A DNA stretch of 63,731 bases, filler included, from Ministeria vibrans ATCC 50519 (taxonomy: Eukaryota; Protista; Filasterea): assembly GCA_943704425.1 (NCBI GenBank). It is 9 parts of 9 records of this genome, joined end to end, with 100 filler letters (N's around TTAATTAATTAA, not from the genome) between each part and the next. Parts side by side here need not be neighbours in the genome. Positions count along the whole stretch, not along the records: positions 20,437 to 45,970 come from CALSCP010001600.1; 8 more parts are not named here. One strand, 5' to 3'. Of the stretch, positions 1-63,731 are shown one piece after another (position 1 is the stretch's first letter; each line of letters starts with the position of its first letter). A model generated the notes under the pieces. It did no database searches. It was given only the letters and a program-made list of their open reading frames with translations, and was not told where the DNA came from. The position numbers were made by a program, and so were the translations under genes.

Positions 1-33
<33 letters not shown>

Positions 34-82
34 CACTTAGTCCATTTTGGGCTCAACGCTCACCTATTCGATCGTGGCGTAG

Positions 83-477
83 AAGGAAATCCATCAGCTT
101 GTGGACAGAGCTCTGACGTTTGACGGGGAAGACGACGCAAGCCATGTACGGTTGGAGAGAGCAGAGGGGAAAGGGACTAAAGAGTGCGCTGACGAGACTT
201 GTATTCGACACTTGTGCGCTGTGTAGGACGCATACGACTGCTTCCTGCGCGCCGTCGTGAAAATAGCGTCCGTGGCACTGGACGACCATTTGCGTGACAG
301 CTTTACGCGACAAGAGCGCCGAAAAGTGCTCAAACTGCTTGAAGTGGGCTGTCACTGTCTTGACCGGGCCAAGTCCCTTCTGTCCACCATGGATGACTAC
401 AACTCGCTCGCAAGCACCCCGCCTGTGTCGCCTCACCAGCAACAGTCACAGCGACAGTCTGAACATCATCAACAACC

Positions 478-519
<42 letters not shown>

Positions 520-2112
520 TCACGCGCGTCTACACTCTGCACCTACCATAACACCCGACTGGGCCACCAATTCTTGCGAATCTTGTCACAGCGACAGCGG
601 CACCACCGCTTCGTCTCCACAACCGGCCACAGACTCACCCCCGATCAACCTATTGCCTCGCTCGGTGAGTGTCGCGTCGTGTGTTGCCCCAAAACTCCAC
701 CCGCCACAGACCCCCCCAAGTGGCTTGAGCAACGCCAGCGTTAGCGGTGTTGCAGTCGTCGGGAAACGCCTCATGACTCCAATGGAACGCGCTCAGCTGC
801 TAAACCAGTCGCTGGACCAGCGCCTGCGTGCCTGTGAGTCGCTTCCGCCGAGTCGTCGCAGTGCCATGCGCCTCTCACTTGCTCGCCAGAAGGACGCCAA
901 CATTGCGTTTGCGCAGGTCCAACAGACGCGTCTTAAGCAGAAGCTGATGGCACACCAACAGAAGATGGTGGAACGAGCGGAAATGGCTCGAAAGAAAGCA
1001 GAGGTGAGAGCACGGGGATTCCAAAGAGAGGGAGAGAAAAAAATCATAACCATCATTATTTTTTATTGTACAACCAGCAAACTGCGCTGAGTGGGAGTGC
1101 ACAAGACGACAAGATTGCACAGCAAGTGCGGTTGTTTGATCAGCAGAACCATACAGGAACCGGAGCACTGGCTGCGACAGTGAGTGAGAGCGAAGCGCGT
1201 GCAACAGTGCTTGTGGAGTGCGTGTTGCGGCACACGCAACACCCTCTGTCGTTGGAGCTGGCCCAGAGACAGTACCGGTGCATTCAGGAGCACCAGAGGG
1301 CCGCTGATGCGACCGCACTGCTTTTGGCCCGTGAAGATGTACTGTCGATGGTCAGTTCGGTTCATGCACTGTTTCTGCAGGCGTACCCTCTGCTCGCAAA
1401 TGCCTCTCAGGACACGCTTGAGCATTCGCGCTTTGCTCTGGAAGAGGCGGCTCTGCCGCCCCTTACACCCGTACTTCTCCAGGGCTACTCCATTGTCGAG
1501 TCTGATCGCGACAGTGCACTCGCGGCACTGCTTCAGCGCCACTCGGACGCCCATCCGTCCCTCTTGAATGTCCCCAAGCAGTTTTGGCTTGAAAGCGAAC
1601 AGAAGAGCGACGAGGAGAGCGACGGGGTGGAAAATGATCAACAAGAGCAGAGCACCCCAATGCCCTACATATTGGCTATAGAGGCGCTCAGAGGGCTCTC
1701 CTTACACAACACGGCCTTTAAGAAGCTCGAAGTGCTCGTTCAAGTGACCCGTTTAATCTGCCAGGCTGTCTCTGACTTCCATCATCCTCTTTCCATCACT
1801 GTGTACGTTTATTTCTGTGTCTTTTCCTCACAAAGACAAAGAGAGACGACACACATACACATACTACAAAGACAGGCACACATATAAATTATCCCCCTAA
1901 CCCTAACTCTTCTTCCCCTCTCCAGTGGTGGCGACGACCTTGTCCCGCTCGTCAGCCTTGTCATCATGCGTGCGCAGCCTCCATCCCTCCTGGCGCAGTG
2001 TCGCTTTATGGCTGACTATGTTCCCGATGACTTCCTTCGTGGCGAAGAGGGATACTGTCTCAGTAATGTCCAGATTGCAATTGATCATATCAATGCCACA
2101 CTCTCTCTGTAA
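83..2112 (+). CDS. VPS9D1: MIT + VPS9 domain Rab GEF (VPS9D1-like), multi-exon, 5' end probably missing
   Basis: Spliced translation: MIT-like KEIHQLVDRALTFD..DAYDCFLRAV, polyQ, coiled coil, then VPS9 motifs FKKLEVLVQVTRLICQAV, VGGDDLVPLVSLVIMRA, FLRGEEGYCLSNVQIAIDHI. Stop TAA at 2110-2112. Confidence 0.85.
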
Positions 2113-2237
2113 CATAATAACTTTTTTAATAATAATAATTAATAGTGATAACAATATTTCATTTCATATAATATAATTAATTAGTATAAGATATAAGAGA
2201 GAGGGAGAGAGAGAGAGAGAGAGAGAGAGAAGTCTGT

Positions 2238-3317
2238 TCAAATGGAGACTGGCTGTATCTGAGGGTGCGCGGGAAGAATGTCGGGATGGCGGGAAAAGAC
2301 ACGGAAACGATCTTGTGAACGCCACTGCTCAGCATACCTACAAGACGACACACGCGATGCATTGCGTGAGCGTGAGTTCCATATCCAATTTTATCTCAAA
2401 CTCTCAATTACTATAATTCTATCACTTTGATATTTTATCTCTCTCTCTCTCTCTCTTGAACTCTCTCTCTCTTGAACTCTCTTGAACTCTCTCTCTTGAA
2501 CTCTCTCTCTTGAACTCTCTCTCTTGAACTCTCTCTCTTGAACTCTCTCTCTTGAACTCTCTCTCTTGAACTCTCTCTCTCTTGAACTCTCTCTCTTGAA
2601 CTCTCTCTCTTGAACTCTCTCTCTTGAACTCTCTCTCTTGAACTCTCTCTCTTGAACTCTCTCTCTTGAACTCTCTCTCTTGAACTCTCTCTCTTGAACT
2701 CTCTCTCTTGAACTCTCTCTTGAACTCTCTCTTGAACTCTCTCCGTCTCTTACCCATCACTAAAGTAGGCAATGAGTCTAAGGTTGGCACCCCAGTCCGT
2801 AATGCCGACCTTGCGCAGGCCTCCCGGCACGTCGTCCTTGCTGCTCTCAACGCAGTTAATTTGCCGACACAGCTGCCGGTACAGCATCAGCCCTCCGTCC
2901 GGATGGACTGAGTCGCTCCAGCATAGTCCGTCGGTCCATCGCTTGATTGAGCCTCCCAGATAAAATATGTAAACGTTGCCCGGACGGATTTCGGCTGCTT
3001 TGGGGCGTTCGGTGCACAGGCGCACATTGGCCTGCTCGGGGCACTTCTGGATGTACGAGAGAAGTTCGCGAGCGGAGTGCTCGGTGCGCACAAGACCCTG
3101 GAAAGTGACCCCAGGAAGGGAACAGGCGCAGTCGAGTGAATGGCCACACGTCGCAGTGATGAGAGACTGGTCGCGCAGTGTCTGTAGCTGCTGCTGCTGC
3201 TGGTGGTGCTGCTGCAGTTGAAGCTGCTGGAAACGGTGGTGCTGCTGTTGGACGTGGAGCTGCTGCTGCTGCTGTTGTTGTTGTTGTTGCTGTTGCTGTT
3301 CCTGTTGCTGTTGTTGT

Positions 3318-3358
<41 letters not shown>

Positions 3359-4801
3359 GTGGTGGTGTTGGAAGGCAAAGGGGATGGTGTTGGACTGGGA
3401 CAGTACAGTGGCAGTCGCGGGGGAGGGAATGGCGGCAGGGGCGCCGTGGAGGACGCGAAGATGGTGGTATTGCTGGGGAAGCGGGGGTGGGGGTTGTGTG
3501 ATTGGGGTGATGAGAGGGAAAGGAGCAGGGGTGAGGAGCGGCGATTGGAGGTAGGACGGGGCGGCTACGACACCGACTGCTGCTGCTCCTGCTGCTCCTG
3601 TGGCCGTCACGTCGTACGGGACACTGACAAAGGGCAGTGCACCCATGTACGGGAGCATAACATTGGTGATGTTGTTGCTGCTGCCGCCACCGTTGAGGAG
3701 GGTGGGAGTTGGCGTAGGAAGGTGATCGTGCATCAGTGATGGTGCATTCTTGCTGTTACTGGTGCTGTTGATCTTTACTACACGCTTTGGTCGACGCACC
3801 TTAGCCCCGCCCGAGCCTGCTGCTAATGCTGATACATTCTGGGCACGCGCCCGGCCAGATGCCGTCGCTGTTGCTGACGCTGCTAATGTTGGTGAGGTGG
3901 TGGTGTTTGCTGCTGTTGCGTAGACGTCCGGCGCAACTTCCGTATCGGTCAAATCGTCGTCAGCCTCCTCCTCGTCGTCGTCGTCGTCGCCATCGTCAAA
4001 TACATGATCATCATCGTCCTCTTCGTGGGTAGAGTCGTCGATATCGTAGTCGGCGTCGTCGTCGTTGCGGTCCTTACACACACGCCCACCTCTCGCCTTG
4101 GTTTTCTTGCTGTTTCGTGACTCGTCAATCGTCAGTGAGGCTTTCACCACCACCGATGCATTCGTGCTTGACACAGGAAGCACTTGTGGGCGGCTCTGGA
4201 GGCTACTGTGGCTGTTGCTAGCTGTGGAGGGCCTCTTGGATGTCACGCTGCCGTTATTTCGTAGGCAATCTTTGTCGGCAGCATCGCCGTCGTCGTCGTC
4301 TTCGAAATCCCTGCAGTACGTACCGGGTGCACTGATATCGGGCTGGTGAGAGGGAGCGCGGGGCAGATCCGAGACGGGGAGGGACAGGAGACCTTGGTGT
4401 TGTCGCTGTTCTTCGGCCTGTAGGTCCAAGCGCATCTGCTCGTGCCGAAAGTCGGCGTCGCTTCTGCTTGCGTCGCCTTGAGACACCAGCGTTGGTGCCT
4501 CGTGGCCGTCTGCGGCGGCGTGGAGCGGCTGCGGTGCGAGCGCACGCGGCACATACGCTTGAGGTGAAAATCCAGACGAAGAAGCGACCGCCGCTGGGAA
4601 AAGGCCCATTGGGGGCGACAGCATCGACGGAGACAGCATTCCTGGGGGCATTCCCGCCGGCGCCCGGAGCATCGGTGCGGCTTGCGGGCTGTACGCCGAC
4701 GACGGTACATGGGATCTTGGGAAGAAGCCAGACGCCACAAAGGGACTTGGGGGAGCCGCACACGGCACCCCGCCCACCCCGCTGCTGGAATAGTCCGACA
4801 T
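2238..4801 (-). CDS. Gti1/Pac2 (WOPR-domain) transcription factor-like protein with long low-complexity/polyQ N-terminus, 2 exons
   Basis: C-terminal TFQGLVRTEHSA..IRPGNVYIF..SIKRWTDGLCWSDS..LMLYRQL..GLRK..LRLIAYF matches the WOPR motif order. Intron about 2752-2338 (GTAAGA..CTTGTAG) joins in frame to GYAEQWRSQDRFRVFSRHPDIL..*. Confidence 0.8.
2438..2742. repeat. (CT)n-TGAA minisatellite filling the intron of the WOPR gene
   Basis: Tandem CTCTCTCTTGAA-type units of about 10-16 nt. The same unit recurs at about 14980-15090. Confidence 0.95.
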
Positions 4802-5218
4802 CACCACCTCGTCCTATGCATTCGACCAATTTGTGGTCAGAACTCTCTTTTTTTTCTCTTTCTCTCCTTAGCATGCCTGAAGAGTTGATGACGTCGCGAC
4901 AAAGTGCAGCGTCCTTTTTTTTTTTTTTTTCCGGTGCCGCAAAGACGCAAAAGAAGGTTTTGGGCGCCGGAAAGTGCCGGGGCGGTGTGCAATCCTCTCA
5001 GACGCAGCTACGTACTGGTTGTCTATGCGGCCACTGGGCGTATGGATTCGCGTGGCAAAATGTCAAACAATTTTCAATGTTTTTGAAAAAAAAAAAAATT
5101 GTCGATACTCGACGAAAAAATGGGCAGAACGAACTACAAAAAAAAATTATTCACATTTCACAAAATTAATAAAAATAAACCACAAGACACATAGTTATTT
5201 TATTTTTATCATTAGCCC

Positions 5219-6776
5219 ATGTCACGAATAGCCCAAGTGACTATGCCTGTGGACGAGGCGCGTGCAGTGCAACATCTCGCGCACGGCTTGGCGGCGTATG
5301 CTCGACTTGCTGGCGAACTCACGGTAAAATAGGGTCGCACACCGACTGTCGGGGGTAGGGTTGGACTTGAGAGTGCATGTGAGGGACTGCGCAGTGATTG
5401 ACAAAACGCGAAGGGAGAGAATCACCTTGACAACCGTTTCGTTTCCTCTCGTCAGAATGACACTACGACGGTCCGCCTTAAAGCCCTGGTCGCCCTGTGT
5501 GCCCTGATACACGATCCCGAGCGCATTGCCGAGGCTATCCGCCACGACTTGCATCGAATTGTCGTCGAGAGGCTGGTGGAGGACAAGACAGTCAACATCC
5601 GCATCAAAGCGAGCGAATTCACCGCAACGCTGGCGGCCCACGCGATCGGACGCGCCGCCTTGTTGCACGTTGATGCAGTAGATGCACTCCAGAAGGTGCT
5701 TGCGGACGAGGACCGCGCAGTGCGTCTTAATGCCCAGGAGACGCTGCGTGCCATGGTGTCGGGCTCGCCCTCCGACACCCCCACCATTTTCAACAGCAAA
5801 CCGTCGCTGATTGCCGATATTGTTTGCCGAATCCGCGACGAAACAGACAACACAGTCCGCACTCGAGCGCTGGGTACGCTCTACTATTGCGCCAAGGAGA
5901 GCGCCCGTGAGGCACTCGAGCACAACGCCGTGCCAATCTGTGTCAATCTCCTTGATGATACAGTGACGGATGCGCAAGTACTCGAGGCAGCAGCAAAGGC
6001 ACTTGTTGTGCTTGCAGATTCCATGCAAGGAAAGAAGGTAAGGTCATATCAGAGAGAACAGGAGAAAGAAAAAAAACAAGTAGCGAGAGAGAGAGAGAGA
6101 CCCAACAAGGATAATTTTTCTATCTGTACAGGCGAGTGTCGAGGCAAACGCACTCTCTGCTCTGCTTCTGCTGCTTGACAGTCGCCACTCGAGCGTCTCT
6201 GTGCGCTCTGCTGCTGCTGCTGCTCTCATGAGCATTACTGTGGCTCGTGAAGCCAAGTTTGCCGCACTCTCTGCAAATGCCCTTGAGATTCTCCCAAAGG
6301 CGCTCGAAAGAGAAACAGTGAGTGACAAACCATTTCACCAACCCCCCCCCAAGTTATTGCTATGCTTTGTTTTAGGCATTTCCTGTCGTGCTGAACGTTG
6401 TCAAGACAATCACCAACGTGGCGGAAGCACCAAAGGGGCGAAAAGGACTCGCAACAACACTCAAACGAGTAAGAGAGAGAGGAGAGGAGGAAGAAAGAAC
6501 AAATCCAGAGAGAGGGAGAGGAGGAAGAAAGAACAAATCCAGAGAGAGGGAGAGGAGGAAGAAAGAACAAACAGAGAGAGAGGGAGAGGAGAGAGAAAGA
6601 ACAAATAGAGAGAGAGAGAGAGAGAAAGAACGAATAGAGAGAGAGAGAAGGAAGCACAGTAATAACACTGATTGAGGTGAGTGTAGTTGAGGGAATTGAA
6701 AGAAGATCCTGAGACTGTGGCAGTGTTGCGCAAGGCCGTTGAGCGAGCCCTTGAAGTGGTTACTTGGGAACCATAA
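5219..6776 (+). CDS. RSPH14: Radial spoke head 14 (RTDR1) armadillo-repeat protein, multi-exon
   Basis: VRLKALVALCALIHDPERI, LAAHAIGRAALL, MQGKK, AAAALMSITVAREAKFAAL, NVAEAPKGRK and terminal VVTWEP* parallel RSPH14. Confidence 0.85.
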
Positions 6777-6948
6777 ATTAGTCACCCAAATAAAGAGAAT
6801 AAAGAATAATAAGAAGAAGAAGAATACAACCCGTATATTAATGATACAGTCACCACGCGAAGACACAGCCAGACCGCCTTGCAAACTCAACCGAAACTCT
6901 ACAGGTAACATGGGAGAACAGTGGCAGGTTAGAGTGCTGTGTCGTCTA

Positions 6949-7021
<73 letters not shown>

Positions 7022-7240
7022 TGTAAATCCAAGTCACTAGATCATGTAGTTTTGAGTCTAATCGACCGTGCAAGAGTTTAGAGTTTGATAGAGTCAAGAT
7101 TCAAAAATGCATCAAAGATCATATCAAATATGCGTAAAATAAATGAATATTGAATAAGGTTTAAAGATAAGAAAGTAAAAACTGAAACTAAAAGTCTAAA
7201 ACTCATTGTTTTTTATTTTATATAAAAAGAAAGAACTAAC

Positions 7241-10200
7241 ATGTTCGCCAACGTGAAAGGCCGCGGTAGCGCCACCAGTGCATCCGGAACACTCATCGTG
7301 CGATGCGTTGGAGCGCAAGGCATCGTGCAGCCCGGAAAGAGCTGTACGGAAAACACCCCTATTTAACCCATCCTCTGACTCTCTCTCTCTCGCTCTGTGT
7401 TCTCCCTCTCTCGCTTCCCGCGTGCCTCCCCCTCCCCGCCTCCCCCCTCGCGCCTTCCTCTCGCGTGCAGCCCCCCCGCAAAGCGCCGTGGTGACCGTTG
7501 AAGTCGACGGGCGTGACGTCGCAACCAGCAACGGAGCAGCCGCCAACGCCCCGTCGCCCGTGTGGGGCCAGGACCTCAAAATCGAGCTGGAGAAGGCCGA
7601 CACGGTCGTCCTGCAGGTGTGCGATGCCAAAATGGTCGGCGAAGACAACATCTGCGGCGCACACGAACTCGACTTGAAAGTGCTGCGCAACGACAACCAC
7701 CCGCGCCGCCACAAAGTAGACCTCAAGCCGACCGGCATCCTCCACATTGAACTCCGCTGGGACTGCAAGGGCAAGTGGGACACCCTCTCGACCGGTACGC
7801 TCAAGCGTCTTTCTCTCGTTCCCCCAAATGCTAAAAATAATAATCTTTTTTTTTCTCTCCCCTCTCTCTCTCTTCTTGACAGGTTTTGACTGCTCCCACG
7901 CACTGCACCACGGCTCGGTTCTCGTCAAGTACCCTCGTGGGTCCTTTGGCACCCCCCACGAGCGCTTCTTCTGGGTTGCCGAAGACGGCATCAGTCTGTT
8001 CTGGCTGTCAAACAAGGGAAAGATGCAGCGCAAGTCAAGTATGCATTTTGACACAGAGAGAGACAGAGAGAGAGAGGGAGAGAGACAGAGAAAACAAGTG
8101 ATAGAGAGAGGGAAACAAAGTGATAAAGAGAGAGAGAGAAACAAAGTAGAGAGAGTGAGAGAAAGAGACGTTTCTTGAACGCTCTCATTTACATATGCTA
8201 ATGTTTTACTCTTTCCTTTTAGTTCCTATTTCGCAAATCCGTGAGATCCGCAAAGGTCAAAAGACCGACCGGTTCAAGAAGTTCTCCAAGATTTACGGGT
8301 CGCGCAACAAGACAAGCTTCTCGATCATTTACGGCAGTGAGTACGCCTCACTTGACGTAATTGCCGGTGACGACGATGAGGTGCGTGTGTGGTGCGTGGG
8401 ACTGCAGCACCTCATTGACAAGAACGCGGGCAAGGCCGCCGCCAGCGGTGGCGAATCAAGCGGTGGCGCCGCTGCCTCTTCGCTGTCGGGCTTGGAGCTG
8501 CGCGAACGCCGATTGCGCAAGGTGTGGGACCAGGGCGACAAGAACGGCGATGGCCAGTTGACGCTGGTCGAGGTGGAGAAGCTCTTGCCGGTGCTCAATT
8601 GTCCGATGAACAAGAAGAAGGTGCGCCAGCTTTTTGACGCGGCCAACACATCGGGCACCACGCTCGATTTTGGTGAGTTTGTCACCTTCTATACGGCGCT
8701 CACGGAGCGCGAGGAGGTTACGGCGCTGATGAATCGTTACTCTGGTGGCAAGGACACGCTCACAGTCGACCAGCTGCGCAAGTTTTTGACGGAGACGCAA
8801 CGCGAAGTGGGCCGCAACATTGACTCACTGCTGACGTCTTATGAGCCGTCGGATGAGGCGCGCGCAGCCAAGATGATGACACGCGATGGTTTCACGGCAC
8901 TGCTGTTCGGGCCAGAGTGCAGCGTTTTCCAGGAGGCGCACGGCCGTGTGTACCAGGACATGGACCATCCGCTTACTGACTACTACATGGCGAGCAGCCA
9001 CAACACCTATCTGCTCGAGGACCAGCTCAAGGGCCCGTCGTCCGTCGAGGCGTACATCCGTGCGCTGCGTGACGGCTGCCGCTGCGTCGAGCTGGACTGC
9101 TGGGATGGGCCCGACGATGAGCCCATTGTGTACCATGGCCTCACGCTCACGAGCAAGATCCTCTTCAAGGACATTGTCGCCGCCATCAAGGAGCACGCAT
9201 TTGCATCGTCCCCGTACCCCGTTGTGCTATCACTTGAAAACCACTGCAGTGTGCCGCAGCAGGCGATTATGGCGCAGCATCTTACGAGCATCCTGGGCAG
9301 CATGTTGGCGCAGGGCGACCCCGACGAGACACGCGAGAAGATGCCGTCGCCCGAGGAGCTCAAGGGCAAGGTGCTGTGCAAGGCCAAGCGACCCAAGGTC
9401 GATGATGACGGCGCCGCAGCAGCAGCAAAGGCAGCAGAAGAAGCAGCAGCAGCAGCAGCAGATGACTCGGATGATTCCGACTCGGACGACGACGACGACA
9501 ATGAGGAAGTGCCCAAGATCAGCGAGGAGGAGAAGGCGCAGCTGGCGCTGAAAAAGAAGAAGGTCAAAGTAGCGCCCGAGCTGGCGCGGCTCATTTTGTA
9601 CTGCCAGGCGGTGCACTTTCATTCATTTGAGGACTCGGCCAAGCGCGGCAAGTACTACCAGATGTCGTCGTTTGGCGAGGCCAAAACTCGCAAGTTGAGC
9701 GCCAAGAACAGCAACGCCTTTATGCTGTACAACCAGAAGCAGTTTAGTCGTGTTTACCCTGCGGGCAGTCGCGTCGACTCGTCCAACTACGACCCGACCT
9801 TTGCGTGGAATGCCGGTTGTCAGATTGTTGCTCTCAACTACCAGACCCCCGGGCGCTCCATGCAGCTCAACCGCGGTCGTTTCCGTCAGAACGGTGCCTG
9901 TGGCTACGTCCTCAAGCCGGCGGTCATGCGCGACCCAAACTCCGCCTACGACGTGAACGCCAAGAAGCCCGCAAAGGGCGTTCTCAGAAAGACCATTACT
10001 GTTCGCGTACGAAAATTTGATCATTTGTGTATGTGTGAGTGTTTTGTTTTGTCTCCTTACTGTTGTTATGTTCGTGCGTGTTGTAGGTCATTTCTGGGCA
10101 GAACCTGCCGAAACCTGGAGAGAAATCCAAGGGAGAAGTGATTGATCCGTATGTGGTGGTGGAGTTGGTGGGAGTGCCCGCAGACGCAGCACAGCACACT

Positions 10201-10748
10201 ACCAAAGTAAACCCTAAAGACAAAAAACTGATAGAGAGAGAGAGAGGAGTGCGTGTGTGTGTGAGAGAGAGTATGCGTTGAAACTAATCCTTTTCTCTCT
10301 AACACACACACAGACTGTTGATGACAATGGATTTAACCCCATGTGGGACGAGACGTTTGTCTTCAACACGATCATGCCCGACGTTGCACTGCTGCGCTTC
10401 AAGGTTATGGACAAGGACCTTGATGCCGATGACTTTATCGGCCAATTCTGCTGTCCCGTCGATTCACTCGCGCAGGGTATATACCATAACACACAACCTC
10501 ACAGACGCTGTTACGCACACCAAACACACTGAACCATTCACTTACGTTGAAGCACTCACTCTCATCGACTCACTCTGACTGAACTACACACGCCTTCTCT
10601 CACTCACACTGAACCACACACTCTCGACCCTCTTGTGTTTCTCGTAGGATTCCGCACAGTCCACCTTGAGCGTGTTGATGGTCTGCGTCTCGAACAGGGT
10701 TGGCTCTTTGTTGAGATTAAGATTGACGTTGAGGTTCCCAAGATCTGA
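7241..10748 (+). CDS. PLC: Phosphoinositide phospholipase C (delta-like: PH, EF, X, Y, C2) with an extra N-terminal C2 domain
   Basis: X box [40 protein letters not shown] box [31 protein letters not shown]2 [29 protein letters not shown] introns. Confidence 0.97.
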
Positions 10749-10846
10749 TTTTGCCTTCTCTTTTCTGAATTCTGCGTGTGCCTTCACATCTTTTTTATGG
10801 CTTTGATTCAAATACATCGCAAAAAAAAAAGTTTTATACTACAATG

Positions 10847-12832
10847 TTAGTATCTGATTCTCTTCTGATTGTGCGCAGGCTTGAAGAGGAAGAGGATTCT
10901 TGGAGAGTACTGGAAGTGCGCACAAAGCGACGAGAGCGCACACCTAGCACCATAAGGGTTGTCATTTAGGGTTGTCGTAATGGTTAGGGTTTTGGGTTGT
11001 ACACTTTTTAAAAGAAACTCACCAGCCGTTTGGGGTCGTGTGTTGGGAGGTGGGTGTGGTGGTGGCAGTGGTGCAACTGACAAGGGTGGCTCAGAGACCT
11101 GTCTGTGCGCGCGAGAATGTGCTCTGACGCGTGAAGATGCCGTGGCGGGCCGTCTTGACGCGGACTGCTGTCGTTTCTTGTCTTCGTCGGCACTCGTTTG
11201 TGCATCCGACGACAACACCACCGTCTGTCCCAACTGCTGATCACGCTCGCCCAGTTGCGCACGCCATCGCCTCAACTCCTCCAACACATCCTCACGCGTA
11301 CTCGTCTCCTCCGCCTCATCCACTTCATCGTATTCCATCACACCCTTCCTCTTCTTCTTCTTCTTCGTCGCCACACTTCCATACACAACTGCACTCGCTC
11401 GCTTGCCCAACGCCACTGTCTCACCATCACCATCACCTCTAGCAGCAGCCACTTGAGTCTCATCATGCGACGAACGCTTTCTCCGCGACCGCAATGCCAA
11501 CGCCGGATTCCCCACCACCACCGCCCCATCTTCACCCCCGTGTGTCAGTCGCGACGATTCCTCTTGCCCTCCTGCTGTCGAGGGCCGCCGCACCTCTCCT
11601 CCCCGTGACCCATTACTCCCCCCCCTTTCATATTCACTCGCATGCTCTGCCATCATATCCAGCGCACTCTTCTGAATCAATCGTGTCACCAACCGTCGAT
11701 CATAGTGTGTCTCAGCACTCCCTATGCCATCATGAAACGCACTCACTGGCTTATCATCCAGCACTTTCAATCGTGGCAGGACTTCCACGACACTTATTCG
11801 ATAGTTGTACGAGCTCCGCTCCTCCTCTTCATCGTCGTCGTCGCTCGTGCTCTCGCTGCTCTCACTTTCAATGTCGGCTAATGTGATTCGGTCAGACAGT
11901 CCGCTAGAGTTGACCTGTCATTTTAAAACGTCATTATTATTGATCAAAGTCCGCCGTCACTTTTCATTTTCGCTCACCTTTGATTTCCGCTTTGGTGCGC
12001 GACAAATGGGATTTCCTTCAAGAGTCAAGTGAGTGAGATGTTCAAGGAACATCAAATGGCCCACTTGGTCAATGTCCGACACGCGGTTGCCTTCCAAATC
12101 AATCACCGTGAGGTGCTCAAGGAGCGCCAAAGGACTCAGGTCACTTACGCTGTTGTACGCAACGTACAGCTCCCCTAACCGACCCAAACTGCTGATTCCA
12201 TCCAAGTCGCGTAGACCACATCGGCCCAACCAGAGCACACGCACTCCTTGAAGATGCGTGCCAATGTCACGAACCGATGAAAGCATGCTGCCACTCAACT
12301 TCAGCTGCTCAAGTCTCGGCACAAGCTCACCAAACCCTTCCAGCGATGCCCCGCGCGTGTCCACCTGAAGGTCAACACGCGTCACGCTGTCCAGACTGTC
12401 GACAGAAAGGCGCTCTGCAAGCACATTGGCCGTAATGGGCTGAGGTGAAAAGAAAAACAAAAATGTACATTCAACATTTCAAATAAACAGCCAAAATGAA
12501 GTGAAAAAGAACTTTCAAGTGAGGGGGCGACCGTACAGGCTGAAGAAGAGGCTCGCAAAAGCCGGCAACGCGTCGACCCATTGACGTGGTGGGACGAGGC
12601 GGAAACGAATTTGATATTTTGTCGCTGTTGTCAACGTTGTCTCCAACGAAGACACATGCTGCTGCTGTTGAGGCGGCGGTTGGCGGTGCTGGCTGATGTT
12701 GCGTGTCAACATCGTCATGATGACTCCTATAGGCAGGTTAGTGGATTGACTTGCGGACAAGAGCAAAATACACCATTTATCATACGTTGGCGCCAACGGC
12801 TTCAGCCGACCCGACGGAGGTCGATGGTTCAT
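10847..12832 (-). CDS. LRRC56: Leucine-rich repeat protein 56 (ODA8-like dynein assembly factor), multi-exon
   Basis: LQVDTRGASLEGFGELVPRLEQLKLSGSMLSSVRDIGTHL..LWLGRCGLRDLDGI..LYVAYNSVSDLSPL..IDLEGNRV..LTLEGNPIC, LRRcap LPRLKVLDD, and RPSTA/RPATA motifs. Confidence 0.88.
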
Positions 12833-13193
12833 CAAAACACAACCTGTTCAAGGCCACAAACCAATCTCAAAGCTAGTGAGAAGTGAAAAGTGCGTAATTA
12901 ATAATAATAATAAGAAGAAAATAAATAGTAGAAGGATACAACCTATTAATGATACAGTCACCACGCGAAGTCACAACCAGATATAAATAGAGAATCGAGA
13001 GCTGTACTCAATGTCAAAACAAAACCAATAAAATAATTATTAATATTATATTTTCTATAATAAAAAAATTATCATTATTATTATTATTATTGTTATTGTT
13101 CGAATAGTTTTGAAATGAGCTCAGGAAAATAAAAAAAAACGAGAACCAAGTGTATGTATTCATATTGCAGGCTTGAAAAGTAAATGAAAGTGT

Positions 13194-14921
13194 TTAGCTC
13201 TTTGGTGGAGGACGAAGAAGCACATGAGGAAGGAGTCTTTTGAAGAAGACGACGAACACAACAATGGCAGCGCCAATCAGAACACAAATCACAATCTAGA
13301 CAAAAACACACGCAAGAAAGAGAGGTCAAAAACAAGTGAAAACACACAACACACACGCATACCATAGTGGCACGAAGACCAGCGTTGTCGTAGACATTGG
13401 CAAGGATGATGGGACCGAGAGCACGGGCAGCAGAGCCAGCAGCAGTGAGCATTCCCATACCAGCACCCTATGCGAAGAGGCAGGTCAGGTCAGAGGGAAA
13501 TGAAGGGAGTGTGTGTACCTGAGGAGCTGGGCCGAGGATTTTGGAGAAAAGAACAATGCAAATGACAGAGGCAAAAGGGTAGAAGAGAAAAATAAACATG
13601 GAGGCAACGTAAAACTGGTCGATCTGAAGAGTTGGGGTCTTGGCACACCAGCTGGCGACGGTGACGAGACACAGAGTGTAACTGGGAGGGCCGTATGGGA
13701 TGAACAGGAACACTACAGAAAGAGACACCCGAGTGAGTAACAGTGACTCTGACAAATAAGATAATGATGTACCGCCCAAGAGAGAGCCAGAGAGACCCGC
13801 CAGAAGGATATAGCGTTCGCCAAAGCGGTTTGAGAGGGGACGCGCAGCCATAAAGCACACCACTCCAATCAATCCTGCACAATGTTATATTACAATGCGA
13901 AATCACACACAAACACACAACACAAATTGTGTACCTCCAATGGCAAAGTAGAGGCCAGTGTTTCGGGTGGTCTGTTCGGGAGTCCAGCCATACTCGTCCT
14001 GCACGAGAGGCGGCACAAGGGTCTCATTAAGAGCAAAGACAAGCGCGGCAGAGAAAAACATGAAGCAGATGGCGCCAGCAGCCCCCTTGTCAAACACCTT
14101 GGCGTCAGGATGGCTGAAAGAGGGAACAGGGAAAAGAGGACAAGAGAGTCAGAAAGTGACAAAAAAATAATTACATAATTATTATCTCAAAATGAATACT
14201 TTTGAAGGTCAGAAAGATGCTGAGCCTCTGCACTGAGCTTGGGACCGGAAGAAACGGCGACGGCGGTCTCATCCTCCAACACAGCACCCTCTGGGGTGAT
14301 AGTGGACACAATGCCCTGGCGACGGCGTCGACGACGCGCACGACGCTCGGCCTTCTTCTCCTTGATCTCCTTGTAGATGTCGCGGTAGTCGACAAAGTAT
14401 ATTTGCAGTAGAATCACATTGGCCAGCGACAAAATCGCACCAAGATAGCTATTCAACAAAGAACAGTCAGAGACACAGGCAAAAAAGAGTCAAACACGTG
14501 TGTTTACCCTGCTCCTGTGTACATGTTGGGCGTAAACGAATCGGCAGAGCCTGGCCCCAATGGGGACATGGTTGCCCCTAAAAAGGGACCGGCACAGTAA
14601 CCAAGACCTAAACGATATAATAACAGAGAGGTACAGTGTTAGTAAAGAAGAAACTATCGACTAGAGGGAGACTCTACCTTGAGACGCGGACATGATTGCC
14701 ATGGCAGACGTGCGCTCCTTGAGACTGGTCACATTGGACACGTACGCACGACACACAGCCACAACACCGGCACCTAAAACATACATACACACACAAACAC
14801 ACACACAAAGTCAACACTTCTCGCTCATACACACCCTAAACCTTTGTTTCTTTCTCCCTCCCTCCCTCTCTCTATCACTTTGTTTCTCTCTATCACTCTG
14901 TTTCTCTCTCTCTCTCTATCA

Positions 14922-14989
<68 letters not shown>

Positions 14990-17082
14990 AACTCTCTCTC
15001 TTGAACTCTCTCTCTCTCTTGAACTCTCTCTCTCTCTCTATCTCTCTCTCTTGAACTCTCTCTCTCTCTCTCTCTCTCTTGAACTCTCTCTCTCCATTAC
15101 TTTGTTCTCTCTCCCTCTCTATCGCTTCGTTCTGTATCCCTCTCCCTCTAACACATTGTTCTTTCTCCCTCTTCCTCTCTCTCTTCAGCGATTTCTTGTT
15201 TCTCCCTCCTCCTCTCTCTCTCTCGCTATCATTTTGTTTTTCACTCCCTCCCCTCTTCTCTAACCACCTCCGTACCGAGTCCAGTGATGATACGCGCGAA
15301 AAGAATGTAAATCTTTGCGTCGTGAAGATACGTCGTTGTGTGCGTGATGGTCGCATTGGTCGGAAGAATCATGACAGTGTCACTGCACGAATGCGTCACC
15401 TACATACACACATACGAAATCAAAATCACTCGGCCCAATACAAACCGTTTCGTCGTTACGTTGCCCATGACAGAGCAGGCAGTCTCAGTCATATTGCGCA
15501 TAAAGGTACACTGGCCAGCAGCCGCAGCAGCCCCCACATTGTGCATAGTGCAGTTGACCGACTCAACAATGATCGTTTCGGGAACTTGGTGCAGCCCCGG
15601 CGCCAGGCTGTACATAATGTTCCCCACAATGACAAGGATAAGGGCAAGGATGAGACAGTCTTTGGCGGAGCGACGATTCGATGCAATGCCAAACAGTGGC
15701 GACGCACACAGCTGCGCAATCGCATAGAACGACACACACGCCCCAAAGAAGCCCGTGTCTCCACCAAACTAGAAATGAGAGGGTTAGAGTAAAGCGATCG
15801 GGAGAGACAGAGCAAAGCGATACAAACCACATTTAACACATAGAACATTATGATCACATCAAACAAATACATCAAAAAATATGAATACATCATATGAATA
15901 CATCAAAATAATACATAACCAAAACGACAAACAGAATGAGTGAGAGAATGAGACACACAAGTCGTCTTACACGCAAGACATAGTTTTGCAGCGTTGGCAT
16001 CACAATCGCAAAACCTGCAAAAAAAAAAAAAACATCCCCCCAAACAGTCAAGCCTCCTTTGTTCCTTCTATTTCATTCTTCCGTACTAATGCTTGTGAGA
16101 AACTGCGTCAGGTACATCAGCTTGATCGTGAGATCGCGCCTGTCCTTGATGAATCCAAAGCACATTGGCTTCTTCGTGGTGAGCTCCTCAGCGCCACTGC
16201 CGCAGCACCCAAAACAATTACGACTGAGTATCGGCTGCATCACCACTGGCATGTACTTACGGAGTGTCGGACACGAGCAGAGGCGTCGCGAGTTGAGACG
16301 AGAGATGTGATTCTCTTGCCGTGTCATCGAATCCGCTGAAACACACAACAACACACAAGAGCGACAAATGAGTTTTTGGTGTTGCACGAGAAACAGCACA
16401 TCAGCAGAGTGGACACACAGCAATGGGAGGGGGGTGGGCGACAGCATACACACAGGCATGCAATGGCTCCATGCCGCCAGAGACGACCAGCAGTGGCACA
16501 AGAAGTGGCATTGTGGGCCACAGAAAAAATGAAGGGCGCCATACGAGCGCCTTTGGGGTCGTGCAAAGCCAACAAAGGGTGTGCATAAGGTACGGGCGCG
16601 GGAAAGACCGCTGATAGAAGCAGGGAATCCGTCGCGTTAGGAAGGAACATTTGTTGGGGATCGACTCAGGATGCGAGAAAAAGACATTCAGGCGCACTGG
16701 ACGAGCCCAGCCCACGCGCATGTGCACCACAGGAGTGTGTTCAGAGCAACAGCCCCACGCAAACAAGCGGTACAGCCCGCATAAGAGCGGGAGAGCACAC
16801 AGGAAAAAAGCGTTTTTTTTTCTTTTTTTCTCTCTCTCTGATTTTGTCAAACCTGTGTTCAACAGGCTTGTTTGCCCAGGTGTGGCTGTCCTGCAGCTCG
16901 ATGCGGCGGCCCTTGGGGTCGAGGAGGCGCTCGCCGCCCAGGAAGGCGCTGTTCACGAACGCATCGTCATCGTCGTACGACCCCTCCGAGTCCGAGTCCG
17001 ACTGTTCGTCCATGAACGTCGACGACCGGAACCGCTGGTTGTCCTCCTCGCGGATGTAGTCTTCAAGACCAGCGAGTTCCAT
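13194..17082 (-). CDS. MFSD8: MFS transporter, MFSD8/CLN7-like, many exons
   Basis: Hydrophobic helices with SFYAIAQLCASPLFG, RFGERYILLAGL, LFSKILGPAPQ, GMLTAAGSAARALGP. Acidic N-terminal tail. Confidence 0.85.
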
Positions 17083-17293
17083 TTTTGCGAGTGAATTATT
17101 GTGAATAATCAATAATAATTGTTGGGACTTGGGACTTGGAATGGTTTCAGTTTCGGAATTGCATGCGCAGGTCCGTGCCGGACGGGAGACGGACGCGCTG
17201 TAAAACAAATACACATTGATCCGGCTGATGTTGGGGTTGCGGCAATACTTTTCTTCTCTTGTTATCCCCTCACCCAAAAAGAATTATTACTGT

Positions 17294-19985
17294 TTATTCG
17301 GTGACAGAGAGATACTTTCCAGTGACAGAGCGACGAAGAAGACGCTTCAATGAGCACTCGCCAAACGTCTCAACACCCACATTGCTCAATAGTCCGTCTT
17401 CAGCCCGAAACTTGGCCTACGAAAAAAAAAATTACAACAGAATGATCAAACCAATAAATTGCTTCTTACCATCACATTGACAAGCTTGACCGGCTCAGCA
17501 GGGTTTGCCATGACAATGCGCGCCTCCAACTTGCCACGACCCCCCGTCGTACTCGTCGTAGCAAGCTCACCAAGTGACCAGATGGCATTGCGCGACGCAG
17601 AGGCGTTGGCGCTCCAGACGGCAGTCTCGGGCACCGCCGAACAGGCACCACATTCGCCCGAAAAGACGGCCGCCAACGACACCTCTGAGAGATGGGCGTG
17701 TGTGTGTACCTGATCAGTCTGCTCTTGTGTGCTCCAGTCCTTGTTAAGCTGGTAGTGGATGGTCAGCACCAGTGTGTTGCCGCTCTGGTGCACCACAGTG
17801 CTGCACAGGCGTAGAGGGATGTTACTCGCACTCACATTGCTCACCTAACACAAAGTTGTACAGAGACAAAAAGAAAGTAAATGTGAGTCAGTACACCACC
17901 ACACGCAAATGGTCGTACAGAGTATTTAAGAACACTCGCTGAGACTGCCTTTCCCGCAGATGACTTCACAAGGGACTGCACAGCACTCGACGAGAGCGAC
18001 AATTTCCCATCAAACTCTCCATTGGTCGTCAGAAGCTAGACTCAAAACAATGGAAACGTTAATAATAATAAATAAAATGAAAATAAACTTTTTGCATCGT
18101 TTAATAGGGTACCTCTTTGTTGAGCTGTGGATCGGACAGGGAGCCAATAGCAGTGAGCCGAACACCACCAAGAGCGGTCTCAGGAGCACTCGTCGAGAGA
18201 CCCTCGAGGGTCGTAAGGGTGTTGGCAGGGAAGTTGCAAAGGACATCACCCGAGACGACCGTCTTAGTCAGCTGGGCACCCTTGAAGTAGGCATTGATGG
18301 TCTCGGTGACGGCGACAGACAGCTGCAGGGAATTCGTAGCGCCTGTGCTGGAAAGTGCCGTGCTGCTGTTGCTGCTGTTGGACATGATTGAAGACCGTGC
18401 TGTGACGGGTGTGTGTGACGCCCCTGGCTCTCCTGTGCGTGTTGCCGTCTCGTACGACGTCGAACGTAGAACCGGCGCAAATCCAGTGGGAGTGGACACG
18501 ACAGACTATTTTACATTAAAAATGACACAATGACTTTGTTTTTTCAAAAAATATTCCTTACCGAATCTGCAGACTCTGGGATGAGAATGGGCGACAACTT
18601 GACACCCGCTGCGACTGGTTCAAGAGCCAGAAGCTCACTGACACGACGGTCGTGAGTGCGGAGACGACGTGCAACGACAGGAGACGTCCCTGTCGCAGGT
18701 GCGCCGGTGGTCACTGTAACACGCGATGGGGGTGCCGGGAGGGTCGGTGTGCTCTGCGCAAGAGCAGCGCCCAATGACGACGTTGACGGTGTGGCCGCAA
18801 CAGCATCGCCACTGACACTCGCGTTGTTGCTGTTAGTGTGTGTGACAGAGCTTAGCACAGAGAGGTCAGTGCTCTCGGAAGAGCGCAGGTTGTTCTGCTG
18901 CTCTTCTGTTAGAATCATATCTGTGCCCAGTTGCAAAGGTCCCTCACCCTCTGTTGCCCACGACTCGTTCAGCGACTCACCCCGGTTAACACTATACTCA
19001 ATAAAAATAAAAATGAAAAAAAACAATAAAGGTCAAATTGAAATTTCTCCACACCGACATGCACGTGTCTTGCTTTCCGTACTCGAAGAGGTTGGCTTTG
19101 GCAAAGAGATCTTCGGCGAGTGGTTCGGGATTGTCAGACTCGGGTTTGAGAGACGGGTCGGCAGTCACAGTGGCTGACGCGTCAGTGGCAGATGAAGTGG
19201 CAGTCAGAGTGGCGCCAGAGACAGACGTGTTTGCGGAAGAAGGTGCAGTGGAAGAGGGTAGTTGGGAGCGGAGACGACGGGCGCCTTCGCGAGTGGAAGG
19301 GGGCTGAGAAATGGCACTCGTGTTGGTGCTGGTGGGTGCGCTGGGAATGGAGAGGAGCGTCGGAGGAGCACTGCCTGTCGGCTCAATGGAATCCGACGCG
19401 TCGCTGGGCTTCCGTTCGCCAATACGCACCATAATCTTAGGCCGTTGATGGCCCTTCCACTCCTCATCGTCACTGTCATCACTGTCATCGCTGAATCCAG
19501 CCTGCGTCGCATTACGATACTCATCGACCAAATCAGGTGCATCGCGAAACCCATCTTCATCAATGCCCGTGACCACAGCAGCGGGCGCCCCCGCACCCAT
19601 CGCATCCATCGCATCCGGCCCGTCGTTTGCTCCCGTCGACACGTCGCTCTTCCACGCATGTACCACCGAATGTGTGCTCGTATTACGCAGTGGTGACCCA
19701 GCCGATTTGCCGGGACTCGCACTCGCACTCGTGTCCGGCGACGCCGTCTCGCTTGTTGTCCCTCCTCCTCCTTTCCCTCCCTTTCGGTGCTTACGCAGTG
19801 TCAAATGACGCAGTCCACCTAAAATAATCGCATTGGTAAACACGCACACACACACACACACTACTCTCACCCTTTGCTTCCTGAAGGTGCCCTCCGCTCT
19901 CCCCAACTGCGCCGTCATTCGGCACATCAATAGGATCTGTCACACTGGTTGTGCCCGCCTCAAACTCCTCCACACTTTGCGCTCC
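17294..19985 (-). CDS. FCHO: Muniscin FCHO1/2-like endocytic adaptor (mu-homology domain), 5' part lost at contig end
   Basis: IDEDGF and SDDSDDEE..KIMVRI linker motifs, muHD LSVAVTETINAYFKGA, AVWS..AIWSLGEL..GKLEAR, terminal RRSVTGKYL. Confidence 0.88.
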
Positions 19986-20134
19986 TACACACACAATTCC
20001 GAATCTCTCAATAACGACTATCTATCACTTTGTTCAGTCACTCTCTCTCTCTCTATCACTTTTGTTCTTTCTTCTTCGCTTTTCTCTCTCTCGCTCGGTC
20101 TCTCTCGCTCTCTCTATCACTTGTTTCTCTCTCT

Positions 20135-20336
20135 CTATCACTTTGATTCTCTCTCTATCACTTTGATTCTCTCTCTATCACTTTGATTCTCTCTCTATCA
20201 CTTTGATTCTCTCTCTATCACTTTGATTCTCTCTCTATCACTTTGATTCTCTCTCTATCACTTTGATTCTCTCTCTATCACTTTGATTCTCTCTCTATCA
20301 CTTTGATTCTCTCTCTATCACTTTGATTCTCTCTCT
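20135..20336. repeat. 20-bp minisatellite (CTTTGATTCTCTCTCTATCA)n at contig end
   Basis: About 10 perfect tandem copies visible before the N gap. Confidence 0.95.
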
Positions 20337-20436
20337 NNNNNNNNNNNNNNNNNNNNNNNNNNNNNNNNNNNNNNNNNNNNTTAATTAATTAANNNNNNNN
20401 NNNNNNNNNNNNNNNNNNNNNNNNNNNNNNNNNNNN
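20337..20436. other. Artificial contig spacer (N44-TTAATTAATTAA-N44). Equivalent spacers at 45971-46070, 50769-50868, 54755-54854, 56302-56401, 58254-58353, 59431-59530 and 62400-62499
   Basis: Identical 100-nt blocks carrying a six-frame stop linker. Confidence 0.97.
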
Positions 20437-21730
20437 GGGGGACTCTTGTGTTCTTCTTTGCATTGTCTTAGGGGGTAAGATTTGTGAATAGTGAGAAATC
20501 GTGAGTGACTGATTTGGACTGTGTTTTGGACTCTTGTGTTCTTCTTTGCATTGTCTTAGCATGTAAGATTTGTGAATAGTGAGAAATCGTGAGTGACTGA
20601 TTTGGACTGTGTTTTGGACTCTTGTGTTCTTCTTTGCATTGTCTTAGTTGGTAAGATTTGTGAATAGTGAGAAATCGTGAGTGACTGATTTGGACTGTGG
20701 TTTGGACTCTTGTGTTCTTCTTTGCATTGTCTTAGGGCGTAAGTTTTGTGAATAGTGAGAAATCGTGAGTGACTGATTTGGACTGTGTTTTGGACTCTTG
20801 TGTTCTTCTTTGCATTGTCTTAGGGTGTAAGATTTGTGAATAGTGAGAAATCGTGAGTGACTGATTTGGACTGTGTTTTGGACTCTTGTGTTCTTCTTTG
20901 CATTGTCTTAGGGTGTAAGATTTGTGAATAGTGAGAAATCGTGAGTGACTGATTTGGACTGTGTTTTGGACTCTTGTGTTCTTCTTTGTTTTAGACGGTA
21001 AGATTTGTGAATAGTGAGAAATTGTGAGTGACTGATTTGGACTGTGTTTTGGACTCTTGTGTTCTTCTTTGCATTGTCTCAGCATGTAAGCTTTGTGAAT
21101 AGTGAGAAATCGTGAGTGACTGATTTGGACTGTGTTTTGGACTTTTGTGTTCTTCTTTACATTGTCTTAGGGGGTAAGAATAGTGAGAAATCGTGAGTGA
21201 CTGATTTGGACTGTGTTTTGGACTCTTGTGTTCTTCTTTGCATTGTCTTAGTTGGTAAGATTTGTGAATAGTGAGAAATCGTGAGTGACTGATTTGGACT
21301 GTGTTTTGGACTCTTGTGTTCTTCTTTGTTTTAGATGGTAAGATTTGTGAATAGTGAGAAATCGTGAGTGACTGATTTGGACTGTGTTTTGGACTCTTGT
21401 GTTATTCTTTGCATTGTCTTAGGGTGTAAGATTTGTGAATAGTGAGAAACCGTGAGTGACTGATTTGGACTGTGTTTTGGACTCTTGTGTTCTTCTTTGC
21501 ATTGTCTTAGGGGGTAAGATTTGTGAATAGTGAGAAATCGTGAGTGACTGATTTGGACTGTGTTTTGGACTCTTGTGTTCTTCTTTGTTTTAGATGGTAA
21601 GATTTGTGAATAGTGAGAAATCGTGAGTGACTGATTTGGACTGTGTTTTGGACTCTTGTGTTATTCTTTGCATTGTCTTAGGGTGTAAGATTTGTGAATA
21701 GTGAGAAACCGTGAGTGACTGATTTGGACT
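20437..21730 (+). repeat. 88-bp tandem array (15 units) with a hypervariable triplet flanked by splice acceptor and donor; candidate 3-nt micro-exon array
   Basis: Unit GTAAGATTTGTGAATAGTGAGAAATCGTGAGTGACTGATTTGGACTGTGTTTTGGACTCTTGTGTTCTTCTTTGCATTGTCTTAG-NNN. Triplets start at 20472, 20560, 20648, 20736, 20824, 20912, 20995, 21083, 21171, 21252, 21335, 21423, 21511, 21594 and 21682. Confidence refers to the repeat, not to splicing. Confidence 0.95.
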
Positions 21731-22140
21731 GGGATGACGGCGTTGTTCGAGTTGGCGTAGATCAAGTCAAACGCGTACCACGCCTCCTGGAGTACACAGA
21801 GAAGTCCCTTCATCCACTCAAACTGGTCCACGTCAGTCAGGACTTCCTTGTCGAGGGTCTCCTGCACGGCGGCCAGGTACTGGTATAGTGTTGTGGTTCC
21901 CGTGACACAAGCCGACACGCAACGGACGCAGCGCTGGTTCTTCTGCAGTGGTGTGAGCTCATCGAACTTCCAGCCGGCCCTCCCAGCCCTAGACTCATCG
22001 TGTGTTTCAACTCAGGTAGCATAGTATAGATCTTGCCAAGCGTCTCTTTCTGTTCCTACTTTGGGCTTGGACAGAAGTTGCAGGATAACTCTGCTCACAT
22101 CTTTGATGTCGTCGCGTGGCTCAATATTTAGAGAATGGTT
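21731..22140 (-). pseudogene. Interrupted coding-like fragment truncated by the array; unknown family
   Basis: Single frame ..AWQDLYYAT*VETHDESRAG..CVRCVSACVTGTTTLYQYLAAVQE..LQEAWYAFDLIY.. with one internal TGA. It runs abruptly into the repeat. Confidence 0.4.
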
Positions 22141-23058
22141 ATTCGAATTATTCGATCGAATATTCGCCGATCGATTTCGATTCGATTTTTTAAATCGCAT
22201 GTAAAGAGCTGCCGAAGGCGTGCACGGGTCCTCCTCTCGGGAGAGAAATCTATTTCCGATGAGAAAAGGACACATTGAATATGAAAATTCGTCAATAGAC
22301 GTCAACGCGCGAGGCTGAGCTCGTGCTCGAACGCGAATCAAGCAAGGCGGAAGACGACGTGGCGCGACGCACATTGCAGGCACACGAGGCGCAGGTCAAG
22401 GAATCTAACGGGTACGCGATTACTTTCTGCTTGTTTGGATATTTTTTGATCAATTTTGTGACTTTTTATCCGTGAATGACACAAACGAGACACAAGCAAG
22501 TTTTTGTCGTACTAACCTTTCGTCTTTGAGAAGAAGCGCTGTGAGATAGATGGAATACAGGTCTTGTGGCTGAATGTCTGCACTAAGGGACTGTTCAGCA
22601 AGCTACAATAAACGATGGCGGCGAGAGGGTGAGCGACGAGGGAAAGTAGAATGGGTCGAAGAGGTTTTTTCACCTGTAATTCGAGCAAAGCGCACGTCGA
22701 AATGAGCGCGTCGACATCCTGTTGTTCAATAGCAAGCGAGACGTCGTTCATTATAGACAATGTGTAAAAACTGTGGAACTGTGTCTATTTACTGTGAGAC
22801 GATTTGTGTTTACGTTGGAGATTGATTCATGATTGTCTTGTGTGTCTTCCTCACGAGTCACGATCACCGATTTCTACCACATCAGAGTTCACTCACTCAA
22901 AGAACTGACCCAGGGCGCTCAATGGACTCACTCAGTTAGCAGTTCAGGCGATAGTATTTTCATTCTCCATTTCTCCTACTTCAACAGTTCATCTTGGCTA
23001 CTTCTCAAATAACTGAGTCAAGTCTCAACATTTTTTGTAAGTCGAGCCAGTCGACCAG

Positions 23059-24074
23059 TATGGCACGTGTCTCATCTAGTGACCTTCCGCCGCCCTATGT
23101 CGAGACGCACGCTTCACGTCAAGGATACGGCACGTTGCCTTCTGACGATGAGCCAGATCTTTTTGGTTATGTGCCGCGCTCCCGTGTCTTGCATGCATTT
23201 TATATCGAAGAGGAGGCGGTGAAGGTGAACTGTGTGCAAGGTTTGAGAATTTTTTTTTTTTTTTTTATAAACAGTAATACCCCCGCTCTCCTCCCCAGTG
23301 TGCGTAATGGGTACTTGTATGCTCCCTATCCTTGGCTTTTGTTGTGCCTGGTGGGGGCACTATCGGGCCCGCCAAAGCGCTCGAGCGTCTGTTCTTGTCA
23401 TAACAGAGGACGAAGTTGTCGCGCACGTTCGGCCTCACCGACAATGTTGTTGGTGTACAGGTTTCTGCATTGCCAGCACCAACACCAAGACGGTGCCGCT
23501 CGACATCGTATCGGACGTGCGGGTTGTGACACCGCCGTGCAGTGGACATCGGACGCTGTATGTCGAGACGTACAATGGCGCTGTGAATGTGCAAACCGGA
23601 GAGAGACGTCCTGAGATTTCTATGTTTTACCTTCGCGACCCCGACATGGTGCGCACAGCAATTCTTGATGCACGCGACCAACTGCAGGCGCGGCGCAGCA
23701 ACATGGCGGCGGTGCCAACGACGGTAAACATTGTGAACGCGCCTATTGAACAGCAACCAACTCCGGTCGCCCCTTTGGCACCTTCTGAAAATCGTTGCAG
23801 GCTCACTGTGGCCACTGAAAAAGGTTTGCAATTCCTTCGTGGGTTAGATATGCTAACTGGCCTTATTATTATTATTTTTTTTGTAGACGCAAAACGTTAT
23901 GTTGCGATTGTAGATTTGAATGGTTCTTGGAAGGACATTCTTTTCAAGTGTGCCACCAAAGTTGGCCTTGACCCTGACTTGCCGATTGTGCTCTCCCTCG
24001 CGAACGGTGCAGAGTTGTCCGACCCCAGCGAACTAAGCCATGACGATTTTCTTATTGTAACCGTCCAGGTGTAA
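23059..24074 (+). CDS. Membrane protein with Cys-rich bacterial-PH-like (bPH_2-like) domain and possible C-terminal ubiquitin-like domain, 3 exons
   Basis: PPPY motif, hydrophobic CMLPILGFCCAWW, LVITEDEVV..TKTVPLDIVSDVRV..LYVET..LRDPDMVRTAILDARD, and a tail SWKDILFKCATKV..NGAELSDPSELSHDDFLIV. Confidence 0.6.
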
Positions 24075-24463
24075 CCGTGAAAACCTTCTCTCTCGGGCAT
24101 CTTCGTCCACAAAGATAATTACGACGTTGTCATTCTCTACTTTTTCCTCTGGAGATTGCGTCCACGTTTCGCGCAGGCGGGGATAGGTAGGCAAGTCAGC
24201 GACAAGAGTGGCAATCTCGGGCGTTGGTGGAAATACTCGTATGCGAGTGCGTTGTCGGCCATGGCCAGTCGCGATGCATTGTACAAGCCACGACCGAGCG
24301 CGTCGGCACCAGACGCTCGTGATTGAGTACTAAGTGGCCAAATATACCTTTTCTCTTAGGTCAGCTATTCATGTTGCTCTCTCTCAATTTAACACAGTGT
24401 GGGGAAAGAGCAACATGAATGGTTCACAGAGATGGGAAATCCAAGCAAATGTCAATTTAGTAT

Positions 24464-24685
24464 GTGCACTCGCAAGGAATCATTCACTGTGACGTGAAGC
24501 CTGAGAATGTGCTGATGACAAGCGAGTCGGAGCAGGCGCGGGCCGTATTGGCCGACTTTGATGTGAGTCTGGACGTGAGTGGGCGCACAATGACGATGAT
24601 GATGACAGTCGCTGCACCCGCGTCTGGACCGCGAGGCACAATGCAGTTTATGGCGCCCGAGCTCCTCAGCGGCACGCAAGATACA
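24464..24685 (+). pseudogene. Isolated protein kinase fragment (subdomains VIb-VIII)
   Basis: IIHCDVKPENVLM, VLADFD, GTMQFMAPELL. No flanking kinase exons recognised. Confidence 0.7.
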
Positions 24686-25049
24686 GGAATATTATATGTT
24701 CTTGTTCTACATCTGGTAGGGGTTCGAGCATTTACAGGAATATTTTCTTGTTTAATCCGCTGGCATGAAGCGAATTAGGGCGAATCTGCGCAAGTTTCCT
24801 TTATAGATCTATTTTTAGATCAGGCACTTTTCCCCATTTATCTCTTATAGAAGAAATCTGAGAAAGTGCCAAGAATTTTACAGGCAAATAATCATTGCGA
24901 GCTCCAAAACTACACCAAGAACACCGCCATGTATCCGAGAGCGATCTCGTTGGGAAAACATAAGCAGCTGTGTGTGTAGTGAAACTTTTTCTCTCTCACT
25001 CTCACTCTCTCTCTCTCTTCTTCCGTCAGTCTCTCCTGTCATCTGTCCG

Positions 25050-26136
25050 CTGCGTCTTGATGAGACCCTTTCCTGCTCGCTCGACTGCTGCCTCTCGCTG
25101 GCGCTGCTGGGGTGCAGCCACGATGGGAGCCTCGCGCTGAACTTCGTACGGTGGCACAACATTGGTCAGCGCCGACCAGCGGAACGGTGGGTGACCGAGC
25201 ATACTCCACGTCAGCGTCTTCCGTCGGCAGTGTGATGCACTTGTGGACGCCTTTGAGCAGAATCTTCTTCGTACATCGTCTGAAGCGGCAGACTGGACAC
25301 CTGACCTTATCCGCAAGTCAGCAAGGGCAAGTGCGCTTTCCGAGCGAGACTTGGCCGGACTCTTCGTGAGCGGCGAAGTTCCTCTGGCGCTGACTATGGT
25401 TGGTGATGAGGCAACACCGGCAGCAAGTCTGATGAGTATCGCTGAGGACGTCCAACGCTGGCTGTACCCGCGGGATACTCCGAAATTCTCAAAGCACGCT
25501 CTCGAGCGGTCCTATAAGCGGTTCTTTCAGACGGACCTTCAGCGAGGTGCCTGCTCGAGTACTGCGATTCTTCGCCGATTTTCCGAGACGAAAGACTCCC
25601 AGACAATCGCGATCAACTTGTCACTCCTCACACGAGTCGCTCTCAGCACCCGTCTGACCCGCCTCCACCTGGCATGTGCTTTGCCTGCCGGCGAATCGTA
25701 CACGACGGCACAGACTACACCGGGCTCTCCAGACACCCTGTTCAAGATCGTCGGGACCGCAAACGACATCGACCCCATCACGTTTGCCAACCCATTCTTC
25801 CCAGAGCCTCCACCAACTGCGACGCCACTATCAGTCTCCTCACCGCGTGCCGCGACCCGCGCGTTGGACAGCGCTCGAATGCTCTACACTGTGAACGCCG
25901 TCTCGCGTCTTGTGTACCCAGACGACAACGAGCGCCAGAGCACGCTGATCACTCGTCTGCTCACCGCCACCAGTGTCGACAGTACCCGAGGCGAGTTTTT
26001 CGCCATTTTGCGCGCGATCAGCGAGGTGACGTGCCAACGTCGTATCTGGGTTCCGCAAGCAGGAAAGCGTGCGCGCGAGACTGAAGACGAGGGCAACGAT
26101 GACGATGAGAGCGAGCCAACGAAAAAGAAAAAATGA
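25050..26136 (+). CDS. Hypothetical protein, intronless, apparently frameshifted near 25235
   Basis: 297-codon GC-rich ORF without ATG start, ending in an acidic/basic tail (EPTKKKK). Upstream coding-like sequence lies in another frame. Confidence 0.45.
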
Positions 26137-26998
26137 GAGAGCGTGTGTCACTTCTTCCTTCCATCCTTTTTAATTTTATATTCCCTCTCAACTTTTGATA
26201 TCTTTGTGTGTGTGTGTATGTTTGTGCGTGTTACTCTTCCTTTCTTTCATCCGGTTTTCGCCTTTTATTGCCCTCCCAACTTTGACATCTTTGTGTGTTT
26301 GTGTGACTCCTTGTATAATTTCTTCGGGAAGAACAACGGTCGTGACGTGCTACATCTCTCTCACTCGCTCCTTCTCTTCTACAACAATATTGTTTTTTCG
26401 AAAACCTCTACAACAATATACTAGATAATTATAATAAAAAAGGAAAAATAAAAGAATAAGATAGAATCCAGCGTGTCCTGCTGTCCCGGATGTCCAGCGT
26501 GTCCAGGGTGTTTCATTCGTTCGAAGATGTTCACTTCTTCTTATCCTCTCTCTCTATTTATTTGTTTACCTGTCTCTCACGTACTCCTTGTCTGTCGCTC
26601 AGTCACTCTCACGCACTCCATATCTACCTCTCTCTCTCTCTATGTTTGTCCTCTCACTCACTGTTTGGCTGTCACTTAATCCCTCTCTGTTGACCTCTCT
26701 TACTCACTCCCAGTCTCTCTCACTCGCTCCTTCTCTTCTACAACAATATTGTTTTTTCGAAAACCTCTACAACAATTTCGTTTTTACTCCGTTTTTACAC
26801 CTTTTGATAGGAATGCCACCAGTATTCTTAACAATACTTTTCTTATTTGCTTATTTTCTTGTCGTTGACTGTCTTGCATGCATGACACGTCTTTTATTTA
26901 ACGCGAACAAAATAATGATAATAATAATAATAATTATTATTAGTATTATTATAATTATTTTTATTATAATTCTTAATCTTATTCATACAAGTTCATTT

Positions 26999-28894
26999 TC
27001 AATAGTCTTCATCGTCTTGCGCATCGTCCGAATCATACGACCGCTTCCCAGGCTTATTCTGTCCTGCACCATCGCGCGTATTCAATGATTGGTCAGAGTC
27101 ACTCCGACGCATTCCTCCGTACAAATTCCTAAATTTCGCTACGAAAAACATTGATGAGTTTTTTTTTTGGCCTTTTTGGCATATTGGTTTGGTTTGGTTT
27201 TACCAGCCAAGCTGAGCGGCGATTTTGATGGCTCCGAATGCGCCATGGTTTCAGCGCGAGCGCGCGTGATGGATGGCTCGCCATCGAAACTGTCGCAGCA
27301 TGCGGAATCGTTGGAGAAGTCAACAGGTTGGGGCGCAGTGACTGAGCGCTGTCGACGCACACGCTCTTGCATAGGCACGCGTGCTCCTACCCCACCGCCG
27401 GCTGTCGACTCGGCAAGACGTCGATCGTACGTGCGCCGTCGCTGCTCCGCTCGCTCCTTCCACATGCTCACCCTGCCCGTCGACGTAGATGGCGGTGGCG
27501 AGCCAGGTGGTGCTCCAAACCCTTCGGGCTGACCCACCGAGCGTGGACGGTCCAGTGTCATAATGTAGTCATGCTGAGGCGCGCGAAGTATCGACCCCAT
27601 GGGAGTTGGGCGCTGGCTGGGCGACACATTGCTGGACGTAATAGCACCATTGGACGACGACGCATGCGTACCCCTTGCGCCCGTTGGCGACGCAGACTGG
27701 ATGGGCGAGCTCAGTGGCGACGTTTTGTGAGTGCCCGTGGTAGGCGATGTCTCCACACTACAAAAAAAAATTAATTATTATTAATACTATTATCTTTGCA
27801 ATCATCTCTTCCTTCCTTACGATTGACTAGTGCGTTTTGGGGGTAGAGGCAGCGACATAGACACATCGGAAGTAGACACACGCCGTCCTTGTCGCGCCTA
27901 AGCACCAAACAACCGCGCATCAGTTGCGCAAACAAACAAAAACACAAACACACAAACAATTACCTGTGGAGACAAAGCTGCGTGATACATGATGGAGCGA
28001 GCGGGCGAGGAAAGTTTGCGGGCGGAAGGCGGCGTCTTGATGGTCGGCTGGGCTGGGCGAGTCGCTACACTCGGTGCACTCGGGGCACTGGCGGCTGTGG
28101 TTGGCTTGGCAGGTGGTGTCTCGCGTTGTGTCGAAGGCGCGCGCATCATTTCACGACGCGCTCGCAGCTCCAGAATGCTACCAGACGCTCCGCTGCTGCG
28201 ACGACGTACCAGAGGTCGAGATCGCGCCCCGCTGGTCAACTCGGACAGGTTCCCCACAGACGCAGTCAGGGCCGACTCGTTCGGTGAGCTCCTGTGTGTC
28301 AAGAGCGACGCAGTACTCGACGATGTCAAGGTGCTCACGTGTGCCCGGTTGTCGTCGTCGTCGTCATCGTCGTCTTCGTCGTCTTCGTCCACGTCGTCCT
28401 CAATCCGCGTCCCCAACACCGCCTCCTCGTGCCCATAACTCTCACTCCATTTCCTTTGCACTACCTTATGCACCTCCTCGGAGGCGGCTGTGCCACTTCC
28501 GCTCGTACGCAGACGTCGGTGTTCGAGTGCTGCCGCGGCAATGTTGGCCGCCGCTCGCGCAGTACGACTTTTAAGTGCACGACGATCCTCGTCTGTAGAC
28601 GCCGCCAAAGACCGTCGTGCGCGATAGCTTCCTCCACTCGTGCCGCTGCTGCGACGACGATCCGTCCTCACCGACTCGTCTTCGGCACCATCCCCGCTGC
28701 AACCAAGTTCGTCGTCGCCATCACCACGACCCCCATCGTCGTCGTCGTCGTCGAGGTCGTCGTCGTCGTTGTAACCGTACACGGTCTCCTCGTGAGCAAT
28801 CTGACGGCGTCTTGTACGTTGATCGTCGTCACATCGTCGCCTGTCTCTGTCATGACCCTCATCATCGCCGTTGCCATCGCCGGCATCGCCATCA

Positions 28895-28928
<34 letters not shown>

Positions 28929-31593
28929 TAAGACTCACACTCAAACGACTCTCGCCAAACGTAAAGCGTCGCGCTCCACCCATGCTCGAGCGGCCGTCCG
29001 GTGTCATGCACCCGCGATCAATGTCCACATCGCTCATGCGACTGCGCTGGTACGCCAGCTTTGGAGTGCGCGGTTCACCGAGACGTCGTGTCTCGCGTGC
29101 AGGCGACGCCGTCAGCAGCGCGAGTCCCTTGGGACGGCCACGCTCGCCACCAATGTCCATGGGTACGGTGGTCGGTGGTCTGGGTGTCATGTACGGTGCT
29201 GGTACAGACTCCGCGGTGGTCGCCGCAGCGTTTGCGGATGCAGTGACGGCAATAGGAAGGCCATCTTTGGCCGAGGAGGACGCGAGAACGGTTGGCGCGT
29301 TATCAGACGACCCATCCATGAAAAATGGCAGAGACATCGGTCGTTCTTTGCGTCCACCGCTCTGCTGAGGTCGTCGTTTCACGGTGTCGTCCTCGGCCAC
29401 GGGTACACAGGCCCCCGACTCGCTCCGAGTCACACCGGCCACTTCAACGCTGGCGGCCGCCTGGCGAGTTACGAGTGGACTCTCGCGATGCACGCGCGGT
29501 GGCGAACGCAACGCCGAGCGTGTTAGACTGCTCAAGGCACTCTGGGAGCGAGTTGCCCGTTCACGCAGCGACAAAGGTTTGACTCTCAGCAAATCTACAG
29601 CGTTGCCGCCTTCATCGTCACGCACCATCCTATTTCCACCTAACCCATATTTTTCCTGATCGTCATCGCTGTCGCCGTCGTCGTCGTCGTTCCCCAGCGA
29701 CGACTGCATCGACAGCGTCGGCCCCAAACTCGTCTTGCTACTCGCTGACGTCAGACTCGTCATAGACGTCTTACTCGTGCGTTGCAGCTGCGTCTGTTTT
29801 GTCTCCTCCTCCTCCTCTCTCTTCGACATTTTCGCTTCCTCTTCTTCCTCCACCTCGTCCTCGTCCTCTTCGGCAATGCCAATGGGCGCACAGGGTGCAC
29901 CACCGTTCCGCCTGCGTCGGTACGCATACGACGATTCGCCATCCGACGACTCCGGCTCTTCCTCCTCGGCAATGGTCAGGCTGCGGGGCGGTCGCGTCAC
30001 CGCAGTCGTCTTGCCTGCAATTAAATGAGTTGATGTTGTTGTAAGAGAGTTGTTGTATGTGATTGAATGAATTGATTAAATTTTACCTGCACTTCCAGCA
30101 TCGCTGTCGGAGTCTTCCGTGCACGACGTCGACGGAGATACGGAACTGTCATCGTGCGACCGTTCATCCTCATCTTCCACTTCGTCCGCCACCTCGTCTT
30201 CTTCCTGTACTGTTCGACTGGGGGCAGCTGCACGGCTCAAAGCTGGACGCTGTGCTGCCTCTTCCTCCTCCTCCTCCTTATCCTCTTCATCATCGACAAA
30301 ACCCGTGGCGAGTCGAGACGATGTCCACGATGGCTTCGAACGACGATCCAGCATGCTGACGACACGTCGCGGACGCGCGGATGAATTGCGAGCCAGCGAT
30401 ACCCCGTCCGATTTGTTGAAACTATCGTTGGTGGTGAATCCAGACACTGAAGGTGACTTGAGGGGTAGTCTTCCTTGCGACTGCGACTGGTCCACTTCCC
30501 TTGTCGCGCCTTTAGTTGTGTGTGTCGCTGTGTTGCCACGAGAGTTGCGCGTACTCATTGGCAAAGGAGCACGTAACCTCTCTTCGCGCTTGAGTCGCTT
30601 CGTCACCGTTTGCTACGATACAAACAAAAAAAAATAAAAAAAAATAAAAAATAAAAAATGAATAAAATATATATATATGAACAACCCAACGCCACAATTG
30701 ATCACATACCTGAGCGAGAAGCAAGAACGTGGCGGCAATGTGATCGTAGGAGTCGGCGCCGAGTGATGCGTCGACCGTGTCCCTGTCAATGTCGATATCT
30801 TCGAGTTTTTGAAAGACTCGTTCGCGGTCTGCGTCGTTCATGAGCGTCATCCAAGTGTCACGCGAGTCGCTTGTGTCAAGCGCGTCGCCAAAGAAGGTGT
30901 CGTTGGCAGTGACCCAGGAGTGTTTGATGATGGTGTCGAGCGAGGCGCGTTCGGTAGGCTCGCGCTTGAGCATGAGCGAGATGAGGTGTCGACAGCCCTC
31001 GCTCATGTGCGACGGACATGTGTACTTGACGTCCATGATGTTGATGAGCATCTCGCTTGGGTTGGCCTCTTCAAAAGGCAGCCGTCCCGCGACAAACATG
31101 AACAGAATCACGCCCAGTGACCAAATATCGACAGCGGGTCCGTCGTACGCATCGCCTAGCAGCAGCTCGGGCGGCGAGTATGCCATGGTGCCACATGCCG
31201 TCTCCATCTTCTCCCCTGAAACACAAGACAAACCATTCAAATTCTGTATGGTACTTTTAGTTTTCAAACCTTCGTGATAGTCATTGCTAAAGCCAAAATC
31301 AGTGATCTTGATGACCGAGTCGCACAAAAGAAGATTTTCCGGCTTGAGATCACGGTGAACTACCCGCAGGTTGTGACAGTAGTCAATGGCCGAGAGGGTT
31401 TGTCGGAAGTAGGCACGTGCCGTGTCCTCGTCGAGCTGCCCCATGTTGCTCACGCGGTCGTACATGTCACCGTCTCGTGCCAGCTCCATAATAATGTACA
31501 GCTTTGACGGAGTGTCCAAGACCTGTTGCGACAAGAGTTTTAGATGGAGAAACACGAAAAATACCAATTTTATGGTGCACAACGACGCACACA

Positions 31594-31642
<49 letters not shown>

Positions 31643-32496
31643 ACACGCAAGACACACAGCGACAGACATATATAGGCGATTGCAGTAGTGTGTACCTCGT
31701 AGAGTTTGACAACGTGAGGGTGGTTCATCACCTTCATGCACCGCACCTCCTGGAACAAGTGTGCCCGTGCCTGGTCGTCCAACTTTTGCTTGTCGATAAT
31801 CTTGACAGCTACTTGTTCGCCTACGGAAAGCACAAGAGCGGGTGGGTTGAGCACGGCAACGACAAGAAAATGGGCGGTGGGCAAGAGCGAAAGAGAGAGA
31901 GCCAGAGAGAGAGGGAGAGAGAGAAAGATTGAGAGAGAGAGCGAGAAGGAAAGTGGATTGGAGACTGAACAACAAAAATGGTGCGACTGACTGTGCAGAG
32001 GACAGGGTGAGTAGAGGCACGTCGAGAACATCAAAAGGAATGTCGAGAGAATGTGTTCAGCGCGCGAGCAGGGCTGCAGCAGTGCTCAGTGGGTTCGTTT
32101 GAAGCATACCAGTGAAAACATGTTCGGCCAGCTTGACGACGGCAAAGTGACCGCGTCCCAGGTTCTGCTTGAAGTCGTACAGGCCGACGAACTCGCCAAA
32201 CGACGCAGTTGTCGTCGATGATGGCTGTGGGCCGGTCGGGCGCGGGTCGGCGACACGAAGAGAGGCCAAAGAGAGAGCGAGAGAAAACCAGAAGAAGGTT
32301 TTAGCAGGTGAAAAAAAAAAAGAAAAAAAAAACGGCGGTCTCAAAAAAAAAAAAGGAAAAAAGGTCGTTTGAGGGTGGGTGTAGGAGAGAGGGGCGGGCA
32401 CAATGAACAGAGAAGAGGGAGAGCGGGACAGGGCGGGCGGCAGACCTTGTGGGCGTGGGCAGAGACGGCGCGAATCTTGGCCACAGGATCAGACAT
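26999..32496 (-). CDS. SNRK: SNF-related serine/threonine kinase (SNRK-like) with UBA region and very long low-complexity C-terminus
   Basis: [108 protein letters not shown]. Confidence 0.92.
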
Positions 32497-32718
32497 GGCG
32501 AGAGCGACCGAGTGTGGGTGACGCCGGGCCCGCTGCTGCTCTGAACGCGTCCGCCCCCTCCGCAACAAACAGGTGCTGAGCCAACGCACGCAAACGGTAC
32601 AATCACTACAGTTGCCTGAAGGTATTTGTCTGACTTCTGACTGTCTTTGAACTTTCACCCTTTCAAAAAATGCAAAGGATCATTGAATATTATTTATTTT
32701 CAAAAAATATTCACCTTT

Positions 32719-33111
32719 ATGACAGACGAGGTTTCGGGCAGGGCACCGACTGTGTCTGTGGCAGAAGAAGGTGTGACGGAGTCAAGTGACGCCGCTGTGG
32801 CGATGGACAGCTCGAGAGAGAAGGAGACAGCGAGAGACACGACGAAGGAAGCAACAACAGCCGTCGACGCAGCCGATGGGCCCGCAAAGGACGCTGAAGA
32901 GAGCAATGCAAGTGCGCCGGCGACCGAGGCTGTGCGGCCGCAGGTGGACGGCAAGATCCGCGCCTGTCGCGGTCGCTTTGCCGTCGCGGACATGCTCAGC
33001 ATCCGCAAGACAGGCCATCCTGCGCGCAAGTGGGCGCGCCAGTGTGTGGAGGTTGGCGTGCTGAGGACACAGCGTTGGGTGAGGCTGGAGGAGGCGTCTC
33101 CATCCGAATGA
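32719..33111 (+). CDS. Small protein with possible BCL7-like C-terminal motif
   Basis: Single ORF with acidic Ala/Thr-rich N-terminus, then RKWARQCVEVGVLRTQRWV. Confidence 0.5.
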   Translation: MTDEVSGRAPTVSVAEEGVTESSDAAVAMDSSREKETARDTTKEATTAVDAADGPAKDAEESNASAPATEAVRPQVDGKIRACRGRFAVADMLSIRKTGHPARKWARQCVEVGVLRTQRWVRLEEASPSE

Positions 33112-33353
33112 TACAAACTCAAACTGTACAATAGTATAATATAAATCACAACCCTGGTCACATGGCACTCAGAAGTCAGAGAGGACAGAGACCACTTACT
33201 ACTTGGCACTTGGCACTGATCAGTGATGAATGATGACTCATGTCAAATATTCAATCAGCGCTTATTCTTATCCAAGTGTCCATTGTCCATTGTCCATTGT
33301 CCAATTCGTTGAGTGACTTGAGTGAGTTGAGTCTCACTCGATTATCTGGCCCC

Positions 33354-34796
33354 ATGACCGAGTCTGCGCCCCCAGAATGGCGATGCTCCATCTGTTATGG
33401 CCTCTTATATGAGCCAGTCGTACACATGCAAACAATCAAAGGACACATCTCTTCCGTAACGCCTCTCCTCATCCCTCCCTCCCCCAGGCGACTCCCTGCC
33501 GCCACCACTTCTGCAGGGAGTGCATCACAAAGGCCCTGGCGCAGACTACAAGCACGTGTCCGCTGTGTAAGGTGCGCATTATGACGTGGGCGCGAAAGGC
33601 ACCGCCAGTCAATGAGCAACTCGCGCTTAAGATTGTCGAAGCACTCCCACGCACCGCAGCTTATCGCGAGAAGCGACGAAGACAAGGATGCGCCCCCAAC
33701 GACATCGATGGCGACGACGCTCCTCACGTCGAGTTTGAGATGGCGCCCAGAGCGCCCGTTTCCTCCGATACGGGACTGCGCGCGGAAGCCATGGCGTGCG
33801 AGGCGGAAGCGGAACGCCGACGGCAGAAAGAGGAGGCGCTGTCGCAGCCGATTCTGGAAGAGATGCGACTTGAAAAGAAGCGCGTCCAGCAGCAGCGTGC
33901 CGAGGCGGACCGGCTCAGTCAGAAGCTCGTCCAGAAGATGCAGCAAGACGATGGTGTTGGTGTGGTGCTGAGCCGAAAGCGCAAGACCTCGCCACGGCTC
34001 ACGATAGAGGGGGATACCAAGCGAGTGCGGGCCGTTGCGACGGAAGAGGTAATGAAAAGTCCGTGCGGTGGCGGCGAAAAAGAAGGGTGGAGCGCGAGGG
34101 GAATGGAAGAGATTGACGAGGAGGAGCGGGTGCACTTGGCTGAGGGAGTAGCGGGTGATGGCACGGAGGAGGAGCAAGAGGCGGACATGGAAACCCTCGT
34201 GTTCTCGGATCCGGGAATGTACGATGAGGTGGAGCAGCGACGCAGGACGGAAGTGGAACTGGAGCAGCAGAACGCAGAAGAAGACAGCGAAGGGGCGAGC
34301 GACAGCGACGAGGGTATTGATGAAGAGGAGGAGGATTTTCGAAGGGCACAGACGGGGCTACCCTCTCCTCTTGTAACTGCAACAGTCACTACGACGACGA
34401 CGACCACCACCACCACCACGAGTGCGACAACCTCACTGGCGGACGTGGCACCGAGACTCGTTGCTGTGCCTCCAGAACATGAGGAGGAGGAGGAGGACCA
34501 ACAGCAACAAGAACAAGTGATAAGACAGCGCAGGTGGAATGAAGCGAATGCGACCGACAAGGATACGACTGCCACCTCAACGCCCACACCATCCGCGCCC
34601 GCCGCAGTGTCAGAAGACGAACGAGTCGCTCGTGAACTGCAGGCCGATTATGACCAAGAATACGCTAAGGTTACACCGTCAACCCTTAATCCCTCGTACT
34701 CATTTACTCACGCACTCACTGTAGGAACGCGCACGCCAAGAGGCAGCGGACCATGCTTTCGCTCTTAAATTGCAGGCGTCCCTTGGTGGGCACTGA
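33354..34796 (+). CDS. RING E3 ubiquitin ligase, RNF168/169-like, with MIU-like motifs, 3 exons
   Basis: CSICYGLLYEPV|RLPCRHHFCREC..TCPLCKVRIMTWARK..VNEQLALKI..P, then GLRAEAM..ERRRQKEEALSQ. MIU-like SEDERVARELQ and EAADHAFALKLQ. Confidence 0.8.
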
Positions 34797-34840
34797 CCTC
34801 TCTGCCCTTCATGTGTATATAATATACTAATATTCTTTCA

Positions 34841-37199
34841 TCAACACCCACTTTCAGTGTAATTCCGCCAGTTGCGTCTCGTTGATTGCCGTCTGACAAA
34901 GCCGTAGGGTCGCCCTTGAGTGTAGAGGGTAGGCAAATCGTTTTTCAGTCGGGTGCCCCCTTCGCAACCGAAGAGCGACTGGATGCCCAGGTGTCGCTCA
35001 ATGCAATCATTTCGCAAACAAAAATTGCAGATAGGAAGTGACGCCATTACCAAATCTATGCACATCAAGCAGCTCACTCTTTGTGCACGAATTGAACGAA
35101 TGTAAATTACATGCTCGATGGGCACGTATGTGACAAGCCAACTAGTTGACAACAGCTTTGGCCAAAGTGGTCGCAATTTTGATGGCAAGCGTCGCTTGTA
35201 CACTATTGCTATAATATTATAATTATTGTACAGAGATCTCATTGGCCGACTTGAGAGCCTCTTCAAAAAGAGCATCCAGGGTGTCCGTATCAAACCATCG
35301 CTTGAGGCGGGCGTGTAAATGGTCGATGCAGCGGCGAGGTGCAGTGTGGTGCTCGTGAACACAACGAAGGGTGGCACGAATAAGCTGAGGTGGAGGGCGA
35401 CAGATGGTGCTGAAGGTGTCAAGAAGTGAGGCGGCGGCGGTGGGGTCGTTCACGTAGCTGACGGCATAGGCAAGTTCGGTGTCGACACTGGCTGGATCGT
35501 TACTAACAAAGGGAAGCAGGCGGTTGAGGAGCGGAAAGAGGGAGACAAGCCACTGCTCAAGCGACGAGTGCTGGTGCGCCTCCATAGTAAGCCGCAGGGC
35601 CTGCACGTCGGGTCGTACGGGGGGCGCAGGAAGTGCCGCCAACACAAGCATACGATCAAACACGTTTGAAGCAGACGCGTCCGAATGCGTGTGGACACAG
35701 GTCCGCAAAGTGCACAAAAAGCTGTCGTTGTTGGGCTGCAGCTGCACATCCCGATGCATATGCGCACGCACCTCCATGCTCCGCAGCAGATTCAGAGCCA
35801 CCTGTGTGCGCCCCGCATCCGCAGCAATCCCCAATACAATGTTGTACGAGTCGAGTGAAGGTTCCATCTCAAGCGAGCCCTAAGTGAGAGGAAGAAGTGA
35901 CTCATTGTGCACAAGTGACTCATTGTGCGTGTGCGTGTCCCACACACTCTTTCTGAACCATATTCTCTTTCGCTCTTTCTCCCAAATTTGTTCTTTCTCC
36001 CACCTCTGTCGTACCTCAGCAGCTGCCTCCTCCATTGTCGCCAGTACTCGCACCGCATCGGCAAGGCGACGCGACGAACGACATGCGGCCATTGCAAGAT
36101 TACAAGCAGCAGTGCGCACAACCAATGGGTGCACATCAGGCGTCGGGCCCATCTGCGTCTGGTGGTCGCGCAGTGCGTGCATTGCCGCCAGCGTCGCCAG
36201 TGCCTGCTCTGCAATGCCCCGTTGTGCACAGTACTCCAATATCAGTGTAAACGACGTATTCGTGGGCATCAACAGCGGTTCGTTCGACATTCCTACACGC
36301 CAAGAGTGAGAGTGTGTGCCAACCATTCTCTACGGGATTCGTTGACTGTACCCGCGTGAGTCATTGAATCGAGTACTTTGAGCGCATCTTCAAGATCGGA
36401 GTGTCGCAAACACGACCGAATAACCTGATTACACACAGAACAGTCGATGACCACTCGTCTGTTGTTTCGACTCTTTTGACGTTCCATTCTAGTAATAAAA
36501 AAAACACTAATTGAGACGAAGCAAACCCATAAAAGGTGAAGTTACCGCTGTAGAAGACCCATCACATCGTTGACTGTGCCTTTATTAACAAAAATCTCGA
36601 GAACAGAGGTGTACAGACTCTGCCAGGGTGTCACTATTGAAACACGGAGTGGTAAAAGATATTGCAGACGGTCCCACTCGATTGAGTTTATACCTTTGGG
36701 ATTGTCCATTTCGACATTTTGCTTCTCAACCCGCTCCATAATGGATATTTTGACGCTGTCGTCGTCGACATCGCTAAAGAGACGGTATGTTTCGTTTCGG
36801 GGTGCCCGTTGCCATTGCTACGCAAGACACAATCATCCGCCGCTGTCACTCGAAAACGGTTTCACAAACTCACTCACTCACTCACTCACACAACAACTCA
36901 CCTTTCGCTCAGCATTCTGCTCCATCTTGTTGAGAACTGTAAATGCATACGACAGACCCGCCTTGCGGCACTGCATGAGACACTCCTCGTAGACAGCCGT
37001 GGTGCACACTGCGCCAGTCGCATGCGACGCACTCTCCTCCTCGCAGCGCTACGTCGCAAAGCGGAGACGGGTCAGACGCAAGCGACGCATGGATATGGAT
37101 GCCCACGCCGTCTTCAACGCACCTCAAGGTACTCCAGGTACTTGAGAACCTCTGTGGGCTCGTTGGTGCCGTCGAGGACGCGGACGGTCCGGATCGCAT
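34841..37199 (-). CDS. Pentatricopeptide-repeat (PPR) protein, multi-exon
   Basis: PPR-like units VCNQVIRSCLRHSDLEDALKVLDSM, PTNTSFTLILEYCAQRGIAEQALATLAAM, PSLDSYNIVLGIAADAGRTQVALNLLRSM. Confidence 0.75.
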
Positions 37200-37387
37200 C
37201 GATTTCCTTTAAGGGTCTTCTCCACTGATTCAGCATTAATTGCCCAATCTGCGCGGGTCACAGAGCCGAAAAGGGGATAATCAGGAGGTGGCACGAGACG
37301 AAGAAGGTAACAAAAGAAATGATTAATAATTGTAAATTTTAAGCTGTTATTGAAGAGAATGAGGAAGACATTTCAAAAGTTATTGCA

Positions 37388-37941
37388 TTAACAAGACTTG
37401 AGCAGCTCGGACGCCTCCTTGTGTGCGGTGCGGTCGTCGGGCGTGTCGCCCTGCATCGCCAGTGCTGCCATCAGCCACTCCTTTGCCTCGCTCTTGCGCC
37501 CCATCCGCAGCAGCGTCTTGCCCACCATCAGCGTATTCTTTGTGTAGAACCTGTACACATGCAAACCAACGTGAACAACAGGCTCGGTGTTTTCATTCTT
37601 ACCCCTTTTCAATGGCCTCTGCCGCCTCAAAGTGTGACAGTGCCTCTTCATACGTCGACTGTGGTGGCGTTGCAAACAGTGCTGCCGCCAAGTTGCGCTC
37701 AATCCATGACAGCTCGGCAAACGTGAAACACCAAAGACCCAGCAGATGTCGTGACGTTGCATCTTTTTCATTCAGGCGACACGCCGCCTCAAAGTGTTCG
37801 CGGATCTCAAAGGCACTCCCAATGCGCTCCTTGGTCGACTTGTAGTCTCCCGCTCGACTCAGTCCAATAGCGTACCACTGATAAAATCAATAATAATGTT
37901 ATTATGATTATTATGATTATGCAGATGACACTTGACACTCA

Positions 37942-37982
<41 letters not shown>

Positions 37983-38733
37983 GATAATAATAATAATAAT
38001 AGTAATAACATCATATAAACACACACACACACACATACACATACACATACATACATACATACATTGTTCTCTCTCTCTCAAACCTCTCCATCTCTCTCTC
38101 TCTCTCTCTGTATCACTATGTTCTTTCTCTCTCTCTTTATGCATTAGAGAGAAAGAGAAAGAAGGAGAAAGAACAGATGAGTCTGTACCTTGTGACAGGC
38201 AAAATTGTCGGGTTCAAGCTCAACAGATCGCTTTGCGTGAGCCAGACACTCCATGACGAGCCTTGAAAAACAAACAATGGATGTCAAGACGGCAATGGCA
38301 GCACAAGACCGCACCCTTACGCTTGCTTCTTCGCCGCATCCTCTTCAAGATCACTCATGTCGCGACATGCGCGTGCAAAGCGCCACAGCACCTCGCCCGA
38401 AACGGCGTCGGGAGCGTCTGAGTACGCTTGGAGCAGAAACCGATGCAGCGCCTCCGTCTCGTGCGCGTCGTACAGCTTGTCGGCGACCGCACACGTTTTC
38501 TCGTCGTCCGCACCCTTGCTGCTGCAGCGTGCGTCCGACACCTGCATGGCCATGGCGGCCGCAGTAAGCGTCACCCCGACAACGCCAACAGTGCGCCATC
38601 TCATCTGCGGTCGACCAACCGCCACCGCCACCGCCACAGACTGTCCGTGGCTCGATCGGGCCGCCGCACCCCCGCACCCACGAATCGCCTGGACCGCAGC
38701 AGCGCGACTTCGTACCAGAATAGTTCGGAACAT
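37388..38733 (-). CDS. RMDN1: Regulator of microtubule dynamics protein 1-like (TPR), with mitochondrial presequence-like N-terminus
   Basis: ADKLYD, EVLWRFARACRDM, WYAIGL..ERIGSAFEIREHF, ATSRHLLGLWCF, FYTKNTLMVGK..EAKEWL..DDRTAHKEA. Confidence 0.88.
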
Positions 38734-38869
38734 CAAGAAAAAAGGTTATCAGTTATCAAAAACAATATTCATTTATTTTCATATTTATTACATTTCACGA
38801 CATTTCACGACAAACTGACGTGGCTTACCCTTTCAAAGAGACAGACGGAATCAGTTGGACGTAAATAGC

Positions 38870-39787
38870 ATGAACTTTTCGGAGACGGTATGTGATGTGT
38901 CTTGGTCCGCCATCCACACGCATTCCTCACCGCCTGCGCCTCGTACAGTCTGTGAAACTCTGGCGTGCCGCTCTCAGCAAGTATCCCGCCACCCTCGCCC
39001 TCGTCCAAGAGTCCAAACCGCGAGCGAGAGTCAGACAACGCCACTTTCGCACGAAAACATTCTCATTTCCTTTCCCACAGAACAAACTCGTCGCTTTGGA
39101 CAAGTGGCGCGAGGACTTGACGGAGACCGTGACCAAACGAGGTCATGTGACACATGACGAACTCGTCAAGCTCATGGGCTGGAAAATGATGGTTAGAAAA
39201 GTGAAAGTATTGTGCCCAAGATTCATTGTTATATTCAAGCGCGGCAAATTTCGACCGCTGGCCAAACGAATCGCATCCAACGCACCCGACGTCGTGGAGA
39301 AAGTGACCGAGGACGCATTGAAGTGTGTTGCTGACGGCGCGAAGTGTATGCAGACGTTGACGGCGCTCAATGGCGTTGGTCCGGCCTCAGCGTCTGCCCT
39401 CATGAATGTCTTTGACAGTTCACGCTATGCGTTCATGGCGGACGAAAGGTACCGGTGTTTGGGTAGTCTGTTTGTCGGTTGGGTTGTCTGTCTTTGCCTT
39501 ACACAATCTCCTTCCCTCTACACTGCAGTGTCGTGCAGGTGCCCGGCCTAAGTCTCAAGTACGACGCCAAGGTGTACTTTGCGTACAACGAGGCCGTCGT
39601 GCGCAAAGCCACTGCGCTCTCTGCCGCCGACACAGACACTTGGACTCCGCACATGGTCGCACAGGCACTTTGGGCCGAACACGCTATTCCCCAAGCCCCT
39701 TCCTTAACCAAACGCCCTCGCACCGACTCAGACGAGTCGACTGAGACCAAAGCGACAAAGAAGCAAAAGAAGAAAGTCAAGACCTAA
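38870..39787 (+). CDS. Amun-like HhH (DNA glycosylase-fold) protein, multi-exon
   Basis: LVALDKW, HVTHDELVKLMGWKM.RGKFRP, LTALNGVGPASASA, AFMADE, WTPHMVAQALW. Confidence 0.75.
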
Positions 39788-39861
39788 TATATATATCTGT
39801 ACCATTTTTAATGTATTCTTTTACTTTATGTTACGCTCTCAAGTATGTACAGTCGTGAATT

Positions 39862-40734
39862 CTATTGGAATCGCTTGAACCGCTCCAGATCGCGCGCTCT
39901 CTTCTCCTCCCGGCGTTTGCGCGCCAGCTCAGCCAGTCGGAGGCGGTGCTGATCGTCCTCGGAGAGACCCTGGTCGGGGTCGGAAAGGGGCGGAGTCGCA
40001 CTGTCGGGTACGCAAGGGACGGATGAGTCGTTGTGAGTGCGTGCGTCCACCTGGCGCACGCGACGGCGGATCTCCTCGCAGACGGGCATGACGCCCTTCG
40101 CCTCCAGTCCGCTGATGGCAAACACGGGCGTGCCAGTGCGCGCACACTCGGCCCGCACCGCCGCCTCCGCCTCAGCCACCGCCTGCCCTCCCACGTCCAT
40201 CTTGTTCACCAGCACAATCCGCTCCAGTGCCCCCAGCTCTTCCCGATACAGCCTCAGCTCCCGCATCAGCATTTCCAGGTCCCCCACTGCCGCCCCTCCC
40301 CGTGTCCCATCCACAATGTACACCAGCATACGCGACCGCTCAATGTGCCGCAGAAACGAATGGCCCAGTCCTGCACAGATACACACACAGAGAGTCATAA
40401 TGTGAATCCAACAAAACGAAAGAGATAACAGTACCGATATTGGCGTGGGCTCCTTCAATGAGTCCAGGAATGTCGGCTACCACAATGCGCGATGCGTCGT
40501 CCTCAAATTCAACGACACCCACTGCAACAGCCCGTCTCAGTCCATGGGTCATTTCCTTTTCTCTTTATGTCTTACCGTGCGGCCGCAGTGTCGTAAAGGG
40601 ATAAGAGGCAATCTTCGGTCTTGCACGACTGATTGCACGCAAAAAAGTCGATTTTCCCGCATTGGGACACCCAATGAGACCTTTTTTTAGAATACGTTAG
40701 AGAGGTCGCTCAACCGCACAGACAGACTCACACA

Positions 40735-40765
<31 letters not shown>

Positions 40766-41807
40766 TCACTCACTCACCTGCATCCGCCAGTGTCTTCAGC
40801 TCCAACTGCAGCTTACGCTCCTCTCCGTGTGCCCCTGCCGAATACTGATTATTGAACTTCCTACGGGCCAACTCAGTCAGTCACTTCTCTCTCACTCACT
40901 TTTTTACTGTGTGTGTGTGTGTCTCTCTCTATCACTATTCTTTCGCTCTTTCGTTCTTTCGTTCTCTCTCTCTCCCTCCCTCCCTCATATTTCTCTCTTT
41001 CATCCTACATGGGCGACGAGGCGACGCCCAGCCCCCCTGCTCCCCCTTCGGCAACAACCACCTCATCCCCATCCGCCACCAAATCCCCCACCACCACCAT
41101 CTCCCCATCCGAATACTCCCCATCAAGACCTCCCACCCAAGAAGGCGCAAGCTCCGCCAACTTCTCAATGTCCCCGCGCTCCCTGGCGTCGTTCACGGCC
41201 GCACGGTATTCCTTCTCCGCCTGCAGTTGAATCTGCACCGCCTCCTTCTCCGCCGCGACGACCGATTCGTCCCCCGTCGCCTCTGCCACGCGTGCCGCCC
41301 GCCTCAGCCGCACCCGCGTGTGCACCCACATTTTGTTCCGTTCCTGCGTCGTCATTGCCGTCGCATGTTTCGTAATAAACGCGGCTTTCTATACAACAAC
41401 AAACACAGTGTTCAAAACAAGGAAGGAAGAAAGAAAAAAAAGAAGAAAAACAAAAACACTACATTGTACCTTTTCCGTTTCACGTTGCTCGTCATACACC
41501 TGATAGACCACAGTGCCAACAGGCACCCGCACCACCGCATCCTCGCCTGTCGCACCGTACATCCCATCGGCACCGCCTCCTCGTCCATTGCTCGCGCGCA
41601 CTTTGCGACCCGCCTCGCCCAACGATGTCGCCAGTCGATCCGCCTAACGTAGTGTTTGTTAATGTGGACGGCACTCTCTCCGCACGTACACGAATCACCA
41701 CGTTTCCACCACGTCCGCCATTTCCTCCACTGGGCGATCCAATGGGATTGCGCCGAGCTCGATCGGGTGCAAAAGCATCACTCCTTCCGAGAGACAAAGA
41801 CACAAGT

Positions 41808-41885
<78 letters not shown>

Positions 41886-43349
41886 NNNNNTGACGAGTGA
41901 TTGCGGGTCTCAAGGAGCGCAATTTATGGGACAACACGGTTGTCGCCCTCCACGGAGACCACGGGTGGAACTTGGTAATAACCAATGAGTACCCTATCCC
42001 TTATTAAATTCCAATCTCCCTCTCACTTTACTTACTGTCTCTCGTTCTTTCCTTAGGGTGAAGGAAACCTCTGGAAGAAAATGACCAATGGCGAACGAGG
42101 AGTGCGCGTTCCTCTACTCATTCGCATCCCATCTATTCACAACAAACGTAAACCTAAAACTCAAAATACGCCTATTTGACCCTTTTTTCTCTTAGAATTG
42201 AATGGAATGCGCACCGATTCTCTCGCTGAGTTAATTGATCTTTACCCGACTTTAGTAGAAGCAGCAAATTTACCACAAGTCAGAAAATTCTATTCACTTT
42301 CTTGCATTTAATTCTTTCTTACTCTCATTCTTTTTACTCTCTCAATCTCTCTCAAACTTTCTCTCAAACCCTCTCTCTCTCAAACTCTCTCAAGCTCTCT
42401 CTTTTGTTAACCCCCCCCCCTTATTTTGTCTTGTTTGTGTCGTTAGACCAGTGAGAATATTCAGGGAAAGAGTTTAGTTCCCATTCTGCGCAATCCGCTC
42501 GTTTCTGTGAAAAATGCATCTTTTTCGCAATTTGCAAAGAAGTAACGCGGTGGTAACCATATTTTTACATTTTAACAAATTGGGTGTTCCGTTTTATAGG
42601 ATTGTCAATCAAACATTTCACGATCCAATCACCAACAAAACTACTTACTATGAGAACAAGCCGTGGAATGTCTGTGAGCACTGCACAAGACAGGAAATTG
42701 ACGGTAAACCCTAACCGTAACCGTAGCCCTGGCCCTAATGACTACGGTAATGACTACTCTCATTCGTAGTTATGGGATTTACTATGCGAACGGATTCTTA
42801 TCGGTACACTGAGTGGTGTCAGTGGGATAAGGTCAATTTCACCCCGATTTGGGATAAATCCTTTGGCACTGAATTTGTAAGGCACACGACATGACACGAC
42901 TCGACAACAGTTTTACTGTCTTGTTTTGTTTTATGGTATAGTACGATCACCGAACAGACGCAGGAAATGACTTTGATGGATTTGAGAATGACAATTTAGT
43001 CGATGATCCACAGTTTAAAGTTATTGTTGCGCAAATGAGTGTTGCGTTGCGCAGACAATTTGACAATGATCACTAATAATAATTTTGCATTTTTGTCTTG
43101 GAACTGTGAATGAAGAACCTAATTATTAAAATTAATAATATTAATATTAATAATAATAATAATTATTATTAATTTATTATTATTATTATTAAGTATTATT
43201 ATTGTTGATTGGTTTAATAATTATAATAATAATAATTAATTATAACTAATTTTATTACTATGGCTTATTTTGTTTCTGTGTTCAAAATGCGCTTCTTTTT
43301 TTGCACTGTTTTCAAACATATTCACTCGACTTCTCCTTCAGCCAACGCA

Positions 43350-43385
<36 letters not shown>

Positions 43386-43915
43386 ACACACACACACACA
43401 CACACACACAAACGCACACACCCGCACAACACACTAACACACACACGCACAACACACTATTCACTGTCACACACAACACAAACAAGTTTACCCTTTGCCT
43501 CCCGTTCCACCGATGACCGTCATTTGACACCAGTCTACAAATTGAGACCCCTGGACACACAGGGCAAGGGGTGAATCGGCTGTGGACGACGAGAAACACG
43601 TCGCAACGCACTCACCTTGTGTGCCAAATAGGCCTTCTTGCGATCAGACAGGCTAAGGATGCGCACGGCTCGCCTGCGCTTGTCCGTCTCCGACCCCCCA
43701 GCTCCGCCTTCGTCGGGCCCGTCAAGGGCCGCAACCTCCGTGGCGTCCGCGTCAAACACTTCAGGAAGGTACTTGCGATTGTGCGCCTCCATCACCGCCA
43801 CCAGCTTTTCCTTGATCGTAATGCCGCGCCGCCGAATGGATCGGCTGTGCGACAATCGACATTGCTGAAGCCTTGGCCGTGTCCACGACACGAGAAGGCC
43901 CGAAAAGACGGACAT
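39862..43915 (-). CDS. MTG2: Obg-family GTPase (MTG2/GTPBP5-like), multi-exon, spanning the 5-N gap
   Basis: [17 protein letters not shown] (about 43490-43550) splices in frame to [16 protein letters not shown] (about 41788). Also [68 protein letters not shown]. Confidence 0.92.
41935..43076 (+). CDS. Sulfatase (iduronate-2-sulfatase-like), 3' half only
   Basis: HGDHGWNLG|[64 protein letters not shown]. Confidence 0.9.
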
Positions 43916-43970
43916 TTAAAATGAATGATCATGAATTCAGATTTCAGAATTCAATTATTTTTTTGCCTCC

Positions 43971-45046
43971 ATGCTTCGCACATTGATGAGAATAGACGGT
44001 TCGCTCGGAAGGCACGTAGCCAGGCCGTCGCGTGTGCTGCCCACGGCCCTGCGCGCCCTCTCCACGGCGCCCCCGGCCCCCGCTGAATCCCCAGCAGCGC
44101 TCCCCATTGAGCCTCTGCCCGAACCGCCCATCCACCCTGCGTCGCGCGTCCGCCATCTGCAGGGCTTGGAGCACGCGCCCTTCGCACGCTCGCCCCAGTC
44201 TCTATCGCCTGCCTCTCGCCCGTCCAAGAAGGCGCCGGCACCCTTCAAATACAAGACGCGGCGAGTGAAGCCTCTCCCGCTTGCCGTCCTCAAACCATGC
44301 CAGCCCTTCGCCCCCGCTCGCCAGCTGCACTACGCCGAGATACGTCGCATCTATCAGCTTCGCGAAAAGTTCAAGCGTCACATCATGAAAGGCGGCAATC
44401 TCGTAAGAACCGGGTGTGTGTGTGTGTGTGGTGTTGTGTTGTGTTGTGTGTTGTGTGAGTGAGCGAGTGAATGTCACCAAAAAAATACTCTTCCTCTCTC
44501 CCTCTTATTAGGAGACTGCCGATCGCATCATGCGTGACACGTTCAAACTGATGAAACAACGTGAGGTGATCAAGGCACGGGTCGAGCAGAGAGCGCCCAT
44601 TCCCGTCCTGGCTCAGTTTAGCGATGCATTTGAAAATGTGCGTCCCACTCTCTACACCGTCTCCGTAAAGTAAGATTGTGTGTGTTTTTGTATTATTATT
44701 ATTTGTATCTGTTCATCTCACTCGCTTTCATTCTTGTTTGTAGACGCGGCGGCCAACGGCTTCCTGTCCCTACGCCGCTTAAGGAGGGTCGCTCGCGCTT
44801 CATGGGCATGAAGTTCTTCATGGAGACTGTGCGCGCCCAACGCGGTAAGACCTCTGTCTCGCCGCCACGAGAGAATAAGAGAGGGCGCTGACAAAGCACT
44901 TGGTTGTCTGCCTAGGGAGCACTGCACACGAGAAGCTTGCACGTGAGTTTGTGCTGGCAACGCGCTTTGAGGGCAAATCGGTCGCCAAGAAAGACACCCT
45001 CCATCGCACCGTCGTCGGCAACCGCACCAACATTGGACTGCGCTAA
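43971..45046 (+). CDS. MRPS7: Mitochondrial ribosomal protein uS7m, 4 exons
   Basis: Presequence-like N-terminus, KFKRHIMKGG..ADRIMRDTF, AFENVRP, RRGGQRLPVPTPL, EKLAREF..SVAKKDTLHR..NR. Confidence 0.85.
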
Positions 45047-45135
45047 CGCGTTCATCAATAAAACTAACAATAACCCTTCCTATACTACTATTATACTTTT
45101 TTTTGTTGGAGACATGATCAGGAATACGAGGTACA

Positions 45136-45918
45136 TTATTCCTTCATGAGTGGGAGAGACATGGGCTCATTATCTGAGCGGCGCGTGGGCCACCCCTCGT
45201 CGCCGCGTGCCTTCTCCACCGTCTCCTTGATGGCCTTCAGGACCCCCTTCTTCTTTTTTAGTGCTTTTCGGCCATTGTTGCACACGCGTACGATGTCGAC
45301 AAGTTTGCACTTGTCAAATTCGCACTCGGTGAAGAGGTACTTGCGTAGCGGAGCACCCGTCTTCCCGGTTGCCACGAGGTGGTCGCGTACTTGCAGGACA
45401 AGTCCCTTGTTCTCCGGGTCTTGTTTATCCCATCCTTTGGAAAAGTCGCATGCACGATGGTGGTCGGTGATCTCAAAGACCAGAGGTGCGCACGGTCCCA
45501 GTCCAAAAACTTGGCGTGCCTCGTTGTCCTCCAGGTGTGCATCAAGATGCACTTTTGCCAAAGCCGTCACGGGAGTGCACTCTTCGAGCAACTCCTTCAG
45601 TTGGCTCAGATAGGCGTTTCGCGCCGCCATAATGTCCGCTTGCTGCTGTCCCTGAACGGATCTTAGATCGGCAATCTGTTTAAGGCTCTGCTGACGTCGC
45701 GGTCGGCCTCGCATCCGCTTGGGCTGCGGTGGGGCTGTGGATGCGTCGTCGTCGCTGTTGCTGTGGCTGCTGCTGCTGTTGTTGTTGTTGTTGTCATCGT
45801 CGTCTGACTCGTCTCGTGGACGCTTCCGTGAAATCTCTTCCATGACGTCGTCCAAGTTGCAAAGCACTTCTTTGACGTCTTCGTGAGTAAACTCGGGGAC
45901 TAAGCAACGGCTCACATG
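45136..45918 (-). CDS. Hypothetical intronless protein with NLS-like basic patches
   Basis: About 260-codon ORF with SRKRPR, PKRMRGRPRR and KKKK. No family recognised. Confidence 0.5.
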   Translation of the reverse strand, partial: HVSRCLVPEFTHEDVKEVLCNLDDVMEEISRKRPRDESDDDDNNNNNSSSSHSNSDDDASTAPPQPKRMRGRPRRQQSLKQIADLRSVQGQQQADIMAARNAYLSQLKELLEECTPVTALAKVHLDAHLEDNEARQVFGLGPCAPLVFEITDHHRACDFSKGWDKQDPENKGLVLQVRDHLVATGKTGAPLRKYLFTECEFDKCKLVDIVRVCNNGRKALKKKKGVLKAIKETVEKARGDEGWPTRRSDNEPMSLPLMKE

Positions 45919-45939
45919 AGCAACAGCGTTTTTTTTTTC

Positions 45940-45970
<31 letters not shown>

Positions 45971-46070
45971 NNNNNNNNNNNNNNNNNNNNNNNNNNNNNN
46001 NNNNNNNNNNNNNNTTAATTAATTAANNNNNNNNNNNNNNNNNNNNNNNNNNNNNNNNNNNNNNNNNNNN

Positions 46071-46113
<43 letters not shown>

Positions 46114-46277
46114 AGAGTTAGAGACAGAAAGGAAGGAGAAAGAAACAAAGTAATGGAGAGAGAGAAAAGCGGGAGAAAGAAACAAATTGATAGAGAGAGA
46201 AAGGAGGGAGAACGAAACAAAGTGATAGAGAGAAAGGAACAAAGTGATACTGGAAGTGCTAACGTTGTATTCATAGC

Positions 46278-49200
46278 ACCGCAAAGCGAAGACGCGCAGT
46301 CTGTATGTGCCTAAAGCACTTGTATTGCTGTCGGGTCAGGCGACTGTGTCTGCCATGAAAAACTTTCTGCTACACTTCTACACGCGTCAACTGTCGCACG
46401 GCGATGCAGGCGACTATCTTGCTCATCTCATGTTCGAAGTGCCCGTACCGCTTCCCGGCACCACCGTTGTTTTTGCCTGTGGCGACAACTCCATTCGCTT
46501 CACCTGTCCCCTTGATCTGCCCTTGCTTGGTGTACACCTTGGCATTCTCTTTGAGCTCTTGCCCGTTGAAGAGGTTGTGCGAGTCCTCAAGGTACATATA
46601 CTATGATTAATTTTGTTTGTTTGTGATTTTGACACAGACGATTTTACTCATTTATTTTCATGTAGGCATTGCTACTGGAACAACGCGTGATGGTGCTAGG
46701 CGACGACTGGGAACTGTTAACGACAGCGGTGGAGTCTGTGGCGGCACTATTGTATCCGTTGCACTGGTCGCATGTGTATGTGCCTCTGATGCCAAGGTGT
46801 CTCATGCACTGTCTCGAGGCGCCCGTGCCTTTTCTGGTGGGCGTCCACTTGGACCTGTTGAAGAGTTTTGATGACGTGGATGCGCTCAATGATGTGGTTG
46901 TGGTAAACCTGCTGACTGGCATGGTGGATGGTGGAGAGTCACTGCCGGAGCTGGTGGGTCAAGCACGGCTTATTGCCAAGATGAATCAGACCATCGCGGA
47001 GCAGCAGCCCGAGCCGTGGGAAGGCACTTTTCCCGAGACGGCACTGCGTCTCACTGTTGCCGAGCACCTTGCTCTTGCATTGCTCGACGGCTACGCCTCC
47101 TTCTTGCAGCTGCCCTCTTTTGACGGAGATCTTGCGACGCCCACAGACGTGCGTGCCTGGCTTGATCTCGTCACGCACCCCAACGCAGACATGCTCGACA
47201 TTCACGGTCTTGTGTGCGAGTCACCTGCCTCCTCTGCCAAATTCCTTCACATTTTCTACGAGTCCCAAATGTTTGCTTACTTCCTTGATCATGCCACGTC
47301 TTCACAGCTTGCCTTTGTCAAAGATACCCTGGCCATGTACGCTCTGACGCAGCGCGATCTTGACATTCCCGACAGCCAGTCCGCCACGGCTGATACTCCC
47401 ACCACTACTGCCTCTCTTGCATCGCCATCCACTCCAAGAGGACTACAGTCGCAGTCACAGACACCGTCGCAAGTGGGCTCACCGTCGCCATCCGAAACAC
47501 AGTCGACGCTCGCATCTCCGCGGTCTCCGCCCTCTGCTATGCGCAGTGTCATCAAGCGCCCCGAATCCTACCGAGTCGACAATTCGTATGGCAAGAAGAC
47601 GAGCGCCCACCGCATCCCACGCACACCCGTACCCGCACAGCCCGTCACGGCTCTCCTGCCCCCCAAGACTCTCAGCCCGGCACTTCATCTTCCCGTCACG
47701 CACAGTCCCAACGCTTTTCCCGGCCGTCCAGTCCCCCACAAAAACAGCAGATTGAGTCGCGCGCGACGAGTTGCCTCATTTTTCCACGATGCTCTTTCAC
47801 CCAAGAGTCACTTGGCTCTCCCCACAGCGCCCCGCGAATTGCGTGAGCGACGGCGCTCACTCATGGTCCCCGCCACCGCCTCCACCTCTACCGTCACTGT
47901 GACGTCACCGACGGGCACAACTGGAGGGTCACACTCCATCACAAGCGCCACACAATCGGTGGGCCAGGACGACGATGGGGCTGGTCTCATTGAGGCGCTG
48001 CAGCAGAATCGGTCTGTCTCCGAGCTTGAGCCACTCGAGGGAGTGTTTCCCATGCCATCGCTGCCGGCACGCCCACCCACTGTGGCGGCTCCTCGTGCTC
48101 GCGTTCGCCGCAGCTTGGCGGACCTCAGCGATGGTATGTTGCTCAACTCGAGTATGGTACCGTCGCGCGGTGAGGCAGCTGTGCACCCCGTGCGACCCGC
48201 CTCGACGGAGATTGTCGACTTGTCCAGTTCACTCTTGGACGATGTGGGTCGCGTGTCGCGGCGACTTTACTCGCTCAGTGTCTCGAAAAATGCCACGCGA
48301 GCCTCGACACATGGCAGCGGCACGGGAGAAGGAGCACACGGCGACGAAGATGTACTCATTACGCAGCTGTGTGATCTGCTTGACCGTCTCTGTGCAGTGG
48401 GCGTTGCTGCGCCAGTCAGTGCACGTGCGCAGGATCTCCATGCAGCCGCACTCTCACTGACAGGTCCTCACGTTGCCAATGTTATGTTGCAGCACTACGA
48501 GCGCACCGAATCGCACCTGTGGACCTTTGTGCTAACTGCGGCGCGACGGCACGACACACTTGCCGGCGCGTTTGCCGATGCGCGTCTCGTTGCAAGCATT
48601 CTCAACCTGAAGACGGGGCGTGCACGCGGACGTGCTTTTTTGCGTCTTGCCATCGAACGACAGGCCTTGGGCGCGTACTTTCGCCAGCTTCTTGCTGACC
48701 GTGAACTTGTCGAGGGGTTCTTTTCGCGCTCGTCTATTTTGCGCCAGCGCGAGCGACTCGACCGACTTTTTGTGGCGCTAGACTCGCTCACAGAGACCCG
48801 CATCGATTGTTTTAGCGACAAGAGCTACGTAGTGCAAGGTGGGCATCAACAACGTGGTCGTCAACAGTCCAGTGTGTACGTGGCACACGTGTTTACGGGC
48901 GATGTGTTCCGAGCGGGTACGCAAGAGCCTGTGCGCGTGCGTCTCCATGGCGACACTGCCTCGTCCGACTGGCTTGAACTCGAGCCTCATATGGCTGTTG
49001 GGGAAAGCAGTGGTGGGGATCTTTCGGGCATGGGTGGTGGTGGTGGTGGTGGTGGTGGCGGCGGCGTGAGCTTCTCACGTGGCCGATGTCTGAGCTTTGC
49101 CTTGCCGTGTGCTCACCTGGGTCCACTCTTCGGGGTATCCGTAGACCATGACACCGTACGCTCCAGCTCGATCCCGACAACACCCTCGTCGTCATCGCTG

Positions 49201-50513
49201 TCACTCAACAGTACTCTGTCTGCCTCGACCGGTACCGTTCCCACCGCGCTACCCAGTAGTGCGTTGAGTGCATCTGGCAAGGGGAATGGCGCTGCACGTA
49301 CATTGCCCCCTTCAACACCGCTGTCCTCGTTTCTTTCACCCACGCTCTCCGCGTCGTCGGCGCTGTCGGCTGCGGCGGGGTTGGCCATTACAACTGCGAT
49401 TAGTGGGCAGGGGTGGATGCTTGAGAAGATTGTGGTAGAACACACGGTCACCGAACGACTCTATGTGTTCCCACACAACCAGTGGGTGGCGACGGGTGAA
49501 GAGTGCACACTTGAATGTAGTCAGCGCACCTTTGACCGACTGGTTCTCACTCCAGGAGCAGCAGTATCTCGCCAACGCGAACAGTTACGTCGCTACCGCA
49601 GCGACGACTCGTCGCGTCTCACCCTCTCCCGTCTCATGCCCATTGGGCTGTTTCGTCGACGCAGCGATCCAACGGAGGCTGCGAATGCAGCACAGACAAG
49701 CACAGCAACATTGACGCCGACAAGCGGGACAACAGCGACTGGTGCGAGAGGTGGTGCGAGTGTGGACTCGCACAAGGTGGGCGGAGCTGGAGGCACTGCT
49801 GCGACGGGCGGTGAGCAGGGGCGCATGGAAAGTGTGGTGGAGGAGACGGACGACGGCGGATCGCAGACAGTACAATTCCTTGAGTCGACTGTGCGTGGGA
49901 TTGAGAAGCATCTTCAGAAGCAATCACCAAGTGGCGGCACTGCTAGCGGGTCGCGACGGCCGGCCAAGAGCCGCGGTCTCGGCGACGATTTAGGGCTTCT
50001 TGTGAGCACAGGGTTGTGTGCGGCGCTTGAGCTTGTGCTGAGCGACGGATTCAAAGGGGTTGGGGGTGGTGCACCGTCGTTTGGACGCAAACGACCGCGC
50101 ATGCACGTGTGGACACTGCTAGAGCAGGTCGCTGCCGACAAGGGCCCTGCCGAGCTTGTGTGCCAGCTGGTGTTGGACATGGCGAGCGATGCGCGCACAT
50201 CCGATGAGAAGTTGCAAGCGCTCTTCATTAATTTGCTCAAGTACGCCCAAAAAGAGGGGAGAGAGAGAGAAAGGAGAGAGAAACAAAAGGATAGAGGGAG
50301 AAACACAGTGATAGAGAGAAAGATGTATGTTAATCTCTTCTTTTTAGTCGTGGGGTTGAGCAACTGATTGAGGCAATGACAGTGATTGCGGGTGCGCGAG
50401 TGGTGGCGCGAGCGTACAAGAAGACGGCGTTGCTGCGACAGGCGAAGGTCCTGGGGCGTGTCACGAGTGTGCTGCAGTCCCTTGATGCTTTTTCCTTTGA
50501 CATCAAACTCTAG
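46278..50513 (+). CDS. DENND5: DENN-dDENN-RUN-PLAT-RUN protein (DENND5/Rab6IP1-like), 5' truncated
   Basis: DENN LLLEQRV..ALLYPLHWSHVYVP..LEAPVPFLVG, dDENN FYESQMFAYF, RUN KTGRARGRAFLRLAIE, PLAT HVFTGD..AGT..VRLHGD/GWMLEKIVV..FPHNQW, second RUN GLCAALELVLSDGFK. Confidence 0.9.
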
Positions 50514-52023
50514 TCCCGTCTGTCTAGTAGTTTCTCATGTGTTATGTTACTGTATCATGTCAAACATAATAATTCACATAAATTATTAAGCATACTAATC
50601 AAAATTTACGAATAGACCATCAAACGTATAATTATTAGGTATCAATTAACAATATGGGTTCATTGGTCAGATTGCAGAAAAATTCAAGAAAAGAACGAAA
50701 AAGGAAGAAACAAATGAGAAAGAGAGAAAGTGATAGAGAGAGAAACAAAGTGATAGAGAGAGAAACAANNNNNNNNNNNNNNNNNNNNNNNNNNNNNNNN
50801 NNNNNNNNNNNNTTAATTAATTAANNNNNNNNNNNNNNNNNNNNNNNNNNNNNNNNNNNNNNNNNNNNTGGACTTGCCGCCGCCGACCACCGATCCGATT
50901 GCCTCAACCACGACTTCGACTTTACACTCCTTGCCGACAGACACCTTCATGGTGTCAGAGCCCTAAGCCTCCTCTGGGGGTATGGCGTACCATTGCGATT
51001 GCCTCACTGGATAGCGTCGACACAGCACTATGACCTGCCACTGTTCTCCCATGTTACCTCTAGAGTTTCGGTCGAGTTTGCAAGGCGGTCTGGCTGTGTC
51101 TTCGCGTGGTGACTGTATCATTAATAAATGGGTTGTATTCTTCTTCTTCTTCTTCTAATAATTTAATAGCGCTTAGCCCGGTTAGCCGCCCAGTTTTGCA
51201 CACACTTTGTTTGTTTTTGGACCCCCTACTCGTTCACCTGTCTTTCATTGGACGGTGGGCAACCAAGCGATCGCTCCGGCGGTCAGAGTCTTATGGTGCC
51301 TCTCGGCGCTATGACGTATCCTTCGGTCCTCAACTTGCGGGTTTGCGCTCAGCTGGTCGTTTCTGCTACTCGGCCGCCGCATGGGTTTTTGCTGGTCAAG
51401 TTTCCGAGACTTCCTGTCTGCCGCTTTTTTCTGCTTGTATTTTAAGTTTGGATGTATTCTTCTTCTAATACTTTTTTCTCTTCATTTATTTTCTAATTTA
51501 ATCTATGGCGGAAGCACTGTATTATTCTTGGCCTGTTTGTGTATTGTGTTTGTACTTTTCCTGGCCTTTGAATAAACTTTTTTCTCTTCATTTATTTTCT
51601 AATTTAATAAATTTATTGAATTTCTTTCAACTTGTCTCTACTTTTCAGGATATAGAAACTATGTGCGCGTGCAACCCTACCCACTTTGCGTGCCCCTGCG
51701 GACTGAGCAAATTTACTCAAGCTGATGGCGGCCCGTGTGCGGCTCACAATTGGAATGGGTCTCGTATCGATCCTGGCTGGTGCCAGCATTGCCGCTCTCC
51801 GCTGCGTCGCATCTGATAGTCGAGGGCTCAAAGCGTGGTCAAAGGAACTGCAAAAACAAAATGAAAGAAAGAAAGTTCTCGAAAAAAAATACTTCTATCC
51901 CCTTTTTTTTATGCTCATTGACGCCTCCTGCTTCTACGCCCAGCGTTAAAGCATTTGGAGTGTGCTCTCCATCGAGTGTAGACGGCACGGCATTGAGTTT
52001 TTGTCTTGGTTTGGGAATTGTAG

Positions 52024-52937
52024 TTTGCAACGCCAGGCAAGAGCAAGACAACGCCAAATAAGCCGAAGACGACAACGCCAAGCAAGAGCAAGACAACGCC
52101 AAATAAGCCGAAGACGACAACGCCAAGCAAGAGCAAGACAACGCCAAACAAGCCGAAGACGACAACGCCAGGCAAGAGCAAGACAACGCCAAACAAGCCG
52201 AAGACGACAACGCCAGGCAAGAGCAAGACAACGCCAAACAAGCCGAAGACGACAACGCCAAGCAAGAGCAAGACAACGCCAAACAAGCCGAAGACGACAA
52301 CGCCAAGCAAGAGCAAGACAACGCCAAACAAGCCGAAGACGACAACGCCAGGCAAGAGCAAGACAACGCCAAATAAGCCGAAGACGACAACGCCAAGCAA
52401 GAAGAGGAAGGCCTCTAGTGTGGCAGAGAGGAGTGCAAGCAAGCGGCGCAGGGCAGCATCTGGTGGTCCAGTGGTTTTTATGCCCAACCGCCTGCGCAGC
52501 ATCCGGGTGTGCAAATCACCAATAATACGATCATTGCCAAAAACAATGTCGTCGGAAACAGTGCCGGCGGAAGCAATGTCATCGGAAACAGTGCCGGCGG
52601 AAGCAATGTCGGCGGTAGCGTTTCCCGTGGAAGCGATGGCATTAATAGTGCGATGGTGAAAAAGGATGAACAAGGTGTGGGAGAAGAAGGGGGCGAGAAT
52701 ATGGAGGCCGATGGGGAGGAAGAGGAAGAGGACGAAGAAGAGAACGACGAAGAGGAAGAAGAGGGGGACGACGAAGAGGAAGAGGACGAAGAGGACGACG
52801 AAGAGGACGACGAAGAGGAAGGAGAGGACAACGACGAAGAGGACAAAGAGGATGACAATAATGCGGACGATGGTGGCGCTGGCGAAGGCTGTGCGACAAT
52901 GTGTATGTTGCCGCCTATGGCACCGGCAGTGTGTTGA
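52024..52937 (+). CDS. Low-complexity exon: 8x TP(G/S)KSKTTPNKPKTT repeat, basic patch, GNSAGGS repeats and acidic tail; probable frameshift near 52475
   Basis: Follows acceptor TTGTAG. The repeat is open in the TPNK frame and continues TPSKKRKASS. The acidic part is in another frame (ORF 52509-52937). Confidence 0.45.
52029..52400. repeat. 45-bp tandem repeat, 8 full copies plus a partial
   Basis: Unit AACGCCA(G/A)GCAAGAGCAAGACAACGCCAAA(C/T)AAGCCGAAGACGAC. Confidence 0.97.
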
Positions 52938-53010
52938 ACAAAAATAAAAAATTAATACGTGGGAAATTTTATTTGCTTTCTCATTCATACTCGCCCTTTA
53001 TCGGGCACAC

Positions 53011-54280
53011 TTAATGCATACTTCCGCCGGCAATGCTTCCACCGGCACTGTTTCCGATGACATTGCTTCCGCCAGCAGTGTTTCCGACGACATTTATACG
53101 ACCCCGTCGTGAAGCAGAACTGGGAGTAGGGTCCTCAGTGTTCCTAGGCGGCGACTTCGGCGACGTGCTTCCAGCCTTGGGTATCATTTTGCGGTGGATG
53201 CAAAAGCGGATTATGTCAAGCATAATAATAGCAGCGTCGCGAGCCGCTGGGTAATACATGACCTTGCGGCAACGACTAAAAAACAAGATAACGTTAGAAG
53301 CAGAACAAGGAATTGTTTCTTACCCTAGCTAGGTTGCATCTTTCGAAAACCTCGGCTCAAATTCGCGTTGGTCAAGGACCCGTGATTTGAAAGCCACCAA
53401 TGCGGCATCATAAATATTAGCGTTTGCTGTGTCATCCATGAATGAGGGCCCAGCGTCGGTCACGCCTTTAACAACGGGGAGCGTCTGTATCTTGAACAAT
53501 TCCGCAGTGTAAAAGAAGCCATATGCTTCCATATCCTAGCTAGCCTAGGGCGTAGCCAGTTTCCATTCTGGCAACTTCACCTATCACCGCATGAGCGTCC
53601 TCACGAACCTATATATAGATATATACATATAGATCATTATTACTTTCTAACAAAGCATTTATCATACCGCTGAACAAGTGATAAAGGTAGCCTTCTGGGC
53701 ATTTTTCGGAGACGGGGGTGGATGTTGACGATCATGTTTGCACCATTCTTCGCTCTTGATCGGACACTCTTTAAGGAAGGCCGAGAACTTTTCAAAATCC
53801 ATGCCAATACTAGCAGACTTTTCATCTGCCTCCGCTAAGTCCTTTGAGCCATCCCCAAAATCCTGAGAAAGAAAAAAAAAAATTGCTACAAAAAAAAAAT
53901 AAAAAATAAGAGAATCAAACCTGACAGAGTCATAAAACTGGGCAGAGGTGCCAATGGCGGTTTGGCCAAGTTTACGCCCGGCACACACGCCGGCCATGCC
54001 AATGACATCAAAATTGAACTGCTGAATAAAAGCGGCTGTCGCGGCGGCTGCAGCAACGGGGCCTTGCACGTTGCCCATAGTTATTAGTTGCAACAAATAT
54101 TTCAGCGTCGGGCAAGCCTGACAGGCGACAAGTGTCCATGACTCCATGTGCTTCGGGCCATCGATTTTTTCTTTTGTCAAACCAATATACTGTTAGCGAC
54201 CTCCAAAAAGCGATTATATTCATCCTCCTTGACGCAAACAATGCCAATGGAGAGCATATTGCAACGTTTATTTCTGGAAT
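53011..54280 (-). pseudogene. Nucleoside phosphorylase / MTA-SAH nucleosidase (PNP_UDP_1-like) gene with disablements
   Basis: QGPVAAA..FDVIGMAGVCAG, DMEAYGF, VVKGVTDAG, YPAARDAA. In-frame TAG near 53330 and a stop plus frameshift near 53540. Confidence 0.7.
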
Positions 54281-54597
54281 AGGCTTGACAAAATATAAAT
54301 AAAAACTGTTGATCGATTCTTTATTAATTTATTTCTTTTCTTCACAATATAGACGACTCAAATGTTCACTTGTTCTGAGTGAGTTGTTCAGAACAAAATT
54401 CAAAAAAACAGAAAAAATTAAAAAGTTTTTTTGAATTTTGTTCTGTTTCTGTAACAAATCGCGCGCTTCTCAACAATCAAAGTAAGAATACAATCTTGAT
54501 CTATCAAGGGTATGTATGTGGTTGTTTGGAAAGTTTGGTGCCGCGGACAAAAAAACTACGAGCACCCCTCGAGATTCGTCATATTTCCGGGTGTTGC

Positions 54598-54754
54598 ATG
54601 GTTTCAAGGGTTGTATATGTTGTATTAATAGTATTGGTGGTAACGGTGACGGTCGGCGAATGCTCAAACGGCCGAGATCTATCCGAACGCTACGAAAACA
54701 TCGTCAAAGACTTCAACTTTGGCACTCTTCTGCGTGTCAATCCCGCCGAAGACT
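54598..54754 (+). CDS. Start of a secreted protein (signal peptide), truncated by spacer
   Basis: MVSRVVYVVLIVLVVTVTVGECS... Confidence 0.5.
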
Positions 54755-55086
54755 NNNNNNNNNNNNNNNNNNNNNNNNNNNNNNNNNNNNNNNNNNNNTT
54801 AATTAATTAANNNNNNNNNNNNNNNNNNNNNNNNNNNNNNNNNNNNNNNNNNNNTTTTTTTTTTTTTTTTTTTTTTTTTTGTCTGCTCTTGTTCCACCGA
54901 GCTCGTTACCGCGCCGCCCACCCCCTCCCCCCCGACGGTGTGTCTTTGCTCTAATGCCATTTTCGACGTGGCCCTGGGCTCAGTGTAGCTGTTTTGCAGT
55001 TCCAAAATGCTCTTTTCACTGACCATTCATTTCCTCTCTCTCTCTCTCTCATTTTCTACCTCTCGTCGATCCTTTGCCTCTCAGAC

Positions 55087-55634
55087 ATGCCTGCTTCCAA
55101 GAAGTCCGTAAGTTACCTTGAAACAAGACGAATCGAGCAGTGGAGAGGACTGAATATAACCATCATCTTTTTTTTTTTTCTCCTTTTGTTGTACGGATAG
55201 GCTAAGAAGTCGACAGAGAGCATTGCCTCGCGTTTGGCGCTCGTCATGAAGAGCGGCAAGTACACCCTTGGCTACAAGTCGACCCTCAAGACTCTCCGAG
55301 GTGGCAAGGTACGACGACAGAGAGAGAAACAGATGAGATGAGAGGACGCGACATCTTACTTTGTGACTTGGGTTTTGTAGTCCAAGCTGGTGATCATCTC
55401 TGCAAACTGCCCCCCGGTGCGCAAGTCCGAGATTGAGTACTACGCTATGCTCTCGAAGACCACCGTCCACCACTTCTCTGGCAACAACATTGAGCTTGGC
55501 ACGTCGTGCGGCAAGTACTTCCGTGTTGGTGTTCTCAGGTACGTTGTTTGCAAATATATGTGTCGTCGTTGATAGTTTCCCGTAGCATCACTGACCCGGG
55601 TGACTCGGACATCATTGCGACCGAGACCGAGTAA
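55087..55634 (+). CDS. RPL30: 60S ribosomal protein eL30, 4 exons
   Basis: [76 protein letters not shown]. Confidence 0.98.
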
Positions 55635-56037
55635 AAATGTTCAAAATACACAAGAGACCCCCAAACTAAATCACTACCCAGGAATGATTTATATTGCAAT
55701 TTTTCGCTGTTTCCGCTTAATTTTCCTTCTTCATTCTGAATTATTCTTACCTAGTAAGCGACTGGCATCAATAATTCAACTTGGTCAATGGGTTTTTGTT
55801 TGATGAGTCGTGTCTATAGTTAAAAGTGTATCTTTGTTTATTCAGAAACCGTATCGATTGCATTATTTTGATGATTCTTTGTCATTTCGACTCATTTCCA
55901 CATTCGACTTACTGTCTCATGTCTGTGCAAGGTGTCGACTGCTGTCACCTCTTGTTTGTGATACATTTGATGAATTGAATTTCCAAATTTTTCGAATAAA
56001 ATATAAATCAAAAAAATTCACACTTCATATTACAAAC

Positions 56038-56258
56038 ATGTCTTCAATCGTCCGCTCATCTAAATTCCGTCACGTCTTTGGCAAGGCCAGGTAACAGCTC
56101 AGACGCTTGAGAAACGAAAAAAGAGAAGAAAAAAAAACAAAAAAAAACAAAAAGGACTGACAAACAAAAATGGGAATAGCCAACGCCAAGACTGCTACGA
56201 TGGCCTGCGCATTACACGCAACGCATGGGATCGCGACTTCTGCGCCGTCAACCCAAAG
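56038..56258 (+). CDS. CORO: Coronin N-terminus, truncated
   Basis: MSSIVRSSKFRHVFGK..CYDGLRITRNAWDRDFCAVNPK. Confidence 0.93.
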
Positions 56259-56874
56259 GTATCACTCCTGAACTCTCTTCGCTTTGCTCTTTTTTTTTTT
56301 TNNNNNNNNNNNNNNNNNNNNNNNNNNNNNNNNNNNNNNNNNNNNTTAATTAATTAANNNNNNNNNNNNNNNNNNNNNNNNNNNNNNNNNNNNNNNNNNN
56401 NGTGGCGGTGTGGGAACGAGTGGCAACGTGAGCCACGAGAGCTCTACTACATACGAACCTCAGCCTCTAATCGGCTCACAGTATCGCTCTGCAGCGCTTG
56501 ATGCTTGCGAGAGTATGCGGATGCCATGGAATAAAGAAAGAGTGACTGACAGTTTGCTGGTTGTGTGAGTTTGAGTGTGACTGAATGTGAAATGAAAAAT
56601 GCCAAGTTCAGTCAGTAGCTGTCTAAGAAGGTGAGTGTGAGTTCAAGTTGTGCGTCTGAATAACCGGTGCCACTTGCACGCGTAAAACTTGTATGAGTTT
56701 GTATGCCCCTCTCGACTCTCGTCGTGTGTGCAGAATAAATGGACCAATGTTGTCTATGAGTGGATTGTCGTGGAGTCGCTGGGTGCACATTGCAGCTTTG
56801 CAAAACATTCATTTGGTTCATTGCAAGCCGCCCTTGAAGGGCTTTAACGGGCTTAGCCTATACTTTGACGATTG

Positions 56875-58200
56875 TTATTCAATGCGAGGGATTGATAACA
56901 AAAAGTCTTTGACAGCTCGATTGAATTCGGAGGCGTAGCGCATATGGATGTTATGCTTGCCGGCAGGATAGGAAACATACTGGAGGGATTTGGCCAGGGT
57001 GAGTCCCTGGCGGAAACGGTCCACGTGAGACTGGGTAACCATTGGGTCAAGATCGCCGTGGAGCAGGAGAACGGGGCAGGTGACGCGCGTGAGGTGGGAT
57101 CGACAGACATTGCCATTGTCCGTGCGCTGCAGCTCCTCCATTGTACGATTCCATTCACTCCACATTTGCTGAAGGAGATCTATACCATAGAGTTCTTCGA
57201 GAGGAGCGCGCATGCGCGGGCTCCACTTTTGAATATCTTCTGTCGCCTGCAACCGTCGAGTGCAATCAATACAATACAAGAGGGTCTCCTTCTGTGACGA
57301 CAGTGCATTCGTACCTGCCAGGATGGAAGGTCTTCCTTCTCGACCGTCGAGTTACCGCCCCACATGACGACGCTTTCGATGCGAGCGGGCTCCTTGGCGG
57401 CGGCAATGACGGCTGAGTTGGCGCCGTCACTCCATCCGGCGACGGTAAAGCTTTGTGCATCGACCGCATCGGCAACCTCGACGGCGTCTGCTGCGTCGTC
57501 GTCGTAGAAGGTCCGAGAGAACGAACGATTGGGTGGACGGGACAGACCGTAGCCGCGGGGATCAAACGAAATCTAGCGAGAGCAGCGAGGGGGGTTGAGG
57601 GAGTCGCGGACGTTGACGCTGCTCCGTCGCATACCAGATCAAAATGCGCTTGAAGCTGTGGATCATTTAGCTGTGGTGAGAAGTCGCTCATGGCTGTACC
57701 AAGAGCCCCAGGGCTGAGACGCACAATTCAATTCATCAGAACCAAAGACTGTGTATATATAAAAAATTTAATATGTTATTGTTACATGAAAACGATTTTT
57801 CGACCAGCAGGGTTGCCTGCACGAACAATGTGAAGACCCGACTTTGACACTAAAGTTCGCAACATGAGAGTAAAGAGTAAAAGACGTAAATATATATATG
57901 TCCAATATGTGTGTGTGTGTGAATAATTGATGTCGATTTTACATAATTATAAATAGAACGATCATGATAAAAATATACACAAGGGAGAAAAAAGAAAAGA
58001 GCGACAAAAGGTGAATGAATGAATGCAAAACAACGGTTTTCACGTTTGATTTTCAATATTCACTATTCGGGGAACAATGAACATGCAATTTCGATTCCGT
58101 ATCAAAGGAAGCGTGAAGGAAGTTTGTACATTCATCAACATAAGAATTATAATCATTATACATTATTCGACGGTATGGCGAAAGGACATCGTGCAACTCC
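56875..58200 (-). CDS. BPHL: Alpha/beta hydrolase, valacyclovir hydrolase (BPHL)-like; 5' limit uncertain
   Basis: PGALGTAMSDFSPQL, DPRGYG, GWSDG nucleophile motif, MWGGNS, WSPRMRAPLEELYG, LLLHGDLDP, GKHNIHMRYASEFN. Confidence 0.88.
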
Positions 58201-58773
58201 CGCCATTGGGTGTCTGTAGGACAAACGTGGCGTTGAGAGTAAGTTGAGTGGGGNNNNNNNNNNNNNNNNNNNNNNNNNNNNNNNNNNNNNNNNNNNNTTA
58301 ATTAATTAANNNNNNNNNNNNNNNNNNNNNNNNNNNNNNNNNNNNNNNNNNNNGGGGGGGGGGAGGGCGGGTTAAGCGAATCACATCGCATTGTTTGCGA
58401 TTGCGTACTCATTCAGACGAAAAATAAAAGTGATAAAACTGTGTGAAACTGTCTTTAATCAAGAGTCTTGATTAAACTGCTCTAGTCTCTAGAGCCTAAC
58501 TCAGACTAAGTGACTAACTCAGACTTGAGACTACCCAGACTAGAACTGGGTTGCTTATTCACGATTATACGTTTAGTGAATTGAACTCTCTGACCTCTAA
58601 AAAGTCCGCAAAATGTATTTCCTTTCGTTTGCAACATTGGTTTCTTTTGTTACGTTTCTTCTCCTTCCTGATTCCCGAGACTCGAGAGACAAAAACAATT
58701 CATAGGATTTTACAGTACACTCTCGAAGGACCAATGTTTGAAGTGTGCAGCACTCAGCCACTCACAAACACAG

Positions 58774-59430
58774 TTAAAGTGACATGGACGATGTATCGGT
58801 TGCTGTGGTGGTCGTGGTGACGGTTGCTGCTGCTGCTGCGGCGGCGCGCGGGCGCTTGTGGTCGGGCGCGCCCATTCCAGACGCCATTTCAGCCTCACGA
58901 TGCGAGTACGGTTCATCCTTGAGCTGTTTCAACCTGTGAAGGGATACAAATCCATCAGGAGTGGGAAGGCACAGACACAGATACTAGTCCAGCACGAGGT
59001 GCGCCTTGCCCGCGTGGAGTCCGATTGGATAGGCAGCATGGGCAAAGGGCAGTGTGAGTGTCGCAACACAAAAACCCTTACCTCCGCTTGTGGACACCGC
59101 CTTTGCGGTGTGTCTCGATGGCAGTCTCGTCTGTAAAGTACTTGGCACACTCGACGCAGTAGTGCTGGCCGAGTCCCGGCAAGTCAATGTTGATGGGTTG
59201 CGTCTCGAGCTTGGCACGCGTGTCGGGTTTGAGGTCGTCGTGGATCTGGTCCAAATGTAACGGAGGAGAGGGAGGGGAAGCGGACAGGCAGCTGTCAGTC
59301 GATGCATGTCAATGGGGATACAGGGGATGGCGCAGAGGAAGGGGACGGGCTGTGCAGCGAGAAAAGTCAAAGAGGAATGCGTATCTTTCTGTCGACGTGA
59401 TCCCTTCATCCGTCTTCTGATTGTGCGATC
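58774..59430 (-). CDS. ZNF593: BUD20/ZNF593 C2H2 ribosome-biogenesis factor, 5' truncated
   Basis: RRQKD|LDQIHDDL..DLPGLGQHYCVECAKYF..HRKGGVHKRR|LKDEPYSHREAEMASGMG. Confidence 0.93.
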
Positions 59431-59585
59431 NNNNNNNNNNNNNNNNNNNNNNNNNNNNNNNNNNNNNNNNNNNNTTAATTAATTAANNNNNNNNNNNNNN
59501 NNNNNNNNNNNNNNNNNNNNNNNNNNNNNNGAGAGAGAGAGAGAGAGAGAGAAACAAAGTGATAGAGAGAGAGAGAGAAACAAAG

Positions 59586-59675
<90 letters not shown>

Positions 59676-59900
59676 GCTGAGGAAGTGTACGAAGTATTTT
59701 GAAGAGGAGCGTGTGTGGAGAGTCATAAATAAAATAATGCCTTTTTTGTTTCTTAAAAAATCGATTAAGAAGATAAGAGAATAGAGAGCTGTACTCACTG
59801 TCAAAACGAGATATTTGATAACGATGTCTCCGTCTATTTTTTTTTTTTTTGTACAAGAATCAACTATTCATTCAGTAAGTCCACACTCGCACACAGAAAG

Positions 59901-60296
59901 TCAGTCGGTCTCCGAACTCCTCTCACTCTGCGCACGCCTCGCGCGCTCTTCGACCTTTCTTCTGGCACGCTCACGGGACTCCTCAATGGTCTTTGGGAAG
60001 GTCTGAGAGTGGTCAAGGAGGACGTTGGAAGTGAGTGTGAGAAAGAGAGTGAGAGAGAGAGCGAACAATGTTCGTCGATTTCATACCTTTCGCGTTTCGC
60101 CGTCACCGTACACCTCCTGCTCAATAGGCGCCACGTATTTGTTATAAAATGCAGGCCGGCTGGTGAACCAGTACGCGGCAATCGGCAGAAGGATGTAGAA
60201 TCCAAACTACGAGTTTTCATGAGACAATCGCTCTCTCTCTTCTCTCTCTCTCTCTCTCATTCCTACACGCGAAATTTCAAGGTCACCCGGCCGCAT
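59901..60296 (-). CDS. PET100: PET100-like cytochrome c oxidase assembly factor, 3 exons
   Basis: Spliced MRPGDLEISR|FGFYILLPIAAYWFTSRPAFYNKYV..K|TFPKTIEESRERARRK..*. The LExxRFxxYxxxP motif plus one TM helix fits PET100. Confidence 0.7.
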
Positions 60297-60484
60297 TATC
60301 AAATGGCCTTATTGGTCACTGTGAGAAGACGGAAGTAGTCTGTAAAGTCAGTGAAACAAAGTTTGACTTGTATTTTGTAAGTTGTAACATCAAACATGAC
60401 TTGAAACCATGTCCGACAACAGACGTATGTCTAAATGATAAAATAATAGTTCATATAATCATATTCAGTATTCACATTTCACAA

Positions 60485-61559
60485 ATGTTTTGTTCGAAGA
60501 CTGTCCCCAATGTGACAGTAGAGCGACACATCCGCCCACAAGGTGGTTGGAGTGTCGAGGTAACGAACGGACAGCTTGACACTCAACGCAATCTCATTTT
60601 TCTCTTCAGCGTCTCGCAGAGGTTGTTAGCGAGTCCACACTCGCGCGAGATAGACTACAGCGTGAATTCAATGATAAATTTGATGATGCTATGGCAAGGT
60701 GTGGCCTGAGAGATCGCAGGGCGCTGTTTCGTTGTTTTTGAAACTTCTCGTTCATATTCAGACGTCAAAGGAAAATCGAATCTGCGCGCACTGACGACTC
60801 CAACGCGCTCGTCGCCAGTATCGTAAGGAGAATATTATAGTAGGATGATACTTTTGACTGAAGCGAGCGGGTGTGCGCGTGCTCTCTAGGCGGACGAGGC
60901 TGGGCGTGTCGGTGAAGGCGCAGTCGGAGTGGGACGGCACACCCGCGCCACTGTCTCCGTCGACGGCACGTACGACCGAGCCAGTGTGATGCTGGCTGAA
61001 GCATCCTCGACGACAGTAGATTACGATGAAGCTAGAATATTCCGCACGCGATCCGCACAGGTACTATCATAGTCCAAGACAATACGTATCGTACAGACAA
61101 ACCAAACCGTAAACAATACGTATCATACGTCTTGCGTTCCTTCTCAGGTGTTGGCGTCCAGCCAGTTGGCTCGTGATGCTCTTCTTACGCGCAAAGTTAA
61201 GTCGTCGGGTGGAAATGAGGAGAGTGACACGAAAGTGAATGGGAGTACAGCAGCGGCACATGCACGGCGGACTGCTCAGCAAGAGAGAGTCGCGCGTGAA
61301 CTCGCTCGATTCGACACCGCCAACGCTGCATGGGCGACCACCACCTTTGGTAGAGGCAACGCACCGACATCAGCGTCGCCAAAGACGACAATGGACTGTG
61401 GTGAAGGGAGATGGGAGACGGAAAGGAGAGTCAAGGGGCCACCCTTCGCGGTGGAGCACATTGTGGCTCAATCTGGCTCAAACCCCTCCGTGCATGATCG
61501 ACAGTTGCCCGCACATAGACTTCATACTGCCCGCACCGTCTACAGTGAAGGTACTAATG

Positions 61560-61654
<95 letters not shown>

Positions 61655-61860
61655 GTTTATTTATTCGATACCTTTTCTTTCTTAGCCAGTCGCAGTGCTG
61701 TCCGGACGCGCGACGAAGAAATGATTCACCAGCGTCGCTTGCAGGAGCTTGGAAGAAGTCGAGAAGTGCAAGTAAGGACTAGTTACTTTACCTTGATTGA
61801 CCATTGGCATAAATGACAACCCTTCTCTTTAGCGAAGCAAGGAGGAGCAAAGAGAGTAGC
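60485..61860 (+). CDS. Hypothetical multi-exon protein
   Basis: GC-rich exon-like blocks with GT-AG borders (e.g. RSAQ|VLASSQLARD). No family recognised and limits are uncertain. Confidence 0.35.
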
Positions 61861-61956
61861 TTGTAAATAAATAGAAGCTGTAGAATAATGAATCATCATA
61901 ATATTGAAAAAATAGTAATAAATAAAATAATTATTATTATTAAATTTTTTTTATCA

Positions 61957-62087
61957 ATGTCACGCTTAGTGTTGGCTACGCTTGCCACCCTCCTGGCGGT
62001 GGGCAGCCGTGCGCAGACGGTGAACATTGACAACGTCGTCCAAACGGATCCGCGCGGATTCTGTCCAAACCCCGTGAGCGGCGGCGG
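61957..62087 (+). CDS. First exon of a secreted or membrane protein
   Basis: MSRLVLATLATLLAVGSRAQ signal peptide followed by a GTAAG donor. Confidence 0.6.
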
Positions 62088-62534
62088 GTAAGCGCAGCCC
62101 CTTGCAGCATGCTCCTCTTCCACATCTCCACCCCGTCTCATGAGACATTGTCTGCTGTTTTTGTTTTCTTGTTTTGTTCTTTCACTTGTTGACATCAAAC
62201 ACACACACAAAAAAAAGGACAAGCGATGGCGTTTCTTGTTTTGCGCTCGCTCTTCCTCTCTCGCTCTCTCTCGTTGTCTAGCACTCGGCCGTGGCGCGCA
62301 GAGTGCTCAAAAGGAGACCGCTCCCGCAGCTCGTGTCGTGGAAAGCCCGCTGTGTGTCAATAAGTGTCAGTCCGAGTCGAGCGTTTTTTTTTTTTTTTTN
62401 NNNNNNNNNNNNNNNNNNNNNNNNNNNNNNNNNNNNNNNNNNNTTAATTAATTAANNNNNNNNNNNNNNNNNNNNNNNNNNNNNNNNNNNNNNNNNNNNT
62501 TTTTTTGACTCTTGTTATCGTTTTATGCTTCCAG

Positions 62535-63431
62535 CGAGCCCATTGTGATCAAGAACATCCCGCGCCTTGTGCCTGGCTGGACCAAGTCGATTGTCATTGG
62601 CCGCCATGCCTTCGGCGACCAGGTAGGCGCGATGCTTGTGCAGAGAGAGTGAGACTGAACGCTCTTTGTGTGTGTGTGTGCAGTACAAAGCGACGGACTT
62701 TGTTGCGACGTGTGCCGGCAAGTTTGAGATGAAGTTCACGCCTGCGGACGGCAGCGAGGCGACCACCTTCAACGTCTTTGATTTCCCCTCGGCGGGCGGT
62801 GTTGGCATGGGCATGTACAACACGACGGAGAGCATCACGGGCTTTGCGCATGCCTGCATGCAGGTACGGTCGCTTAGGGCGTGTGCGGCGTTGACCCATG
62901 CGCGTGTAGGTTGCGCTGACCAAGGGATGGCCTCTCTACCTGTCCACCAAGAACACCATTCTCAAGAAGGTACCACCAAAATCTTCCCAAAATCCTTTAC
63001 AATTGCTAACTAATTTTGTATTGTTTTATTCTGTGGTTTAGTACGATGGTCAGTTCAAGGACATTTTCCAGGACGTTTTTGAGAAGAACTACAAGCAGCA
63101 GTTTGACGACGTAATAAGCACAAGAAAAGCCTTTCAACACTGAACCGTTGTGTGTGTGTGTGTGTGTGTTTTCAGGCGAAAATCTGGTACGAGCACCGTC
63201 TGATTGACGACATGGTCGCATTTGCTCTGAAGAACGAAGGAGCATTTGTGTGGGCGTGCAAGAACTACGATGGAGATGTGCAGTCGGACACACTCGCACA
63301 GGTAAGATAGAGGGACGCGCAAAGAGAAGACTTAGAGAGAGTGTGTGACTTGAGTGTCGTTGTGTAGGGTTACGGCTCTCTTGGCCTTATGACCTCCGTG
63401 TTGGTCACACCCGATGGAAAGACTGTCGAAG

Positions 63432-63466
<35 letters not shown>

Positions 63467-63585
63467 TGACTAATCGTGTGTTGCGGGATGTGCAGCTGAG
63501 GCGGCACACGGCACAGTCACCCGCCACTACCGCATGCACCAGCAGGGCAAGGAGACCAGCACCAACCCTATTGCGTCTATCTTTG
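62535..63585 (+). CDS. IDH: NADP-dependent isocitrate dehydrogenase, internal exons
   Basis: [83 protein letters not shown]. Confidence 0.98.
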
Positions 63586-63676
63586 GTACCACCACTCACT
63601 GCCAACCACATGTTTCCTTTCTTTTTTTTGTCTCTCTATCACTTTGTTTCTTTTCCTCTCTATCACTTTGTTTCTT

Positions 63677-63731
<55 letters not shown>

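Follow-up and report, generated by a model that had tools for sequence, protein, structure and literature searches.

Among described gene families, the schistosome micro-exon genes (MEGs) and the aphid 'bicycle' genes come closest to the locus reported here. In both, numerous tiny exons make up much of the coding sequence; each exon length is a multiple of three, so that including or leaving out an exon keeps the reading frame. Both families also evolve fast. Their exons measure roughly 6–80 nt, their introns are ordinary, non-repeated and mostly long, and their products are secreted effectors. Exons of 3 nt are thought to lie at the limit of spliceosome recognition, and to our knowledge they occur only as isolated, specially regulated cases. 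In recursive splicing, the ratchet points of the Drosophila Ubx type are zero-length exons of the form AG/GTAAGT.

Here we analysed a 63,731-nt stretch of DNA (filler included) from Ministeria vibrans ATCC 50519, hereafter the window, which contains a tandem array of predicted introns parted by triplets. The Ministeria array genes share with MEGs and bicycle genes their frame-preserving tiny exons and fast evolution. Unlike in those genes, every exon is a single codon, the introns (77–86 nt) are tandem and near-identical, and the exons supply just a linker in an LRR–GTPase–caspase protein. The original prediction called the array an extreme analogue of the schistosome genes. This likeness stands as an analogy but not as membership, since most MEG coding sequence comes from symmetric micro-exons and here the linker alone does (13–45 of >1000 codons; the other exons measure 63–1600 nt). 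We regard the host family as an extreme form of micro-exon architecture.

Isolated 3-nt micro-exons (RPS24, with its 3/18/22-bp exons, and animal neuronal and plant cases) likewise show the spliceosome including a 3-nt exon. They appear singly or as a few per gene, between long introns and often with dedicated factors, whereas here up to ~45 follow one another between minimal introns. Ratchet points also juxtapose an acceptor and a donor and allow a long interval to be removed stepwise, but they leave nothing in the mRNA, while each step through the array leaves one codon and the steps repeat one another. SNORD115/116 resemble the array in their tandem units of intron plus short exon, and show birth-and-death and conversion; their exons are non-coding and their introns host snoRNAs, in contrast to coding exons and an intron without recognisable RNA here. 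At the protein level, the host may be compared to the Roco proteins (LRR–Roc–COR: LRRK1/2 and bacterial Roco): it has an LRR at the N-terminus, followed by a predicted P-loop GTPase in which DFAG and GTHxD are seen, and a putative COR-like region. It differs from Roco proteins in having a caspase domain, not a kinase, as its C-terminal effector, and in lacking any Pfam or PDB sequence match to Roc or COR. Chained single-codon exons and tandemly repeated introns in a coding region are without precedent in the literature searched (full text), and chained one-codon exons are apparently an undescribed gene architecture.

The array in the window and its surroundings

Cut unit by unit, the array runs head-to-tail through 15 units, of which 11 are 88 bp long, three 83 bp and one 81 bp; the fifteenth stops after 82 nt, at 21731 (Table 1). 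All 15 consist of a T-rich tract ending in YAG, 3 nt, and GTAAG(A/T/C), with 14 TAG acceptors and one CAG. CTGAT is invariant, and AG is absent between this motif and the acceptor AG. TRF returned a period of 88, 14.9 copies and 92 % matches, together with a higher-order period of 259 bp. Unit cutting and TRF thereby reproduced exactly the unit number, the YAG-NNN-GTAAG pattern and the triplet order that had first been noted. The 1+2 frame of the array is open, without a stop, and reads AFGRWYAWVDGWDG. Entropy per column reaches 1.3–1.8 bits in the three triplet columns, the three most variable of the array, against a mean of 0.054 in the other 85. Counted as minor-allele cells, the triplets vary at 12/30 and the remainder at 8/850, a 43-fold contrast. 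The repeat pattern in the window is confirmed to lie far beyond chance.

Table 1 Positions of the array, its predicted exons and its flank, counted along the window
Feature	Position	Strand	Detail
Tandem array, 15 units	20440–21731	+	Each unit a 3-nt exon and a 78–85-nt GT-AG intron (predicted); left end at scaffold gap, right end inside last intron
Predicted micro-exon 1	20472–20474	+	GGG (TAG/GGG/GTAAGA)
Predicted micro-exon 2	20560–20562	+	CAT
Predicted micro-exon 3	20648–20650	+	TTG
Predicted micro-exon 4	20736–20738	+	GGC; donor GTAAGT
Predicted micro-exon 5	20824–20826	+	GGT
Representative 85-nt intron	20827–20911	+	GTAAGA donor, CTGAT branch-like motif, 47-nt AG-free T-rich tract, TAG acceptor
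Predicted micro-exon 6	20912–20914	+	GGT
Predicted micro-exon 7	20995–20997	+	ACG; preceded by 80-nt intron variant with TTTGTTTTAG acceptor
Predicted micro-exon 8	21083–21085	+	CAT; CAG acceptor, GTAAGC donor
Predicted micro-exon 9	21171–21173	+	GGG; followed by 78-nt intron variant
Predicted micro-exon 10	21252–21254	+	TTG
Predicted micro-exon 11	21335–21337	+	ATG
Predicted micro-exon 12	21423–21425	+	GGT
Predicted micro-exon 13	21511–21513	+	GGG
Predicted micro-exon 14	21594–21596	+	ATG
Predicted micro-exon 15	21682–21684	+	GGT
Truncated last intron	21685–21731	+	Donor and CTGAT kept, polypyrimidine tract and acceptor missing; junction ...TTTGGACTG/GGATGACGG
Unique flank, 326 bp	21732–22057	.	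Open frames on both strands
Mosaic of short dispersed repeats	22058–22700	.	

On its left, the array borders a scaffold gap of ~1.2 kb of N inside contig C1600, and not a contig edge as first described. On its right, the unique flank matches nothing in Pfam or the protein Atlas, has no paralog in the genome, including by protein-level search, and is not homologous to the host gene family described below. Within the repeat mosaic that follows, a 62-bp element at 22416–22478 also adjoins sister arrays on C2854 and C312. Neither this piece of the window nor the 10 kb upstream of the gap contains host-family exons detectable by tblastn. The window units belong to an 88-nt subtype and are 93 % identical to the consensus of the gene array on C1260. 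At the end of C73, units of the window type (97–99 % identical) open an array that follows a complete 5' LRR module; on C173, they close an array in front of exon 3. As assembled, the window copy belongs to no complete gene and is either a relic fragment or a piece parted from its gene by assembly.

A repeat family inside paralogous host genes

Searching the organism's own assembly (29.7 Mb, 2860 contigs) gave ~150 unit matches on at least 12 contigs. They fall into two subfamilies, one of 88/89 bp (88–99 % identical) and one of 80 bp (~77 % identical), and AG-NNN-GTAAG recurs at unit spacing in all arrays of the family. Of 189 units, 179 have a spacer of exactly 3 nt, 185 a YAG acceptor and 175 a GTAAG donor, and the departures come from array ends or orphan arrays. 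Both subfamilies keep CTGAT without change, and the acceptor is always the next AG after it, at the end of an AG-free zone of 39–47 nt. The constant 77–86 nt therefore combine the marks of a GT-AG spliceosomal intron, namely the donor and acceptor consensus, a branch-like motif and an AG-free tract. No structured RNA was recognised in it: Rfam had no match at E<=1, and the predicted fold is no better than that of shuffles (z -0.4 and +0.8). An exact-pattern scan of a metagenome collection for the unit returned 0 matches.

Among the triplets, NAG was found in 0 of 180 (4.7 expected) and GTN also in 0 of 180; an NAG triplet would act as a rival acceptor, and the exon would be lost. The six gene-embedded arrays contain 0 stops in the frame that is used (1+2), against a permutation mean of 2.0 (P ~0.09), while the 2+1 frame contains 11. 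The avoidance of stops in the used frame is suggestive and not significant alone. One array, on C312, has lost its 5' module and has T/GA in the used frame, and looks like a pseudogene. On six contigs, assembly gaps fall exactly at the arrays.

Variation is concentrated in the exons throughout the family. In all 8 arrays (the window and seven sisters), the triplet columns are 17–86 times more variable than the intron columns. Evenly spread variation in copies elsewhere, named beforehand as a sign against the exon reading, was absent from the sister arrays. At locus L023, seven introns differ at 3/602 cells, and their exons (GGA, ACT, TTG, ACG) have no base in common. Between loci, the repeat-intron consensus is 78–96 % identical, compared with 78–90 % for coding exons and 41–92 % for neighbouring ordinary introns. 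Purifying selection on the intron alone cannot account for this contrast, which requires one of three processes: homogenisation that spares the exons, change targeted to the exons, or strong diversifying selection on the linker.

The arrays sit in at least seven (probably ~12) paralogous LRR–Roc/COR-like–caspase genes. Conserved exons flank them in loci L022, L023, L026, L027, L028 and L029, and the gene-embedded arrays lie on C1260, C1049, C73, C2647, C915 and C43. The host gene begins with an ATG exon and a second exon that together form an LRR-like N-terminus, and this 5' LRR module is present at at least 12 loci. Exon 2 is 130 nt long and ends ...TGT GCN A/GTAAG, in phase 1. It is followed by three non-repeat introns parted by 3-nt exons (AAG or GAG; TTT; ACT/ATT/TTT), then by 9 to ~45 repeat units, and after the array by two short non-repeat introns with the 3-nt exons TTG and TTG. 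Exon 3 begins x/AC CGN GCG CAR TGG AAG, also in phase 1, and its frame is fixed because the paralogs conserve RAQWK... and the alternative frame has a stop. The triplets must therefore be read in the 1+2 phase, one of the two frames originally offered. The encoded peptides are rich in W, R, G and D, which is odd for a linker.

Downstream of the array, the host encodes a P-loop region (GAVxAGKTAL ... DFAG ... GTHxD), a 550-residue exon and a caspase domain. We ran the protein searches exon by exon. The C-terminus scored 25.1 bits against Pfam Peptidase_C14 (PF00656), above the cut-off of 21.4; an NCBIfam caspase model also matched at 3.7e-8, below that model's own cut-off. Neither Pfam nor a PDB sequence search matched the central part, and NCBIfam gave nothing significant for Roc or COR. 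A deep search of 1.84 billion representative proteins with the central exon returned only four relatives, all of them metagenome fragments, and no public gene model. With a low-confidence AlphaFold (AF2) model of the central part as query, the top 11 Foldseek hits were Roc-COR tandems (LRRK1, LRRK2, and bacterial and archaeal Roco proteins), at a pLDDT of 51 and TM of 0.15–0.29. The Walker A sequence GAVxAGKTAL, DFAG and GTHxD are visible and would be motifs of the host GTPase. The host is thus described here as a putative LRR–Roc/COR-like–caspase protein, with weak support from the model for its Roc/COR part. For exon 1, the protein collection yielded only a genomic read-through ORF from an ENA metagenome and no RNA-derived fragment with micro-exon residues. 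A WD40-type relative without an array is present on the ENA contig L041.

Spliced RNA of one paralog

We aligned four public runs to one paralog, encoded on the minus strand of C1049 (L023), whose sequence is complete and free of gaps. X1, X4 (2025 study) and X5 (2011 study) carry the label RNA as a guess and were taken as RNA from their intron-skipping joins. Contigs of these three skip eight introns, GT..AG on the gene strand, and the DNA run X10 has no joins. Past the last base of exon 2 (+3143), X5 and X4 read AAG TTT ACT GGG GGG ACT, where the genome predicts AAG TTT ACT GGG GGA ACT. The first micro-exon, with its weak donor (GTTTGT), is included in the RNA. At the other end, X5 joins TTG + TT + G/ACCGAG, which is TTG-TTG-exon 3, and X4 has GCT TTG TTG before exon 3. 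In record 1 of X1 (3471 nt), 68 letters separate exon 3 from exons 2 and 1; with one shared G, the bridge is 69 nt, or 23 codons. Chains of one-codon exons spliced into host-family mRNA are thus directly supported for this one paralog, C1049, where the constant part is removed from RNA and its flanking bases are joined. Through this sister array, the predicted division into introns and 3-nt exons holds for the family.

Partly spliced contigs are also present, in which chains such as TTT ACT GGG GGG ACT GGA GGA TTG GGG ACT abut a retained repeat intron. Introns are retained on either side of spliced stretches, and therefore no strict order of removal is apparent. Some of the partly spliced contigs may stem from paralogs that were not sampled. 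The spliced junction was not found in genomic DNA, so a processed copy fails to explain it. The RNA chain differs from the assembled C1049 array in length (23 vs 13 triplets) and order, and has GGG where the assembly has GGA. Since the RNA chains are longer or different and gaps fall at the arrays, the arrays must be under-assembled, strain-variable, or both.

We consider it likely that the 88-bp unit is a spliceosomal intron plus one 3-nt exon, amplified in tandem in LRR–GTPase–caspase genes with all introns removed, and that the window copy is a piece of such an array. The module would comprise one complete GT-AG intron (77–86 nt) and an exon of exactly 3 nt, and would have been amplified in the 5' part of a lineage-restricted family of paralogous genes. 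With all introns removed, the mRNA would carry single-codon exons in series, of which the assembly has 13 to ~45 per gene and one RNA contig has 23. In the 1+2 phase, this series may serve as a fast-evolving linker of variable length between the LRR and GTPase domains. Gain or loss of units never breaks the frame because each adds exactly one codon. The gene context, the splice signals, the compatibility of frames and the spliced RNA of one paralog were all observed here. Splicing presumably follows intron definition and removes the short introns singly, and partly spliced intermediates of both polarities exist. Growth of the arrays would have occurred through unequal crossing-over.

Competing explanations and meaning of the architecture

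Several other readings of the array were weighed against this one. The window array may itself work in an expressed gene, with its other exons hidden by the gap or by mis-scaffolding, and variable skipping may give combinatorial peptides, as originally proposed; we find this doubtful. Window-type units on C73 and C173 show that a gene with the 88-nt subtype exists, and in the window the signals are intact in 15/15 units with the 1+2 frame free of stops. The array nevertheless ends on its right in a truncated intron against unique, non-family sequence. In the assembly, contig breaks fall inside the arrays. The C1049 RNA contigs break after six micro-exons; branching into isoforms could be the reason, but retained-intron variants account for these breaks just as well. 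No skipped or combinatorial isoforms were found among the C1049 RNA contigs, which hold full chains and partly spliced forms and which, as contigs, drop rare variants. Were the interval between exons 2 and 3 instead one long phase-1 intron filled with a satellite, the triplets would never reach the mRNA. The shared phase of the two exons would permit this, as a direct join keeps the frame, yet no direct join of exon 2 to exon 3 occurs among the C1049 RNA contigs. In RNA of two studies, predicted triplets follow exon 2 and precede exon 3, and 69 nt lie between the exons in one contig, which contradicts a satellite skipped as a whole for C1049. A satellite would also give no cause for variation focused on the triplets, for the strict 3-nt spacing or for the lack of NAG, and we regard it as very improbable.

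Even less credence is due to the three remaining readings. The units could form a small-RNA host array as in SNORD115/116, each intron carrying a snoRNA or other structured RNA and the exons being incidental. In the literature searched, snoRNA host genes are the one other setting with tandemly repeated introns, and the repeat intron is as conserved between loci as the coding exons. However, no box C/D or H/ACA RNA was recognised by Rfam and no stable fold was found, introns of 77–86 nt are too small for a snoRNA plus splice signals, and the exons lie in a conserved coding frame; such an array is extremely unlikely. The presence of many near-identical intron copies in one genome recalls introners, which would make the units independent insertions of a mobile intron. 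The copies are instead head-to-tail, at a fixed 3-nt spacing and in a single phase, confined to one gene family and fragments, and without target-site duplications or conserved terminal repeats. Solitary copies dispersed among unrelated genes were not found, and there is scarcely any probability left for this origin. Lastly, the triplet variation might be an artefact of assembly, produced by the collapse of unlinked satellite copies. Arrays do coincide with assembly gaps, and the RNA shows more units than the assembly, but 8 arrays show the same pattern independently of one another, as do RNA contigs of other studies, and a collapse would not restrict variation to exactly 3 of 88 positions. 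The collapse that had been named as a possible refutation accordingly fails, and we judge an artefact to be just as improbable as an introner.

The preferred reading, a tandemly amplified intron and one-codon exon, may have a further side. The arrays could be a dedicated diversity cassette in which introns are renewed or homogenised, codons are spared or actively mutated, the linker of these immune-like LRR–Roc–caspase proteins changes very fast in length and sequence, and variable inclusion adds combinatorial diversity at the RNA level. We put this forward tentatively and think it rather unlikely. As one candidate process, a master intron could be reverse-spliced into spliced mRNA, and the product then reverse-transcribed and recombined; alternatively, conversion might act together with diversifying selection. 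If true, the cassette would be a new route to protein variability in a unicellular eukaryote, and nature would thereby offer a case where introns alone define dozens of 3-nt exons.

There is also a practical warning in these loci, as gene predictors and short-read assemblers miss or break them, and gaps fall at six arrays. The arrays offer a clean natural setting in which to study pure intron definition and the order of splicing. They pose an evolutionary puzzle as well, with introns more conserved than the codons between them, which points to intron-specific homogenisation or exon-specific diversification. For the host family, the architecture lets tandem duplication alter a protein by single codons with the frame intact.

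Length and content of the arrays

Runs of N fall exactly at the micro-exon arrays on contigs C1600 (loci L021/L002, the window copy), C1260 (L022), C2647 (L027), C173 (L030), C2362 (L043) and C2121 (L045), and the assembled length of each array is a minimum value. For the gap-free paralog on C1049 (L023), 23 triplets were found in RNA versus 13 in the assembly. Among the L023 RNA contigs, the content of the triplet chains was unlike between the two RNA sources: chains from organism A contain (GGA)n runs, which encode poly-Arg in the frame used, and GGA GGA TTG GGG ACT is found in organism B. Array content thus seems to be subject to turnover from strain to strain.

Sequences surrounding the arrays

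The features located in the window and at related loci are listed in the table. The dispersed repeat of ~100 bp and the 62-bp element, which is present as four tandem copies near the sister array on C2854, may be linked to the spread of array fragments. As far as tested, the two protein-kinase exons in the window have no relation to the array. The window piece that carries the array is rich in long (CA)n/(AC)n microsatellites, and host-family introns (L022, L024) are also filled with CA-rich 'CACTAAGCACAC' repeats.

Features in the window and at related loci
Feature	Location	Strand	Details
Protein-kinase exon	window 24464-24775	+	Pfam Pkinase, 4e-12
Protein-kinase exon	window 30515-32020	-	Pfam Pkinase, 5e-49
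Long (CA)n/(AC)n microsatellites	window 31588-31658, 37935-37979, 41811-41885, 43354-43457		
Dispersed repeat, ~100 bp	window 22303-22405		copies 95-99% identical, at least 7 contigs
62-bp element	window 22416-22478		also adjoins sister arrays on C2854 and C312
Array without LRR 5' module	L024 (G000:C312), oriented 2096-3240		
LRR 5' module plus micro-exons	L033 (G000:C2596) 1963-2729		same module as host family
Host-family relative	L041 (ENA metagenome contig) 500-2600		central exon 58% identical

Association with the LRR module

The L024 array no longer has the LRR 5' module and lies downstream of a TPR-like gene and dispersed repeats. It contains T|GA in frame in the 1+2 phase used, along with one GCAAG donor, and is probably a pseudogene copy. 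In the relative L041, the P-loop exon is joined directly to WD40 exons, with no micro-exon array; since this WD40-type relative lacks the array, the array belongs with the LRR-type members of the host family. At L033, the LRR module and the micro-exons (AAG, TCT, TTT and GGC, plus a single 80-nt unit) are followed by unrelated DNA and then a tyrosine/Ser-Thr kinase exon (PF07714, 6e-14), an arrangement which suggests that the micro-exon region of this locus is a site of domain shuffling.
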